DNA of 64,000 bases, from NCBI GenBank assembly GCA_965204345.1, contig OZ241981.1, positions 1,472,001 through 1,536,000 of the forward strand, given 5' to 3'. The position numbers were made by a program, and so were the translations under genes. The notes below the pieces were generated by a model that did not search any database, was not told the origin of the DNA, and saw only the letters and a program-made list of their open reading frames with translations. Origin of the DNA: Nitrosopumilus sp. Lineage in GTDB: Archaea > Thermoproteota > Nitrososphaeria > Nitrososphaerales > Nitrosopumilaceae. Shown here piece after piece: positions 1-64,000 of the stretch (its first letter is position 1; the number at the start of each line of letters is the position of its first letter).

Positions 1-1993
1 CATTTGATGGATCGCCTATGCCTACATCATTTATCGATGAAACCCTATATGTGTACTGAGAACTTGCTATCAAATTTTTATGCGAATACTTGGTTGCAGT
101 ACTTTTCGTATCATCCACTATTGGACTAAATGAACCGTTGTCTATTTTTACTTCAATTTTGTAACCCAGAATTTCAGAATTCCCATCTTCTGCTGGCGGA
201 CTCCATGCTAAGTCAATTTGGGTAGATGAGGTACCACTCGCAGTTAATTTTATTGGAGATGTAGGAACTGTCTTCTGAACTACAGTTGATTTTATTGATT
301 CTTCTGTAGTATCTTCTGAGTCGTCTCTTGGAGTGGCTGATGCTGATATTGATTCATCAGTGGAACCAATTCCCAGTTTTGCACTAACTACGTATGTGTA
401 TTTTTTATCAGTCTCCAAGTTTGGTACAGTAAATGTGGTTGTTTTACTGTCAGTATCTCCAATAATACTATAGACATCTTGCTTATTTTCACGTTTAATG
501 TCATAACCGGTAATTGTTTGCCCAAAAGTTTCAGATGGTGGCAACCAAGAAAGCTTAATTTGAGTTGGCGAAATTGGAGTTGCAGTCAAAGCTGCCGGTT
601 CTCTTGTATGTCCAGGTTTTGTTGAAGCACTTGATGATGTACTTGTACCTTCTGAATTAATTGAATAAACGCGATAAGAGTATGTTTCACTGGAATCCAA
701 TCCCTCATGAATAAACGATGTTGCACTGCTTGCAGTATTGTTATTTATTGTGGTATAACTTCCTGAGCCCATTTTATACTCAATTTTATATCCTGAAATT
801 GATGGAATACCCTCAGCCATTTCTGGTTCGTCCCATGAAGCTATTATTGAGGTTGGGGAAACTGGTGTTGCCTTTAGATTGTCTGGTCTGTCTGGAAGTA
901 AAACAACTGGCCCTGGATTTAGATTAAATACCTGAATCCTATTATTCTTTGAATCTGCAACATACAAAAAATCATTAGTTTTATCTAATGCAATTCCAGT
1001 TGGGGTATCAAATTCCCCATTATCTGATCCTGATGTTCCAAACTCTTCGACAAAACATACTCCGTTAATTATCTCTACCATTCCACTTGGACAGGTATTT
1101 GCATTTACAATCTCAAAGATCTGAATCCTATCATTGTTTGTATCTGCCACGTATAACAAATCATTGGATAAATCAAACGCTAACCCTGTTGGATTATCAA
1201 ATTTGCCCTTGTCATTTCCTGATGATCCAAACTCTTCGACAAAACATACTCCGTCTGCTGCTTTTACTGTATCATCTGGACAAGTATTTCCTGTCACTAG
1301 TTCAAAGACAACAATCCTATCTTTGCCTGAATCTGCAACATACAATTTTTCCTCTGAATCATCAATTATCATGTTTGTTAGATTTTCAAAACTATCATTT
1401 CCGTTAAACGAATCAAAGTTAACCAGAAAGTTTTCATCCTTATCAAAAACTGATATGGAATCTTTTTCTATGTTTGAAACAAGTATCTTTTTTGTTGAAT
1501 CCTGTACTACTATTCCTTTAGCAGAGCCTAGATACTCATCTACTCCAGAATCTGATGAACCAAATTCACGTTGAAATTTACCCTTGTCATCAAACACTTG
1601 AATCCTGTTATTATCTGAATCTACTACAAAAAATTCTTTTAATGCATCCTCCCTTGCAATGCTAATTGGGTTGTTAAATTGTCCTTCCCCATCCCTACTT
1701 GCTCCACTTGCATCATTGTTACAATCTTGAATTTTTGCAATGTCACAAAATGTTCCATATTTAAAGTCATGATCTCCGTTCTTCTCAAATACATTAATTC
1801 TGTTATTGTTACTATCAACTACATAGACCTTATTTGATCTTTTATCTAGTATTACATCTGTAGGATTGTTCAGATTATCGTTTCCTGTGCCAGTTGAACC
1901 AAATTCCAACGAAAATTCAGGCTCTGCATAGGCTACTTGAACTAGTGCTATACAAAGCGTAACGAGTAAACTGAAGATTATTTTATCTTTCAA
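1..1993 (-). CDS. Secreted NHL-repeat beta-propeller / fibronectin type III domain surface protein (partial, runs off the left edge)
   Basis: Manual translation from TTG at 1993: MKDKIIFSLLVTLCIALVQVAYAEPEFSLEFGSTGTGNDNLNNPTDV..., a signal peptide followed by NHL repeats (GQFNNPISIA..VVDSDNNRIQVF; GEFDTPTGIALD..YVADSKNNRIQVF) and FN3 repeats (LSWDEP..ISGYKIE..YSYRVYSINSEG). Missing from the ORF track because it has no stop in the window. Confidence 0.85.
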   Translation of the reverse strand, partial: MKDKIIFSLLVTLCIALVQVAYAEPEFSLEFGSTGTGNDNLNNPTDVILDKRSNKVYVVDSNNNRINVFEKNGDHDFKYGTFCDIAKIQDCNNDASGASRDGEGQFNNPISIAREDALKEFFVVDSDNNRIQVFDDKGKFQREFGSSDSGVDEYLGSAKGIVVQDSTKKILVSNIEKDSISVFDKDENFLVNFDSFNGNDSFENLTNMIIDDSEEKLYVADSGKDRIVVFELVTGNTCPDDTVKAADGVCFVEEFGSSGNDKGKFDNPTGLAFDLSNDLLYVADTNNDRIQIFEIVNANTCPSGMVEIINGVCFVEEFGTSGSDNGEFDTPTGIALDKTNDFLYVADSKNNRIQVFNLNPGPVVLLPDRPDNLKATPVSPTSIIASWDEPEMAEGIPSISGYKIEYKMGSGSYTTINNNTASSATSFIHEGLDSSETYSYRVYSINSEGTSTSSSASTKPGHTREPAALTATPISPTQIKLSWLPPSETFGQTITGYDIKRENKQDVYSIIGDTDSKTTTFTVPNLETDKKYTYVVSAKLGIGSTDESISASATPRDDSEDTTEESIKSTVVQKTVPTSPIKLTASGTSSTQIDLAWSPPAEDGNSEILGYKIEVKIDNGSFSPIVDDTKSTATKYSHKNLIASSQYTYRVSSINDVGIGDPSN

Positions 1994-2091
1994 CGTATAA
2001 TTTTTCCAGCAGAATTGAATTTAATAAACTGAATGATAAATTTACCTACCCATTTGATCAACTGAGATTTACTTTAATTCGTGATTTTTAT

Positions 2092-3051
2092 CTAAATTTT
2101 GATATATTTTCTAGTCTTGAAAACTATGATTGCAGGAATTCCCACATACATTCCCAGATTCATCACAATAACTCCAATTCCATATGATAGCACTTCTGAG
2201 TCAGATTCTGCATATTGCATTAGATATAGGGTAGACAACATTGGAGTAATTGAGAATTTAACCATTTCCTTGAATGCTGGATTTTCTCTTTGCATGTCTG
2301 CAATGTATGGTGAGAATGAATAGTACAATTGGTTAAATCCACTCATAAATGAAACACCCGAATCTGTCTTCATTAGTTGATTATCTCTGATTTCTCTGAG
2401 TAACTGAACTTGTGGTGCCATCTCTGAATCATATGCAGCTGTTGCAATCAAACAACCTCCTCCTCCTCTTCCTCCAGAATTATCTATAATCATACACATT
2501 CCATCAACAAGATCTGTTCCTTTTCCACATTCTCCAACTTCCGGTTCTCCAACTTTTGGTTTCATAACTTCCCGTTCCATAACTTCCGATTCCATAACTT
2601 CTGGTACTTCCGGTTCTCCAACTTTTGGTTCTTCCAACCCTACTGCATGATAAATTGAGTCATATTCTGGATATGTATTATCAAACCACTCTTTGTAGAT
2701 ATCCTCCGTATTGTATCTGTCAACATAGCTCTGTGCGTCTTTGGATTCATCTACAAACGGTGCAGGAACCGGCAGTGGTTCTTCCAACCCTACTGCATGA
2801 TAAATTGAGTCATATTCCGGATATGTATTATCAAACCACTCTTTGTAGATATCCTCCGTATTGTATCTGTCAACATAGCTCTGTGCGTCTTTGGATTCAT
2901 CTACAAACGGTGCAATTCCTAACTCTTTTGCTTCTGCTGCTACATTGGCATAATTTGGAACCACCATTAATACAAGTAATGAACATACTGCGAATAGTCC
3001 TAATTTTGTTCTCATAATGATGATTGTACGATTTAGACTTTTAAAAAACAC
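2092..3051 (-). CDS. CFI-box-CTERM domain surface protein with a duplicated ~46-aa domain
   Basis: Signal peptide, then GGGGCLIATAAYDSEMAPQVQLLREIRDN...FNQLYYSFSP and a C-terminal TM helix, as in thaumarchaeal CFI-box proteins. Real start is probably the ATG at ~3015-3018. Confidence 0.85.
   Translation of the reverse strand: MFFKSLNRTIIIMRTKLGLFAVCSLLVLMVVPNYANVAAEAKELGIAPFVDESKDAQSYVDRYNTEDIYKEWFDNTYPEYDSIYHAVGLEEPLPVPAPFVDESKDAQSYVDRYNTEDIYKEWFDNTYPEYDSIYHAVGLEEPKVGEPEVPEVMESEVMEREVMKPKVGEPEVGECGKGTDLVDGMCMIIDNSGGRGGGGCLIATAAYDSEMAPQVQLLREIRDNQLMKTDSGVSFMSGFNQLYYSFSPYIADMQRENPAFKEMVKFSITPMLSTLYLMQYAESDSEVLSYGIGVIVMNLGMYVGIPAIIVFKTRKYIKI
2626..2914. repeat. Near-identical 139-bp direct repeat (period 150) inside the CFI-box gene
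   Basis: 2626-2764 and 2776-2914 differ at one position seen (catattctgg/catattccgg). Encodes APFVDESKDAQSYVDRYNTEDIYKEWFDNTYPEYDSIYHAVGLEEP twice. Confidence 0.95.
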
Positions 3052-3094
3052 GTATAATTTGTTCTATAAACTTGCAAAGAAATCTTTACCAACT

Positions 3095-3514
3095 TTACAG
3101 ATCAAGTAAGAATCTCATATAGGTTTCCTTGTCTTCTTGCCTTATTTCCATGTCATAAAATGTTGGGGCTTTGATCTCTACTTTGAAATTATGTTTTACC
3201 ACATCTAATGGCTCACCAAATGCCCTGGCATTAATTACGTATCCGTTCTCTTCTTTGATCTCAAACTCTGTTCTTCTTATTGCAAAACCTTCTGTGATTA
3301 GAACAAATGAAATTTCTTCCAACCAACTAAACAAGAGATATCTCAAATCTTTTCCACTTGCAGAAAATTCCTTTTGATCTTTTTCTTCTATTTTGTCTTG
3401 GTCTAGTGTTAGGCTGATTTCTGCATCTGCTGCTACTGCAAATGCTTCCTTGAGGTTTTTGGCTGTAACCTCAATTATTGCATCTGTTGCATGATCTAGA
3501 AATTTGTAACTCAA
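3095..3514 (-). CDS. Archease (RtcB tRNA ligase cofactor)
   Basis: YKFLDHATDAIIEV N-terminus, EIKAPTF motif and C-terminal LDL. Confidence 0.92.
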   Translation of the reverse strand: MSYKFLDHATDAIIEVTAKNLKEAFAVAADAEISLTLDQDKIEEKDQKEFSASGKDLRYLLFSWLEEISFVLITEGFAIRRTEFEIKEENGYVINARAFGEPLDVVKHNFKVEIKAPTFYDMEIRQEDKETYMRFLLDL

Positions 3515-3845
3515 TTATAATTTTGTAGTCTTTGTTGATTATTAATTTAGATGGTTTACTCTGCTTTCTCATCTATTTTTATAATGCCAAACATCTGCCT
3601 TTAGTATTTGTGCATTGTGCAAACTATCCAGTCTTGGGAATTTCTATTTGGGAATAGGTAACTGTCTTCTGTTCTCTACAATCTTTTCTGAGAACAACAA
3701 GTGAAAAACAATAATTCCAAATGCCTTGCTACACAAGGCTACAAAATGAGATCTCAAAGAGGCTACAGAATCCCATAATTTGGGAACTGTCAAACTATAT
3801 TTTTAAATAAAAATAAAAAAATAATTCCAACTAGTGTTAGAAAGA

Positions 3846-4586
3846 TTATTTCATTCGTACAATGTCAATCTTGACTGCTGGGTTACCCCATGCATGAACA
3901 CTTTTCAGTAAATCATTATCACCCATTATGCCTGGATGTGGAATGACTACTCCACCCTCTGCAATTGCGTCATTACTTGCACCTGTTCCTTCATCACCAT
4001 TATCTGAAGAAATTCCAATAGCTCCTTGACAGGGAGGAACCAAGTCTGCAAAGTTTTCTGTATTCATTTCAGTTCTTGCATCATATGCTTTTGCGTAAAC
4101 TGTTTTTTGGTTAATTGGAAGTCTGATTGTATCAGCTCCTGCAAAACCATCATTTGTACAAACCAACATGCTTGCAAATGAAAGATATCTCATGTTACCC
4201 TCAGATGACACGATAAACGTCTCTGAATGACTCAAGCCTGTATTTCCAGGATCATTTGCTGGAACTAGAGGAGCTTCACCTTGAACAATACTCAAAACAC
4301 CTGATTTATCTTGGAGCATTTTGACTAGCGGTTCTGAATTTCCGTTTTCAACCAACTGCTGAACGTTATCACTTGCCATCTCACCTACTGTAAAAAATCC
4401 CGCATTCATAGAATGTGTAACTAGCAATGGTGGAGTGATTGGTTGTCCTGGTGTGAGATTTGTAATTGTAACCTCATACATCTTTGTTTTTGCAGCACTA
4501 GACTCGGGTATTCCTGATACACTTACAACAGCTAACATTGCAACTATTGCAGTTATTGCAAGAACACTTGTCTGCTTTGTTTTCAT
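3846..4586 (-). CDS. Secreted spondin_N domain protein
   Basis: Signal peptide; YEVTITNLTPGQPITPPLLVTH, LVENGNSEPL, SFASMLVCTNDGFAG, YDARTEMN are characteristic of prokaryotic spondin_N proteins. Confidence 0.85.
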   Translation of the reverse strand: MKTKQTSVLAITAIVAMLAVVSVSGIPESSAAKTKMYEVTITNLTPGQPITPPLLVTHSMNAGFFTVGEMASDNVQQLVENGNSEPLVKMLQDKSGVLSIVQGEAPLVPANDPGNTGLSHSETFIVSSEGNMRYLSFASMLVCTNDGFAGADTIRLPINQKTVYAKAYDARTEMNTENFADLVPPCQGAIGISSDNGDEGTGASNDAIAEGGVVIPHPGIMGDNDLLKSVHAWGNPAVKIDIVRMK

Positions 4587-4624
4587 CAAGATTATGACCC
4601 TGAAAAATCACCTTAAGTGTTTGC

Positions 4625-4642
4625 CCACTTTATACCCCAATC
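4625..4642 (-). promoter_or_regulatory. Shared upstream motif, copy 1 (spondin gene)
   Basis: Minus-strand GATTGGGGTATAAAGTGG, 56-39 nt upstream of ATG 4586 and just upstream of a TTAA TATA-like element. Confidence 0.65.
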
Positions 4643-4651
4643 CTACCTGAG

Positions 4652-4954
4652 TTATCTTCTGGTAATCCAGACAAGAACTGATAATCCAATTGTTTGAATT
4701 ACATTTATTGCAAATAAATAATGTGACACCATGTCAGCTGATACCATTAATGCTTTATTGTGCATGTATAGCGTAGGCCAGAATAAAATAATCACAATAT
4801 TTTGTAGCATTAATAGTGATGCAACCAATACTAGGCCTGAAGTATAGTATGATCTAATGACTCTCATGTTTTGGACATAGGTTCCAATCACAACTAGTAG
4901 TAATGCAATGTTGAGAAATGCAGATATAACTGCAGCGAGCATAAAGTCTATCAT
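4652..4954 (-). CDS. Small three-TM membrane protein, partner of the adjacent wHTH regulator
   Basis: Three hydrophobic segments; directly downstream of the ArsR-like gene. Confidence 0.7.
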   Translation of the reverse strand: MIDFMLAAVISAFLNIALLLVVIGTYVQNMRVIRSYYTSGLVLVASLLMLQNIVIILFWPTLYMHNKALMVSADMVSHYLFAINVIQTIGLSVLVWITRR

Positions 4955-4981
4955 GACTCTTTGCCTCTAAAATTCATTAAT

Positions 4982-5257
4982 TTACTTTGTTCCAATTTTT
5001 TTCATAATCTCTTCTAAAACATTTTGATTCTCTTTCATAATCTGTGTTAATTCATATTCTGCTGCATACTCTTTTTCAGCTTTGATTACAAGCTCATTTT
5101 TTGCAAGAATTTTTACATGATGGATTACTGTTTTATGATCTAAATTCAACACAGTTGCAATTTTGTTTGCATTCATTGGGGTATCCTTGACTAGATTGAG
5201 GATTTTTGCTCTGTTTATGCCTCCTCGGGTGCCTGCAATTATAGACCAAAGTATCAT
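4982..5257 (-). CDS. ArsR-type winged helix-turn-helix transcriptional regulator (start uncertain, 5257 up to ~5310)
   Basis: LWSIIAGTRGGINRAKILNLVKDTPMNANKIATVLNLDHKTVIHHVKILAKNELV matches the archaeal GTRGG-type wHTH family. Confidence 0.85.
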   Translation of the reverse strand: MILWSIIAGTRGGINRAKILNLVKDTPMNANKIATVLNLDHKTVIHHVKILAKNELVIKAEKEYAAEYELTQIMKENQNVLEEIMKKIGTK

Positions 5258-5435
5258 TTTGAATCTGGGATTTGGATTTGTTTCTCCATCTGTTTGCCCT
5301 GAGAATGAAAATAATCCCTTTGGAATAATATCTGAAAGTAAGAATGTTGGTAGGGTAATTGTTGCTGCAAACACTGATTTTTCAGATTTTGTGTAGGATA
5401 TAAGAAATTCCTTTTGAGGTTTTTTAGTAGTGTTT

Positions 5436-6482
5436 CTAAGGCGATAACTCTGCGCTTCCAAATAATACACCAAATGCTTTGCACCAAATCAGGACTTTGT
5501 TGTATTTGGTCAAGTCGGTGTCATCTGGAATTTCATAGTTCTGATTTCCATTATTTGCCTTGAGTTCTCCCAAGTTAACAAATTCTGATGCATTATCATC
5601 TGTTGATAAATAGACATACAAGTCTGGACCATTTGTTGATTTGAAATTCTCTAGTCTTAATACAGTACTTGTGTCTTCTAATGGTATTGTGTATGCATCT
5701 CCTTGTGCATCATGAACTCCATCACCAACACCGATGAATTTTCCTGTATAAGATATTGGAATGGTTTCTTTTACCATTTCATCTTCCATCATCATCATCT
5801 CCTCTTCCTCCATCATCATAGCATCATCTTCCATCATCATCATCTCCTCTTCCTCCATCATCATAGCATCATCTTCCATCATCATCATCTCCTCTTCCTC
5901 CATCATCATAGCATCATCTTCCATCATCATCATCTCCTCTTCCTCCATCATCATAGCATCATCTTCCATCATCATAGCATCATCTTCCATCATCATCATC
6001 TCCTCTTCCTCCATCATCATAGCATCATCTTCCATCATCATCATCTCCTCTTCCTCCATCATCATAGCATCATCTTCCATCATCATCATCTCCTCTTCCT
6101 CCATCATCATAGCATCATCTTCCATCATCATCATCTCCTCTTCCTCCATCATCATAGCATCATCTTCCATCATCATAGCATCATCTTCCATCATCATCAT
6201 CTCCTCTTCCTCCATCATCATAGCATCATCTTCCATCATCATCATCTCCTCTTCCTCCATCATCATAGCATCATCTTCCATCATCATCATCTCCTCTTCC
6301 TCCATCATCATAGCATCATCTTCCATCATCATCATCTCCTCTTCCTCCATCGTAGATTGACTAATTGCACCAGCTGGCAATGCCTCATCGATAGTTGATT
6401 CTGTAAAGTATGGGGATAATGCAAATGCTGAAACTGTTCCAACTATAATTACTGCAATAGCAATTCCAACTAGCTTATTCAT
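5436..6482 (-). CDS. Membrane-anchored DM13 domain protein with a long Met/Glu/Asp-rich repeat linker
   Basis: N-terminal TM/signal, P-Y-F-x(5)-DEALP, then the repeat, then DM13 (GKFIGVGDGVHDAQG, LRLENFKSTNGPDLYVYLS, LGELKANNGNQNYEIP, VLIWCKAFGVLFGSAEL). Confidence 0.92.
   Translation of the reverse strand: MNKLVGIAIAVIIVGTVSAFALSPYFTESTIDEALPAGAISQSTMEEEEMMMMEDDAMMMEEEEMMMMEDDAMMMEEEEMMMMEDDAMMMEEEEMMMMEDDAMMMEDDAMMMEEEEMMMMEDDAMMMEEEEMMMMEDDAMMMEEEEMMMMEDDAMMMEEEEMMMMEDDAMMMEDDAMMMEEEEMMMMEDDAMMMEEEEMMMMEDDAMMMEEEEMMMMEDDAMMMEEEEMMMMEDEMVKETIPISYTGKFIGVGDGVHDAQGDAYTIPLEDTSTVLRLENFKSTNGPDLYVYLSTDDNASEFVNLGELKANNGNQNYEIPDDTDLTKYNKVLIWCKAFGVLFGSAELSP
5775..6350. repeat. Coding higher-order tandem repeat: 45-bp unit A (EEEEMMMMEDDAMMM) and 21-bp unit B (EDDAMMM), arranged A4-B-A4-B-A3-partial A
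   Basis: Read directly from DNA and protein; units appear identical at nucleotide level. Confidence 0.95.
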
Positions 6483-6518
6483 GATTGAATCCTATGTTCT
6501 TGGTATATAGTGCATTTT

Positions 6519-6536
6519 CCACTTTTGACCCCAATC
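6519..6536 (-). promoter_or_regulatory. Shared upstream motif, copy 2 (DM13 gene)
   Basis: Minus-strand GATTGGGGTCAAAAGTGG, 16/18 identical to copy 1, 54-37 nt upstream of ATG 6482, followed by a TATATA box at 6509-6504. Confidence 0.65.
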
Positions 6537-6596
6537 TTTAGACACTAATATGCTTACCAGTAAGGTAATTTAGTGAGGGTTTAATCTCAAAATCAA

Positions 6597-7145
6597 ATGG
6601 AACCATTTGATTCGTTGATTCCTTGGATTACTAATTTTTTAGGTGATCATCTCTATGAAGGTGTATTTTTGGCAGCTTTGCTTGAGACAATAATTCCTCC
6701 TATTCCCACACTAGCGATATTTCCAACTGCTGGATTCTTGGCATCTCAACAAGGAATTATATTAATTGGATTAATACCGATGATTATCTTTGGTGCTAGT
6801 GGTGCTACTGTTGGAAATATTGTAATTTATCTAATAGCACTAAAACTAGGACGGGTTGTTTTACTTCGCTATCTGAAATATGTCAGGATTTCAGAAAAAA
6901 AATTAGGCAGAGTCGAAGTTTGGTTTGAAAAATATGGTGACAAGGCAGTATTTTTGGGAAGGATGGTTCCTGTAATGCGAGAGATGATTTCAGTTCCTGC
7001 AGGATTATTAAAAATGAAATTTCTAAAATTTGTATTATACACATTTGCGGGTTCATGTGTTTGGGCTACTGCAACTATTTTGGCAGGATATTATTTTGGT
7101 GAAGCAATAGGTCTTACCACTAGCGCTTTGGAATCATTACCTTAA
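6597..7145 (+). CDS. DedA family membrane protein
   Basis: LETIIPPIP, AGFLA, WFEKYGDKAVFLGRMVPVMREMISVPAG. Confidence 0.92.
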   Translation: MEPFDSLIPWITNFLGDHLYEGVFLAALLETIIPPIPTLAIFPTAGFLASQQGIILIGLIPMIIFGASGATVGNIVIYLIALKLGRVVLLRYLKYVRISEKKLGRVEVWFEKYGDKAVFLGRMVPVMREMISVPAGLLKMKFLKFVLYTFAGSCVWATATILAGYYFGEAIGLTTSALESLP

Positions 7146-7362
7146 ATATCATAAACACCATATGTACATTAACGTCCTATGCTTAGCTGGATGGTTTCCA
7201 GGGATTCTTCAATACTCCCCTAATAGTTGAAGAATTTCTGTTTATTTTTTTATCTAGTATCTGAAATTTTGCCCTTTGCATTTTTTTATCCTAATTCTTT
7301 AATTCCTTTCTTTGCAGTATAGTCAATATTTCCATGATCCATCCATGATTCATAAAGTCATA

Positions 7363-8154
7363 CTAAAAACTTCCTAGTGTTTTTTGTTTTTTCTCATCCC
7401 AAACCAAGTCTTGCATTCCTAATTGCATCCTTAGTGAATTAGCAGTATCTGCTGCAAATCCTTCCAAGTGATTGTTGGCCATTACCATTGCTAATGGAAT
7501 ATTTTTAATCTCTTTGAGTTTTTTTGCCCAGTTTACGATCAATTCTTTTTTATTTTTTGTAACTTTTCCAAATTCTGAATCTGGAATTGAGCGGTCTCCA
7601 ATCAATCTAACGTAGAGATAATCCGTTGTAATTGGCATTGGATTATTCACTCCTGTAACTTCATTCCATACAAGACAGTGTTTGTTTTGTTTTAGATATG
7701 TTATGGCCTCATCTGAAAACCATGATTGATGTCTTCCCTCAATTGGATATACAAAATCTTTGGGAAGCATATCAAATAGTTCTCCTAGTCTTGGTTTTGC
7801 CTCTTCAAATGATAATGATGGGGGCAATTGCAAAACCAAAGCTGAAATCTTTTCATGAATTGGAACTAGTGATGATAAAAATGAGAAAATTTCTGAATTT
7901 ACTCCATCTAGCCTCTTTTCGTGCGTAATTGTGGATGGAAATTTTGCTGTAAATTTGAAATGCCTTGGTGTATCTGCATTCCACCGCCTAACTATTTCTT
8001 GTGCGGGAATTCTGTAAAATGTGGAATTTATCTCTGTAATACTAAAAAGCTGAGAATAATATTTCAGCCATTGAGAACTCTTTAGATTTTTGGGATAAAA
8101 AGTTCCTGACCATCCCTGATAGCTCCATCCCGTACATCCAATTTTGAATTCCAT
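7363..8154 (-). CDS. DUF72 family protein
   Basis: IGCTGWSY, EINSTFYRIP, ITHEKRL, QLPPS, EGRHQSW, YVRLIG. Confidence 0.92.
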   Translation of the reverse strand: MEFKIGCTGWSYQGWSGTFYPKNLKSSQWLKYYSQLFSITEINSTFYRIPAQEIVRRWNADTPRHFKFTAKFPSTITHEKRLDGVNSEIFSFLSSLVPIHEKISALVLQLPPSLSFEEAKPRLGELFDMLPKDFVYPIEGRHQSWFSDEAITYLKQNKHCLVWNEVTGVNNPMPITTDYLYVRLIGDRSIPDSEFGKVTKNKKELIVNWAKKLKEIKNIPLAMVMANNHLEGFAADTANSLRMQLGMQDLVWDEKKQKTLGSF

Positions 8155-8327
8155 AATGACATTTATTTTTGATTAGAACTTAAAATTCCTATTATTTTGA
8201 TGTCGTAGAATTGCTTAGATTTATGTATTAAGTGATCTTTGAAATTATTTTTTACATCTATTTTTCTTTCCAAAAGATTGGGTCGGTTGGAAAATTGGCC
8301 TAATATCAATATTGAAATTTTTATTCA

Positions 8328-9030
8328 ATGACGAACAAAATAGTTCCAGTCTTATTCATTATGACTGCTCTTATGAGATCTGCTACAGTAGAATCTGTAG
8401 AATTAATTCCAAATGCTGAAGCTCTTTAGCATAAAGGTAACAATATCTGTCTTCTTTGGAGAATCCAAACTGATACTTGGGATAATCCTGATAGTGCAGA
8501 TTTTCTAAGGACTGTAGGTGAGGTTACTAAAGAGCATCTGATGAAAAACTTGAAAATGGACTAGTAGCTGGGTTTGTGGTAAACTGTTCATTTGTTAAAG
8601 TGGATTCTAAGATGAATAAATGATGAAAGAGGATCACATGATGGATAACAGAGTGATCAAATCCAGTCACATGAAAGATGATTTGACTGCTTTTGTAGGC
8701 GATGCTCCATTTGGATGTAAAACTGTTGGAACCTACTTTATGGCAGTTCAAGCAAATGATCAAGTCAAAGTAGTCACAAACATCAAAAGCGTTTCATCAG
8801 GAATGGTTCTTGAAGGATGGCTTGTCGATGTGGATTCTGACTATAAGCTAAGAATTGGCAAAGCAAATCATAATGGAAAACTCTTCTCCTCACAACCAAT
8901 GGCAAATCCTGTATTTATGGTCCCAATTTTGTTAACAGAGGGAGACCAATAGGAGATACAAGCCCTGTGTCACCCGGCATGCCTGTTGGTGGAATCTCAC
9001 TTTTTATCCCCTTTGGACTCTGGTCCAATT
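8328..9030 (+). pseudogene. Degraded secreted protein gene (ORF 8620-8952 is an internal fragment)
   Basis: ATG 8328 gives a signal-like MTNKIVPVLFIMTALM...IPNAEAL then TAG. The later fragment has MMKEDHMM and GMVLEGWLVDVDSDYKL, and a frameshifted PIGDTSPVSPGMPVGG tail follows. The 3' end is approximate. Confidence 0.6.
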
Positions 9031-9062
9031 TCTTATTTTTATTGTATAATGATATATTTTCA

Positions 9063-9079
9063 ATTGGGGTCTGATTTGG
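9063..9079 (+). promoter_or_regulatory. Shared upstream motif, copy 3 (NDH-2 gene)
   Basis: ATTGGGGTCTGATTTGG beginning 56 nt upstream of the first repeated ATG (9119), followed by TTAATTAT at 9089-9096. Confidence 0.55.
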
Positions 9080-9105
9080 GATTTTGGTTAATTATCCGAG
9101 TTCTT

Positions 9106-9171
9106 TAAAACCTAATCAATGACCTTGCTAAAACCTAATCAATGACCTTGCTAAAACCTAATCAATGACCT
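9106..9171 (+). repeat. 23-bp tandem repeat (TAAAACCTAATCAATGACCTTGC) x2.9 spanning the NDH-2 start codon
   Basis: Copies start at 9106, 9129 and 9152; ATGs at 9119, 9142 and 9165. Confidence 0.95.
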
Positions 9172-11003
9172 CATTAGTTGTTAATTTCTCATTAAGAAAA
9201 GAAGTATTTTTTATCACTTTGGGCTCATTGTTTGGAGCCTTTGTCATGTTTATCCCCAATTTTCTCTTGGATGCATTTACAAATTCTGAATTTTACTTGT
9301 TTTGGATAGTAGCCGCTAGGCTTTTTGGTTCTAGTGACTACCTGGTTGGAGTGTTTGTACATTTTGGAGTAGCTACCATTATTGGAATAATTGTTGGGTT
9401 GATACTATACAAAACAAAAATACTCAACATTTCAAAATTAACCAATGGAATAATTTTTGGAGTTTTAGCAGGAACCGTTGTTACTGTTGTTTTTACAATT
9501 CCCGTTCAATATTTTTGGATTCAGCCTATCATGGCAGAACTAAACAATACTCCTGTAGGTAATTTTGTTCTATCAGAAGAATTTCTAATAAAATCATTTT
9601 TGACGCATTTTCTTTGGGGTGGAACCTTGGGAATTTTGGCATCCTTTTTGACTGCAAAAAAAGGAATGAATTACAGATGCCATAAATGTGATATAGAATT
9701 TTCAAAACTTAGCACGTATGAAGAACATTTTCAATACATCCATGTCTCACCTCATCCCCATACACAAAAAATTGTTATCTTAGGTGGCGGTTATGCAGGT
9801 GTAGGCGTATTAGAAAAAATCCAAAAGCAATTTCAAAAAGATGTTGATATTGACATTTCTATTATTTCAGAACATAATTTTTTTCTTCACACTCCAATGC
9901 TGCCAGAACTATCTACTGGAACTATTGAACCACGCCATATTGCTACTCCGATTAGAAATTTCTGCAAACGTGCCAGATTTTATCAAGCCAAAATAATGAG
10001 TGTTGATTTGGACAAAAAATTTGTAACCATTGATAATTCTGGAGGCAAAAAACAGCTAGAGTATGACTATCTGGTCATTGCAACTGGAACTAAAACAGGA
10101 TTTTTTGGAAATGAAAATCTAAAGAAACATTCTCTTACAATTAAGACTTTAGATGATGCTAATGTACTTAGAAATCAAATAATAACTCAATTAGAGTTAG
10201 CTGATCAACAGGAAATCTCAAAACAACCTGAACTTTTGTCTTTTGTTGTAGTTGGTGGTGGATTCTCTGGAGTTGAAACTGCTGGTGAAATCAATGAATT
10301 TATTCGTGAATCTGCTGAGAAATACTATCGAAATATTGAGCCTGATTCTATTCAGATCAGCCTAATTGCAGCACGAGATCATATATTGCCTGAAATTGGA
10401 ACTCTTGGAAAATATGCTGCAAGTTCTTTAGAAAACGCAGGTGTGAATATAATTTACAATACCAAGGTAACTGATGCTAATACCACACATATCTCACTAA
10501 GTGATAATGCTGAATTGTATTATTCCATGTTGATATGGGCAGGCGGCAATGAATCCCAGGACTTTGTACAATCACTTGACGTTGAACATCATAAATCAGG
10601 GAGAATACTAGTTGACAAATATCTTAGGCTGCCAGAATATTCCAATGTATTTGCATTGGGTGACTGTGCATATATTTTAAATTCTAAAAATGAGCCATAT
10701 CCTCCAACTGCACAGCACGCCATAAGAGAGGCAAAGACCGTGTCTAAAAATCTGATTTCATCAATTCGCAACAATGGCAAATTATCAATATTTGATTATT
10801 CATCAAAGGGCTCTATGGCAAAAATTGGAAAACGGGATGGGGTTGCTAGAATGCTTGGAGTTAATCTAACCGGATTTACAGCTTGGTTTGTGTGGAAGCA
10901 ATACTATTTGTCAACTCTTCCCGTAATGGAGAAACGAATTAGAGTCGGTCTTGATTGGTTTGTGGATCTTTTCTTTACTCGTGATATCACTAAACTAAAT
11001 TAA
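9165..11003 (+). CDS. Type II NADH dehydrogenase-like FAD oxidoreductase with an N-terminal membrane domain and C2H2 zinc finger
   Basis: IVILGGGYAG, FVVVGGGFSGVETAGE, VFALGDCA, PPTAQHAIRE; N-terminal ~4 TM helices and CHKC-x12-H-x4-H. Confidence 0.88.
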   Translation: MTSLVVNFSLRKEVFFITLGSLFGAFVMFIPNFLLDAFTNSEFYLFWIVAARLFGSSDYLVGVFVHFGVATIIGIIVGLILYKTKILNISKLTNGIIFGVLAGTVVTVVFTIPVQYFWIQPIMAELNNTPVGNFVLSEEFLIKSFLTHFLWGGTLGILASFLTAKKGMNYRCHKCDIEFSKLSTYEEHFQYIHVSPHPHTQKIVILGGGYAGVGVLEKIQKQFQKDVDIDISIISEHNFFLHTPMLPELSTGTIEPRHIATPIRNFCKRARFYQAKIMSVDLDKKFVTIDNSGGKKQLEYDYLVIATGTKTGFFGNENLKKHSLTIKTLDDANVLRNQIITQLELADQQEISKQPELLSFVVVGGGFSGVETAGEINEFIRESAEKYYRNIEPDSIQISLIAARDHILPEIGTLGKYAASSLENAGVNIIYNTKVTDANTTHISLSDNAELYYSMLIWAGGNESQDFVQSLDVEHHKSGRILVDKYLRLPEYSNVFALGDCAYILNSKNEPYPPTAQHAIREAKTVSKNLISSIRNNGKLSIFDYSSKGSMAKIGKRDGVARMLGVNLTGFTAWFVWKQYYLSTLPVMEKRIRVGLDWFVDLFFTRDITKLN

Positions 11004-11100
11004 TTTCTGCGTGTTTTCATCCTCAGAACAGTATCTGAATCCTTGTAATTGAATCAAAGATGAAATTATTGTTTAAATTAAACAACATGCCAGTTATCTT

Positions 11101-11205
11101 ATGAAACCTCAATCATGTAGAAATTGTGGAAAAGAACTATTTCAAAACCAAAGAACATGTCCTAACTGTGGCAAGGAAACTGGTCACGATGATATTGAAA
11201 ATTAG
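11101..11205 (+). CDS. 34-aa zinc-ribbon microprotein
   Basis: MKPQSCRNCGKELFQNQRTCPNCGKETGHDDIEN, with CxxCG-x8-CPxCG and TTTAAA about 25 nt upstream. Confidence 0.7.
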   Translation: MKPQSCRNCGKELFQNQRTCPNCGKETGHDDIEN

Positions 11206-11530
11206 TTTTTATCGTAGATTATTACTGTGAATTTGTAATTTTCTTTATAGCTAAAGGTGTCTTCTTGATAAAGAAAGACTCCAAATGATACAAATTAAGG
11301 GAATCCATAAAAATCCAGTTAAGACAGATGGATGTGTATTGCAGATTTTGTGATACTTGTTCTACACTTTCGTTATCAGAGGCTTGGATGACAAATGTTG
11401 CTAAGACTTGGCCAAACAGGGGAGGTGCTCCAAATAGAAAAAAATAACACTGTGGATATCACTGAACTAGAGATATCCCATTGGGAATCAATTTTTGTTC
11501 TTAAATGAGTTTAATTCCTATTTTTCCAAG

Positions 11531-11745
11531 ATGGGATGCGATGATGTGTGCAAAAACTATCGTGCAGTAGACCTCGTATAGGTAGAAGATATGAAAATGG
11601 ATACAAAAGATATCAAACGTGCAAAATCTCTGTTCATTATGAGGGATTATTTTGCCCCTGCTGTAGCGTTAGACTCTGTCACTCTTCTAGATACATAAAA
11701 CCAAAAGAAAAGAATCCTCATCTTATAAGAATTAGTCTGCAATGA
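11531..11745 (+). pseudogene. Frameshifted Cys-rich small zinc-binding protein
   Basis: MGCDDVCKNYRA (frame from 11531, stops at ~11581) continues in another frame as RPRIGRRYENGYKRYQTCKISVHYEGLFCPCCSVRL, resembling the thaumarchaeal CxxxC...CPCC small-protein family. Confidence 0.6.
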
Positions 11746-11752
11746 TATTGAT

Positions 11753-13420
11753 TCATGCTCTGTTTTTTGATATTGTAGCATTATTGGGATCTAAATCCTC
11801 CCAAGTTACCTCATAACCCATTTTTGATAACAAATCAGCATGACATGGATCAGGAATTTTTTGTGATGATAATATATTACATGCCTCAACAAATTGAGAA
11901 ACTTTGTCAAGTTTATCTGCAATAGAACTAATTTTCTTTTTTGAAATCAGATATGATTCTGCCACTATGTAATCGTCCGGGTAATCTGTAAGAAGAATCT
12001 TTAATGTTGCAGCTTCCGGAAGAGAATTTTCAAGAGCAGTCTGTTTTACTGAAATCAAGTCCGAATTTTTTTCATCTATCTTTATTTTTGTGCGAATCTT
12101 TTCTTCAACTATTTCAGCATCAATCTTTTTCAAATGTTCTAAAATGGGCTTGATTGAGACATCTTTTTGAAAAGTAAATATTCTATCTTTTGAAATTGTT
12201 TTAATCTGTGAGCATGACAATTCAGAGTTTACGGCTACTAGCAAATCAATATTTTTGTGGTTCTTATCAAACAACACCTTCAATTTAGAGGCTTTTCTTT
12301 CAAGATACTCTCTTGTCCAAAAACCTACAATTTCAAAATATACTTTTCTTCCAAATCTTTCAAAAAGAAAATCAGGAATCATTGCTTTGCCATCTGCAAC
12401 CAAGGGATCCGGCTCTCTGGATATTTTCCATCCAAACTTGTCATTTTGATCAAAGTGTTGGTAGAATTTTTTTGCAAATGCTGCTTCTGTAGAACTGTCA
12501 TACACAGAATCATCAATTTTCATGCTCCCTTCATTGTCTTGACGTGTTGAATCTATCACTGAACGAAGAAATTCCTTGGTACTTTCATTTGATAGTTCAA
12601 ATGAATAGATTTTTTGTCCATCTTCTGTTTTTTTCACTATAGAACCATTGATTTTCCACGTTGGCGTGCCTACAATTGAGGGTAGTAGTTTGGCCATTGA
12701 TGTTCCATACCTGTCAGTCATTTTGAAGAGACTAAGCGGTCCCTCTAAAACACATTTTATTGAATCATTATCAGAGTTCTCTTCTGAATTATACTGATAT
12801 TCTAGATTATACATCAAGCCGCATCTTTTGATATTGCGTAAGACCTGCTTCCAGTATATTCCCCCCTTTACATAAAATTCTAATTTTGTACATTTGAAAA
12901 GTAATGTCTGAAATAACGAAAGATTATACCATAAAATTAGATCCTTGGCACTGATGATATCAAATTGTGCTAGTATCAAATTCTCATCTTTATCACTCCA
13001 CATTATAGTCTCAATATTTTCTGATGAAACGTGCATCTGATTTGCAACTTTTTGTATGATGCCTTGTCTCTGCGAATCAGACAAGGCCAAACCTTGTTTT
13101 GATGATTCTTCAAATAACTTTTGTCTTATGAGCATTGGTGTTGCATTGGATGTTGATGTGTTTAACCTCTCGAAAATAGAACGTCTTTCCAATAAAGCGA
13201 AAAATCCGCGTACTAGCTTGTAATCATGCTCTGATTCAAGTTTTCTAATCTTTTGCAGTAAATCTCCTTTATGCCGTTTGTCTTTTTGTGCATTTGTAAA
13301 AAATACAATGAGTTTGTTTGCAAGCTCATAATCAGTGCCATTACCAAAATCACCGCTACAAAATAATGGCGTTATGTTGCCTCGACTAATTTTGGTACGT
13401 AACAGCTCAGATGAAAGCAT
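11753..13420 (-). CDS. DUF790 family / Bax1-like nuclease
   Basis: WYNLSLFQTLLF, EGPLSLFKMTDRYGTSMAKLLP, REPDPL..IPDFLF..YFEIVGFWTREYL; downstream of XPB. Confidence 0.9.
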   Translation of the reverse strand: MLSSELLRTKISRGNITPLFCSGDFGNGTDYELANKLIVFFTNAQKDKRHKGDLLQKIRKLESEHDYKLVRGFFALLERRSIFERLNTSTSNATPMLIRQKLFEESSKQGLALSDSQRQGIIQKVANQMHVSSENIETIMWSDKDENLILAQFDIISAKDLILWYNLSLFQTLLFKCTKLEFYVKGGIYWKQVLRNIKRCGLMYNLEYQYNSEENSDNDSIKCVLEGPLSLFKMTDRYGTSMAKLLPSIVGTPTWKINGSIVKKTEDGQKIYSFELSNESTKEFLRSVIDSTRQDNEGSMKIDDSVYDSSTEAAFAKKFYQHFDQNDKFGWKISREPDPLVADGKAMIPDFLFERFGRKVYFEIVGFWTREYLERKASKLKVLFDKNHKNIDLLVAVNSELSCSQIKTISKDRIFTFQKDVSIKPILEHLKKIDAEIVEEKIRTKIKIDEKNSDLISVKQTALENSLPEAATLKILLTDYPDDYIVAESYLISKKKISSIADKLDKVSQFVEACNILSSQKIPDPCHADLLSKMGYEVTWEDLDPNNATISKNRA

Positions 13421-13468
13421 CAGAAATCAACTCTCCATCTCGTTTTGTCATTTTATCATCCAACATCA

Positions 13469-14917
13469 TTATACTCCTCCATAGGATGATGAGTTTTCGT
13501 TGTTAGTAGAATTTTTTTTCAACAAAGTTATTCTTTTTGCACTGGTGTTCGTCTCTCTAGTGTGTCTTGATATCAATTCCACTAATCTGGCCTTTCTACC
13601 GTCCTGTTTTGGCCTTAGAATTCTACCCAGCCTCTGGATTAGCTCCCTTCCACTGCCTGTTCCACTCATAATTATGCCTAATTCTGCGTCTGGAACGTCT
13701 ACTCCTTCATCCAAAACCCGTGAAGTGACTACTGCGTTATATCTGCCAGATCTGAATCCTTCAAGAACATCCCGCCTTTCATCTTTTGTAGTCTTGTATG
13801 TTATGTGTGGAATCAGAAATTTGTTTGAAAGATCATAGACCATCTTGTTATTCTGGGTGAAAATTATTGTCTTTGTTTTTTTGTTTTGTTGCAATATTTT
13901 TTGTAATTCATCCACTTTTGATTGGCTGTTTAATGCAATCTCATTTGCCTTGTTTCTTGCAAGCATTGCTTCTCGTGCAATCTTGTTTTTGTTTGACATC
14001 ATGATTAGGCGTTTAAGATTATACATTGATGGAACTTTGAATCCTAACTGTCTGAGATTTGCCAAGAATTTTTTATGATTAACTTCATATTCCCTTTGTT
14101 CTTGAGTGGTTAGGGTAACTTGTATCCTGTCAATTGTGTATTCTGCTAGATGTTTTTGTTCTGAGAGTCCTTGTAAGCCAAGGCGAAATACCACTCCTCC
14201 GGTTAGATATGGAATCAACTCATGCAGTTCATCTTCCCTCTCTATTGTTGCAGTCAAGCCTAATCTGTATGGAGAAATGAACTGTTCTGCAATAGAGCGG
14301 TATCCTGGAGCAGGCAGATGATGAACTTCATCAAAAATAATCAATTTGAATTGATTTCCAATTGCTGATGCTCTAAGATATGCAGAATCATATGTTGCAA
14401 CAGTAATTGCTTGAATGTCATCTTCTCCACCTCCCAATTTTCCTACAGAAACGTTTTGAGAGGTTTGATTGTTAATTGTGAGATGTTTTGAGATGCTGTT
14501 TTCCCACTGTTCCATTAAATCTATTGTTGGAACTATCACCAATGCAGACGAATTTACTTTTTGAATTGCTTTGATTCCGATGGCCGTCTTTCCAGCACCT
14601 GTAGGCAAAATAACACATCCTCTCATGGATGATTTTTCCCAGTTTTGTATGGCTTGCTGTTGATAGTCGCGCAACTCCAAATTCTTTATTTGAAATACCG
14701 GGGAATCAATAAAATCATGTACATTATCGATAAAATCCAAATCACTATTTGTTAGATAATCTACAATTTCTTGATAGTTCAGACCGTAAGATCTGAGAGA
14801 TTTCGTTCTATCGTCATATTTTGTGTTTGGGATTCTAACTAGATTACTATCTTCAATACGTATTGAGCCTTTCTCAAAGAATAGTCTTGGTTTTGTTGAT
14901 GATGATGATGATGGCAC
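13469..14917 (-). CDS. xpb: XPB/Rad25-like superfamily 2 helicase
   Basis: LRDYQ, LPTGAGKT, DEVHH, GLTATIEREDE (RED motif), LDEGVDVP, QRLGRILR. Confidence 0.9.
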   Translation of the reverse strand: MPSSSSSTKPRLFFEKGSIRIEDSNLVRIPNTKYDDRTKSLRSYGLNYQEIVDYLTNSDLDFIDNVHDFIDSPVFQIKNLELRDYQQQAIQNWEKSSMRGCVILPTGAGKTAIGIKAIQKVNSSALVIVPTIDLMEQWENSISKHLTINNQTSQNVSVGKLGGGEDDIQAITVATYDSAYLRASAIGNQFKLIIFDEVHHLPAPGYRSIAEQFISPYRLGLTATIEREDELHELIPYLTGGVVFRLGLQGLSEQKHLAEYTIDRIQVTLTTQEQREYEVNHKKFLANLRQLGFKVPSMYNLKRLIMMSNKNKIAREAMLARNKANEIALNSQSKVDELQKILQQNKKTKTIIFTQNNKMVYDLSNKFLIPHITYKTTKDERRDVLEGFRSGRYNAVVTSRVLDEGVDVPDAELGIIMSGTGSGRELIQRLGRILRPKQDGRKARLVELISRHTRETNTSAKRITLLKKNSTNNENSSSYGGV

Positions 14918-15006
14918 TCTGTCTCATTTTTGTAAATGTCACTATAATCATTTTTTGATCGTCTATTAGATCGCCCTAGTCAACAAAAAATAAAAATTTA
15001 CGCTCG

Positions 15007-15675
15007 TCATTTAATCAGTCTTTTGGCTCTGGCAAATACAACAGACCATTGATTCCAGGTTAGTCTACCCGTCTGTGTATTTTGTTTTGATGGATGATAT
15101 GATGTGAGAATCTGGATGGAGTCATGCTTGAATAGTTTATTGTGGCCAAATTTCTCTGGTTTAGTCTCATACAATTTACACGTGGCATCATATGCGATTT
15201 TTCCAAGACACAAAACTGTTGTAACATTTTTTAGAATTTCTCTTTCTTGCTTTAAATACCCAAAACAGGCATTCATCTCTTCTCGTGTTGGTTTGTTTTG
15301 TGGCGGTGCACATCTTACTGCTGCTGTAATGTATGCATTTTTTAGCACTAGTCCATCATCAACAGTCTGACTGGTTGGAATCGATGCAAATCCATATTTG
15401 TGCATCACTTTTGCAACCCAATCCCCTGATGAATCACCTGTAAACATTCTACCTGTTCTGTTTCCACCATGCGCTGCGGGTGCTAATCCAACAATCAGTA
15501 ATTTAGCTTTAACATCTCCAAACCCTGAGAGTGGTTTGCCATAGTATTTTTCCTCTTTGAATCGCCTGATCTTATTTCTTGCAACATCTCTGATGTACAC
15601 TGAGAGTCTTGGACATTTTTTGCAGCTTGCAATCTTTTTGTTTAGGGATTTGATGGTCTTCAATGCTATTCTCAA
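15007..15675 (-). CDS. Uracil-DNA glycosylase family 5 (UdgB-type, 4Fe-4S)
   Basis: CKKCPRL, GLAPAAHGGNRTGRMFTGDSSG, RCAPPQNKP, YHPSKQNTQTG. Confidence 0.93.
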   Translation of the reverse strand: MRIALKTIKSLNKKIASCKKCPRLSVYIRDVARNKIRRFKEEKYYGKPLSGFGDVKAKLLIVGLAPAAHGGNRTGRMFTGDSSGDWVAKVMHKYGFASIPTSQTVDDGLVLKNAYITAAVRCAPPQNKPTREEMNACFGYLKQEREILKNVTTVLCLGKIAYDATCKLYETKPEKFGHNKLFKHDSIQILTSYHPSKQNTQTGRLTWNQWSVVFARAKRLIK

Positions 15676-15694
15676 ATTCTTCTTCTTCTTCTTC

Positions 15695-16300
15695 TTATGG
15701 GAATTTATCCGTAAAAACTACTTTTTCCAATGGTAACTGTCCTCCACGTGGCATTGCAGGTTGCACTTGCTTTCCTACTGCAATCATCATTGATATTACA
15801 TGATTTTCTGGAAGTTTGATTATCTCGGCTACTTTATCAGGATCAAAACCTATCATCGGATTTGAATCATATCCCATTGATTTTGCAGTAAGCATAATGG
15901 TTTGAGCTGCAATTCCACAGGATCTCATGGCTTCATCTCTTTGCAGTTCGTCTTTTCCCTCATAAAATGATCCCATTGCAGATACTAGAAAATCTTGATC
16001 TTCTTTTGGAGCATTCTTCCAGTATTGAACAGGATCATCTTTCCATGCTTTCAAATCAGCACAAACTATTATGAGTAATGACGAATCAGTAACTTGAGCT
16101 TGATCCGATGATGCTGCACGGATTTGTTTTCTAGTTTCAGAATCTTTTACTAGAACAAATCTCCAGTTTTGCATGTTAAATGACGTTGGTGATAAAACTG
16201 CTAATGACATTATTTTGTTTATTTCATCATCTGTCAGATTGTAATTTACATCATAGTGTTTTACAGAACGACGTTCTTTAATTGCATCAAATGTATTCAT
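15695..16300 (-). CDS. Nitroreductase family protein
   Basis: ERRSVKHY, SPTSFNMQNWRF, MLTAKSMGYDSNPMIGFD. Confidence 0.93.
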   Translation of the reverse strand: MNTFDAIKERRSVKHYDVNYNLTDDEINKIMSLAVLSPTSFNMQNWRFVLVKDSETRKQIRAASSDQAQVTDSSLLIIVCADLKAWKDDPVQYWKNAPKEDQDFLVSAMGSFYEGKDELQRDEAMRSCGIAAQTIMLTAKSMGYDSNPMIGFDPDKVAEIIKLPENHVISMMIAVGKQVQPAMPRGGQLPLEKVVFTDKFP

Positions 16301-16320
16301 ATATCTATAATTCTGTGTTG

Positions 16321-17014
16321 CTATTTATTTTTATAAAAAATAAAAAACCAGATTAAAAAAAATTCTAGTTGGCTTGTTGCTTCAGTTAATATTGAAGAGA
16401 TCTTACTGCGCAGTTCTTGTTCTGATTTTAAACAGCAGAACCCATTTTTTATAAGAACTGTCTCAACCATTGCATTAGCACCCTTGTAGAATGTTTCTCC
16501 AAATGATTTTTCTAATCTTGATTTGATTCTGTCTTTTTTAGATCCCAGTATTGCAGTCAATCTTAGGGTATTTCAAAGAAGATTTGGATACAGAGGAGGC
16601 AGAAAAATGTGACCGAATTCAGATTCTCAAGTAATCCTGTTGTTGAACATAATTTGGAAATATAAAGAAGAACCATCATCTTTGTCAAGAAATTTACGCG
16701 TTATCCTACCTGCCGATTCATTAATTTGAACAACTCACAAGCTTTCATCAGTAACAATATCTCTATAATCACATGTAGATGGATTAACATTTTATTGTCA
16801 TTAACTAGTTACCTTATCATTCCAGAAAAAATCATTTTTTAGGATCTGATAATGAATCTCTAATTTTATCAGCAACTCAAACCATGCCAGTATTTCAGCA
16901 GATACTCCAAAGATTTCTTGAGAATTAGCAAGTTGGGGAGTAAGAATGAAAATCCATGCAAATAAGATAATAATCCCCGATTGCTAAAACAGACACAAAA
17001 GCAACATGTTTCAT
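16321..17014 (-). pseudogene. Degraded gene remnant(s), product unknown
   Basis: ATG 17014 MKHVAFVSVLAIG shifts into IIILFAWIFILTPQLA; downstream protein-like frames are broken by stops (VVQINESAGRITRKFLDK..., EFGHIFLPPLYP). Confidence 0.4.
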
Positions 17015-17198
17015 AAAATAATTTGTTTAGAAACAAGAATAAAATCTCTCATTTATAAAATTCAATGATTTTTTATTGAAATCATTTTTTTTTGAGCCTA
17101 AATTCTATAAAAAATAGATGCTGCAAAAACATATCGTAATTAATGTAAAAAATAAAATGCTGCAAACAACTTTATTCTAGTTTGACAATTCTAAAGCA

Positions 17199-17813
17199 TT
17201 GGCATTAAAAAACGTAAAGACATCATTAAACAAAATTTCAAAATCTTTAGGAGAGATTCAGGATGCACGAGAATTTTTACTCAAAAATACAAGAGAAATT
17301 ATTATCCTATGCAGTAAATCAATCATTGCTGTTCATAAAGAAGATTTAGCAACTGGGAAAAAAAATCTAAAAGATGCCGAACAACTTTTAAAAAAATATA
17401 AGAAAAAAGCAACCGGGGATCTTAGAAGATATCTTATTACTCCAGAACAAGAGTTTGTAGAAGCGACATGCTTAATTGCAATTGTAGAACAAAGAGAAAT
17501 TCCTTCAGATAAAAAACTAGCAGTGATGCCAGAATCATATGTTTTAGGATTATTGGATTGTGTAGGAGAATTAAAAAGGCAGGTATTAGATAAGATTAGA
17601 ATTGGAAAAATTGATGATGCCACAAGGATTTTTGAAACAATGGAAAATCTCTATCTTCAATTATACACTTTTTCAATGTATGATAAAGTAGTAAAAGAAG
17701 CTAGAAGGAAAATCGACGTCAATAGAATTCTAGTGGATGATGTTAGATCCATAATTACAGAAGAAAAAAGACGCACAGAATTGATTAAAACTTTAGAAAA
17801 ATTAGAAAAATAA
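17199..17813 (+). CDS. Translin/TRAX-like (C3PO) RNA-binding protein
   Basis: RE..LK..REII..C..SI..VH, EQEFVEA, SYVLGLLDCVGELKR, RRKIDVNR. Confidence 0.85.
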   Translation: MALKNVKTSLNKISKSLGEIQDAREFLLKNTREIIILCSKSIIAVHKEDLATGKKNLKDAEQLLKKYKKKATGDLRRYLITPEQEFVEATCLIAIVEQREIPSDKKLAVMPESYVLGLLDCVGELKRQVLDKIRIGKIDDATRIFETMENLYLQLYTFSMYDKVVKEARRKIDVNRILVDDVRSIITEEKRRTELIKTLEKLEK

Positions 17814-17826
17814 TCTTGTTGAGCAG

Positions 17827-17911
17827 TGCGGATGATGGGATTTGAACCCACGAACTCCTGAGAGACTAGCCCCTCAAGCTAGCGCCTTTGGCCAGGCTGG
17901 GCGACATCCGC
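17827..17911 (-). tRNA. tRNA-Leu(GAG)
   Basis: GCGGATG...CATCCGC-A acceptor; CTAGC-TTGAGGG-GCTAG anticodon arm; long variable arm; GGTTCAAATCC. Confidence 0.95.
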
Positions 17912-17961
17912 AATAAAACTCTCTTGCATGGTTTTTATAATCCTTGATTACTTTTTTGTTC

Positions 17962-18198
17962 GTGCTAATTTCTGTTAGATGTTTAACATGTGGAAAACTA
18001 ATATCAGACAAGTTTGATGATTATCAAAATAAAATTAAGGCAGGCGAAGATCCTACAAAAACTCTTGATTCCTTAGGAATAGAGAGATACTGTTGCAGAA
18101 GAATGCTTTTGACTACTGTTGAAACAATTCAGCAAGTAATCCCATTTTATGAAGCAATTCAGAGAAGAAAACAAGAAGTTCAATCTGAGTTAGAATAA
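17962..18198 (+). CDS. rpoN: DNA-directed RNA polymerase subunit N (Rpo10)
   Basis: MLISVRCLTCGK...LGIERYCCRRMLLT; GTG start at 17962. Confidence 0.95.
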   Translation: MLISVRCLTCGKLISDKFDDYQNKIKAGEDPTKTLDSLGIERYCCRRMLLTTVETIQQVIPFYEAIQRRKQEVQSELE

Positions 18199-18199
18199 C

Positions 18200-19438
18200 T
18201 TGGCTAAAATTTCTTCAATTGAAGGACGTATTCTATACAATAGTAGAGGAAGTAAAACAATCGAAATAGATGTTCAAACAGACAATAAATTTCTAGGAAG
18301 GGTATGTGCACCATCAGGTGCAAGTGTAGGAAAATATGAAGCAGTTAATTTTCCAAATGAAAAGCCCGAAGAAAGTCTCAGAATTTTAAAAGAAAATTCT
18401 CAAAAGTTTATAGGAGTAGAATCATCGGATCTAAAAGCAATTCATGATGTACTAAAAAAATTAGATGAAACTAGTAATTATTCAACAATTGGAGGAGCAC
18501 TAGCTTTTGCAGTAACAATTGCATCGATGGAATCAGCAGCAAAAGCATCAAGCGAACCATTGTTTAAAATACTCTCACCTAAATCAGAATTCAAATTTCC
18601 ATTTCCATTAGGAAATATTTTGGGTGGTGGAGTACATGCAGGTCCTGGAACCCCGGATATTCAAGAGATACTGATTTGTGCCACAGGCTCAAAAACTATT
18701 GAAGATGCAATTAAAACTAATTTGTTAATTCATAAAGAATTACGTAGTGTTTTAGAAAAAGAAGATCCTAACTTTACAAATGGACGCGGAGATGAGGGTG
18801 GGTGGGCACCAAAATTAGAAAATCACAAAGCATTAGAAATATCTGTAAAAGCATGTGAGAATCTAGGATTTACTCTAGGAAAAGAGGTAGCGCTAGGAGT
18901 AGACTTTGCATCATCTACCCAATGGAATGAAGAAAAAGAAAAATACGTTTATGATAGGGCAGGGTTTGAAAATTCAACTGGAGAACAAATTGATTTTGCA
19001 GCAAACATTATTGAGAAATTTAAATTGATTTATGCAGAAGATGCCGTTCATGAAGAAGCATTTGAAGACATGGCAGAATTAACCAAAAAATTCCCAAAAA
19101 CGCTGATTACTGGTGATGATCTGACAGTTACAAATACGGATATTTTAGAAAAAGCAATAAATGCAAAAGCATGTAATGCGGCCATCTTAAAAGTCAATCA
19201 GGCAGGAAGTCTTTTTGATGCTTTAGAGTTTGCAGAAAAGGCAACTGAGAACAATATCAAATTAATCACATCACACAGATCAGGAGAATCTACAGATTCA
19301 CAAATATCTCATATTGGCTTAGCTACAAAGTCAAAAATGCTCAAAGTTGGCATAGTTGGAGGAGAAAGGGTGGCAAAGCTCAATGAATTATTACGCCTAT
19401 CAGAGCATGATTTAATATGCGGTATGGCGGAGATTTAA
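18200..19438 (+). CDS. eno: Enolase
   Basis: NSRGSKTIE, PSGASVG, GDEGGWAP, GDDLTVTN, LKVNQAG, SHRSGES. Confidence 0.95.
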   Translation: MAKISSIEGRILYNSRGSKTIEIDVQTDNKFLGRVCAPSGASVGKYEAVNFPNEKPEESLRILKENSQKFIGVESSDLKAIHDVLKKLDETSNYSTIGGALAFAVTIASMESAAKASSEPLFKILSPKSEFKFPFPLGNILGGGVHAGPGTPDIQEILICATGSKTIEDAIKTNLLIHKELRSVLEKEDPNFTNGRGDEGGWAPKLENHKALEISVKACENLGFTLGKEVALGVDFASSTQWNEEKEKYVYDRAGFENSTGEQIDFAANIIEKFKLIYAEDAVHEEAFEDMAELTKKFPKTLITGDDLTVTNTDILEKAINAKACNAAILKVNQAGSLFDALEFAEKATENNIKLITSHRSGESTDSQISHIGLATKSKMLKVGIVGGERVAKLNELLRLSEHDLICGMAEI

Positions 19439-19445
19439 AATCGTC

Positions 19446-20069
19446 ATGAGCCAACAAACCGAAGGAACAGACATAAAAAAGAAAGTTCTAGCAACAGGAA
19501 TCCGGGTAGGAACACAAGTAAAAACAAAATTCATGGTGCCATTTATCACACAAGCCAGCCCTGAAGGGCTATACATGCTAGATTTAGACATTACACTAGA
19601 AAAAATTCAAACTGCCGCCAAATTTATCAATAGGTTAGGCGCAGATAATCTCATTGTTTGTTCAGGCAGACAACATGCAGAAACCCCAGTTGAGAAATTC
19701 TGTGAAGCCCTGGGAGCAAAAAAACTATTTGGAAGATTCATGCCAGGCACTTTGACAAACCCATCTTTACCATATTACATTGAACCAAAACTGCTTTTAA
19801 TTTCAGATCCACAAGTAGATGAACAGGCAATTATTGAGGCAACAAATGCGGGAATTCCAATAATAGGAATTGCAAATACAGATAATATTACATCAAACCT
19901 AGATGTAATTATTCCGGCAAACAATAGGGGAAGAAAAGCTCTGGCAACAGTTTACTGGCTATTGGTACGCCAAGTCCTAATTGAAAAAGGAGAGCTAAAG
20001 GAAAACGATTCAATGAAAGAGGAAATAGATGATTTTGAAACAAAGATTACCGAAGAGGAAACCGAATAA
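19446..20069 (+). CDS. rps2: 30S ribosomal protein S2
   Basis: GRFMPGTLTNP, DVIIPANNRGRKAL. Confidence 0.95.
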   Translation: MSQQTEGTDIKKKVLATGIRVGTQVKTKFMVPFITQASPEGLYMLDLDITLEKIQTAAKFINRLGADNLIVCSGRQHAETPVEKFCEALGAKKLFGRFMPGTLTNPSLPYYIEPKLLLISDPQVDEQAIIEATNAGIPIIGIANTDNITSNLDVIIPANNRGRKALATVYWLLVRQVLIEKGELKENDSMKEEIDDFETKITEEETE

Positions 20070-20092
20070 GTATCAGAATCCAAAGTGTTTAC

Positions 20093-21037
20093 TTGAAATC
20101 TAAAGCTTCTGCACCAGGAAAAGTAATTCTTTTTGGAGAGCATTTTGTAGTATATGGAGTAAAGGCAATACTTTGTGCAATTAACAAAAGAGCTAGCGTG
20201 ACTGCAGAAAAAATCCAAGAAAATAAAATTTCTATAAAGTCAAACATTGGAGATTTAACATTAGAACTGAACAAACCAATCACAGATATTAATTCGCCGC
20301 TAAAACCATTTTATTATCTAGCAAACAAAATGATGAAAAATCAAAGTGGAGGGATTCAAATTAGTGTAGAATCCGACATACCATTAGGCGTTGGATTGGG
20401 ATCATCATCAGCATGTTGCGTTGCAGGGGCTGCTGCAATTTCTAGATTATTTGCAGAAACATCCAAAAAAGAGATACTTGAGCTTGCAATTGAAGCTGAA
20501 AAAACAATTTTTAAAAACACGTCAGGAGCAGATTGCACTGTCTGTACGTATGGAGGAATAATGGAATATGATAAACAAAATGGTTTTAGAAAGATTGAAT
20601 CCGAGCCCAATTTTGATCTAGTAATTGCCAATTCAAACATAGAGCACTCTACAGAATCAATAGTATCCCAAGTCAGCGAGTTTAAAGAAAAAAATAAAAC
20701 GGAATTTTCTATACTATGTGAGAATGAATCAAGGCTGATAGATGATGTTTTAGAAAGACTGAAAGAAAACAACATCAATGAAATAGGCATTAAAATAAAA
20801 CAAAATCAAGAATATCTTGAAATTATAGGAATTTCCAATGATAAATTAAGAAAAATGATCCACATAGCTCAAAATGAATCATTTGGCGCAAAAATTACGG
20901 GGGCCGGTGGGGGAGGATGCATTTATGCGCTTACTGATAAATCTAATCTTGATCAAACCATAAATCAATTCAAAAAAGAAAATTATGATTGTTTTTCAGT
21001 CAAAATTGATTTTGAAGGACTGATACTTTATAATTGA
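20093..21037 (+). CDS. mvk: Mevalonate kinase
   Basis: APGKVILFGEHFVVYG, IPLGVGLGSSSA, SGADC, KITGAGGGG. Confidence 0.95.
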   Translation: MKSKASAPGKVILFGEHFVVYGVKAILCAINKRASVTAEKIQENKISIKSNIGDLTLELNKPITDINSPLKPFYYLANKMMKNQSGGIQISVESDIPLGVGLGSSSACCVAGAAAISRLFAETSKKEILELAIEAEKTIFKNTSGADCTVCTYGGIMEYDKQNGFRKIESEPNFDLVIANSNIEHSTESIVSQVSEFKEKNKTEFSILCENESRLIDDVLERLKENNINEIGIKIKQNQEYLEIIGISNDKLRKMIHIAQNESFGAKITGAGGGGCIYALTDKSNLDQTINQFKKENYDCFSVKIDFEGLILYN

Positions 21038-21047
21038 TCAGATAATT

Positions 21048-21809
21048 TTGAACAACATGATTCTAATAAAATTAGGTGGCTCGATTATCACAAATAAAGA
21101 AAAACCATTATCTGTAAGAAGAAAAACCATTGAAAATTTATCCAAAAGTTTGAAAAAAATCAAAGAGCCCATGATTGTTGTTCATGGAGGAGGATCTTAT
21201 GGGCATTACTGGTCTGTCAAATACGATATGCATACAAAAGAAAAAAAATATGATCCAAAAGGGGTTGCAATTGTTAAAAATTCAATGATTGAGCTAAACA
21301 AAATAGTTTTAGATTCCATGTTGAAAAATAGGTTAAATCCATACTGTCTGCCGCCAACAGATTTTATGGCTGGGAATAAGCCAATCCCAAAAAAAATCAA
21401 AGAAATTCAAATGATTGCAAAATCAGGACTGGTTCCAGTCACATATGGGGATGCGTTATGGTATGGCCAGAATAAAACATACATCTTGTCAGGAGATAGG
21501 ATAATGACTCATATTGCAAAGATACTAAAACCCAAACTTTGTATTTTTGCATTAAATGAAGATGGATTGTATTCAGACTTGAAATCAAAAAAACTAATTT
21601 ATGAATTACAAGGCGAACATACAAAAATTCCGGAAAATAAAATGGATGTTACCGGTGGAATGAGACGAAAAGTGGACGAAGCTACAAAAATTGCAAAGAT
21701 GGGAACCGATGTGTTATTTACAAATGGAAACAAGCCTGAAAGAATTGTAAAGGCGGTTAAAAATAGGAAATTTGAAGGAACGTTGTTTAGAGGTAAAAAG
21801 AATGTCTGA
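21048..21809 (+). CDS. Isopentenyl phosphate kinase
   Basis: IKLGGSIITNK, VHGGGSYGH, LSGD, DVTGGM; mevalonate cluster context. Confidence 0.9.
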   Translation: MNNMILIKLGGSIITNKEKPLSVRRKTIENLSKSLKKIKEPMIVVHGGGSYGHYWSVKYDMHTKEKKYDPKGVAIVKNSMIELNKIVLDSMLKNRLNPYCLPPTDFMAGNKPIPKKIKEIQMIAKSGLVPVTYGDALWYGQNKTYILSGDRIMTHIAKILKPKLCIFALNEDGLYSDLKSKKLIYELQGEHTKIPENKMDVTGGMRRKVDEATKIAKMGTDVLFTNGNKPERIVKAVKNRKFEGTLFRGKKNV

Positions 21810-22455
21810 GGAATTTGTAATTCTAGTGGATGAAAATGATAATCCAATTGGAAGTGAAGAAAAAGTAAAATGCCATCAGCCCAATGGAAAATTACATAGG
21901 GCATTTACCGCATTATTATTTGATAATGAAGGGAGGCTAGTTCTCACAAGAAGAGCAAAAGAAAAAATGTTGTGGCCAAATGATTGGGATGGAACGTTTG
22001 CAAGTCATCCAAGAGAGTCAGAGACCTATGTTTCGTCAGGAGAAAGAAGAATGCCAGAAGAATTAGGCATCAAAGGCACGCTTGATTATTTGCATAAATT
22101 CGAATATCATGTCCCATACAAAGACGTAGGTTCTGAGAATGAGGTATGCGGGACCCTTATTGGAATAATTGACAAACCTACAGAATTAAAAAAAATTGCA
22201 GGAGAAATTGATGAGATTAAATGGATTTCCTCTAAGGAACTACTTGCAGAACTGAAGATGAATCCACAGATTTATTGTCCTTGGATGTTAATTGCCTTGG
22301 AATTACTAGATAAATCAGAAAAATCCATGCTTGAAAAATATGCAAATGTCTTATCTACATGGATAAACAGTGAAGAAGTACATGAAGAACTACAAAAAGC
22401 AATCAAGATTCATCTGCCAAATGACAAATGGAGATTAGTAAATGAAAAAAACTAG
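21802..22455 (+). CDS. idi: Isopentenyl-diphosphate delta-isomerase type 1 (Nudix-like)
   Basis: VILVDENDNPIG, LHRAFTALLF, WDGTFASHP, EELGI, SENEVC; ATG 21802 preferred. Confidence 0.9.
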   Translation: MSEEFVILVDENDNPIGSEEKVKCHQPNGKLHRAFTALLFDNEGRLVLTRRAKEKMLWPNDWDGTFASHPRESETYVSSGERRMPEELGIKGTLDYLHKFEYHVPYKDVGSENEVCGTLIGIIDKPTELKKIAGEIDEIKWISSKELLAELKMNPQIYCPWMLIALELLDKSEKSMLEKYANVLSTWINSEEVHEELQKAIKIHLPNDKWRLVNEKN

Positions 22456-23422
22456 GCAAATCGAGCAAAATGCAAAAACTGTAAACAAATATCTGAATTC
22501 AAAATTAAATGGCAATCCCAAAAAATTGTATGATGCAGCAGGACATTTGATTGTAAATGGCGGAAAAAGACTCAGACCATATATGGTGATCAAAAGCTGC
22601 CAGATTTTAAAAGGAAAGACATCCAATGCGATACCAGCTGCTAGTGCAGTAGAAATGGTTCATAACTTTACCCTAGTTCATGATGACATTATGGATAATG
22701 ATGAAATGCGTCATGGAGTGCCAACAGTTCATAAAAAATTTGGTATGCCAATTGCAATTCTTGCAGGAGATGTATTATTTTCAAAAGCATTTCAGGTCAT
22801 TACAGACTCGAAACTAACAGCAAATGCTACAACACAGTTGGTTTCCAGACTTGCAAAAGCTTGTGTGGATGTGTGTGAAGGACAATTGTTAGATGTAAAA
22901 ATGGCAGAAGAAAAAAAGATTCCATCACAAGCAGAATACATTACAATGATTGGTAAAAAAACTGCGGCATTATTTGATGTATCATGTGCAATGGGAGCAA
23001 TTTGTGCCACAAACAAAATAAAAGATATCTCAAACCTCTCATCATTTGGAAGAAACCTGGGAATCGCCTTTCAAATCACAGATGATCTTATTGGGGTAAT
23101 GGGAAATCCAAAAATAACAAAAAAGCCGGTAGGAAATGATCTTAGAGAAGGTAAAAAATCGCTTCCTATTCTGATGGCAATCAAATCAGCAAAAGGCAGT
23201 GATAAAAAGGCAATTCTAAAGGCATTTGGGAATTCAAAAGTATCAAAAAAGGATCTTAGTAAAGCAGTAGATGTCATTTGTTCGTTGGGAATTGAAAAAA
23301 ATGTTCGAAAACAGGCTCTAAAATATGCTGAAAAGGCTGAAAAATCACTGACAAAGTATTCCGGTTCAGCAAAAGCAGAATTAATGTCATTATTGGATTT
23401 TGTAGTTAAGCGAAGTGTATAG
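22442..23422 (+). CDS. Geranylgeranyl diphosphate synthase
   Basis: GGKRLRP, HNFTLVHDDIMDNDEMRHG, GQLLD, KKTA, FQITDDL. Confidence 0.92.
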   Translation: MKKTRQIEQNAKTVNKYLNSKLNGNPKKLYDAAGHLIVNGGKRLRPYMVIKSCQILKGKTSNAIPAASAVEMVHNFTLVHDDIMDNDEMRHGVPTVHKKFGMPIAILAGDVLFSKAFQVITDSKLTANATTQLVSRLAKACVDVCEGQLLDVKMAEEKKIPSQAEYITMIGKKTAALFDVSCAMGAICATNKIKDISNLSSFGRNLGIAFQITDDLIGVMGNPKITKKPVGNDLREGKKSLPILMAIKSAKGSDKKAILKAFGNSKVSKKDLSKAVDVICSLGIEKNVRKQALKYAEKAEKSLTKYSGSAKAELMSLLDFVVKRSV

Positions 23423-23443
23423 TTATAACAAACAAGAGATATC

Positions 23444-25156
23444 ATGAATGAAGAACTAAAAAAAGAAATTAGAAAAATGGCTCTTCAAAATGCCTTTGAG
23501 CACGGAGGGGAAACACGAGATAAAATAATTTTAGGAAAAATTCTTGGAGCAAAACCGGAATTTAGAAATCAAATAAAAGAGATTTCTGAAGAGATTTCCG
23601 AAATTGTTACAGCAGTAAACAAATTATCATCAGGCGAGCAAGAAAAAGAAATTAAAGAAAATTTTCCCGAATTGTTAGCACCAAAAGAAAAAATTGAAGA
23701 AAGAGAGGGATTGCCGGAATTAAAGGATGCAGAACAAGGAAAAGTTATCACAAGATTTCCTCCAGAGCCCAACGGTTATCCGCACATCGGCCATGCAAAA
23801 GCTGCCATCATTAATTCTGAATATGCCAAAATGTATGGTGGAAAATTTATCTTAAGAATGGATGACACCAATCCTGAAGCAGAAAGAATGGAATATCATG
23901 CAGCCATCAAAGTAGGCTTAGAGTGGTTAGGAATAGAATTTGATACAGTAAAGAGTACCTCAGATGATATGGAGTTATTTTATGAGAAAGGAATGGAATT
24001 AATCAGTTCAGGAAAAGCGTATGTTTGTACTTGTAAAAGAGACGATATCAGTAAAAATAGAAGAGAAAGAAAGGCATGCAAATGCAGTACGGCAGATATT
24101 GAAAAAAACAATAAAAATTGGACAAAGATGAATGAAAAATTCAAGCCAGGGGATGCGATTGTAAGATTTCGTGGGGACATGAAAGCAGACAATGCAGTTA
24201 TGCGAGATCCGGTTTTGTTTAGAATTATTGAAGGAAAACATTACACATTGGGTGAAAAATATCGCATTTGGCCCAGTTATGATATGGCTGTTGCAATAGA
24301 GGACAGTGTTGATGGGGTAACTCATGCCTTTCGTTCAAAAGAGTTTGAATTGAGAAAAGAGCTAACTGACACAATTTTAGACGCATTAAACATGAGAAAA
24401 CCTGCCCAGGGGTTTTTCTCAAGGCTAGAATTCAAGGGAATGCCAATCTCAAAGAGAATTATCAAGCCATTGATTGAAGAAGGCAAGGTATCATGGTATG
24501 ATGATCCAAGACTTCCAACACTTGAAGCATTAAGAAGACGGGGCATCAAGCCTGAGGCCATCAGAAAATTCATCATGTCTTTGGGATTAACAAAGGCAAA
24601 CACATTAGCGCCGTTTGATTCACTTGAAGCATTTAATCGAAAATTCGTAGATGCAAGCAGTATCAGATTGTTTATGGTAAGCCATGCAAAGAAACTACTA
24701 GTAAGAAACTTGTCATTATCATCTGTTGAAATTCCAAACCATCCAACTAATGATATGGGACAGAGAAAAATCGAAATCGATGGGAACTTTTACATTTCAG
24801 GCGATGATGCACAAAATATCAAAGAAGGGACACAAATTCGTCTTTTAGGCCTTGGAAATGTGTCAATAACAAAAGAAGGAAGTGAGCTAGAGGGAGAATT
24901 TGTAAAAAGCGAGGATATTACAAACATCGCAAAAATGCAATGGGTTCCTCAAAAGACAGCACATGGAATTAAAATGATTATCCCAAAAACACTGTTCAAT
25001 GATGATGAGGAATTTAATGAAAATAGTCTGAAGGAATTAGACGTTTATACAGAACCGCATTATCTACAATTAAAAGAAGGGGAAGAAATACAATTTGTTA
25101 GATTTGGATACTGTAGAAAAGATTCACAAACTCAAGCAATTTTTACACACAAGTGA
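23444..25156 (+). CDS. gltX: Glutamyl-tRNA synthetase
   Basis: RFPPEPNGYPHIGHAK, DDTNP, WYDDPRLPTL, QFVRFGY. Confidence 0.96.
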   Translation: MNEELKKEIRKMALQNAFEHGGETRDKIILGKILGAKPEFRNQIKEISEEISEIVTAVNKLSSGEQEKEIKENFPELLAPKEKIEEREGLPELKDAEQGKVITRFPPEPNGYPHIGHAKAAIINSEYAKMYGGKFILRMDDTNPEAERMEYHAAIKVGLEWLGIEFDTVKSTSDDMELFYEKGMELISSGKAYVCTCKRDDISKNRRERKACKCSTADIEKNNKNWTKMNEKFKPGDAIVRFRGDMKADNAVMRDPVLFRIIEGKHYTLGEKYRIWPSYDMAVAIEDSVDGVTHAFRSKEFELRKELTDTILDALNMRKPAQGFFSRLEFKGMPISKRIIKPLIEEGKVSWYDDPRLPTLEALRRRGIKPEAIRKFIMSLGLTKANTLAPFDSLEAFNRKFVDASSIRLFMVSHAKKLLVRNLSLSSVEIPNHPTNDMGQRKIEIDGNFYISGDDAQNIKEGTQIRLLGLGNVSITKEGSELEGEFVKSEDITNIAKMQWVPQKTAHGIKMIIPKTLFNDDEEFNENSLKELDVYTEPHYLQLKEGEEIQFVRFGYCRKDSQTQAIFTHK

Positions 25157-25162
25157 TCAACA

Positions 25163-26032
25163 ATGAAGATAGCACGACTATTATATGATAATAATGAAAC
25201 ATATGGTTTTGTTAATGGTAATAAAGTATCTACAAAAAATGAGATTACTTATTTAACAGGGGTTCCAATTCCTGAAAACGTCAAAGATTTTCTTTTTGAT
25301 GGTTGGTATGACGAAATCAAAAATAAAATTAAGGATTTGCCATATGGGGAAGATATTTCAAAATACAAACTGTTATCGCCCATTCCAAATCCCAACAAGA
25401 TTATTTGCCTAGCATTCAACTATGTAGACCACGCTAAAGAGCAAGGATTAAAGGCACCAGATGATCCGGCCCTAGTCATCAAGCCACGAACAGCATTAAA
25501 TGGTACTGACTCGGATATAGTTTGTCCAGATTTTGTTACACAATTAGATTATGAGGTTGAATTAGCCCTGATTATCGGAGAAAACTGCAAAAATGTCAGA
25601 GTTGAGGATGCACCAGATAAGATATTTGGTTATATGATATTCAATGATGTATCAGCAAGAGACATTCAGTTCAAAGATAAACAGTTCACAAGAGGAAAAA
25701 GTTTTGATTCCTTTGCACCGTGCGGTCCATGGATAACAACAAAAGATGAAATTCAGGATCCTCACAATCTCAAAATAACCACCAAAATTAACGGAGAATT
25801 AAGGCAGAACTCATCATCAAGTAACATGTTTATCAAAATTCCAGAAATTGTCTCAAAAATTTCCAAGGTTATGACATTGGAAAAAGGAGATATTATTTCC
25901 ACAGGGACTCCTGCAGGAGTGATGCTAAACAAACCAAATGCAGTATTTTTGAAAGATGGAGATAAGGTAGAAATGGAAATTGAAAAGTTGGGAAAATTAA
26001 ATAATACGGTAAAAATTGTCAAATCAGATTAA
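25163..26032 (+). CDS. Fumarylacetoacetate hydrolase family protein
   Basis: KIICLAFNYVDHAKE, LDYEVELA, NDVSARDIQ, GKSFDSF, STGTPAGV. Confidence 0.92.
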   Translation: MKIARLLYDNNETYGFVNGNKVSTKNEITYLTGVPIPENVKDFLFDGWYDEIKNKIKDLPYGEDISKYKLLSPIPNPNKIICLAFNYVDHAKEQGLKAPDDPALVIKPRTALNGTDSDIVCPDFVTQLDYEVELALIIGENCKNVRVEDAPDKIFGYMIFNDVSARDIQFKDKQFTRGKSFDSFAPCGPWITTKDEIQDPHNLKITTKINGELRQNSSSSNMFIKIPEIVSKISKVMTLEKGDIISTGTPAGVMLNKPNAVFLKDGDKVEMEIEKLGKLNNTVKIVKSD

Positions 26033-26049
26033 TGATTTTTTCATTCAAT

Positions 26050-26800
26050 AAAATGATATTTTCTGTTCTAAAGAATTAAAACTAGATAACCTCTCTTTGG
26101 TTAAAGTTTGAATACGTCCACAATTTTTTTCCTATTCCAAAATTTTCTAAGAATGACAGAATATTGAAAGTTAAAGTATCAGAATTAAAAAAACCCAAAG
26201 TGATAATCAATGTTTTTTGAAAATGTTGCGAATCAGCCAAAATTGCAAATGGATTTATTTCCATCAATACAAGATTTAAGAAGATTAATTTTGTTTAGAA
26301 AGTAATGACAATCATCAGGAGAAAACTGCCTCCAAGATTTTGCATAATGTGAATACGACTTGCAATCGACTGTTTTTTCAAAATGGACATCATCATGATC
26401 AGAATTAATTTCTAGATCTGATGAGTAAAAATTCCAAGTTTGAAAAGTATCATAGTCTAAAGAACTGATAGAGATAGAATTCTCAGTATCAATCAACATG
26501 TAAGAATAAGACAAATTCTTGTTTATGCCAAATAATTTTGGCATGTTTTACTAGTTCAAATGCAGTATTTTGAGATTGGAAATAGCATCAATTCAAATAC
26601 CTTCAATCCAACTTGTTCATGAGAGTAAGATGCATGACAAATTCCAATTGGGGATTTTTTCTCATCCAAAGATGAAATGTCCTTCAGATAACCTAAAATC
26701 CCAAAACATGTTCAGTATATTGCCCCAGGAAAAAAGTATTTTTACAAAATTTTCAAATCGGATTTTTTTAATCTAAACTGCCTGTATTTCTAATTGTCAT
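26050..26800 (-). pseudogene. Degraded GNAT-family acetyltransferase
   Basis: Frame-hopping translation from ATG 26800: MTIRNTGSLD*..KFCKNTFSWG..WDFRLSEG..IPIGICHA..WIEGI*ID..FELVKHAK..YMLIDTENSIS..WNFYS, with multiple stops and frameshifts. The 3' end is approximate. Confidence 0.65.
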
Positions 26801-26842
26801 GGCATACAAAAAATTATTAAGAATAATCAGATAAGGGTTTTG

Positions 26843-27151
26843 ATGGGTAAAATTATTGCAGGTAAAACATCAGATATTCCGCCTGGAAAAATGATCAAGG
26901 TGTCAATTGACGGTAGGGATGTGCTAGTTGCAAACATTGATGGGGAATATTGTGCCACAGATGATTCATGCACGCATTCCGGGTCTAGTCTGTCCGAAGG
27001 AACATTAGATGGATGTACTATTACATGTGGCTGGCATGCAGCAGAATTTGATTGTAAAACTGGAAAACTAGTTAAATTTCCGGCAAAAATTAGAGATTTA
27101 ACATCATATAATGTTGTAGTAGAATCAGACAGTGTATTTGTAGAGATGTAA
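26843..27151 (+). CDS. Rieske [2Fe-2S] ferredoxin
   Basis: CTH...CGWHAAEFD. Confidence 0.93.
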   Translation: MGKIIAGKTSDIPPGKMIKVSIDGRDVLVANIDGEYCATDDSCTHSGSSLSEGTLDGCTITCGWHAAEFDCKTGKLVKFPAKIRDLTSYNVVVESDSVFVEM

Positions 27152-27187
27152 CTATATACTCCTATTTTTTAAGAAAAAGTGTAAAAA

Positions 27188-27457
27188 ATGACTGACGATG
27201 CTCAAAATAAGGAATCAATGAAGGAAGCAATTGAAACATTAGAACAGATTACTGCAAGTAATTCAACACCAAAAACAATTAAAAAATCAGTTACGGATTT
27301 AATTGCAGATCTAAACAATCCAGAATATTCATTGTCAGTTAGGGCAGCAAATACAATTAGCTTGCTAGATGATGTTACACAAGATCCTAACATGCCATCA
27401 TATGTACGGACACAATTATGGCAAGCAGTTTCAAAATTAGAAAGCATAAGAGAATAA
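27188..27457 (+). CDS. UPF0147 family protein
   Basis: SVRAANTISLLDDVTQDPNMPSYVRTQLWQAVSKLE. Confidence 0.92.
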   Translation: MTDDAQNKESMKEAIETLEQITASNSTPKTIKKSVTDLIADLNNPEYSLSVRAANTISLLDDVTQDPNMPSYVRTQLWQAVSKLESIRE

Positions 27458-27482
27458 ATTCTCATGTACAGTACTTACAATA

Positions 27483-28247
27483 ATGAAGATTGAAGAATAT
27501 TTAGAAACCCTTCCAGACAATTTACTTAGTGGGGAAGACGTTCAATTACCTGAGAAATCATTCAGGGAGATCTTTAAATTTGTCAAATTAGGCAAAAATG
27601 ACATTTTTTATCATTTGGGATGCGGGAATCAAAAAGGCGTTGAAATAGCGATTAAAGAATTTCAAGTGAAAAAGGCGATAGGGCTTGACAATAATTTAGA
27701 GAAGATAACTAATGCTAGAAAAAACCTTGGTGATGATAAAAAAAATAATGTAAAAATGATCTGCCAAAATATTACAGAGTCCAATATCTCAGATGCCACA
27801 GTAATTTTGTTTTGGTTTACAGATGAGAATGTGATAAATAAAATGCTAGAAAAATTTCAAGCCCTAAAACCTGGAACAAAAATAATCACAATTTGGGGGC
27901 CCCTTCCAGATTGCATACCGGATGAAGTAAGCTTTCCATACATCATAAACAAAGTCCCATTCAAAAAAGCACAAAACATGCAAGAGCAAGTATTAGCAAT
28001 ATTTGGTGTAAAGTGCATAGACTTTGTTACAGCATGGGAATATGCAGAAAGATATACCAAATCCATAGGATCTCCGGAAATTAAAAATGATCGATTTTTA
28101 ACAATTATACAAACATTGACTATTTGGATTAATGCAAAAAAGCTAGGAATAGCATGCGGCGATAAAGTTCCAGAATCAATTCAAACATATATTAACATAA
28201 TGAAAATGCATTTTGACATAGATTTTGAACACCTACTAAAAGAATAG
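27483..28247 (+). CDS. Class I SAM-dependent methyltransferase-like protein
   Basis: DIFYHLGCG motif I, KAIGLD, DATVILFW, LKPGTKIIT. Confidence 0.75.
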   Translation: MKIEEYLETLPDNLLSGEDVQLPEKSFREIFKFVKLGKNDIFYHLGCGNQKGVEIAIKEFQVKKAIGLDNNLEKITNARKNLGDDKKNNVKMICQNITESNISDATVILFWFTDENVINKMLEKFQALKPGTKIITIWGPLPDCIPDEVSFPYIINKVPFKKAQNMQEQVLAIFGVKCIDFVTAWEYAERYTKSIGSPEIKNDRFLTIIQTLTIWINAKKLGIACGDKVPESIQTYINIMKMHFDIDFEHLLKE

Positions 28248-28287
28248 CCTATGTAATCCTTTTATTTTGTTTTTACACAATAAAGAC

Positions 28288-28635
28288 ATGGAAGAAAGAT
28301 TACACATCAATGTATCAGCAGTAGATTATGACAAAACCAGCAAGGCATTAACTCATCAATTAACTTTACTGGAGGAAATGATGCATGGCCAGGAAGATTT
28401 TGTTATGACGGATTCAGAGTTTGCTTTTGGTTGGCATTTTTTTGTTCTAAGCGTAAATAAATCACTAGTTAACAAATTGGTTCAAACGATGGGGTCAGAT
28501 TTTGAACGATTAAAGGGCAAGGGAACAGAAAAGAAATTTTTGGCATGGCTAACAAAAAATATAGAAAACAAGTCGCCCAGATTCAAGCTTGCTATCAAAG
28601 AAGAAATGGAATCCAGTAAATTTGGAATTTTTTAA
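28288..28635 (+). CDS. Conserved hypothetical protein
   Basis: Intact ORF with normal composition; ATG 28288 (MEERLHINV) preferred. Confidence 0.7.
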   Translation: MEERLHINVSAVDYDKTSKALTHQLTLLEEMMHGQEDFVMTDSEFAFGWHFFVLSVNKSLVNKLVQTMGSDFERLKGKGTEKKFLAWLTKNIENKSPRFKLAIKEEMESSKFGIF

Positions 28636-28674
28636 AATGATTAAATTCCTCATATAGGCTAATCGATAAATACA

Positions 28675-28980
28675 TTGGTACTAAACGAAAACAAAAAAAA
28701 TCTAAAACAACTAAGGCAATTCCTTAAAAGAGAGGAAATCAAAAAATGAGCAAGCTTGAGAAAAGAATAACCGTTTTTGAAAATTGCATTGGCAATCTTG
28801 AATTATTATGAATCTTCTCAAAAAGAAAATAGACGGTTTTGAAACCATGAAAAAGCAAAAAAGACAATGCCCATGTATGGAGACATGGACAACAAGCCCA
28901 AAACCAGTATTTAGAAGAAATCTTAAGTTATATTTCCACATTGGAAACCAAAAAGAACGAGTTGGTACAGCTCTATAATT
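28675..28980 (+). pseudogene. Probable gene relic
   Basis: One protein-like frame from TTG (MVLNENKKNLKQLRQFLKREEIKK*ASLRKE*PFLKIALAILNYYE...) broken by several in-frame stops. Confidence 0.4.
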
Positions 28981-28982
28981 TT

Positions 28983-29320
28983 ATGAGAAACACCCAAAAC
29001 GAGTTTCAAGAAATGCGATAACAGATGTTTCTGTTGTGACTTGCATCATTGCATCTATATCAAATACAGCATCTGTGTTAGTTCGTGCTATGCCTTTACT
29101 TGATATGATAAGCCTGCAAACAGAAACTTTCAATAGTCTTGTTTGGGCTGACAAAATATCTTGCTTTTAATTTCAGATGATTTATGAGCCATGTTGTTTG
29201 ACATTACAGGAGTAGAGTCAGAATCGCCAGTCTCAATACGCCTATTTTTACGCCAATCTCGTTGGGGACAAGTTTTATCGACATTCAGTATGCCAGTTCC
29301 ACAATTTTTACATTTATCAA
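28983..29320 (-). pseudogene. Probable relic of a zinc-ribbon-containing protein
   Basis: DKCKNCGTGILNVDKTCPQR.. has a CxxC-x10-CP motif with the fourth Cys lost, no valid start, and downstream stops. Confidence 0.4.
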
Positions 29321-29626
29321 TTCCTAAATCTTTTAATAGATTATTTTTGAAGTTTTCTTACAATAGTATTCAAATGTACATTATGAAATTACTATTTTTG
29401 AGATGAAATAAAGCCGATATCGGCTTGAACCATTTTGGTGCTTTGAAGAGAATTGCCGCTTTAGTTGATGACTCTTGGAAATGCAAAGGGATTCAAACTT
29501 CTTGCATGGAGGCCTAATAGGGATGAAATGATTGTCCAAATCCCCAACATATTTTTCGAAATTATGAAGAAGGATTTGGAAAAATAATCTAACTAGACGT
29601 TAGGAATCTTTAACGAAAAAGAGAGG

Positions 29627-29699
29627 GGCCCTCGAGGGGAATCGAACTCCTGTCCGAGGATCCACAATCCTCTATACTAACCACTGTACTACGAAGGCC
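29627..29699 (-). tRNA. tRNA-His(GTG), with G-1 genomically encoded
   Basis: G-GCCTTCG...CGAGGGC-C acceptor; GAGGA-TTGTGGA-TCCTC anticodon arm; GTTCGATTC. Confidence 0.95.
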
Positions 29700-29792
29700 A
29701 CAAAAAAGAGACTTGTGTATCCAGTAATAATCTTTAAGATATATGTGAAAAATATGCTGTAGATTTATTATTGACCATGTTAGAACGATGAT

Positions 29793-29873
29793 ATGCGTTT
29801 ATGGTGGGTAGCAATGGCAATTGCATCTGGACTTACATGGGTAGGAATTAATTATTTTCTCCCATGGCTATGA
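29793..29873 (+). CDS. Candidate 26-aa single-TM microprotein
   Basis: MRLWWVAMAIASGLTWVGINYFLPWL; TTTATTA 23-29 nt upstream. Confidence 0.45.
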   Translation: MRLWWVAMAIASGLTWVGINYFLPWL

Positions 29874-29985
29874 ATAATGTTCATTAGGCTCAGATACAAG
29901 GGGATGTCACTTTTGATTTAACCCGAAGATTTTAGATGACCCGTAGCGATCGCTTTAAATTTGTCAAATTTGGGTATGTTTCGAC

Positions 29986-31008
29986 TTGAAGAAAGGATTT
30001 ATCACCAGCAGGCTACGTTCAAATAAAAAATCAGTAGAAATACCTGTTGAAAATAAGATAGAAACCGTACAGGGCGGGAAATTTACATGGATTGATTTAC
30101 AAAATCCAGATAGAAACGATGTTGAAAAATTAGCTGAAAAATACAATTTCAATACACTGAACATAGAGGACTGTATGACTAAATTTGAACTTCCAAAATT
30201 GGATAGCTACGATGATCACTTTTTTGTAATTTTACATTTCCCCCCATTAGCACAAAAAATAGGCATATCAAAAAACAGTCAATTATCAATATTTGTTGGG
30301 AAGGATTTTCTAGTTACCGTTCATCAAGGAGATCTAAAACCCCTTGTGGAATTAGTAGATATATGTAAAACAAATTCAGATCAGCATAGAAAAGAAAGAT
30401 TACTGGGAAAAACTTCGGGTCTGCTACTTCACGAAATAATAGATGTTCTAGTAGATGATCTTTTGCATACATCAAGAAAGATCATTGCAAATCTGGACGA
30501 AATAGAGGATAGAGTGTTTGATGAAACAAAGCCAGTTGCAAGAAGCATTGCATTGTTAAGAAGGGAAATTAACAGACTGAGAAGAATAGCAAATCCATTA
30601 AAGAAATTTGTATTGGAAATTGCAAAAAATGTTAAAAAATTTTCAGGCAACGAAGATGAAGAACTTTCGTTATACTATGATGACGTAATTGACCATATTG
30701 ACAAAGTAATAGAAACACTAGAAGAATCAAGAGAAACTATGGAAATTTATAAAGACACGGATTTTGTGCTAAGTACTGAAAAAACAAACAAGGTATTGGC
30801 AGTTTTAACGATCATATTCACATTGGCAATTCCATCAACTGTGATCGGAACATTTTATGGAATGAATGTAGATTTGCCTGGGGGAATTGGAGATAATTCA
30901 ATGTTTTTGGGGCCATTTACAACCTTCATAATCATTATAATTGCATCAGCCATACCAGCAGTCATGATGTTCACGTATTTTAAGAAATTAGGCTGGATAA
31001 GTAGCTAA
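29986..31008 (+). CDS. corA: CorA family Mg2+ transporter
   Basis: TWIDLQNP, PKLDSYDD, VLTIIFT..P.T.IGTFYGMNV. Confidence 0.93.
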   Translation: MKKGFITSRLRSNKKSVEIPVENKIETVQGGKFTWIDLQNPDRNDVEKLAEKYNFNTLNIEDCMTKFELPKLDSYDDHFFVILHFPPLAQKIGISKNSQLSIFVGKDFLVTVHQGDLKPLVELVDICKTNSDQHRKERLLGKTSGLLLHEIIDVLVDDLLHTSRKIIANLDEIEDRVFDETKPVARSIALLRREINRLRRIANPLKKFVLEIAKNVKKFSGNEDEELSLYYDDVIDHIDKVIETLEESRETMEIYKDTDFVLSTEKTNKVLAVLTIIFTLAIPSTVIGTFYGMNVDLPGGIGDNSMFLGPFTTFIIIIIASAIPAVMMFTYFKKLGWISS

Positions 31009-31094
31009 AATTAAAAATTATCATATTTTTCCAAAAAACCAAATTTTAGTGAAGTTATGAGCTTAGATAAATACAAGATAAATCAACCTAAATC

Positions 31095-31355
31095 ATGGGG
31101 AAAATTAGAATACGAACCGGTAGAGGTACAGGAACCATTGAAGTTGACGACGATCCTAAAAAGTGGTCTGGTGACGAATTTAAAAAAATCCAGGAAACAA
31201 GGAAAAAGGCAACATCAAACAGAACAGTATCTTCCGGCAGAGGAACCGGCTCTAGAAAATTAGGAGACATGCCTGATCCAAAAGCAAGACCTGACACAAA
31301 AGGCATGACTAGAAGTACAGGCAGAGGAACCGGCTCTAGAAAAAGCAGAGGTTAA
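31095..31355 (+). CDS. Small, very basic low-complexity protein with three (S/T)GRGTG(S/T) repeats
   Basis: RTGRGTGT, SSGRGTGSRK, STGRGTGSRK; exact 24-bp DNA repeat at 31236-31259 and 31320-31343. Confidence 0.7.
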   Translation: MGKIRIRTGRGTGTIEVDDDPKKWSGDEFKKIQETRKKATSNRTVSSGRGTGSRKLGDMPDPKARPDTKGMTRSTGRGTGSRKSRG

Positions 31356-31357
31356 AC

Positions 31358-31400
31358 AAACATCATTGTTAATTTTTAGGATTTTTTCTTAATGATGTTT
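31358..31400. terminator. Inverted repeat with T-tracts between convergent genes
   Basis: AAACATCATT ... AATGATGTTT 10-bp arms. Confidence 0.35.
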
Positions 31401-31411
31401 TCTAAATTTTA

Positions 31412-32077
31412 TTAAATTTTGATATCAGGGTTTCCGGCCTTGAGTCTTTCCCAATCTTTAAGAAAGTTTTCTAGACCAATTTTCGTTAATGGATGCTGCA
31501 ACATTTTATCTAATACACCGGGAGGCAGTGTCACCACATCTGCACCGATTTTTGCAGCATCAACTACGTGTACGGGATGACGAATACTTGCAACAAGTAT
31601 TTCGGTTCCAAAATCATAATTAGAGAATATTTCTTTAATTTCTTCGATTAGGTGCATCCCGTTTTGACCAATATCATCTAATCTTCCAATAAACGGACTA
31701 ACATATTTTGCACCAGACTTTGCTGCAAGTAAAGCCTGATTTGCAGAAAATATCAAGGTAACATTAACAGGTATTCCCTGGGATGAAAAAGACTTGCAGG
31801 CTCTTAGACCGTCAGGGGTCATGGGAACTTTAACTACAACATTATCACCATATTCACGAAGACGCTTACCTTCCTCCATCATTCCAGAATATTCAGTACT
31901 AACAACCTCCAAACTTACATCACCCCTGACAATCTTTGTAATTTCTTCCATGGCATCTTTTGGATTTCCACCTTCTTTTGACATAAGTGATGGATTGGTG
32001 GTAATACCATCTAACAATCCCATATCATTGAACTTTCTAATGGATTCTAAGTTAGCAGTATCAAGGAAAATCTTCAT
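31412..32077 (-). CDS. tal: Transaldolase / fructose-6-phosphate aldolase family
   Basis: IFLDTAN, GITTNPSL, VVVKVP, NVTLIFS, YVSPFIGRLDD, ASIRHP. Confidence 0.92.
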   Translation of the reverse strand: MKIFLDTANLESIRKFNDMGLLDGITTNPSLMSKEGGNPKDAMEEITKIVRGDVSLEVVSTEYSGMMEEGKRLREYGDNVVVKVPMTPDGLRACKSFSSQGIPVNVTLIFSANQALLAAKSGAKYVSPFIGRLDDIGQNGMHLIEEIKEIFSNYDFGTEILVASIRHPVHVVDAAKIGADVVTLPPGVLDKMLQHPLTKIGLENFLKDWERLKAGNPDIKI

Positions 32078-33048
32078 AATTTTTTACTCCTAATTTCTTT
32101 GACTTGTTTTGCAATATTAAAAGATGTTATTCCATGCTTCTCTAAGAGTAAGGGAATTTCATTATCTCTTGCTGATTCTCCAAACATATCTTGAACTCCG
32201 ACTCTCTTGACAGGTACAGGATATGATTCAGAGACAGATTCTGCAACAGAGGAGCCCATTCCGCCAATAATGTTGTGCTCTTCAGCAGTTACAATACCGC
32301 CAGTTTCTCTAGCGGCTTTTTCTAAAAGTTCGTGATCAATGGGTTTAACTGAAAACATGTCTAAAACCCTACAAGAAATTCCTTCCTGTTGTAATGATTC
32401 GGCAGCTTCCAAAGCCATCCTAACAGTTATGCCACAGGCAGCAATAGTACAGTCAGAACCATCTCTCAAAGTAATGCCTTTACCAATTTGAAAGTCTTGA
32501 GAGTCAGAATGAACAAGAGGGGTTTTGGATCTTGCCATTCTCATGTAGATTGGACCATATTCTTTTGCTATCAATGGAATCAATTTGGAAACTGCAACGG
32601 TGTCAGCAGGAACTAGAACTCTAAAATTTGGGATCACTCTCATTATTGCTATATCTTCAATGGTTTGATGGGAGCCACCATCGGGTCCAACAGAGAGACC
32701 CCCATGAGAAGTAACCAGTTTTACATTAAGACCTTTTTTTCCAGGCCGAGAAGGGTAAGCAATATTATTTCGAATTTGATCAACTGCTCTGCTAGGCAAA
32801 AATATGGCATACGTGCTAACAAAGGAAATTTTTCCAGATACAGCAAGCCCTGCAGAAATGGTTACAAGATTTGTCTCAGCAATACCCACATTAAAAAATC
32901 GCTCAGGGAATTCTTTTCCAAACTCAGAAATTTTTAACGAATCAGTTGTATCTGCACCTAAAACAACAACATTTGGGTTCTCTTTACCTACCTGGATTAA
33001 AGACTTTGAATATGCTGAACGCATATCAGTCATTACTGGTTCATTCAA
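32074..33048 (-). CDS. Transketolase C-terminal subunit
   Basis: RFFNVGIAETN, GPDGGSHQTIED, YMRMAR, VTAEEHNIIGGMG; start 33048 (TTG) or 33033 (ATG). Confidence 0.92.
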   Translation of the reverse strand: MNEPVMTDMRSAYSKSLIQVGKENPNVVVLGADTTDSLKISEFGKEFPERFFNVGIAETNLVTISAGLAVSGKISFVSTYAIFLPSRAVDQIRNNIAYPSRPGKKGLNVKLVTSHGGLSVGPDGGSHQTIEDIAIMRVIPNFRVLVPADTVAVSKLIPLIAKEYGPIYMRMARSKTPLVHSDSQDFQIGKGITLRDGSDCTIAACGITVRMALEAAESLQQEGISCRVLDMFSVKPIDHELLEKAARETGGIVTAEEHNIIGGMGSSVAESVSESYPVPVKRVGVQDMFGESARDNEIPLLLEKHGITSFNIAKQVKEIRSKKL

Positions 33049-34712
33049 ATGTATCCCATCTCCTGTGCAATTTTCTTGAATTGCTCTTGTTTTTCTCCAA
33101 TTACATGCAGTCCAATCCATTTATTTACTAGTTCAGAGCCGCCAAATTCCTTTGCCTTATCAAGCAAAATACGTCTTCTAGATTTCAAAATCTCAGTTCT
33201 AAAATCTTTGATTGCAGCCCGAACATCCTGTTGGCCAATTATTGCGCTTCCACCAACAAAAATACGTGCACCATCAGCAAAGACTGAACCAATATTGTCA
33301 AAATTTATGCCTCCATCAGCCTCAATATAGCCTGAAAAGTTATGTTCTTTGAGAATGGAATTTAGCGTGGCCATTTTTTCATGAGTTTTTTCAATGTATT
33401 TTTGACCAGATTTTCCAGGCACAACGGACATTACAATTAGTTGATCAAGGGATTGTAAAAATTTGTAAGACCATTCAGGTAATTCAGTGTCAGGATTTAT
33501 TGAAAAACCGACACCTACTTGATTTTGTTTTAACACATCATAGATTTCCCCAAAACTAGATTCGTCAGTTACTTCAGCATGAACAGTAATAATATCACTT
33601 CCGGCATCAATGTAGTCTTTGATATGTTTTACAGGCTCATTAATCATTAAATGAGTATCAAATGGAATAACAGTCAAAGGTCTTAGTTCTTTGATTTTAT
33701 TATGATCAAAAGTTTTTGTGGGTACAAACTGTCCGTCCATTACATCAAGATGAATGTAATCAGCCCGACCAGAAACACAACGCTTAACTTCATTTTCCAG
33801 ATTGGTCATATCTCCTGCTATGATGGACGGTGCAATCATAATTTGAGAATCTAACTCAAGATTAATGATCGGAACGACATCTAAATCAGGAGCCTTGCCA
33901 TGCCATTGGGGATCATCTTCCATATGCTCTACAGATTTTCCTTTTATGGTTCTAGAGATAATCATAGTAGGTACACCTTTTGTTGCTTTTGCTTTTGCAA
34001 TTGCAGCATCAATCTGCTCAATCCTGTGTCCGTCAATTTCAATAACATTCCAACCAAAAGATCTCCATTTGTCACCAGTTTTCCAGCGTGATGCATCTTT
34101 CCACATTTCAGAAAGATCATCACCTTCTAGTTTTTTATCAAGTGGCATAACTTTTTCAGTGTATGAATCCTGCTGAATGAAATTCCTATCAAGAAAAGCA
34201 GTTAGATTATCAACTTTATATTTTGAGGCAGCCATAGCAGCTTCCCAAACTTGTCCCTCATTAGATTCCCCATCACCCATTATTGTATAGACATGATAGT
34301 CCTTGGCATCCATTTTTGCAGCCAATGCAATTCCTATAGAGTAAGATAATCCTGTGCCTAAAGAACCTCCACAAAACTCAATTCCAGGACATTTAAAGTC
34401 AGGATGTCCTTGTAATTTACTGCCAAATTTTCGTAACGTTTCAAGTTCAGATTCTGGGAAATATCCCGCTACTGCCATATTGGAAAATAATCCGGGTGCA
34501 GCATGTCCTTTAGACAAAACTAGACGATCTCTGTCATCCCATTGAGGATTCTGAGGATCAAATTTTAGATACTTGTTAAACAGACACCCCAAAATTTCTG
34601 CCATAGAAAATGAGCCACCGGGATGACCAGAACCGGCTATGCTAGTTCCCTTAATCACTAATTTACGGGCCCTTAGAATGTTTTTTTTAATTTGATAATA
34701 ATCCAGTCTCAT
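33045..34712 (-). CDS. Transketolase N-terminal subunit fused to ribulose-phosphate 3-epimerase
   Basis: SGHPGGS, LSKGHAAP, GDGESNEG (TK-N), then IAPSII, IHLDVMDGQFVP, DTHLMI, MSVVPG, EADGGI (Rpe). Confidence 0.93.
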   Translation of the reverse strand: MRLDYYQIKKNILRARKLVIKGTSIAGSGHPGGSFSMAEILGCLFNKYLKFDPQNPQWDDRDRLVLSKGHAAPGLFSNMAVAGYFPESELETLRKFGSKLQGHPDFKCPGIEFCGGSLGTGLSYSIGIALAAKMDAKDYHVYTIMGDGESNEGQVWEAAMAASKYKVDNLTAFLDRNFIQQDSYTEKVMPLDKKLEGDDLSEMWKDASRWKTGDKWRSFGWNVIEIDGHRIEQIDAAIAKAKATKGVPTMIISRTIKGKSVEHMEDDPQWHGKAPDLDVVPIINLELDSQIMIAPSIIAGDMTNLENEVKRCVSGRADYIHLDVMDGQFVPTKTFDHNKIKELRPLTVIPFDTHLMINEPVKHIKDYIDAGSDIITVHAEVTDESSFGEIYDVLKQNQVGVGFSINPDTELPEWSYKFLQSLDQLIVMSVVPGKSGQKYIEKTHEKMATLNSILKEHNFSGYIEADGGINFDNIGSVFADGARIFVGGSAIIGQQDVRAAIKDFRTEILKSRRRILLDKAKEFGGSELVNKWIGLHVIGEKQEQFKKIAQEMGYI

Positions 34713-34789
34713 CTCTTATATTATTTGAAAATTACATAAAAACCTACACGTAAAAGCAAAGATTAATTTTGAAATTTATATGTGTAGCA

Positions 34790-35400
34790 GATCTAAAAAA
34801 TGTGAGCCGGGTAATTAGGACGATAAAGAAAGTTCTACTATACCCATTCATAAATTTCAAAAATTCAGATAACGGTTTTTTGCTCCAAGGTTTTGCATTC
34901 CATTCTTTACAAGTCTCATAAAACTCCCATTCTGATTTATCTTTTTGAGGATGAGGCACTATCATCTCTTTAAATTCTGCAAGATTCCGATCTACAGGAC
35001 GTATGTATTTCCCATCTGATTAGCGTTTCATTTTTCATTGCAAATGGAATGACCTGCATACTCTGGATTTAAGATCATTGGCAGCACACCTAAAAACATC
35101 TTTAGTTTCTTTTAGAAATTTACATCCGTTATTTTTTTGTTTTAAGGGATCCATCAAGCCTTCCTTTAATTACTAAAGAATAGGTCCTTGACTCCATAAA
35201 TTTCCAAAATTTTTTTATTTATTTATTCATAGAGATGCAGTTCCTAATCCAAGTGCAAGTCGCCGGGTATCATCAGCGTTAACAGATATCCATATTACTT
35301 GCAACAATCAGCATGACGTGAACTACAAGGAAATTCCCCACGGCGTGGTAGATGAGAACTTGAAAGTATTTCCGACTAATTTCACAAGTAATCAAAGTAA
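34790..35400 (-). pseudogene. Degraded YkgJ-type cysteine-cluster protein
   Basis: FPCSSRHADCCK*Y..VNADDTRRLALGLG..LKQKNNGCKFL..RC..RVCRSF, broken by stops and frameshifts; boundaries approximate. Confidence 0.55.
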
Positions 35401-35519
35401 ATTTCAGATATCAAGCTTGTAAAATTTTCCTTTGATCGCTATTATCAACAGCCTAGTTCCAAATAGCATCAATATGTCACATAGTAAATCTAAATAATGC
35501 TCTAAAAATAGAATTCACA

Positions 35520-36998
35520 GTGAAAATTAAAACAAACAGTTCATCAAAACAGAGAACAAGTCTCCTATGTGGATTTGTCTTAGAAAATTCAAACAAAGTT
35601 CTAGGATTGCCAAAATTTGACGCTAAAACAACTTTTGCAATTAATCAGTCTCTAAAAGACATGGAAGGAAAAATGGGGCGATTAAATATTATTCCATCGC
35701 ATGGAAAAGGCCCCATACAAAGAATCCTTCTTGCAGGCATTGGCAAAAAAGAAAATCTGACAAAAGACACAATTAGATTTGTTTCAGGAAAAATTGCTCA
35801 AAAAGCAAGGGAACTAAAACTAAAAGAATTTTCAATCATATCTCCGCCAAATTTTGTTACTGAACCAATCTCTGCTGTATCTCAAATTGTGGAGGGTTCT
35901 AAAATGGCACTATACAAATTTGAAAAATTTAAAACAGAAAAAGTGGAAACATCTCCCGATCTTACAATTATTGTATCAAAATCAAGCAAGATTTCAAAAG
36001 CCATTAAAACCGCAGACATTGTTGCAGATGGTGCAATATTTACCAAAAGTGTTGCAAATTTGCCGCCAAACGAATGTACTCCCACAACATTAGCAAATTT
36101 TGCAAAAAACATGTCTAAAAAAAATAAAATGAAATGCAGTATTGTTTCAGAACCTGAATTAAAAAAGAGGGGTTTTGGAGGAATATCCGCAGTAGGTCAA
36201 GGAAGTAAAAATCAGCCAAAATTGATTGTTTTAGAACACATGCAAGGATCAAAAAATGAGAAACCCATTGTTCTTGTGGGAAAAGCTGTAACGTTTGATA
36301 CGGGAGGCATCTCATTAAAACCAGGAGCCGCAATGGATGAAATGAAATTTGACAAATGCGGAGGATGTACTGTCCTTGGCATAATGAAAACAATTTCAGA
36401 ACTAAAGTTACCAGTCAATGTTGTGGGAATTGTTCCTTCTGTTGAAAATATGCCCGGAGGGGAATCATATAGGCCAGGGGACATTATAAAATTATACAGT
36501 GGTAAAACTGCGGAAATTCTAAATACGGATGCAGAAGGAAGATTGATTTTAGCTGATGCATTGTCATATGGAGAAAGAAAATACTCTCCAAAAGCAATTA
36601 TTGATTTTGCAACTCTGACAGGGGCATGCATAGTGGCATTAGGTAACAATGTGGCAGCAATCGTATCAAATAATGATAAGCTATCTAAAAAAATCAAAGA
36701 GGCATCTGATAGAACCACCGAAGAAGTTTGGGAACTTCCATTAAACCGAGATTACATGGATATGATCAAATCAGACGTAGCAGATATGAAAAACATTGGA
36801 ATAGGCAGGGCAGCTGGAACAATTACTGCTGCGGCATTTTTGAGAAACGCAATTGAGGATACGCCATGGGTACACGTAGACATTGCAGGTGCAGCTTGGA
36901 CACAGGGCGCCACCAAAGAAAAATCATACAATCCAAAAGGTGCAACGGGATTTGGTGTAAGATTGATTTTAGATTATTTACAAAATTTAAAAAACTAA
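35520..36998 (+). CDS. pepA: Leucyl aminopeptidase (M17)
   Basis: VGKAVTFDTGGISLK, MKFDK, NTDAEGRLILAD, ATLTGA. Confidence 0.95.
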   Translation: MKIKTNSSSKQRTSLLCGFVLENSNKVLGLPKFDAKTTFAINQSLKDMEGKMGRLNIIPSHGKGPIQRILLAGIGKKENLTKDTIRFVSGKIAQKARELKLKEFSIISPPNFVTEPISAVSQIVEGSKMALYKFEKFKTEKVETSPDLTIIVSKSSKISKAIKTADIVADGAIFTKSVANLPPNECTPTTLANFAKNMSKKNKMKCSIVSEPELKKRGFGGISAVGQGSKNQPKLIVLEHMQGSKNEKPIVLVGKAVTFDTGGISLKPGAAMDEMKFDKCGGCTVLGIMKTISELKLPVNVVGIVPSVENMPGGESYRPGDIIKLYSGKTAEILNTDAEGRLILADALSYGERKYSPKAIIDFATLTGACIVALGNNVAAIVSNNDKLSKKIKEASDRTTEEVWELPLNRDYMDMIKSDVADMKNIGIGRAAGTITAAAFLRNAIEDTPWVHVDIAGAAWTQGATKEKSYNPKGATGFGVRLILDYLQNLKN

Positions 36999-37123
36999 TA
37001 GCCCCTACTATTTCTGTCAGGAGTTCCAACACTTGGATTTCTCCAGCCGTGCTTCTCCATCATGTGGTTTAGCAATCTAATATCATTGTCACATGCTTCC
37101 CCACATACACTACAATCCGGCAT
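36995..37123 (-). CDS. 42-aa stand-alone C2H2 zinc-finger microprotein
   Basis: MPDCSVCGEACDNDIRLLNHMMEKHGWRNPSVGTPDRNSRGY, i.e. C-x2-C-x12-H-x4-H. Confidence 0.7.
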   Translation of the reverse strand: MPDCSVCGEACDNDIRLLNHMMEKHGWRNPSVGTPDRNSRGY

Positions 37124-37182
37124 ATTGAATTCACATCAATGCAATTAATTCAATATTAAAAGATTGATTGTAAACTGAAAAA

Positions 37183-37300
37183 ATGCCAGCACCGTTGCTT
37201 CCCAAGAGCTCTCGCATCTTAGTAGCACAACGGCGACATCAGGTTTGACTTCCAAGTTCGGAATGGGATTGGGTCGCACCCTAACGCTATGGCCGGCTTG
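37183..37300 (-). rRNA. rrf: 5S rRNA (unlinked)
   Basis: GCCGGCCATAGCG...CCCATTCCGAAC..GAAGTCAAACC...TGGGAAGC..GGTGCTGGC; terminal helix closes. Confidence 0.93.
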
Positions 37301-37392
37301 AAATTATATGTTAAATTCTCATCTATTAACCTAACGCCAGATTTGAAATGGACTCAAAATAGGTATAAAGCAAAGCAAATAGCGAGTACATC

Positions 37393-39180
37393 ATGACACA
37401 TAGGGTAGCAGTTTTAGATCAGGATCTATGTCAGCCACAAAAATGTGGCTTGGAATGTATAAAATACTGTCCAGTTAACAAATCTGGCGCAGAATGTGTC
37501 ATAATCAGCGAAGAGTCAAAAAAAGCCCAAATTGATGAGGATGTTTGTAATGGATGTGGAATATGTGTCAAGGTATGTCCGTTTGATGCAATAACTATTG
37601 TCAATTTAGCAAGTGAATTAGCTACAGACAAAATTCATCAGTATGGAACAAACTCGTTTAGACTTTACAAACTGCCCACACCAAAAAAAGGGGAGGTGGT
37701 AGGACTGCTAGGTAGAAACGGCATGGGGAAGAGTACCGTAGTAAATATTCTCTCAGGCAATTTAAAACCAAATTTAGGCAGGTATGAAAATCCTCCAGAG
37801 TGGGATGAAATTTTAAAGCATTATAGCGGGACAGAACTTAAGCAGCATTTTGAAAAGATAGAACAGAAACAAATTCGTGCATCAATAAAACCACAGCAAG
37901 TACATCATATTGCACAGGCATTTGATGGTACGGGAAACGAACTTCTTGACAAATATGATGAACGGGGAGTTGCAAGAAATCTAATCAAAGAATTGGGATT
38001 AGAGAATTCTATGGAACAAAGTTTGGCCGAACTTAGTGGGGGTGAGTTACAGAGAATTGCAGTTGCCGCTGCTGCATCCAAAGATACAGAATTTTACTTT
38101 TTTGATGAGCCATCATCATACAACGATGTTTTTCAACGAACAGGTGTTGCACGAGTTATACAAAACCTGGCAAAACTTGGAAAGAGTGTAATGGTAGTAG
38201 AGCATGATTTAACCCTGTTGGATTTTCTAAGTGATTATATCGAAGTATTGTATGGAGAGCCCTCAGCTTACGGAATCGTCTCAAATATCTTATCGACCAA
38301 AATAGGAATCAACGTATTTCTTGATGGGTATTTGCCAAATGAAAACGTTAGATTTAGAGACAAGAAATTTTCATTTGATGTATCATCATCAGCTACGGAT
38401 ATCTTTCAGGAGGGAAGCGAGGTTGTTACTTATCCAAAACTAGGAAAAAAATATTCGACATTTTCAGTTGTAATCGAACCTGGAAAAATAAGAAAGGGCG
38501 AAGTTTTAGGCATAATGGGTGCCAATGCATTAGGTAAAACGACAATGATGAAAATGATTGCAGGTGTTGAAAAACCAGATTCAGGCAACATTGATAAAAA
38601 AATCAAAATAGCATACAAACCGCAATATCTTCAAAACGATCTTGACGTAGAAGTAATCTCAGTATTGGATAAGGCAAATGGAAATCCCATCGAAGGAAGT
38701 ATGGAAGAGGAACAGATACTTGATCCATTAAAGATTAAAAAACTCTACAACAAATCCATCAAGAATCTTTCCGGAGGAGAACTTCAAAAGGTAGCAGTTG
38801 CATCGTGTCTGCTACAAAAAGTAGATTTGTATGCATTAGATGAGCCCTCGGCATTTTTAGATGTAGAAGATAGAATTGCAGTAGCAAAATTCTTACAAAA
38901 ATTTGTCCGTTCGTTTGGAAAGTCGGCAATCATAATTGATCACGATTTGCAATTAATGGATCTTGTTTCAGATACAATGGTAATATTTGAGGGAGAATCA
39001 GGATCTGCAGGCGTAGCAACATCACCAATGCCAAAAGCCGATGCAATGAACAGATTTCTAAAGTCATTGGACATGTCATTTAGAAGAGATGAAAAAAGCC
39101 TAAGACCACGTGTAAATAAACTAGAAAGCAGGCTAGACAAGGATCAAAAAACAACTGGAAACTTCTATTACAAGCATTGA
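37393..39180 (+). CDS. ABCE1/Rli1 ribosome recycling ATPase
   Basis: N-terminal Fe-S domain CQPQKC..C..YCP, CNGCGICVKVCPF; two NBDs with LSGGELQ. Confidence 0.96.
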   Translation: MTHRVAVLDQDLCQPQKCGLECIKYCPVNKSGAECVIISEESKKAQIDEDVCNGCGICVKVCPFDAITIVNLASELATDKIHQYGTNSFRLYKLPTPKKGEVVGLLGRNGMGKSTVVNILSGNLKPNLGRYENPPEWDEILKHYSGTELKQHFEKIEQKQIRASIKPQQVHHIAQAFDGTGNELLDKYDERGVARNLIKELGLENSMEQSLAELSGGELQRIAVAAAASKDTEFYFFDEPSSYNDVFQRTGVARVIQNLAKLGKSVMVVEHDLTLLDFLSDYIEVLYGEPSAYGIVSNILSTKIGINVFLDGYLPNENVRFRDKKFSFDVSSSATDIFQEGSEVVTYPKLGKKYSTFSVVIEPGKIRKGEVLGIMGANALGKTTMMKMIAGVEKPDSGNIDKKIKIAYKPQYLQNDLDVEVISVLDKANGNPIEGSMEEEQILDPLKIKKLYNKSIKNLSGGELQKVAVASCLLQKVDLYALDEPSAFLDVEDRIAVAKFLQKFVRSFGKSAIIIDHDLQLMDLVSDTMVIFEGESGSAGVATSPMPKADAMNRFLKSLDMSFRRDEKSLRPRVNKLESRLDKDQKTTGNFYYKH

Positions 39181-40013
39181 CTCGAATGTTAAAAAAAGCA
39201 CTAGAAAACGTGCTTACAGAAAAAGAAAATGATGAATTAATTTCAGCGTTTGATCAGATTGGAGAAATAATAATTGTCAGAATTCCAGATTCGCTGTTAT
39301 CAAAAAAGGAAATTATAGGAAAAACGCTGTTAGATAAAGTAAAGATTGTCAGAAGCGTGTTCTATCAGGCCTCAGCAGTAGAGGGGGATTTTCGTACCAG
39401 AGACCTAGAAATTCTTGCAGGCGAAGATAATACAGAGACTCAATACAAAGAATTTGGCTGTAAATTTACAGTTGACGTCAAAAATGCGTTTTTTTCACCC
39501 AGACTATCTACAGAAAGAGAAAGAATTGCCACCTTGATTGAGGATGGAGAAACAGTGACTAACATGTTTGGAGGAATTGGAATGTTTTCCATAATGGCTG
39601 CTAAAAAGAAAAAGTGTACAGTGTATAGCTTGGACATCAATCCTACTGCTTCGAGATTATGTGAAACAAATGTTGGATTAAACAAGTTAGCAGGAAGTGT
39701 GATTTCAATAAATGGAGACGCGTCTGAAATCATCAAAGATCAATTAGCTGATAAATCAGATAGAACACTGATGTTATTGCCTGAGAGCTCTGATAAATTT
39801 CTGGAATCTGCAGTTAATACAACAAAAAGTGGGGGAATAATTCACTATTACTCACACATACACGCAGATAAAAAAACAAGTGCTGGGAAACTTTCAGAAG
39901 AGCATTATTTACAAGTCACACCGGTAAAATCAGAAATTCTAAACTCAAAAATTGTCAGACCAGTTGGACCTAGATATTACCAAACAGTTGTAGATGTAAA
40001 AATTTCCAAGTAA
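39177..40013 (+). CDS. Trm5/Tyw2 (Met-10) family tRNA-modifying SAM-dependent transferase
   Basis: AFDQIGEIII, FFSPRLSTERERI, NMFGGIGMFSI, DINP. Confidence 0.88.
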   Translation: MTRMLKKALENVLTEKENDELISAFDQIGEIIIVRIPDSLLSKKEIIGKTLLDKVKIVRSVFYQASAVEGDFRTRDLEILAGEDNTETQYKEFGCKFTVDVKNAFFSPRLSTERERIATLIEDGETVTNMFGGIGMFSIMAAKKKKCTVYSLDINPTASRLCETNVGLNKLAGSVISINGDASEIIKDQLADKSDRTLMLLPESSDKFLESAVNTTKSGGIIHYYSHIHADKKTSAGKLSEEHYLQVTPVKSEILNSKIVRPVGPRYYQTVVDVKISK

Positions 40014-40014
40014 A

Positions 40015-40233
40015 TCAATCATCAGAAGTGATTGAGGCAGGAGAGGGTTTTGTCGTTGCCATTACATAACCAATCCATGCAATAACCCCTAAAATTCCTC
40101 CGGCAATCATTAAAACAGATAGCTGTAGTACAATAGGACTCCATTCAGACAGCATTAGCAGGTATGCATAAAGGAAGAAACCCCCAATACATAGAATAAA
40201 AATTGTAATTCCCATTCCTTTTCGCTTGTCCAT
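40015..40233 (-). CDS. Small two-TM membrane protein
   Basis: Two TM helices, AWIGYVMATTKP. Confidence 0.75.
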   Translation of the reverse strand: MDKRKGMGITIFILCIGGFFLYAYLLMLSEWSPIVLQLSVLMIAGGILGVIAWIGYVMATTKPSPASITSDD

Positions 40234-40258
40234 GGCGAAGAATTTTTTTGTGAGTTAT

Positions 40259-40768
40259 TTATTGCTTTGAACTATCCAGTTCAATTGCCATAAGATATGC
40301 ATCTTCGCCATCTCGATAATACGCGTTTAATTGTTGTCGTATTACAAAACCAAATTTTTCATACAGTCGTACAGCATCAGTATTGCTACATCTTACTTCC
40401 AAATAGAACTCATCACATTTTCGTAGTTTGATGCCATTGACAGACTCTTCAACAAGGGCATTACCAATGCCTTTTTTTCGATACTCATCAAGCACGGCAA
40501 TAGAAACTACATGTCCTTTTTTGACAAACCCTAATTTTTTAAAATTAGAAAAGCCAAATTCAGTTTTACACATGATATATCCGACATGCTTTCCTCCAAT
40601 TTCTGCAACGATGAAGGCCTCGGGAAGCTCTGCAAGTAAACTCTCGTAAAAGTAATCAGAATAGTGCTCAGGCAGTGTTTTTAGATTAATTTCCATTACA
40701 GAAATTAGATCGCTTGGTTCTGCCCTTCTAATATTGCAATCTCCCAGTTGCCTAAGAATAACTTGCAT
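40259..40768 (-). CDS. N-terminal protein acetyltransferase (Ard1/RimI)
   Basis: INLKTLPEHY, GHVVSIAV, YRKKGIG, LEVRCSN..A..LY, YYRDGEDAY. Confidence 0.92.
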   Translation of the reverse strand: MQVILRQLGDCNIRRAEPSDLISVMEINLKTLPEHYSDYFYESLLAELPEAFIVAEIGGKHVGYIMCKTEFGFSNFKKLGFVKKGHVVSIAVLDEYRKKGIGNALVEESVNGIKLRKCDEFYLEVRCSNTDAVRLYEKFGFVIRQQLNAYYRDGEDAYLMAIELDSSKQ

Positions 40769-40841
40769 GATTGTGTATGATAACATCAATATTTAATTTT
40801 AAACCAAAAGACCATTTAATGGAAAAAAACAGTCTTAAAGA

Positions 40842-41948
40842 ATGGAGGATTCTTCACAAGAAGACATTATCTCACTAGTCAATTCCATGTTTAGTGTCAG
40901 TGATTTTAGCAAAACGGAATTTTCATTAGAATTTAGAATAGAGGATACGGATTTCAAATCAAAATTTGAAAATTTAGCAAGAAAATTAGAAAATATGAGA
41001 TATGTCGGCAAATTAGAAAAAATAGAGGGCGTACTCTACATTATAATCCAGAAATTTTCTCCGGCAAAACAACGAAGATGGATGAATACATCGTGGACTC
41101 CAAGAATACTATTTGCAATAGTCATTTCATTTGTGATGGTTGACGGATACTATAGAACGTCAGGAACCAATTCGATTATAGAGATTGGTGATCCCTTGGA
41201 GATGGCAGCAGTATACACATTATCATTATTGGGAATCCTAGGAGTCCATGAGCTTGGTCATATTGTGGCTGCCAAAGTACATGGCTTGAAAACAAGCTGG
41301 CCATTTTTCATTCCGGGTCTTCCTGTCATAGGAATACCAACGTTTGGGGCATTTATCCAATCAAAAGGACTAACGGTTAATCGGGAAATCCTGTTTGATG
41401 TGGCTATTGCAGGTCCTATTGCAGGACTGATAATTGCAGTCATTGTTTCAATTTATGGGGCATATACTGCGCCAATTTTAGAGCCAGAAATTGCAAGTAG
41501 ATTGTTTGAAGACTCTAGGTTAAGTGAATGGAGTCAGGGAGAGCCGTTGTTAATGACTGCCAGCTTGGCATTGTTTGGCAAAGGCGGGGAAGGACATCAA
41601 GTCATCATGACGCCAATAATGTTTGCAGCGTGGATTGGATTCTTGATTACATTTTTGAACTTGTTACCGGCATGGCAGTTGGATGGGGGTCATATGGCAA
41701 GAACATTGCTGGGAATCAAACTGCATAGATACGCAACATATGGAAGCTTGGCGATCCTTGTTCTGTTAAACTATTGGCTGATGGCAATCTTGATTTTCGC
41801 AATGAGTTCAAGAAATCCTAGTGCAACACCATTAGATGACATTTCGCCGCTTTCGCGAAATAGAAAACTTGCATATGCTGGAATTATAGGTTTAGCAATT
41901 TTATGTGCGCCATTACCAACTAGCTTTTTGCCAGGCATCCTACCTTAA
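40842..41948 (+). CDS. Site-2 protease (M50)
   Basis: HELGH, AIAGP, NLLPAWQLDGGH. Confidence 0.93.
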   Translation: MEDSSQEDIISLVNSMFSVSDFSKTEFSLEFRIEDTDFKSKFENLARKLENMRYVGKLEKIEGVLYIIIQKFSPAKQRRWMNTSWTPRILFAIVISFVMVDGYYRTSGTNSIIEIGDPLEMAAVYTLSLLGILGVHELGHIVAAKVHGLKTSWPFFIPGLPVIGIPTFGAFIQSKGLTVNREILFDVAIAGPIAGLIIAVIVSIYGAYTAPILEPEIASRLFEDSRLSEWSQGEPLLMTASLALFGKGGEGHQVIMTPIMFAAWIGFLITFLNLLPAWQLDGGHMARTLLGIKLHRYATYGSLAILVLLNYWLMAILIFAMSSRNPSATPLDDISPLSRNRKLAYAGIIGLAILCAPLPTSFLPGILP

Positions 41949-43025
41949 CAGTAATCTTGCACCATCAGTAACTACTGAAACTTTTTGACGTGCGCCTTGG
42001 GTTTTTAAGATATAATCCATAGAATATTTTATGCCAGGCATGGAAATCATGTTTAGCTTTTTGGCATAAAATTCAGGCAGAATCGAGATTAGTCCTATTT
42101 GAAAATTCTTTTGTATTTCTGAAAGGAACAGCAAATCCTCCATTCCGTCAATGTACTTGCTTGGATTTCGCAGGTGCTCTAAAGTTAACCTGTCTTCAAG
42201 ATGTTGTTGCAGTGCGTCAGACCCCAGTCCACCCTTGCACTCAGCTACTAAAATGGCAAGGCCATCTTTTTTGATTGCACTAGCGCAATTCCACAAAGAA
42301 GAAAGCGAGCCCCCAAGATTGTCGTTGCTTGCATCTTTTCCAGTACTGACTACCATGGTCTTATGCTGACCAACATCCTTGATGGAATTTGACTCTAAAA
42401 TTTTTGTCGATGAGATTGTTTCTGAGGGATGCCCAATTGTAAAATCAACTATGCCTTCAGAATTTGCAATTACCTCAATTCCCTGTATTTCAAAGCTGTC
42501 TGTGAATTTTTTTGCCTCTGTTAGACTTTCAGGATGCTGTCCAGGTACAGGCAGATGTCCGTGTCTTTTTGCATATGCTGATAGCATAGAATCCTGCCCA
42601 AATTTTTTGATGAGACGTGTAGATATGGTCTCATATCCGAACAATCCGTTAAATTCCATCTCCCCCATAAACACAAGATTTGAATTTGAAATATCTGAAT
42701 CATCCTCAAATTCATTAATGGAGCTCCCCTCAGGCAGTCCGGATTTTATTAGGTTTAGGATTTTTTTGTCAGTGAAAATTTTCGGAAAAGGCTTTGATTT
42801 TTGTTCACATAGGGCAAACAATGAGGAGATGATTTTTTGAATGGATTTGGAATTGTGCAATACAACAATCTCCATAGGCCTTGATAAGTCAAGGGTGCTT
42901 AGTTTTTCATTGATCTCCAAATCGTCTAAAACTTTACCCTCAGAATCAATCTTCTGCTCTAAATTTTCTGCCTTTATATCCAAAACTACATCAGTAATAC
43001 CATAGTTTAACCAAATTTCAGGCAT
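41940..43025 (-). CDS. LarA/DUF2088-like protein (divergent)
   Basis: EIWLNYG N-terminus; AIKKDGLAILVAECKGGLGS resembles the LarA C-terminal motif. Confidence 0.6.
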   Translation of the reverse strand: MPEIWLNYGITDVVLDIKAENLEQKIDSEGKVLDDLEINEKLSTLDLSRPMEIVVLHNSKSIQKIISSLFALCEQKSKPFPKIFTDKKILNLIKSGLPEGSSINEFEDDSDISNSNLVFMGEMEFNGLFGYETISTRLIKKFGQDSMLSAYAKRHGHLPVPGQHPESLTEAKKFTDSFEIQGIEVIANSEGIVDFTIGHPSETISSTKILESNSIKDVGQHKTMVVSTGKDASNDNLGGSLSSLWNCASAIKKDGLAILVAECKGGLGSDALQQHLEDRLTLEHLRNPSKYIDGMEDLLFLSEIQKNFQIGLISILPEFYAKKLNMISMPGIKYSMDYILKTQGARQKVSVVTDGARLLLR

Positions 43026-43075
43026 GATTATTACACAATACAAAACAAAATAAATCAAGTGTAGTTAATTTTTGT

Positions 43076-43681
43076 ATGGAATTTGTAAAAGAGTTTGCAA
43101 CCTTTTTGCATGAAAAAGGCATCATAAAATTTGGGGATTTTACACTTGCCAGCGGAAAAAAGAGTTCATACTATGTGGATTTGAGATTAGTTCCAAGCTA
43201 TCCCCTAGAGTTTAGAAAAATGATAAAATATCTTGAAAATCAGATTGTTCAGGATATTGGATTGGATAACTTTGATTCAATAGTGTCAGTTCCCACGGGA
43301 GGCTTGGTTATTGCATCGGCATTAGCAGTTGAGACTGTAAAACCGCTAATCTATGTAAGAAGCAAACCAAAGGATTATGGAACATCAAAGTCAGTTGAGG
43401 GGAAAATTCATGACAACATGAGAGCTGTCATGATTGATGATGTCGCAACCACAGGAGGTTCAGTCCTTAATGCAATAGGAACTCTAAAAAAAGTCAATGT
43501 TGATGTCAAGGACGCATATGTCATTGTAAACCGTATGGAAGGAGCTGATAAGGCACTTTTGGAATTGGGAGTGAAAACACATTCAATTCTAAATATCTTA
43601 CAAATCACAGAAGCACTGTATGAGCAGAATCTTTTAGATGAAACAGTCCTAGAAAAAGTAAAAGAACAAATCCACAAGTGA
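43076..43681 (+). CDS. pyrE: Orotate phosphoribosyltransferase
   Basis: FGDFTLASGKKSSYYVDLR, KDYGT, MIDDVATTGGS. Confidence 0.95.
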   Translation: MEFVKEFATFLHEKGIIKFGDFTLASGKKSSYYVDLRLVPSYPLEFRKMIKYLENQIVQDIGLDNFDSIVSVPTGGLVIASALAVETVKPLIYVRSKPKDYGTSKSVEGKIHDNMRAVMIDDVATTGGSVLNAIGTLKKVNVDVKDAYVIVNRMEGADKALLELGVKTHSILNILQITEALYEQNLLDETVLEKVKEQIHK

Positions 43682-43794
43682 GTTTTTGGCAGCTCAGACA
43701 AATGCCTTCCAATCATCAATTCAGATATAACTCTGATTCTTCATTGCAGCCAGATAGCTTTTAATCTGCTCATTTTAAAACTAATTGAAAATAA

Positions 43795-43868
43795 TGGGCC
43801 CGAAGGGCTTCGATCCCTTGGCTCACCGGTTATGAGCCGGTTACTCTACCAAGCTGAGTTACGGGCCC
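43795..43868 (-). tRNA. tRNA with CAT anticodon, most likely tRNA-Ile2 (agmatidine-modified)
   Basis: GGGCCCG...CGGGCCC-A acceptor typical of archaeal tRNA-Ile; ACCGG-CTCATAA-CCGGT anticodon arm; T-loop ATCGAAG. Confidence 0.85.
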
Positions 43869-43909
43869 TACGCAAGGGAATTTTTTCTCAGGTATAAAAT
43901 GTTATGAGA

Positions 43910-44542
43910 TTAGCAGTATTCCTCGTAGCAGCTATCCAGTAGCAGATTTTGTGCCAAAATTGACCTGTCTGCAATTTCAATCAGGCTGTCTGTACTGACT
44001 GGGGATTTCTCAAGAATGCTTCTCCATGATGCAGCGTGTCTAATGTCGGCCTCAGTATGGAGCTTAAAGTATTCTGTAGCCTCATCACTTGTCATTCCGT
44101 AGAATTCTGACAAACCGTCAAGCTTTGTTTGGCTGATTTTTGGAATTTCTTTTTCAAAGGCATACATTGCACATGCACCCCCATCAAAAGTATCCATTAG
44201 CTGATTCAAATCAGATACTGCTTTTTGTGTCTTGGCAGTCCCTGAGTATGAAGTCAGTTCGTCCTCAGATATTCCAAGTTGGCCGGCAAAAACAATCCAT
44301 GGTCTAATGTGATCTGACTCTTCCTGCTGGTTTTCGACTAGTTCACTGACAGTAGACTCGGGAGATTTTTCAATGATGGGAGTCATAAAAGACGGAACTG
44401 CTTTTACAAGCTGAAAGTACTCTTTAGAATAGCCTGCAAGGGATTCCCGTGTCAATTTTCCATCAGACCACATTTGGTAAAATGGATGCTTTAGCAAACT
44501 TTTTTCTTCAATCATCTCGTCAATTTTTTGTATTATATTCAT
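43910..44542 (-). CDS. TenA/PqqC superfamily heme-oxygenase-like diiron protein (CADD-like)
   Basis: LLKHPFYQMWSDGKL..L..YSKEYF, EESDH, YAFE, YFKLHTEADIRH. Confidence 0.85.
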   Translation of the reverse strand: MNIIQKIDEMIEEKSLLKHPFYQMWSDGKLTRESLAGYSKEYFQLVKAVPSFMTPIIEKSPESTVSELVENQQEESDHIRPWIVFAGQLGISEDELTSYSGTAKTQKAVSDLNQLMDTFDGGACAMYAFEKEIPKISQTKLDGLSEFYGMTSDEATEYFKLHTEADIRHAASWRSILEKSPVSTDSLIEIADRSILAQNLLLDSCYEEYC

Positions 44543-44621
44543 GATTGACCTGCAATATCGCCAATAAAAAATCTTTGTGGTTTACAAAAGATTTTATGAT
44601 GATAATGCAGAATTTTCGTGG

Positions 44622-44700
44622 GTTCCAGTGGTGTAGACCGGTCAAGCATTTTGCCCTTTCAAGGCAAAGATCCCGGGTTCAAATCCCGGCTGGAGCACCA
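44622..44700 (+). tRNA. tRNA-Glu(TTC), CCA encoded
   Basis: GTTCCAG...CTGGAGC-A-CCA; TTGCC-CTTTCAA-GGCAA; GGTTCAAATCC. Confidence 0.95.
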
Positions 44701-44727
44701 AGATTTATTTACGTATGGTAAATTTTT

Positions 44728-45594
44728 TTGATCAGGCCCATCTTGGACAGGAAAAATATTGAGGTTAATCCTTTGCTTGAAACCTACGGCAAATACATTC
44801 AGCGAATCAATCAGGCTTTGGATGATGAGCTTGCAGTTTACTCTGAATCTGAATTTATTGAGCCCCTAAAGTATTCCTTGGATGGAGGAAAGCGAATCAG
44901 GCCCATTATTTTGAATTTGGCGGCTGAGAGCGTGGGCAAAATTGATGAGAATGTACTATCAGCTTCGTGTGCAGTTGAATTTCTTCACATGGAGTCAATC
45001 ATACATGATGATATTATCGACGAGGAAACCATGAGAAGGCAAAAGGAGCCATTTCACGTCAAATATGGCTATAATACCAGTGTGCTGACAGGGGATTTTG
45101 TTTTAGGATTGATTCTTGCAATATCATCCAGACTGGACAATGCTAGAATTACAAAAGACCTAGCAACCACTGCTATGCTGATGAGTGAGGGGGAAATAAT
45201 TGAAGGCAGGCTGGAAAACAGCAAGGATGTAACGTTTGATGACTATCTAAAAGTAATTGAATACAAAACAGCAGTGGCATTTCAAGTTGCATCCAGAATA
45301 GGAGGAATCATTGCAAACGGCACTGAGGAACAAATCGAAGCCTTGACTGAGTACGGAAAGAATTTGGGAATTGCATATCAAATAAGAGATGATCTGCTAG
45401 ATTGGAAAAATGAAGACAAGTTATTTAATTTGTTGATAAAGAAGAGCTCAGACCCCAGAGATGTTTTTAACAAGATGGAGGAATTACTAAAAGAATATTC
45501 CGAAAAGGCAAGAACCAGTCTGAGAAAAATTCCAGAGACGGATGCAAAAACAAACCTGGATAACTTGATTAAATTTACCTCGTTTAAGGCATAA
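44728..45594 (+). CDS. Polyprenyl diphosphate synthase (second paralogue)
   Basis: GGKRIRP, IIHDDIIDEETMRR, YKTA, YQIRDDLLD. Confidence 0.92.
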   Translation: MIRPILDRKNIEVNPLLETYGKYIQRINQALDDELAVYSESEFIEPLKYSLDGGKRIRPIILNLAAESVGKIDENVLSASCAVEFLHMESIIHDDIIDEETMRRQKEPFHVKYGYNTSVLTGDFVLGLILAISSRLDNARITKDLATTAMLMSEGEIIEGRLENSKDVTFDDYLKVIEYKTAVAFQVASRIGGIIANGTEEQIEALTEYGKNLGIAYQIRDDLLDWKNEDKLFNLLIKKSSDPRDVFNKMEELLKEYSEKARTSLRKIPETDAKTNLDNLIKFTSFKA

Positions 45595-47068
45595 GATCTG
45601 AGCTAATTACCGGCGTTGCAAATTCTACAAATTTCAGTAATGGTTCTGGGTATACGCCGAATCCTACCAGGAAGATAGTTGAGAAGATCATTACAGCAAT
45701 GATGGACTTTGGTTCTGCAACTCGTTTTTCTGTCTCTCCTTCAAAGTACATCTTTCTTGTAATCCAACCATAGTATGCAAGAGATAGTGCACTGTTAAGA
45801 ACGCCGGCAATTGCAAGCCATGGTGCCCACCATAATGCAGAACTAGCATCCAAGGCACTGCCAAACAGCATCAACTTACTCCAAAATCCTGAAAGCGGAG
45901 GCACGCCAGCCAAGGCAAAGAGGGCAATGACCAAACCTAATGCGGTAATTGGCATTCTTCGTCCAAGTCCTTTTAGTTTGTCAATATGTGTAACTGCGAG
46001 AGTTGTAACAATGCCGGCAATTGCAATAAAGGCCGCACCCTTCATCACGGCGTGATTCATTATTTGGTACAGCGAACCTTGCAGTCCAAGCGAACTGTGT
46101 GGTGCCACTGCAAGCCCGATCAAAATGTATCCTGCATGGGCAATGCTAGAGTATGCCAGCATTCTGGAAATATTTTTTTGCATAATTGCTGCAACATTTC
46201 CAATTGTCATGGTCATTACTGCGATAATTCCAAGGGCCAAAGTCCAGTCAAGATTTAGTACCACCATTCCAAGAACTACAATTCTGATTGTTGCGGCAAA
46301 TCCTGCTTTTTTGGTTGCAGCTGCTAAAAGAGCAGTAATTGTTGGCGGAGCGCCCTCATAGGTATCTGGCAGCCACTGATGGAACGGTACTAGACCCATC
46401 TTGAATCCGAATCCTGCGATGAACATTCCGACTGAAAGCAGTGCAAGAGGAAGCAGTGATGGATCAAGCGTTGAATAGCCTTGAATCACCTCGCCAATAT
46501 TTGTAGAACCGGTCAATCCATAGGATATTGAAATACCATAAACTATGATTGCAGAGGACATCGCACCAAATAGGAAGTATTTCAGGGCTGCCTCATTTGA
46601 GCTTGGATTCTTTTTCATGTAACCTACCAAAATGTATGTCGGAATACTCATCAATTCCCATGCAACAAACAGCATTATCAAATCAGTAGAGTACGCAACT
46701 AGGATCATGCCTATTGTCGCAAGTAAAATCAGGGAATAGTATACGGCAGGAGAGTTGTGTTTTCTCATATAGTTAAAAGAGCCGACAGTTGTGAATACGG
46801 CAACAATTAACATTGCAAGTGCAAAGAATCCGCCAAATGCGTCATCTACAACCACATCCTCTGAAAACAGGGCTGAGGAGGCTATATTTTCACTATAAAA
46901 CTGGTATCCGACATAGCCCATTGATACAATTAGTGCTGCAAATGCAATTACTGCATAAAATGAGTTTGAACCCTGCTCTTTTCTTGCAATACTGATAATT
47001 GGAAGCAGGATTCCCACCGTTCCCAAAATTGCAATTAATACCAGCGGAGTAGAAGTAATCTCGATCAT
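45584..47068 (-). CDS. nuoN: NADH-quinone oxidoreductase subunit N
   Basis: EAALKYF, FKMGLVPFHQWLPDTYEGAP, RMLAYSSIAHAGY. Confidence 0.95.
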   Translation of the reverse strand: MIEITSTPLVLIAILGTVGILLPIISIARKEQGSNSFYAVIAFAALIVSMGYVGYQFYSENIASSALFSEDVVVDDAFGGFFALAMLIVAVFTTVGSFNYMRKHNSPAVYYSLILLATIGMILVAYSTDLIMLFVAWELMSIPTYILVGYMKKNPSSNEAALKYFLFGAMSSAIIVYGISISYGLTGSTNIGEVIQGYSTLDPSLLPLALLSVGMFIAGFGFKMGLVPFHQWLPDTYEGAPPTITALLAAATKKAGFAATIRIVVLGMVVLNLDWTLALGIIAVMTMTIGNVAAIMQKNISRMLAYSSIAHAGYILIGLAVAPHSSLGLQGSLYQIMNHAVMKGAAFIAIAGIVTTLAVTHIDKLKGLGRRMPITALGLVIALFALAGVPPLSGFWSKLMLFGSALDASSALWWAPWLAIAGVLNSALSLAYYGWITRKMYFEGETEKRVAEPKSIIAVMIFSTIFLVGFGVYPEPLLKFVEFATPVISSDLMP

Positions 47069-47080
47069 TTCATAATTCTC

Positions 47081-49165
47081 CTATATCAGCAACATCAGAA
47101 CTACGAATAGTAATCCTGCTCCAAATACGAATAGATATGACTGTGAAACACCGGTCTGGGTTCCTTGGACAACTTTGGCACTCCAGCCGACTGCTTTTTG
47201 AACCCCGGCATTCATACCGTAATCAATAGCGGTCTTTTCAAAGTATCGGAAGATTCCTCTTGCTAGCCACAGTGGGGCTACAACAAAGAGCCAGTAGATT
47301 ATTGCATTTAGGTACCACCTGTTTAAGAATAGTTTGTGAATTGAGTAAAATACAATGTTTGAGTTGACAAACTTTACTGGATCTACCCATCTTCCGATAT
47401 AGAATATGTAGCCTAGACCAATGCCTGTAGCAAACGCCACTAGTGATGAGCCAAGTGCAACCGGGTTGAGGCCCTGCAGGAATTCCGGCAGGATTGATGC
47501 CTCATTGGCAGCTGCTGCATGAGTGCTGTGAATGCCAAACGAATGCTCAAGATATTCCTCAAATAGGTGATGCAACCCTTCTTCGGCAGATAGTCCAATA
47601 AGTCCAATTCCGATTGTAAGAACTGCAAGTATTCCGTATGGAACCCACATTGATACTGATGCCTCGTGGATATGATGCCCTTCCTCTTCCATCTTTTCAA
47701 TATGCCTGCTCTTCTTTCCAAAGAAGACCATTCCAATCATTCTTGTTGTATAAAATGCAGTGATAATGGCAGTAAGTACGGCAATAATGTATAGGGGCAT
47801 TGCCCATTCATTTCCAGACTCATAAACTGCAGCAAATATTGCATCCTTACTCCAGAAACCAGTTGTGATAAATGGCGCACCCATCAGACCTAGACCTGCT
47901 GCCCACATGAACGCATAGGTCTTCTTCATATGCTTTCGCAAGCCGCCCATATCAGTCATGAATCTAGAACCGACAATATGCAACAATGAGCCTGCTGCCA
48001 TGAATAGTGAGGCCTTAAACATTGCATGGGAAATCAAGTGGAAAAATCCTGCTGTATAACCATCAACATATTGATAGGACAATCCTGCAACACCTAGTGC
48101 CATCATCATATAGCCGATTTGGGAACCGGTGGAATAGGCAAGAACCTTCTTAATTTCTGGGTTAACCATGCCTTGTGTTGCAAGTAATAGTGCAGTGATT
48201 GCGCCAACCCAGGCAACAATTTCAAAGAATTGATCAGCCATAATTCCGGCAGCACCCAATGCAAATACAAGCGGGCCAATTCTTGCAACCAGGAAAACAC
48301 CTGCTTTTACCATTGTTGCTGCGTGAATCAATGCAGATACTGCAGTAGGACCAGTCATTGCTTCTAACAGCCACTCGTTTAGTGGGAATTGTGCAGACTT
48401 TCCTATGGCACCGCCAAACAGTAAAACAAATGCCGGTACCAACAATCCCTGGGCAGCCATTGCAGTAGCCCAATCAGTAGAACCCATTAATTCCTTAAAT
48501 CCAAATGTTCCAGCAAACAAAAATATCAAAAGCATGCCTGCAATCATCATTACATCACCAACTTTGGTCATGATGAATGCCTTCATTCCTGCATGTGTTG
48601 GCGCATAGTAGTCTAGCATGCCAAGAACGGTTCTTCCCTCTGTACCAACATGATCCTTCTTTTTATCACGATACCAAAAGCTGATCAAAGCATATGATGC
48701 AAGACCCACCCCTTCCCATCCAAAGAAGACCTGCAGGAGGTTGTCAGATAATACGATTAGCTGCATTGAACCAATAAAGAACATCATCCAGAACCAGAAT
48801 CGTGTAATGTCCTTGTCACCCTTCATGTAGCCGGTGCTGTAAATCATAATCAGAAATGAGATCCACGCAACAACATTTGCCATGATAATCGAAAGGGGAT
48901 CTGCCAAGACTCCTGCCTTGAGACCAATTGCCTCAATCCACATTACCTGATCATGTATTTCATGAGCCTCCAAGGCCATCGGAAGCATTGTTGCAGCAGA
49001 CAGTGCACTCATCAAAGCAAATCCTACTGCAACCAATCCTGTTGCATTCTTTGATAATTTTCCAATTCCTGGCATAATCATGGCAGCAACAAATGGCAAA
49101 ATCCAAACCAGCCAAGCACTAGCTGCTCCAACTTCAAATGGTAAGCCTATGGTCTCTGTTGCCAT
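47081..49165 (-). CDS. nuoL: NADH-quinone oxidoreductase subunit L
   Basis: GWEGVG, GKSAQFPL..WL..AMTGPTAVSALIHAATMV, HAMFKA. Confidence 0.95.
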   Translation of the reverse strand: MATETIGLPFEVGAASAWLVWILPFVAAMIMPGIGKLSKNATGLVAVGFALMSALSAATMLPMALEAHEIHDQVMWIEAIGLKAGVLADPLSIIMANVVAWISFLIMIYSTGYMKGDKDITRFWFWMMFFIGSMQLIVLSDNLLQVFFGWEGVGLASYALISFWYRDKKKDHVGTEGRTVLGMLDYYAPTHAGMKAFIMTKVGDVMMIAGMLLIFLFAGTFGFKELMGSTDWATAMAAQGLLVPAFVLLFGGAIGKSAQFPLNEWLLEAMTGPTAVSALIHAATMVKAGVFLVARIGPLVFALGAAGIMADQFFEIVAWVGAITALLLATQGMVNPEIKKVLAYSTGSQIGYMMMALGVAGLSYQYVDGYTAGFFHLISHAMFKASLFMAAGSLLHIVGSRFMTDMGGLRKHMKKTYAFMWAAGLGLMGAPFITTGFWSKDAIFAAVYESGNEWAMPLYIIAVLTAIITAFYTTRMIGMVFFGKKSRHIEKMEEEGHHIHEASVSMWVPYGILAVLTIGIGLIGLSAEEGLHHLFEEYLEHSFGIHSTHAAAANEASILPEFLQGLNPVALGSSLVAFATGIGLGYIFYIGRWVDPVKFVNSNIVFYSIHKLFLNRWYLNAIIYWLFVVAPLWLARGIFRYFEKTAIDYGMNAGVQKAVGWSAKVVQGTQTGVSQSYLFVFGAGLLFVVLMLLI

Positions 49166-49168
49166 TAT

Positions 49169-50722
49169 CTAGACCCCTAACACCCCATTCATGTATGGAA
49201 TGATTGTCTTTAAGAAAATATCTGGATAAATGCCAACCACTATTGAGAATCCTGCCAGTACCATCATTGGTGCCGTCATGTACCAGCTTCCCTCCCGTAC
49301 TTTTTCAAGATGTTCGGGAGTCTTTCCAAAGAATACACGTTTTAGCATCCAAAGCATGTAGGACATTGTCAGGGCAGTTGCAACAAGACCCAAACCAAAA
49401 GTTACAGCCCTTAGCGTTGAGCCTTCCTCAATGGCAGTCTCTAAAGCGCCAAAGAATAGGGGCCATTCGCCCATAAACCCACTTGTTGGTGGAACTCCCA
49501 TGATGGTTAATGCACCAATTACTGCACATACAGCAGTTATTGGCATCTTTCCTGCCAGTCCGCCTAGTTTTGAGATACTTTTAGTTCCCACCTTGACTAT
49601 GATAATTCCTGCCATCATAAACAGAATGCCTTTTCCAATTGCATGTGTTACATACATCATCTCTGCACCGGCAAGGCCAAGTACGGATATCGAGCCGATG
49701 CCAAACAGAATGTAACCCATCTGGCTAATACTAGAATAAGCAAGCAAGCGTTTTAGATCGTCTTGCATCAACGCCATGGCACCGCCATAAATCATTGTAA
49801 CGAGTCCCCAGACGTGCAACCAGATTGAAAGTTCTGCAAATGTTAGGGGTAGAAATTCTACAATTAGTCTGAAAACGCCATAGGCACCAATTCCGATCAT
49901 GGCAGGAGATAACAGTGCACTGATAGGTGTCGGTGCTGAACCGTGAACGTATGGAAGCCAAACATGGAACATAAAGACTGCAAGTTTAACCCCAAGTCCT
50001 ATTGCAATTGCAACAGCAGAATACATTGCAATATCGGCAGGGATTTCGGATTCTCGTATGTCTGCAAAGTCAAAGCTGCCAAGTGTCAGACCAATCATCA
50101 AAAAGCCCAGCAGTAAGACTACTGCACCTGCATGAGTCCAAAACAAGAACATCAGACCAATCTTTCTTCTAGGACCGTCACCCCAAAGTGCCACCAAAAA
50201 GAAACCTGGAATCAGCATGACCTCAAAGAAGATGTAAAATTCTATCAGGTTAGTCGAAAGAACTGTGCCTAGCATACCCATTGCAAAGACAAGATATAGT
50301 GCAAAGTAAAGTCCGGATTTTGCATTTACATAGCTTGTAAGGGAGGAGGATTCTACAACTGAGGTCTGTCCGCTGCCAGACGAATTAAGGTTCCTTTCTT
50401 CCTCAAACTGTTCGTGAAATTTGTGAATCATGTATGGCTTTGAGTAAATTGCCAGGATTGTTGACAACACATAAATCATTATTGCAAATGGAGAGGCTAG
50501 CCCATCTAACAAGAAACCAAACTCACCAAACTGTTCAGTCCATGGATAATGCTCTTCTACTGTTCCAGACAGGGCCGCATTAATTACAAGTATTGTCGTG
50601 TATAACAAAATGGCAAATGTAAACCACATTGCAGGTGTAGGTCCCGCCTTTCTTCCAATAACGTATGCTACTGGTGATAAAAGTAGTGGCAAGAAAACTG
50701 CCTGTAATAGCGCATATTCCAT
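49169..50722 (-). CDS. nuoM: NADH-quinone oxidoreductase subunit M
   Basis: FYIFFEVMLIP, HVWLP.VH..APT, KRLLAYSSISQMG. Confidence 0.95.
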   Translation of the reverse strand: MEYALLQAVFLPLLLSPVAYVIGRKAGPTPAMWFTFAILLYTTILVINAALSGTVEEHYPWTEQFGEFGFLLDGLASPFAIMIYVLSTILAIYSKPYMIHKFHEQFEEERNLNSSGSGQTSVVESSSLTSYVNAKSGLYFALYLVFAMGMLGTVLSTNLIEFYIFFEVMLIPGFFLVALWGDGPRRKIGLMFLFWTHAGAVVLLLGFLMIGLTLGSFDFADIRESEIPADIAMYSAVAIAIGLGVKLAVFMFHVWLPYVHGSAPTPISALLSPAMIGIGAYGVFRLIVEFLPLTFAELSIWLHVWGLVTMIYGGAMALMQDDLKRLLAYSSISQMGYILFGIGSISVLGLAGAEMMYVTHAIGKGILFMMAGIIIVKVGTKSISKLGGLAGKMPITAVCAVIGALTIMGVPPTSGFMGEWPLFFGALETAIEEGSTLRAVTFGLGLVATALTMSYMLWMLKRVFFGKTPEHLEKVREGSWYMTAPMMVLAGFSIVVGIYPDIFLKTIIPYMNGVLGV

Positions 50723-51027
50723 TATCCTTTCAAACTCCTAAAGTCTGCAATATCGACATTTTGATACATACGGTAGGCTACTATGATCAAAGACAAACCC
50801 ACTGCAACTTCTGCTGCAGCGATTGCAATTGAGAACAGTGCCATGCTTTGACCTCCACTGTGTGGCAAAAATCTGCCAAATGCAACGATATTGAGATTTG
50901 CCGCATTGATAATTATTTCAACTGCAAATAACATTCGAATGAAGTTACGCTTAACTGCAAGGCCATAAATTCCGATGCCAAGCAAAGCAACGGACACTAG
51001 TGTAAAATCAACTAACTCGTTGGTCAT
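50722..51027 (-). CDS. nuoK: NADH-quinone oxidoreductase subunit K
   Basis: RN.IRML.AVEII.NAANL, IAAAEVAVGL. Confidence 0.95.
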   Translation of the reverse strand: MTNELVDFTLVSVALLGIGIYGLAVKRNFIRMLFAVEIIINAANLNIVAFGRFLPHSGGQSMALFSIAIAAAEVAVGLSLIIVAYRMYQNVDIADFRSLKG

Positions 51028-51520
51028 TCTCCACATCCTCTCGCTTAGCTAAAACCAATGCACCGGTAACAGAGCCTGCCAAAATCAGTCCCATTAGAAT
51101 TAATGCAGGCCAATAATAGGTTACAAAGTCAGTACCAATATCCCTAAAGTCAGTAGCAGGCTCATCAGTGGTAATTGTTTTGATTCCAGAGTCCAGGAAT
51201 ACTGCGCCCAAAGATACCATCACCACAAACATTAGTCCAAGACCTGCAAACTTTCTTCGCCTGTCTTCAATTTTCTTGAAGATTAGTTCCCTTTTTACTA
51301 ACATTACGGTAAACAAAATCAGAACAGCTATGGAACCGACATAAACGGCCAATTGGAATAATGCAACAAATGGAGCATCAAGCAAAAAGAAAAACCCTGC
51401 AATACCGCCCAAAGTTCCCATCAAAGCAATGGAACCATAAATCAGTGATCTTAGTTCAAGGGCTGCAATTGCTGAACCGATTGTAATTACAGTTAATGCA
51501 AGAAATGCAGCATCAGCCAT
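51008..51520 (-). CDS. nuoJ: NADH-quinone oxidoreductase subunit J
   Basis: APFVALFQLAVYVGSIAVLILFTVML. Confidence 0.93.
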   Translation of the reverse strand: MADAAFLALTVITIGSAIAALELRSLIYGSIALMGTLGGIAGFFFLLDAPFVALFQLAVYVGSIAVLILFTVMLVKRELIFKKIEDRRRKFAGLGLMFVVMVSLGAVFLDSGIKTITTDEPATDFRDIGTDFVTYYWPALILMGLILAGSVTGALVLAKREDVENDQRVS

Positions 51521-52010
51521 GTGTTGCACCTCTATCAGATATTTGGATCTCGCTGTCCTGTGCAATGTATGGCTTGACCTGAAGTTGGGCAGGCGTGTAA
51601 ATCAAGCCTTCCTTGGAAAATGAGGATAATTCATAGTCATTAGTCATGTAAAGTGCATAAAACGGACATGCGTCAACACAAAGACCGCAGAAAACACATT
51701 TTCCGTAATCAATTTGAGGCATTATGGATTTTTTGTTTTGTTTTTGCTCTTCGGGAACCTTGACCATTGCAATTGCCTCGGCAACGCCCTCACATGCAAT
51801 TGAGCATAACTGACATCCTGTACAGTGATCATGGAATAGCATATGGCGTCCTTTCAATCCCGCAATACCCACGCCAGTTGACGGATCAAACTGGTATCCG
51901 TCGCCAACAAACTTTAGTTTTTCCTCAGGATAGCGAAGAGTAAATCGTTTTGTTGCAATATGTTTAATTCCTGAATTTAATGCACGTATGATTCCAGTTG
52001 CAGTTCCCAT
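51513..52010 (-). CDS. nuoI: NADH-quinone oxidoreductase subunit I
   Basis: CTGCQLCSIAC and CVFCGLCVDACP. Confidence 0.95.
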   Translation of the reverse strand: MGTATGIIRALNSGIKHIATKRFTLRYPEEKLKFVGDGYQFDPSTGVGIAGLKGRHMLFHDHCTGCQLCSIACEGVAEAIAMVKVPEEQKQNKKSIMPQIDYGKCVFCGLCVDACPFYALYMTNDYELSSFSKEGLIYTPAQLQVKPYIAQDSEIQISDRGATHG

Positions 52011-53308
52011 TATTGTAGCCCTCCCGGTCCTAGCACTCCAGCGTAAAGCAAACCGAGTGCAATAAAGATGTTAACGAATGCCAGTCCGATTAACTTGGTC
52101 CAGCCAAGACTTAGTAGCATGTCAATTCTAATTCTTGGGAAGACGCCTCGTGGCAGCAAGATGAAGAATATGACTGCAACAGTCTTTAGGACAAACCAAA
52201 GTGTGCCATTAAGCATTGCTTGATCAAATAACGGCAATCCTGGGAACGGTCCTACAGTAACAGGACCCATCTCAATTCCCTCAAGAAGTTCTGCTGGGAA
52301 TGGGGGAACAACCATGGGGCCATTCCAGCCGCCTAGGAAAATTACAACAAACAAGCCGGCAAACGCATACAGTTTGAGATACGTTCCTAGCTGAACAAGG
52401 CCATACATCATTCCAGATAACTCAGTTAGCCATCCGGCCACAATCTCACTCTCTGCTTCGGGCAGATCAAACGGAATTCTTTCCAACTCTGCAAGCATTG
52501 TGATAAAAAATACAATTGCACCAACTGGCAAAAATACAATCCATGGGAAGCTAGACTGGCTTGCAGCAATTTCAGACAAGTTAAGCGAGCCAGTCAACAT
52601 TACAACTCCCAATAAGGATAAAATCAACGGAATCTCAAATGAAACCATTTGGAATAGCGCCCTGATTCCGCCAATGAATGGGAACTTGCTATTTGCAGAC
52701 CAAGCAGAAAGAATTGTGATAATTGGGAAAAATCCAATAACTGCAAAGACACCAAGCAGTCCCATCTCCACATCTGCGACTACCCAGCCTGGTGCAACGG
52801 GAATAAACGCAACAAATGATGCTGCAGCAGCTACAAACAGTACAGGAGCCGCCCAGAAAATAGGCTTGTCGGCCTTTGCAGGAATGATAATTTCCTTTGA
52901 GATTAATTTCAGGCCGTCACCCATTAGTTGCAAGATGCCTTCAAACTTGCCACAGTAAAAGGGACCTACCCTTAACTGTAACTTTGCAAGCATTTTTCTC
53001 TCAACAAAGATTGTTGCAGCTGCTAGCAATGCAGCAAATCCAAATCCAGGAAATGCCATTACTCTGAACATATCAGTTGCCATAAAGGCGTGAACTATCG
53101 GAAGAACGCGTGAGGGATCTGCCAACCAGGTAAATGCAAGAAATGGCGTAAGCAGTTCACCGTCAATAACAGGCATCTCAACTACAAATAGAACCATCAT
53201 TACTGCTGGAATGCCAATCAAAACAGCTATCAAAACTATCCAAAATACATTATCAAGCAGTGATTTGATGAATTCACTTAGCTTAAAGTTTGGTGCAATA
53301 ACAGACAT
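52010..53308 (-). CDS. nuoH: NADH-quinone oxidoreductase subunit H
   Basis: ERKMLAKLQLRVGP, DGLKLISKE, RIPFDLPEAESE, PRIRID. Confidence 0.95.
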   Translation of the reverse strand: MSVIAPNFKLSEFIKSLLDNVFWIVLIAVLIGIPAVMMVLFVVEMPVIDGELLTPFLAFTWLADPSRVLPIVHAFMATDMFRVMAFPGFGFAALLAAATIFVERKMLAKLQLRVGPFYCGKFEGILQLMGDGLKLISKEIIIPAKADKPIFWAAPVLFVAAAASFVAFIPVAPGWVVADVEMGLLGVFAVIGFFPIITILSAWSANSKFPFIGGIRALFQMVSFEIPLILSLLGVVMLTGSLNLSEIAASQSSFPWIVFLPVGAIVFFITMLAELERIPFDLPEAESEIVAGWLTELSGMMYGLVQLGTYLKLYAFAGLFVVIFLGGWNGPMVVPPFPAELLEGIEMGPVTVGPFPGLPLFDQAMLNGTLWFVLKTVAVIFFILLPRGVFPRIRIDMLLSLGWTKLIGLAFVNIFIALGLLYAGVLGPGGLQ

Positions 53309-54444
53309 TATCGGTCAGCCTCCACCGGCCAGTAATTCAGACTCCAATAAACAGATGGCATGTTGCCAAGTTTTTCACCTCTGAGGAGGTTTGGCAAGGC
53401 AATGAGATTTCTAAAAGACGGCACACTCATCTTTACCCTGTATGGCTCCACCTTGCCATCAGAGACAATGTAGCAACCCAAGGAACCCCTGCCTGATTCC
53501 ACGCGTTTGTACACAGAATCAAGGCCCTTGCCTTTTGGATTTGGTTTTAGTTTGGTTCTAACAGAGCCTGACTTTGGCATTTTTTGCAATGCCTGTCTGA
53601 TGATGTTGCAGCTTTCTAACATGTCAAGCCACGGGACTTTGGATCTTGCATAAGAATCCCCTTCTTTCATCACATTGGTATGAACGTCTAGCTCATCGTA
53701 GACATCGTATGGCTCCTTTACTCTGAGATCATAATCCACACCGCTGGCACGTAATACAGAGCCGGTGGTACCGTATCTAATTGCATCCTGCCTTGACAGA
53801 ATTCCGGTATCTCTGGTTCTTGAAATCAGAATGGGATTGTCATAAAATACCGCAGCATACTCTTTGATACGCTTCTCAAAATAGTTGACCTGACGCAGGC
53901 AGACATCCTCAAAGTTTGGAGGCAAATCATTTCTGACTCCGCCTGGAATAAAGTGGGCATGTGTTACCCTGGCACCGGTCATCTTTTCCATAAGATCAAT
54001 TAAGAGCTCACGATCACCGGCAGGCCACATAAACATAGTCGAGTGTCCCAAGAAGATTCCATAGATTGCGAGCCAGTACATGATGTAGATACATCGGTTT
54101 AGTTCAGATGCAATGACTCTAACGTATTTTGCACGCTCTGGAACTTCTATCCCAAGCAGCTCTTCTGCGCCCAAGACATATGGATAAAGCACATTACACG
54201 AATCATGAATTACCGGTCTTTCCAAATGGGGGATATTTAGAATATAATTTCTGTACTCTGCCATCTTTTCTTCTCCACGATGGACATATCCTGGATCTGG
54301 ATCACATGCAACAATATAATCACCGTCAATCTGTACAACAATTCTCATATGGCCAGAACCTGGATGCTGCGGTCCGACGTTGAGAGTCATTATTCTTTCA
54401 TCGACTTTTTGGAGTGCCAATCCGGGTGGTAAATTCATAGTCAT
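53308..54444 (-). CDS. nuoD: NADH-quinone oxidoreductase subunit D
   Basis: NVGPQHP, GYVHRGEEK, LRASGVDYDLR, EADR. Confidence 0.95.
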   Translation of the reverse strand: MTMNLPPGLALQKVDERIMTLNVGPQHPGSGHMRIVVQIDGDYIVACDPDPGYVHRGEEKMAEYRNYILNIPHLERPVIHDSCNVLYPYVLGAEELLGIEVPERAKYVRVIASELNRCIYIMYWLAIYGIFLGHSTMFMWPAGDRELLIDLMEKMTGARVTHAHFIPGGVRNDLPPNFEDVCLRQVNYFEKRIKEYAAVFYDNPILISRTRDTGILSRQDAIRYGTTGSVLRASGVDYDLRVKEPYDVYDELDVHTNVMKEGDSYARSKVPWLDMLESCNIIRQALQKMPKSGSVRTKLKPNPKGKGLDSVYKRVESGRGSLGCYIVSDGKVEPYRVKMSVPSFRNLIALPNLLRGEKLGNMPSVYWSLNYWPVEADR

Positions 54445-54446
54445 CT

Positions 54447-55046
54447 CTATCTGCCCTTTATTGCAAAGTCCTTTCTAAGCGGTGGTAAATCTGCCCAGTC
54501 TTCTGGCAAGAGCAGTCGTCTGTTGTCAGGATGGCCTTCAAAGTACACGCCTAACATCTCAAAAACTTCTCTTTCATGAAATTCTACACTGTAAAATACG
54601 TCCCTAAGGGTTGGAAGTTTGGTGGCATCATTTCCGGGAATTGGATTTGTCTCTCTTTGTGCCCTTGTAGCCAAAACTAGAATCTGTCTTGCTAATGAGG
54701 AATCAGTGTATGATCCTATGTGGTACACAACCTCAATTTCGTTATCTGCAGGATAATCTACACCTGATACAGATTCAACATGGTCATAATTTAGTCCGTC
54801 ACGAATGAACTCGGCAACATCGTGAACATCTTCCCTGCTTACGTTAATTCTGACTCTGTCCTCTTTTACAAATCCCACTTTGACTTTATCACCAAATTTT
54901 TCAACAATTTTCTCAGAAATCCCCTTTTCAAACGCAGGTAACTCCACAGGAGGCGCTTCGGGTTTCTTTGGCGCAGGTTTGGGTGGAGGCGGCGCTTTTA
55001 CTTCAGGCTTGGCATCTGCAGGAGGATTTTCTGTTTTAGTACTCAT
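54447..55046 (-). CDS. nuoC: NADH-quinone oxidoreductase subunit C
   Basis: HEREVFEMLGVYFEGHPDNRRLLLPEDW..PLRKDF. Confidence 0.95.
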   Translation of the reverse strand: MSTKTENPPADAKPEVKAPPPPKPAPKKPEAPPVELPAFEKGISEKIVEKFGDKVKVGFVKEDRVRINVSREDVHDVAEFIRDGLNYDHVESVSGVDYPADNEIEVVYHIGSYTDSSLARQILVLATRAQRETNPIPGNDATKLPTLRDVFYSVEFHEREVFEMLGVYFEGHPDNRRLLLPEDWADLPPLRKDFAIKGR

Positions 55047-55570
55047 TATACAAACTTCCTAGCCTTCATTCTCTTGATCTTTTCTTGCAATAGCATACAT
55101 CCTTGGATGAGAGTTTCAGGTCTAGGTGGGCAACCCGGAACATAGACATCAACTGGAATAACTCCGTCAATTCCCGGAAGTACGTTGTACGAATCAAAAT
55201 ACAAGCCTCCAGTAATTGCACAAGCTCCCATGGCAATCACATACTTTGGTTCTGGCATTTGATCATAAACTAGCCTGAGACGTGGCGCCATTTTTCTTGT
55301 AATGGTTCCCTGAACAACTACAAGATCACATTGTCTAAGTGAACCAAACGCTTCGATGATACCAAATCTTTCAACATCATATCGCGGACTAGATGCTGCA
55401 CCAAATTCTACACTGCAGCAAGCTGTTTCAATGTGGACAGGCCAGAGCGACCAAATTCTACCCCAGTTAATGGCATAGCCCAATGGTTTATCAATTGCTT
55501 TTTCTAAAATGTCTCCTAGCTTTCCTACAAAGACATTTGCATTTTCTGGTGTTACCAAATCTTTGAGCAA
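55046..55570 (-). CDS. nuoB: NADH-quinone oxidoreductase subunit B
   Basis: TACCSVE, QMPEPKYVIAMGAC, VPGCPPRPE. Confidence 0.96.
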   Translation of the reverse strand: MLKDLVTPENANVFVGKLGDILEKAIDKPLGYAINWGRIWSLWPVHIETACCSVEFGAASSPRYDVERFGIIEAFGSLRQCDLVVVQGTITRKMAPRLRLVYDQMPEPKYVIAMGACAITGGLYFDSYNVLPGIDGVIPVDVYVPGCPPRPETLIQGCMLLQEKIKRMKARKFV

Positions 55571-55610
55571 TCTTATCCCCTATCCTCGTAAATGCCATTT
55601 ATATAAAAAA

Positions 55611-55985
55611 CTACCATATCCTTCTTCTCCCTGACTGATATAATGCAAATGCCATTGCACCAAACATAATTGCCAAGAATCCCATCATTGGCAGGGTTGC
55701 CATCTTTGGAATCTCTAGGAGGGCACTCCCCCATGCATACAAGAAAATTGCCATGACATCAAATACGACAAACATGAGAATATACGGGTAATACTGCATC
55801 ATAAAATGGGTCCTTCCCTCTCCTGTTGGGACTTGGCCACATTCCATTGGCAAAAATTTTACCGGATTGCTTCGTTTTCGGGGAGAGATCATTCTTGAAA
55901 TAACCAGAGCTGGAGCCATAGCTACTATACCAAACGCAAACATCAACACAACGGTACTATAATTGCCCGCTAATTCCCCGACCAA
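55611..55985 (-). CDS. nuoA: NADH-quinone oxidoreductase subunit A
   Basis: PMECGQ, QYY..ILMFVVFDV; first gene of the operon. Confidence 0.93.
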   Translation of the reverse strand: MVGELAGNYSTVVLMFAFGIVAMAPALVISRMISPRKRSNPVKFLPMECGQVPTGEGRTHFMMQYYPYILMFVVFDVMAIFLYAWGSALLEIPKMATLPMMGFLAIMFGAMAFALYQSGRRRIW

Positions 55986-56098
55986 TTTAGCTTTTCACCC
56001 TAATTTTTGTATAAAAAGGTATGTTTCGTTTTTAGATCAAAATCTGAAAAAAATCATTTTTGAAAAGGACTTAATAGGATAACATCAGCAATGCGATC

Positions 56099-56563
56099 AT
56101 GTCACTAAATGTAGGGGATGCCGCTCCGGGATTTGAGCTTCCAGATACCGAATTGAAATTACGGACTCTGGATGAATTTAAAGGCGGAAAAATCGTCCTG
56201 TCATTTATAGTCGCAGCAAGTTCCCCTGTATGTGAGGCAGAACTTTGTACGTTTAGGGATTCTTGGAAAGAAATTTCAGACACGGGTGCCAAAGTGATTG
56301 CAATCAGCAATGACGGCCCTTTTGCAAACAAGGCATTTGCAGAAAAACACAGCTTTAACTTTCCATTATTGGGCGATTATACAAGTAAAACAATTCGGGA
56401 CTATGGTATCTTGATGCCTGACTTGCTTCACATCAAAGACTACAATGCAGCAAAGCGTTCTGTATTCATAGTTAACGAGGATGGAAAAATTGGTTACAAA
56501 TGGGTTTCAGAGGATCCATTAAAAGAACCAGATTATGACGAAATTAAAAATTTCTTAAAATAA
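56099..56563 (+). CDS. Peroxiredoxin (BCP/AhpC-TSA family)
   Basis: GDAAPGFELPD, SPVCEAELC, FPLLGD, KRSVFIV. Confidence 0.9.
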   Translation: MSLNVGDAAPGFELPDTELKLRTLDEFKGGKIVLSFIVAASSPVCEAELCTFRDSWKEISDTGAKVIAISNDGPFANKAFAEKHSFNFPLLGDYTSKTIRDYGILMPDLLHIKDYNAAKRSVFIVNEDGKIGYKWVSEDPLKEPDYDEIKNFLK

Positions 56564-56575
56564 AAGACAAAAACC

Positions 56576-57085
56576 TTATTCCAGGTCGGTAATGACGTCA
56601 CCCTTGGCGACAGTTACACCTTCCTTGATTTTGAGATTTCTAACAACGCCATCCTTGTGTGCTTTTACTGCAACTTGCATCTTCATGGATTCCAAAGTAC
56701 AGACAACATCCCCCTTTTTGACTGAGTCATCCTCGGCAACTGCAATGGATACAACTTTGCCTGGAATCTGACTTTTTAGTGCCAGTTGGGCGCTACTAGT
56801 ACCGCCGCCGGAGTTTTTGAAGACAATCTCATCAAAATGCGTGTTCATGTTTAGCGTAATTGGAACATGATCAACTACAAGATTCATCTGATTGGTCAGG
56901 GTTTGAAGATATTTTGCCTTGTGATACTGCTGGTCTAGGATAAATTCGATTCCCCCTGCATCCATGTTGATAATTCTTAGCTGATGTTCCTTGTCGTTTA
57001 TCCTAATTACGTAATCATTGTTGCCCAAGTTTTCAACAATTCTCCCCTCAAATGATTTCTCAGCATCAGATATCTTATAGTCCAT
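56576..57085 (-). CDS. Biotin carboxyl carrier subunit of acetyl/propionyl-CoA carboxylase
   Basis: LESMKMQ biotinylation motif. Confidence 0.93.
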   Translation of the reverse strand: MDYKISDAEKSFEGRIVENLGNNDYVIRINDKEHQLRIINMDAGGIEFILDQQYHKAKYLQTLTNQMNLVVDHVPITLNMNTHFDEIVFKNSGGGTSSAQLALKSQIPGKVVSIAVAEDDSVKKGDVVCTLESMKMQVAVKAHKDGVVRNLKIKEGVTVAKGDVITDLE

Positions 57086-57091
57086 CAATCA

Positions 57092-58582
57092 TCAATCCAG
57101 TTTGTTTTTCCACGTTGCAGCAGTACCGGTACTGCTGTTTTGAACTCTGTCTTTAAAGTATTCAGAATAAATTACGGCTGCAGCCACTGCTGCCTTGCCC
57201 TTCTCCTCCCTTTCCCTCTTGAGATCCCCCGATAACCTGTTAATCATATCGTAACGCTTCAAAAAGTCAGTTGAAAGTTCTCCCTTTTTGTATTCCTCAG
57301 AGCTTAGAATTGTTTTGTAAAGGGGAATGGATGTCTCTACGCCCTGAACGTACATGTCATTTAATGCAGTAAGCATCCTTGTTCTGGATTCCTCAAATGT
57401 TGGTCCCCATGTACAGAGTTTTGCCATCAACGAATCATAAAATGGGGATACTGTGCACCCTGGATAAAGATACGTGTCACATCTGACGTTTGGTCCTGCA
57501 GGAATGGTTACGTCCGGAACAGGTCCCGTTGAAGGTGCAAAGTCCAAAAATGTATCTTCTGCATTGATCCTGCACTCGATGGCATATCCGTTCATCTTTA
57601 GATCTTTTTGTTTGAATGGAAGCGGTTCCCCATTTGCAATATCAATTTGCAGTTTAACAAAGTCCAACCCCGAGACCATCTCACTGATGGGATGCTCTAC
57701 CTGGAGCCTTGCGTTAATCTCAATGAAATAAAATTCCCCAGAATCTGCTCTTAGGAATTCTGCCGTGCCAAGATTGGTATAATCAACGGCGTTTGCTGCC
57801 TTGACAACCAATTCGCCAATCTCTTCTCTTTTTGCTTCATCGACTACGGGAGACGGGGTCTGTTCAATTAATTTTTGATTCCGTCGTTGAATGGAGCATT
57901 CCCTCTCAAAGAGATGCACTGCGTTTCCGTGATGATCCCTGCACATTTGGTACTCTATGTGCCTTGTCTTTTCCAGGAATTTTTCAACAATGATTGCAGA
58001 TTTTCCAACAGCGGCAATGGATTCAGATGTTACTGTTTTAAAGCCCTCCTGCAGTTCCTTGTCAGTAGTAACTAGCCTGATTCCACGACCTCCGCCGCCA
58101 TAGACTGATTTTAAAAGTACGGGATAACCTATCTCATTTGCAATTTTTTCTGCCTCGTCTGCATCCTTTACCAGCCCCGGACTTCCGGGTACTGTTGGAA
58201 CTTGGGCTTTTAGCATTGCAGCTTTGCATTCCATCTTGTCGCCGCACAGGTTCATAGAGTCCGCAGAAGGCCCGATGAAATTGATCTTATTTTTTTCACA
58301 CAGTCTTGCAAAGTCGTCATTTTCAGAAAGAAAGCCATATCCTGGATGTATGGCATCTGCGCCTGCAGATAACATAACCTGAAGAATCTTTTCTTGGTTT
58401 AGATATGACTTTGCAGGAGCTGCCTCTCCAATATGATAAGACTCGTCGGCTTTCTTAACATGCAACGAGTTGTAATCCTCATCAGAATATACTGCAACAG
58501 TCTTGATTCCCAGCGCATTGCATGTTCTGATTACCCTAAGAGCAATCTCCCCTCTGTTTGCGATTAGTACCTTTTCAATCAT
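57092..58582 (-). CDS. accC: Biotin carboxylase subunit of acetyl/propionyl-CoA carboxylase
   Basis: IANRGEIA, HPGYGFLSEN, GGGGRG, ERECSIQRRNQK, EINARLQVEH. Confidence 0.96.
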   Translation of the reverse strand: MIEKVLIANRGEIALRVIRTCNALGIKTVAVYSDEDYNSLHVKKADESYHIGEAAPAKSYLNQEKILQVMLSAGADAIHPGYGFLSENDDFARLCEKNKINFIGPSADSMNLCGDKMECKAAMLKAQVPTVPGSPGLVKDADEAEKIANEIGYPVLLKSVYGGGGRGIRLVTTDKELQEGFKTVTSESIAAVGKSAIIVEKFLEKTRHIEYQMCRDHHGNAVHLFERECSIQRRNQKLIEQTPSPVVDEAKREEIGELVVKAANAVDYTNLGTAEFLRADSGEFYFIEINARLQVEHPISEMVSGLDFVKLQIDIANGEPLPFKQKDLKMNGYAIECRINAEDTFLDFAPSTGPVPDVTIPAGPNVRCDTYLYPGCTVSPFYDSLMAKLCTWGPTFEESRTRMLTALNDMYVQGVETSIPLYKTILSSEEYKKGELSTDFLKRYDMINRLSGDLKREREEKGKAAVAAAVIYSEYFKDRVQNSSTGTAATWKNKLD

Positions 58583-58588
58583 GCCTGA

Positions 58589-60136
58589 TCACAAATTGAT
58601 ATTTCCATGTTTGCGCGGAAGTTGTTTTTCTCGTTTGTTTGCAAGCATTTCAAGTGCCTTTATCAGCATAGGTCTTGTTTGAGCAGGATCAATGACATTA
58701 TCTACGGTTCCATGAGAGGCTGCAACATAAGGATTTTCAAATTTTTCTGCAAACTCGTCAATTAACTGCTTTTTTAGCGATTCAGGATCATCTGCTGCCT
58801 CTATCTCTTTTCTGGACATGATTTTGACGGCAGCTTCTCCGCCTAGTACGGCACATCTTGCAGTTGGCCAGGCATAATTGACATCAGTTCTGAGATTTTT
58901 GCTTCCCATTGCAATGTATGCACCGCCATATGCCTTTCCAATTACCAAGGTTATTCGAGGAACGGTTGCCTCACAATACGCATAAAGCAGTTTGCTGCCA
59001 TGTCTGATGATTCCGTTATGCTCTTGGTTTGAACCCGGCATGTATCCGGGAGTATCTACCAAAGTGATTATTGGAATGTTAAAGGAATCACAAAACCTGA
59101 TAAAACGCGCCGCCTTGTTTGACGAATCAATGTCAAGCGCACCGGCAAGATGCATTGGGTTGTTGGCAATAATTCCTACTACCTGTCCGTTCATTCTTCC
59201 GTAACCCACTACAACATTTGGCGCAAAGAGTTCGTGTACTTCAAAGAATTCATGACTGTCTACAATCGAATTGATGATCTCCTTCATGTCATAAGGCTGT
59301 AAGGGATTTTCAGGAATAATGTTGATGAGACTGTGATCCAATCTGTTTGGATCATCGTCATTTTTGGTTTTTGGCGGCTGTTCGGTGTTGTTTTGCGGAA
59401 GAAATGAGATTAATTTTTTTATGTAATCCATACACTCGTATTCGTTTTGTGCAACAAAATGTGCAACGCCACTCTTTGAACCATGCGTCATTGCCCCGCC
59501 AAGATCATCAAATGAAATTTCCTCACCTAGCACAGTCTTTACTACATCGGGGCCTGTAACAAACATGGTTCCCACTTTTTCTACCATGATGACAAAGTCA
59601 GTCATTGCAGGAGAATAAACAGAACCGCCTGCAGAGGGTCCAATGCTTGCAGTAATTTGTGGGACGACTCCAGAAGCTAATTGATTGTGATAAAAGATGT
59701 CTGCAAATCCGTCAAGACTCATTATGCCTTCTTGGATTCTAGCTCCGCCAGAATCCATAATTCCAATTATTGGACACCCGGTTCTGACTGCATGATCCAT
59801 CAGTTTGGTAATCTTTTTGGCACCCATCTGACTTAGGGTTCCACCCAGCACGGTAAAATCATAGGCAAAAACAAAGATCTGTCTTCCATTGACGCTTCCA
59901 TAGCCGCAAACCACGCCATCACTATAGAATTTTTTCTTCTGCATGTCATATTCGTGGTAATGATGCGTAGTCAATGGATCAATTTCAGTAAACGTGCCCT
60001 CATCAAGCAAAAGATTGATTCTCTCACGGGCAGTCAGTTTTCCCTTGTCATGCTGGGCCTTGATTCGATCTTGGCCCCCGCCTTGTAGTGCGATGTTGTT
60101 TTTTTTGGTATATTCTTCAATCTTTTCAGAATGCAC
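58589..60136 (-). CDS. pccB: Carboxyltransferase subunit of acetyl/propionyl-CoA carboxylase (3-HP/4-HB cycle; thaumarchaeal accA/pccB marker)
   Basis: QHDKGKLTARERI, DSGGARIQEG, AYGGAY, RKHGNINL; GTG start at 60136 (MHSEKI). Confidence 0.95.
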   Translation of the reverse strand: MHSEKIEEYTKKNNIALQGGGQDRIKAQHDKGKLTARERINLLLDEGTFTEIDPLTTHHYHEYDMQKKKFYSDGVVCGYGSVNGRQIFVFAYDFTVLGGTLSQMGAKKITKLMDHAVRTGCPIIGIMDSGGARIQEGIMSLDGFADIFYHNQLASGVVPQITASIGPSAGGSVYSPAMTDFVIMVEKVGTMFVTGPDVVKTVLGEEISFDDLGGAMTHGSKSGVAHFVAQNEYECMDYIKKLISFLPQNNTEQPPKTKNDDDPNRLDHSLINIIPENPLQPYDMKEIINSIVDSHEFFEVHELFAPNVVVGYGRMNGQVVGIIANNPMHLAGALDIDSSNKAARFIRFCDSFNIPIITLVDTPGYMPGSNQEHNGIIRHGSKLLYAYCEATVPRITLVIGKAYGGAYIAMGSKNLRTDVNYAWPTARCAVLGGEAAVKIMSRKEIEAADDPESLKKQLIDEFAEKFENPYVAASHGTVDNVIDPAQTRPMLIKALEMLANKREKQLPRKHGNINL

Positions 60137-60236
60137 AGTATCTAAACCAAACATGGTTTCATATATTAATTTAGTTTGAAAATAGACACGTGCAAGATTT
60201 TTACAAAAATCTGCTGATCGTTGTTTTTTTAGAATT

Positions 60237-60548
60237 TCAAGTGTTAAGAATTGGGAATTTCTTGCTGACAAACTTTTGATATGTGCTAAAAGCATCCTTT
60301 TCCTCACTACATCTCTTACATATGCATAATTGAGAGACGTTTGGAATGTCACAATTTTCTAGAAATTCACATTGAGGGCATCCGGCAGGCCCTCCACACA
60401 CGATACACTGTAATTCGTCAGTTTGGGCACATTTCTCATGTTTTACGCCCAGTCCTTTTGCCCAAAGGCCAATCTCATTAACAGATATCTTCCCGTTGCA
60501 AACAATGCAGGTACCGGGAAATTTCATGGGAATTTTTCTCCAACTCAT
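60237..60548 (-). CDS. Cys-rich zinc-binding hypothetical protein
   Basis: MKFPGTCIVC..H.KC, CIVC..C..C..C..CIC..C. Confidence 0.8.
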   Translation of the reverse strand: MSWRKIPMKFPGTCIVCNGKISVNEIGLWAKGLGVKHEKCAQTDELQCIVCGGPAGCPQCEFLENCDIPNVSQLCICKRCSEEKDAFSTYQKFVSKKFPILNT

Positions 60549-61702
60549 TTTATCAATTCAATCTCCTTCTCAATGATATCCCCAAAAGTTTCCTCTAATT
60601 CCAACTCAAGCGTCTTATTTTTGATGCAAAATAAGACATATGGCAAGCACAGGGTAACAAAAGAACTAGAGGACAGGTGCAGTTTTCTTGCCATAACAGA
60701 CGACAGTGATCTTATTTTTGCACCATCCCAGCGGATTCGATTCAGTAATGGCCACGATAGATTGTATTGGGAATACCTGACTCTATCATCATTCTGGTAT
60801 AGTTTTACTAGGATATCATTCAAGTACCGAAGCAGTCTCCAGTTTTGGGTTTGCATAATCCTCCCAAAAAGCATGTCGGCACTAGATAATATCTTTAAAT
60901 ATTTTGCAAGAGCAGTACTGTCCAACTCGCTTGTTATTATGCTAGAATAAAATGCGTTAATCTTTTCTCTGGGATCAATCTGCATCGCATAAAGAACACT
61001 CTTGGCCTCCTCAGCTGAATTTGCTTTAAAGAACGCATTTACTCCGTCTGCAACGTTAATCCTCTCAAAAGACTGATCAGTCTGTGGATTAAATCCGGTA
61101 ACCAAAGACTGTGCAAGGTTAATCATTGAGCGAATATCCCCTTTTGATTTGTCAATAACCTTGATTAGGGCGCCCGGACTCAGCTTTGCACTCTGTTTTT
61201 TTAAGATGTTTTCAAGATAGACTCGCAGTAATCTGGGAGGAATTTTTTTGAACCGGATTGTTTTGACCACTTTTTTGATACCTTTCATTTTATCAGAGGC
61301 ATCACTATTTGCAGCAAGAACTATGGGTACGGTGGGCTCTTTTAGAATATCTACAAGTGCAGATGCCCCACCATAGTCACTACGACCGTGAATTCCATCG
61401 ACTTCGTCTACAAAAATCATGGGAATTCCCATAACGCTGACATTGGCCAAGACAGGCGTAAGAATCTCGTTTATTCTTGACTTGCTTCTCACATCGCTGG
61501 CATTAAGCCCGATCATGTCATACCCAAACTGCTTGGCAACAAGATATGCAATTGTAGTTTTTCCAGTACCTGGAGGACCAACTAAAAGTAGGGGCTTTGT
61601 ACCCCTTTTCCACTTGACAAACCACTCAGTAATAGCCGCACGTGCATCCTCATTTCCCACCATATCAGAAATTATCTGAGGTCGGTATTTTTCAGACCAC
61701 AT
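60545..61702 (-). CDS. rfcL: Replication factor C large subunit
   Basis: WSEKYRP, GPPGTGKT, LNASDVR, DEVDG, GDIRS. Confidence 0.9.
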   Translation of the reverse strand: MWSEKYRPQIISDMVGNEDARAAITEWFVKWKRGTKPLLLVGPPGTGKTTIAYLVAKQFGYDMIGLNASDVRSKSRINEILTPVLANVSVMGIPMIFVDEVDGIHGRSDYGGASALVDILKEPTVPIVLAANSDASDKMKGIKKVVKTIRFKKIPPRLLRVYLENILKKQSAKLSPGALIKVIDKSKGDIRSMINLAQSLVTGFNPQTDQSFERINVADGVNAFFKANSAEEAKSVLYAMQIDPREKINAFYSSIITSELDSTALAKYLKILSSADMLFGRIMQTQNWRLLRYLNDILVKLYQNDDRVRYSQYNLSWPLLNRIRWDGAKIRSLSSVMARKLHLSSSSFVTLCLPYVLFCIKNKTLELELEETFGDIIEKEIELIK

Positions 61703-61710
61703 CAATGCAA

Positions 61711-62826
61711 TCACTTGGGAAGTTTGGATTGATATTCGGCCCACTTGCCGGCCTTTTGTAATTTGTTATACCAATATTGATTGTAATGCTCTACAGTCAG
61801 AAACAAAAATTCCAAGAATTCCTTGTGAGAAAAATCATCAGGCAACAATTCAAGTGTAAGTCGTGCATCCTGTAAATACAGATTGCTTTTCTCCAGCGTA
61901 ACTTCAAATCCTTTTTTCACATCACCAGCTAACAATGAATAATAAAGCGGCCAGGAAGGTATTTTTACAAATCCGTTTTTAATAGAGTCCTCGATCTCAT
62001 TTCCACACCCAACGCCTTCGGCGGCTCGTGCCATCCCCAAATAGAAAATTTCACCTAGTGGCCTTTCTGCCAAAGCCATGTTTTTCCCGGCCGTTCCCAT
62101 TACTGCACGATACTTTTTGTAAGAGAGGGACATCTCTTCCTCAGTAATTTCAGCAGGCCTTGACTTTAATTTTTCATCCAGGTATTGGCCAACTCTTGCA
62201 TCCTCAAAACCGGCCTCAAACTCTTTTAGTACTTGCTCACCGCCCTTGGAGATCTTGTCCCTAGCCAATCTCAAAATATACGGATTCATTAGCTTATAGT
62301 CATCCAGGAATTCCAAATCCTCATCCTTGTCTACAATCCTGTCCATAGGCTCGCTTAGATCAATTGCCATGATGTGTCCCTCAACCATATCCTGCTTTAA
62401 TTGCGGATCATCTCTTTTAGAATATTCTGCTGCTGCATCAAACAATCCGTTAAAGACAGGAAAAGTCATCTTTACAAAATTTGAATTTAGTATTCGATTT
62501 ACCCTGTCTTGCATGACATCAGGGCTTTCCAATTTTGATTTTATAGGCTCAATTTCAGATGCGTTTAGGATAATTTCAGTAGAGCCAACTTCGTTGCCAA
62601 ATGCCTGCTGAGTTGCATTGGGATCAGTATCGGATTTTATCTCATGCAACAGGCCTTGGGCAAATCTTTGTGCAAAAGATGTAAACTGATCTTCTGTCTC
62701 TTCTTTGTATCTGTTAAACAACTTGAAGCCCTTTGACTTGAACAGAGCTTGTTTGAGAATCTGCTTTCCAGGCTTTGTACTCATCAAAGATTCCTTACTG
62801 ATTACGGACTCATCCTTGCCACTCAC
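61711..62826 (-). CDS. Conserved hypothetical helical protein
   Basis: Long intact ORF co-oriented with rfcL; no family confidently recognised. Confidence 0.75.
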   Translation of the reverse strand: MSGKDESVISKESLMSTKPGKQILKQALFKSKGFKLFNRYKEETEDQFTSFAQRFAQGLLHEIKSDTDPNATQQAFGNEVGSTEIILNASEIEPIKSKLESPDVMQDRVNRILNSNFVKMTFPVFNGLFDAAAEYSKRDDPQLKQDMVEGHIMAIDLSEPMDRIVDKDEDLEFLDDYKLMNPYILRLARDKISKGGEQVLKEFEAGFEDARVGQYLDEKLKSRPAEITEEEMSLSYKKYRAVMGTAGKNMALAERPLGEIFYLGMARAAEGVGCGNEIEDSIKNGFVKIPSWPLYYSLLAGDVKKGFEVTLEKSNLYLQDARLTLELLPDDFSHKEFLEFLFLTVEHYNQYWYNKLQKAGKWAEYQSKLPK

Positions 62827-62909
62827 AAGCGTTAAGCTTCCTTATTGTTATTTATGCTTTCAAGCTAAATATTTTCTTCACTTAAATTACGAGTGGCCGG
62901 TTTTGCATT

Positions 62910-63713
62910 ATGGAAGTGATCGAAATTCTTCGTGAGGCTTCAAACAAAATTTATGAAAATGTAAAGGATCTTGCAGGTACAGACGATGCTGCTGCCGGAG
63001 ACTTTGGGATTGGAGCAGGCGGAGATGTTTCCAGAAACATAGACATTATTGCTGAAAAGACAGTGTTGGACTATCTCAAGGAAATTGATTTTCAATGCAT
63101 AGTTTTAGGCGAGGAGTGCGGACGAGTGGAGCTATCAGAGAATCCGAGGGGATTTGTGATCATGGATGCAATAGACGGGTCTGCAAATGCAGTGCGAGGA
63201 GTCCCATTTTTTTGCAGTTCTCTTGCCTTTGCAACAGAAGACAAACTCAGTTCTATTACAGATGGAGTCATTACAAATCTCTCAAACGGTGAGATGTATT
63301 GGGCATCAGAGAACAAGGGGGCCTTTTTTGATAACCGGCAAATCAAAGTTCACAAAAAAGATCCCATCTACAAAATAGTTGGAATCAACACATCTGGTGC
63401 AACAGCTGATCTTATGAGAAAACTACATCCCATATTTGAGAACCATAACCACACAAGACATTTTGGTGCAAATGCCCTGGAGATGGCGCTGTTTGCAAGA
63501 GGATTGATGGATATTTTTATTGACTTGCGAGATAAAATTAGGGTTCAAGATATTGCGGCAGGCTATGTAATTGTCAAAGAGGCTGGAGGGCTGCTGTTGG
63601 ATGCGGATTTGAACCCGCTTGATGCGGACCTAAGCTATGAGACAAGGGTTTCATTTATCGCAGCTGCCAATCAGCAAATTCTTGATGAAATAATCTCACA
63701 AATTAAAAAATGA
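62910..63713 (+). CDS. Inositol monophosphatase / FBPase class IV family
   Basis: IDIIAE, LGEE, MDAIDGSAN, RHFGANA, DIAAG. Confidence 0.9.
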   Translation: MEVIEILREASNKIYENVKDLAGTDDAAAGDFGIGAGGDVSRNIDIIAEKTVLDYLKEIDFQCIVLGEECGRVELSENPRGFVIMDAIDGSANAVRGVPFFCSSLAFATEDKLSSITDGVITNLSNGEMYWASENKGAFFDNRQIKVHKKDPIYKIVGINTSGATADLMRKLHPIFENHNHTRHFGANALEMALFARGLMDIFIDLRDKIRVQDIAAGYVIVKEAGGLLLDADLNPLDADLSYETRVSFIAAANQQILDEIISQIKK

Positions 63714-63836
63714 TTTTTCAGAATTAAGGGATATGCACAGTCTGTGATATGATTGGTATTATGTGACCTGATCAGATTTTTTCAATCATCTCATAAGAGA
63801 AATATATTTAACCAAAGTCAGGAAAAAACTTTTTGT

Positions 63837-64000
63837 ATGGTAACTGAGGTCAAAGCAAAGGTAGTCTACAGGGAGCTGCTAAAAGAAGATCTAGTAATCA
63901 TACGGCTGGTTCCAGAAAACGGGGTGCCAGAATACAAAACAGGCCAGTTTTTAACAATAGGACTCCCTATTCCTGCAGAAAAAAAAGTTGTAAGAAGGGC
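63837..64000 (+). CDS. Ferredoxin-NADP reductase-like protein (partial, N-terminus)
   Basis: MVTEVKAKVVYRELLKEDLVIIRLVPENGVPEYKTGQFLTIGL...VVRR matches an FNR FAD-binding N-terminus. Confidence 0.8.
   Translation, partial: MVTEVKAKVVYRELLKEDLVIIRLVPENGVPEYKTGQFLTIGLPIPAEKKVVRR

Follow-up and report, generated by a model that had tools for sequence, protein, structure and literature searches.

A conserved promoter element upstream of spondin and DM13 genes that flank a candidate wHTH and membrane protein regulator pair in Nitrosopumilus

A G-rich word occurs repeatedly at a similar distance from start codons within a few kilobases of a Nitrosopumilus genome, in a 64-kb stretch of DNA that we analyzed as a whole (the window). 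An initial annotation proposed that it marks a local regulon of a spondin gene, a DM13 gene, an NDH-2-type flavoprotein gene and a decayed gene, co-activated by an embedded wHTH protein. The questions raised by this locus are whether the word is a regulatory element, which genes it serves and what might read it. All four words were present when the sequence was read and searched by pattern (Table 1), and their distances to the ATG codons originally named were reproduced: 56 nt (ATG at 4586), 54 nt (6482), 57 nt (9119) and 52 nt (8328). The exact pattern ATTGGGGT-N6-TGG occurs three times in the window versus 0.03 copies expected; none of 100 shuffles reached three copies, and the largest shuffle count was one. 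These three copies are all intergenic, span within 4.5 kb, and each lies 8–10 nt upstream of a TATA-like box. The view that such a word is unlikely by chance holds for the complete pattern, but not for the 8-mer ATTGGGGT alone (5 found versus 2.4 expected, with at least 5 in 10 of 100 shuffles). The long pattern with two mismatches was also at background in the window (19 found versus 17.4 expected).

Table 1. Features of the spondin/DM13 locus (positions in the window)
Feature	Position	Strand	Remarks
Motif copy 1, GATTGGGGTATAAAGTGG	4625-4642	-	Spondin promoter upstream element; exact pattern match
Motif copy 2, GATTGGGGTCAAAAGTGG	6519-6536	-	DM13 promoter upstream element in the divergent DM13/DedA intergenic region; exact match
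Weak motif copy, AATTGGGGTCTGATTTGG	9062-9079	+	Exact pattern match; 8 nt upstream of TTAATTAT
Degenerate motif copy, GATTGGGTCGGTTGG	8276-8290	+	Spacer 3 nt shorter than in other copies
Spondin_N-domain protein	3846-4586	-	246 aa, secreted or anchored; target gene 1
Spondin TATA-like box, CTTAAGGT	4610-4617	-	Sequence read; 23 nt before ATG 4586, leaderless geometry
3-TM membrane protein	4652-4954	-	100 aa; second gene of operon; candidate signal transducer
ArsR/SmtB-fold wHTH protein	4982-5374	-	130 aa, GTG start; candidate motif binder
BRE/TATA of wHTH-3TM operon, AAAAGGAATTTCTTATAT	5398-5415	-	23 nt before GTG 5374
DM13-domain protein	5436-6482	-	Membrane-anchored; Met/Asp/Glu-rich repeat region; target gene 2
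DM13 TATA box, CTATATAC	6503-6510	-	Sequence read; 20 nt before ATG 6482
DedA/VTT membrane protein	6597-7145	+	Divergent from DM13; Pfam VTT_dom 77.5 bits
Decayed gene	8328-8952	+	33-codon signal-peptide-like ORF to TAG 8427, then 110-aa ORF (8620-8952) in another frame
Tandem repeat	9106-9171	+	Perfect 23-bp unit, 2.9 copies, over NDH-2 start; Tandem Repeats Finder, 100% matches
NDH-2-type flavoprotein	9165-11003	+	612 aa; N-terminal membrane domain and C2H2-like segment; doubtful member

In related Nitrosopumilus genomes, the conserved form of the motif is AAGATTGGGG-N3-AAA-N-TGG. Of the 23 spondin promoters from thaumarchaeal loci, 16 have it directly upstream of BRE/TATA, as do 11 of the 12 readable DM13 promoters; because these loci come from related genomes, the motif counts are not independent events. 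A scoring matrix trained on 24 sites, all from the spondin and DM13 loci of other genomes, ranked the DM13 site of the window first (33.5–35.7 bits) and the spondin site second (28.6–28.8 bits) of 127,960 positions. When the window and the 23 loci were scanned on both strands (432,594 bp), 28 sites scored at least 22.9 bits, all of them upstream of spondin or DM13 orthologs; no further site came near the true-site scores, the next best reaching 15.4 bits. Among 15 spondin and 11 DM13 promoters, no two of them identical in sequence, major-allele frequencies were 0.97–1.00 in GATTGGGG, AAA and TGG, whereas they were 0.45–0.73 in the motif spacer and 0.66–0.76 in the stretch from TATA to ATG. The two promoter families are alike across the motif only.

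The relatedness of the genomes and the lack of enrichment of the 8-mer alone are what might favor a functionless similarity, due to chance or phylogenetic inertia. Such an origin is hardly credible, however: it is contradicted by the number of exact copies, the matrix ranks, the specificity over 432 kb and the column conservation. The motif columns are invariant while neighboring intergenic columns vary and the spondin proteins of Nitrosopumilus are only 65–86% identical, and in each of at least nine genomes the same word stands at two promoters that are not homologous. The shared promoter motif is real.

The motif is non-palindromic, with two G-rich halves about one helical turn apart. Its GATTGGGG half lies 20–27 nt upstream of the TATA box and the TGG at its 3' end stops 2–3 nt short of an A-rich BRE; the element is thus placed directly upstream of BRE/TATA, as initially described. 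Nitrosopumilus has multiple TFB genes, and the motif might be a basal extended BRE read by one TFB paralog instead of a site for a dedicated regulator. The TGG half does abut the BRE, and (A/T)TTGG or AGTGG is found 7–9 nt before TATA in distant spondin promoters that lack GATTGGGG (loci L013, L014, L015, L017 and L018). However, TFB-BRE contacts do not reach 20–27 nt upstream of the TATA box, where GATTGGGG is located. In the listed upstream regions of 55 window ORFs, only the spondin and DM13 intergenic promoters have TGG at the motif's fixed TATA offset, other TGG matches near -40 being mostly inside upstream coding sequence, and only two promoter families carry the motif in 432 kb. We consider an extended BRE improbable.

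In the window, the spondin and DM13 genes flank a bicistronic wHTH-3TM operon. This DM13-wHTH-3TM-spondin synteny is kept in 14 of the 23 loci, again in related genomes and hence not as independent events, and the motif was found in all 14. Motif conservation, specificity and synteny together make a two-gene local regulon of DM13 and spondin well supported. From its position between the two genes, the wHTH protein is a plausible binder and controller of the motif. Alternatively, the motif could be read by a regulator whose gene lies elsewhere, such as a global stress or metal regulator, with the wHTH and 3-TM genes merely located between the targets or otherwise employed. In loci L009 and L020 the spondin gene is preceded by the motif, yet there is no wHTH or 3-TM gene within 10 kb; the wHTH promoter is without the motif, and an asymmetric site is unusual for ArsR-type dimers. 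Against this, every locus with the pair has the motif, no additional site was detected in 432 kb, and the motif fades exactly where the orthologous pair is not nearby (L013–L015, L017, L018, L025 and L026). Moreover, for wHTH and 3-TM homologs (P0196 and P0282) the longest contig listed is equal in length to that of L009.

The same question is touched by a paralogous system in L014, in which a wHTH sharing 36% identity across 97 aa is found beside a second spondin gene, together with a DM13-leader-like ORF. A private 15-nt word, G[AC]TATCA-N-G[AC]TATCA, has four copies there and none elsewhere in 432 kb: one upstream of the spondin-2 TATA box, one directly downstream of that TATA, and two in the wHTH-2 divergent region. 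That a paralogous wHTH travels with its own, different operator supports a link of the wHTH family to spondin promoters and speaks against a distantly encoded reader, which we regard as unlikely.

With regard to the wHTH protein itself, its gene is longer than the initially given 4982–5257. The region upstream of ATG 5257 has coding-type conservation with in-frame indels, a GTG/TTG/ATG start is conserved at the 5374 position, and homologs of 130 aa are annotated by NCBI. The fold is ArsR/SmtB: Pfam HTH_5 matched at 28.2 bits (cut-off 22), and an AF2 model (core pLDDT 86–96) had CzrA/SmtB/HlyU as top PDB matches. The best NCBIfam match, SdpR, was sub-threshold (38.1 bits versus a cut-off of 100). 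A recognition-helix stretch, DHKTVxHHVKIL, is nearly invariant, and the N-terminal tail of 31 residues, modeled at pLDDT <50, is only moderately hydrophobic (median KD19 maximum, 1.18). The operon promoter contains a block, CAAAAGGAATTTTTTATA, conserved in 14 of 15 aligned sequences, and is devoid of the GATTGGGG motif, which argues against autoregulation through this motif. The wHTH stop is followed by a 27-nt gap containing a GAGG word and then by the 3-TM gene, whose product has three hydrophobic segments. Its homologs carried precomputed PF26119 in 120 of 120 cases among the matches listed; only 40 cluster representatives, all of 57–166 aa, were found at E <= 1e-3 among 1.84 billion proteins, and SdpI was matched in Pfam by none of 28 members. 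The wHTH protein lacks metal ligands (no Cys anywhere and a last helix free of His and Asp), and therefore the 3-TM protein would supply its input. The earlier idea of a sensor or anti-regulator fits this absence, the sub-threshold SdpR match and the regulator-then-membrane-protein order.

Both target proteins were assigned by domain matches: the spondin protein to Spond_N (Pfam, 28.4 bits, cut-off 24) and NF038123 (NCBIfam, 146.6 bits, cut-off 40), and the DM13 protein to Pfam DM13 (73.9 bits, cut-off 25). The repeats in the DM13 gene (5779–6351) comprise 12.8 copies of a 45-nt unit, and its orthologs range from 166 to 339 aa (full-length calls) with a Met fraction of 0.03–0.15. The spondin TATA-like box is poor and departs from the TTTATA type seen at other genes of the window, and its CTTAAG is kept in orthologs. 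At the DM13 TATA box CT(A/T)TATAC is conserved, and CTATATAC is near consensus.

The other two proposed members are weak. The NDH-2 motif copy, fifth of 127,960 in the window, scored 11.1 bits versus at least 22.9 for true sites, which is within background over all loci; TTAATTAT is at 9088–9095. The ATG at 9119, taken as the NDH-2 start, opens an 8-codon mini-ORF created by the 23-bp tandem repeat, which gives two such mini-ORFs before the true ORF start at 9165; this start and the motif are 103 nt apart. The protein matched Pfam Pyr_redox_2 (146.8 bits) and NDH2_C (35.7 bits), with an Atlas lead to DUF6789 and zf-C2H2 for its N-terminus (0.91–0.92). The degenerate copy near the decayed gene is outside scoring by the fixed-spacing matrix; in an alignment, this promoter resembles DM13 promoters (shared TGGAAAATTGGC..TATA and ATTCAAT..ATG). 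Neither gene had an ortholog in the 23 loci. The decayed gene had no Pfam hit, and the RskA_C-type proteins of Nitrososphaerota that Atlas pointed to (0.84) are a lead only. DedA might be an extra member: its gene adjoins in 8 of the 23 loci, and the motif, pointing the other way, precedes its TATA-like box by about 26 nt.

As an explanation of the whole locus, we favor, with somewhat better than even confidence, that the motif is a transcription factor binding site through which the wHTH and 3-TM pair controls DM13 and spondin. The wHTH protein would bind the element at both promoters and thereby couple two leaderless envelope-protein genes, and the 3-TM protein may hold it at the membrane or release it in response to an extracytoplasmic cue. 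The co-activation initially suggested is not established: repression is the usual role of ArsR-type proteins, and in the paralogous system the operators flank the TATA box, as expected for repression. It is possible, if less than an even bet, that the wHTH protein is a repressor that blocks TFB or TBP next to the BRE and that DM13 and spondin are derepressed when the 3-TM protein captures it at the membrane. Most ArsR/SmtB proteins repress, the motif ends within a few nucleotides of the BRE, and the near-consensus DM13 TATA box should make an activator unnecessary. Predicted operators on both sides of the spondin-2 TATA in L014 are a typical repression layout and argue for repression in the wHTH family, and SdpR is an autorepressor (excerpts of PMC2910880). 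However, the site examined here is single and wholly upstream of the BRE, nothing motif-like is conserved over the start site, and the spondin TATA-like box is poor. In archaea, repressor sites usually cover BRE/TATA or the start site, and binding upstream of the BRE is typical of activators (excerpts of PMC5512572). The position of the site and the poor spondin box give a slight lean to activation by the wHTH protein.

The locus appears to be a genuine, if rather ordinary, local switch for two secreted-protein genes. Copper is one candidate cue, an oxidant that acts on methionines another. Copper handling, as first proposed, gained no positive support: the cluster contains no copper genes, none of the 13 two-component proteins encoded beside bacterial spondin genes reached heavy-metal family cut-offs, and the Cu-limitation motifs published for N. 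viennensis differ from the motif described here. Inverted repeats are the usual targets of ArsR-family dimers, which usually repress, whereas this motif is asymmetric. The regulator-then-membrane-protein order resembles that of SdpR/SdpI systems: the gene downstream of an ArsR-like regulator often codes for an SdpI homolog, and some of these homologs have 3 TMS (excerpts of PMC2910880). SdpR autoregulates, and the wHTH protein differs in that its own promoter lacks the motif; SdpI acts on SdpR in the manner suggested here and provides a model for membrane capture of the wHTH protein by its 3-TM partner.

The window is AT-rich (37% G+C), and its closest protein relatives belong to a Nitrosopumilus-like archaeon. 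The four G-rich words that the initial annotation had placed in front of the spondin, DM13 and NDH-2 fusion genes and a pseudogene were found exactly at their reported coordinates, and the distances to the ATGs named (56, 54, 57 and 52 nt, respectively) were also correct. That such a word is unlikely to occur by chance was true of the exact long pattern, ATTGGGGT-N6-TGG, which is present in 3 copies in the window against 0.03 expected (0 of 100 shuffles reached 3), all of them intergenic and inside 4.5 kb. It was not true of the 8-mer ATTGGGGT by itself, which is not enriched (5 found versus 2.4 expected), and the long pattern with 2 mismatches is also at background (19 found versus 17.4 expected). 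A TGG near -40 was considered as a generic promoter feature. However, it was not seen in other promoters of the window, whose TTTATA-type boxes are located approximately 25-30 nt before the ATG in a leaderless-mRNA geometry.

Several further matches were set aside. A 1-mismatch match at 55451-55467 lies inside an ORF (55046-55570), and TTGGGGTGGAACCTTGG at 9614 falls within the NDH-2 ORF. The 8-mer ATTGGGGT also occurs at 5175-5182 (+), antisense within the coding sequence of the candidate regulator described below (wHTH), and is kept in orthologues because it encodes the invariant T-P-M-N-A of this protein; it is probably a coincidence. A weak motif-like AAAATTAGGGTGAAAAGCTAA (8.2 bits) was noticed at 55944-56010 (-), with about 64 nt between it and ORF 55611-55943 downstream. 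It differs from the true sites in its distance to the TATA box and is therefore probably due to chance. An Rfam search of 3600-11400 gave no family at gathering score, and an RNA element is not indicated in this region.

To follow the element across species, we used an alignment of 21 spondin orthologues (A1) as a profile for searching genome contigs. The search returned 57 loci, 23 of which are thaumarchaeal (L001-L020, L024-L026). In 15 of these 23 spondin promoters the element scored at least 22.9 bits, in one more (L010) it is present with a spacer one base shorter, and in seven (L013, L014, L015, L017, L018, L025, L026) it is absent. DM13 orthologues occur in 15 of the 23 loci. Twelve of their promoters were readable, those of L004, L011 and L019 being left out as a contig end truncates the upstream DNA. 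The element was detected in 11 of the 12, including variants with one G-run base changed (L003, L008) or a shorter spacer (L024); the one exception was L018. Thus, the motif is indeed kept upstream of orthologues, in 16 of 23 spondin and 11 of 12 readable DM13 promoters. In L013, whose distant spondin promoter has no forward motif, an inverted GATTGGGGA was observed at 9925-9945, about 60 nt upstream of the ATG.

Columns were then compared without gaps for 15 spondin and 11 DM13 promoters, no two of them identical in sequence; the set did not include the loci without the motif, nor L010, L012 and L024, which have indels or a variant word. The major-allele frequency was 0.97-1.00 at GATTGGGG, AAA and TGG, 0.45-0.73 in the spacer and 0.66-0.76 in the TATA-to-ATG stretch. 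Between the two promoter families, consensus sequences coincide across the motif only; therefore, the element is not a by-product of a duplicated promoter. A 21-nt matrix trained on 24 sites from genomes other than that of the window ranked the DM13 site first and the spondin site second among 127,960 window positions. Over the window and the 23 loci (432,594 bp, both strands) it found 28 sites at 22.9-35.0 bits, all upstream of spondin or DM13 orthologues, and no other site above 15.4 bits. We conclude that two envelope-protein genes share, in this motif, a cis-element that is genuine, conserved and highly specific.

Features of the spondin-DM13 cluster and its neighborhood in the window
Feature	Coordinates	Strand	Remark
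DM13 gene	5436-6482	-	motif and TATA in front
wHTH gene	4982-5374	-	own TATA in front
3-TM gene	4652-4954	-	directly after wHTH gene
Spondin gene	3846-4586	-	motif and TATA-like box in front
Element, DM13 promoter	6519-6536	-	
Element, spondin promoter	4625-4642	-	
Pseudogene	8328-8952		motif-like word at 8276-8290
NDH-2 fusion gene	9165-11003		motif-like word at 9062-9079

The two target genes flank a candidate ArsR-type regulator (wHTH) and a small membrane protein (3-TM protein). The order DM13, wHTH, 3-TM, spondin was kept in 14 of the 23 thaumarchaeal loci. The wHTH gene itself had been annotated too short, from ATG 5257, and its start was moved to GTG 5374: conservation of the DNA upstream of ATG 5257 is of the coding type, with indels in-frame only, orthologues have a start codon (GTG, TTG or ATG) at the position of GTG 5374, and wHTH homologues of 130 aa occur in NCBI annotation. 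The wHTH and 3-TM genes are separated by 27 nt with a GAGG word, on the same strand and conserved in 14 loci, and they therefore look like one operon. A conserved block, CAAAAGGAATTTTTTATA, lies 23 nt upstream of GTG 5374 and likewise favors this start. The GATTGGGG element is absent from this promoter, which may carry some other operator. In 8 loci a DedA/VTT gene is divergent from DM13; as the motif sits between the two promoters, an effect on DedA is possible. In L009 the GATTGGGG element is kept and no regulator was found within 10 kb.

In all species compared, 8-10 nt separate the end of the motif from the TATA-like box at both promoters. The motif, GATTGGGG-N3-AAA-N-TGG, lacks dyad symmetry, and all of it is located upstream of BRE. 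Passages of a published account (PMC5512572) place the sites of archaeal activators immediately upstream of BRE/TATA. The spondin box, CTTAAGG, is atypical compared with the TTTATA-type boxes of other genes in the window, whereas the DM13 box, CTATATAC, is close to consensus.

The wHTH protein matched Pfam HTH_5 (28.2 bits, cut-off 22). Its AF2 model, with a pLDDT of 86-96 over core residues 36-127, contains elements H36-46, H52-64, H69-76, H80-92, E96-100, E105-109 and H117-127, in the order of the winged helix-turn-helix ArsR/SmtB fold (alpha1-alpha2-alpha3-alphaR-beta1-beta2-alpha5). Residues 1-31 are conserved, moderately hydrophobic and modeled with low confidence. The best PDB matches were CzrA, SmtB and HlyU (E ~1e-4), and CadC was also found; target-normalised TM-scores to these four were 0.57-0.72. 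Thus, wHTH resembles the CzrA/SmtB/CadC metalloregulators in fold and in exceeding the HTH_5 cut-off. Canonical metal ligands of the ArsR/SmtB metalloregulators are Cys in alpha3 or the N-terminus, or Asp/His in alpha5. However, wHTH has no Cys, its His residues are only at positions 80, 85 and 86, the last helix contains neither His nor Asp, the protein stays under the cut-off of the NCBIfam metalloregulator family NF033788 (27.4 versus 55 bits), and it bears an extra hydrophobic N-terminal tail. Judged from its sequence, wHTH is unlikely to be a metal sensor itself. Its best NCBIfam match was the SdpR family NF033789 (38.1 bits versus a cut-off of 100), and a weak match to ArnR was also seen (16.3 bits, E 0.0049).

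The 3-TM protein belongs to the precomputed family PF26119. A search of 1.84 billion proteins gave only 40 cluster representatives as homologues (E <= 1e-3), each of them a short, unfused protein. No homology to SdpI was found in a Pfam scan (E <= 10), in which 0 of 28 members matched SdpI; 23 of the 28 gave a weak match to DUF7548 (best E 0.0021). According to the positive-inside rule, the second loop would face outward. Its consensus is YMDDKALMMSADMVSHY, with most positions kept in 24-28 of 28 sequences. The window protein has H65, N66 and V71 in this presumed outer loop, at three nearly invariant positions that are occupied by D, D and M in 25-27 of 28 relatives. Complex prediction for wHTH and the 3-TM protein with two alignments gave a score of 0.00 (mark 0.32), which counts neither for nor against binding. 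By position and by analogy, the most economical regulator of the two promoters would be wHTH, taking its input from the 3-TM protein.

A paralogous module was observed at L014:8249-10000, on the same chromosome record as L010. It contains a second spondin gene beside wHTH-2, which is 36% identical to wHTH over 97 aa and has no N-terminal tail, as well as a divergent 72-aa ORF with a leader shared with DM13 proteins; the 3-TM gene is absent from L014. A 15-nt word, G[AC]TATCA-N-G[AC]TATCA, occurs there in 4 copies and nowhere else in 432 kb. Two copies are in the divergent region of wHTH-2, and two flank the TATA box of spondin-2, a layout that looks repressive. This one locus repeats the link of the wHTH family to promoters of the spondin type, each with an operator private to it.

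The initial annotation had also included the NDH-2 fusion gene and the pseudogene in the regulon. The NDH-2 site fits its pattern and has the right geometry, with TTAATTAT 8 nt downstream and the first ATG 21 nt further, but it scores 11.1 bits, which is within background. Given the many background matches that score equally and the lack of an orthologous promoter, NDH-2 is unproven as a firm member. No counterpart of the NDH-2 fusion gene, of the decayed gene or of the gene that follows (11753-13420) was found in any of the 23 thaumarchaeal loci, with which synteny stops at DUF72. The first ATG after the site (9119) belongs to a perfect 23-bp tandem repeat (9106-9171, 2.9 copies), which puts two 8-codon mini-ORFs (MTLLKPNQ, then stop) before the real NDH-2 ATG at 9165. 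Since the promoter geometry points to ATG 9119, a leaderless mRNA would open with these two mini-ORFs. The repeat could represent recent damage, uORF-type control or a slippage switch. Residues 1-200 of NDH-2 (9165-9770) resemble stand-alone archaeal membrane proteins with DUF6789 and a C2H2 zinc finger (Atlas 0.91-0.92, a lead only); if this lead holds, the gene would be a fusion of a DUF6789 + C2H2 module with an NDH-2 flavoprotein. About 75 nt of the pseudogene promoter can be aligned with DM13 promoters (GATTGGG-TC..TGGAAAATTGGC..TATA..ATTCAAT..ATG), its spacer being shorter by 3 nt. It may have started as a copy of a DM13-type promoter that has since decayed.

Both the spondin and DM13 proteins open with a hydrophobic signal or anchor segment. 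The number of Met/Asp/Glu repeats in DM13 proteins varies widely among species (Met fraction 0.03-0.15), and in the window a 45-nt unit is repeated 12.8 times in the repeat region (5779-6351), which also contains a higher-order repeat of 201 nt at 100% identity. Among the orthologues in L001-L024, some are almost repeat-less, and full-length calls range from 166 to 339 aa. The window also encodes, at 2092-3051 (-), a secreted protein that contains a 50-residue internal duplication and a C-terminal CLIATAAYDSEMAPQVQLLREIRD segment and has no Pfam match; in related loci, tblastn detected several paralogues of it downstream of the archease gene.

Copper handling, proposed initially as the function of the cluster, was not supported. 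A Pfam scan found no Cop, multicopper-oxidase or plastocyanin genes in the cluster. Among bacterial spondin loci, 24 were examined with crude longest-ORF gene calling, after 10 of 34 (short or partial) had been left out. In 11 of the 24, the four nearest ORFs included a response regulator (OmpR- or sigma-54-type), a histidine kinase or both; a sensor-regulator pair local to spondin is therefore a recurrent arrangement across domains. None of 13 two-component proteins beside bacterial spondin genes reached the cut-off of the heavy-metal families TIGR01387/TIGR01386, the best scores being 170.6 versus 279.2 and 170.1 versus 292.55. Single bacterial loci contained MsrA near spondin (L037), a CusB-like membrane-fusion protein with an outer-membrane factor (L028) and a CHRD protein (L050). 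In the actinobacterial locus L027, a DM13 gene was observed two genes from spondin. Scavenging of oxidants by the DM13 methionines is compatible with these data and fits them as well as copper binding does; the Met-rich peptide of perchlorate reducers is a comparison case. Passages of the study of Cu limitation in Nitrososphaera viennensis (Reyes et al. 2020, PMC7785015) describe words common to several promoters, located 35-70 nt before start codons and near an ArsR-family gene, a situation similar to that reported here for another ammonia-oxidising archaeon. However, the words in these passages, TTCSGSMTTTGWACYANT and RATTTAAABATAGATTTAAATAATAAS, are different, as are the gene sets, and spondin and DM13 have 0 occurrences in the article text.

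We also considered a broader reading, which we regard as improbable, in which the cluster would encode a membrane-coupled ArsR-type switch unrelated to SdpI. The 3-TM PF26119 protein would read an extracytoplasmic cue via its conserved outer loop, YMDDKALMMSADMVSHY, a sequence similar to the MMMEDDAMMM repeats in the DM13 target; the cue might be Cu(I), or an oxidant turning Met into Met-sulfoxide. The signal would be handed to the hydrophobic N-tail of the ligand-less wHTH, which would then activate from the asymmetric site upstream of BRE. The output would be a dedicated envelope module of marine ammonia oxidisers, made of a length-variable Met-rich sponge on a DM13 domain and a spondin_N protein, and paralogous wHTH copies with private operators might run parallel modules in the same cell. 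Our preferred reading is a well-supported small local regulon in the familiar class of local regulator-operator modules, with no new principle. Among the papers searched, none treated spondin together with Nitrosopumilus or DM13 together with ammonia-oxidising archaea, nothing relevant on Nitrosopumilus TSS or promoter work was seen, and no prior description of the motif, or of spondin/DM13 genes in ammonia-oxidising archaea, was found. To our knowledge, ammonia-oxidising archaea have very few known regulator-operator pairs, and genetic manipulation is not yet possible in them. A sharp, species-conserved operator with two clear targets and an adjacent candidate regulator offers a direct, testable entry point. 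Should oxidant stress or copper turn out to be the cue, markers of that stress in marine nitrifiers would be available in the Met-rich DM13 protein and in its repeat number, which is hypervariable.

Among the known systems close to this cluster, the SdpR-SdpI pair offers a working model. Passages of one article (PMC2910880) report that SdpR, an ArsR-like autorepressor of Bacillus subtilis, is captured at the membrane by the signal-transduction protein SdpI, that 3-TMS SdpI homologues are encoded downstream of ArsR-like genes, and that 3-TMS family members are thought to be the regulator-binding half. Similarly, the operon studied here has a regulator gene first and a small membrane-protein gene second, and the regulator has an ArsR fold without metal ligands and SdpR as its best NCBIfam match. 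On paper the wHTH-3-TM pair could work in the same manner, yet neither protein falls within the Sdp families, as wHTH is far under the SdpR cut-off and the 3-TM protein has no SdpI match. In addition, the operon's own promoter is without the motif, so that autoregulation through it was not seen, the targets are two flanking envelope genes and not the operon itself, and the host is an archaeon with BRE/TATA promoters. Unlike the promoter-overlapping inverted repeats of ArsR/SmtB dimers, the conserved site, the candidate site of wHTH, is asymmetric. ArnR and ArnR1 of Sulfolobus are membrane-bound HTH activators of the archaellum promoter, and ArnR has its own C-terminal TM helices. They share with wHTH the character of an archaeal HTH regulator tied to the membrane, the tie being putative here; however, the hydrophobic segment of wHTH is N-terminal, short and doubtful as a TM helix, and the membrane protein is separate. 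Ptr2 is an Lrp-type protein, and homology with wHTH is not expected. A weak BRE or TATA box makes the target promoters of such activators dependent on them; here the spondin promoter has a poor TATA box and the DM13 promoter a good one. The site directly upstream of BRE/TATA is the arrangement that passages of PMC5512572 give for Ptr2, TFB-RF1, EarA and the ara-box factor.
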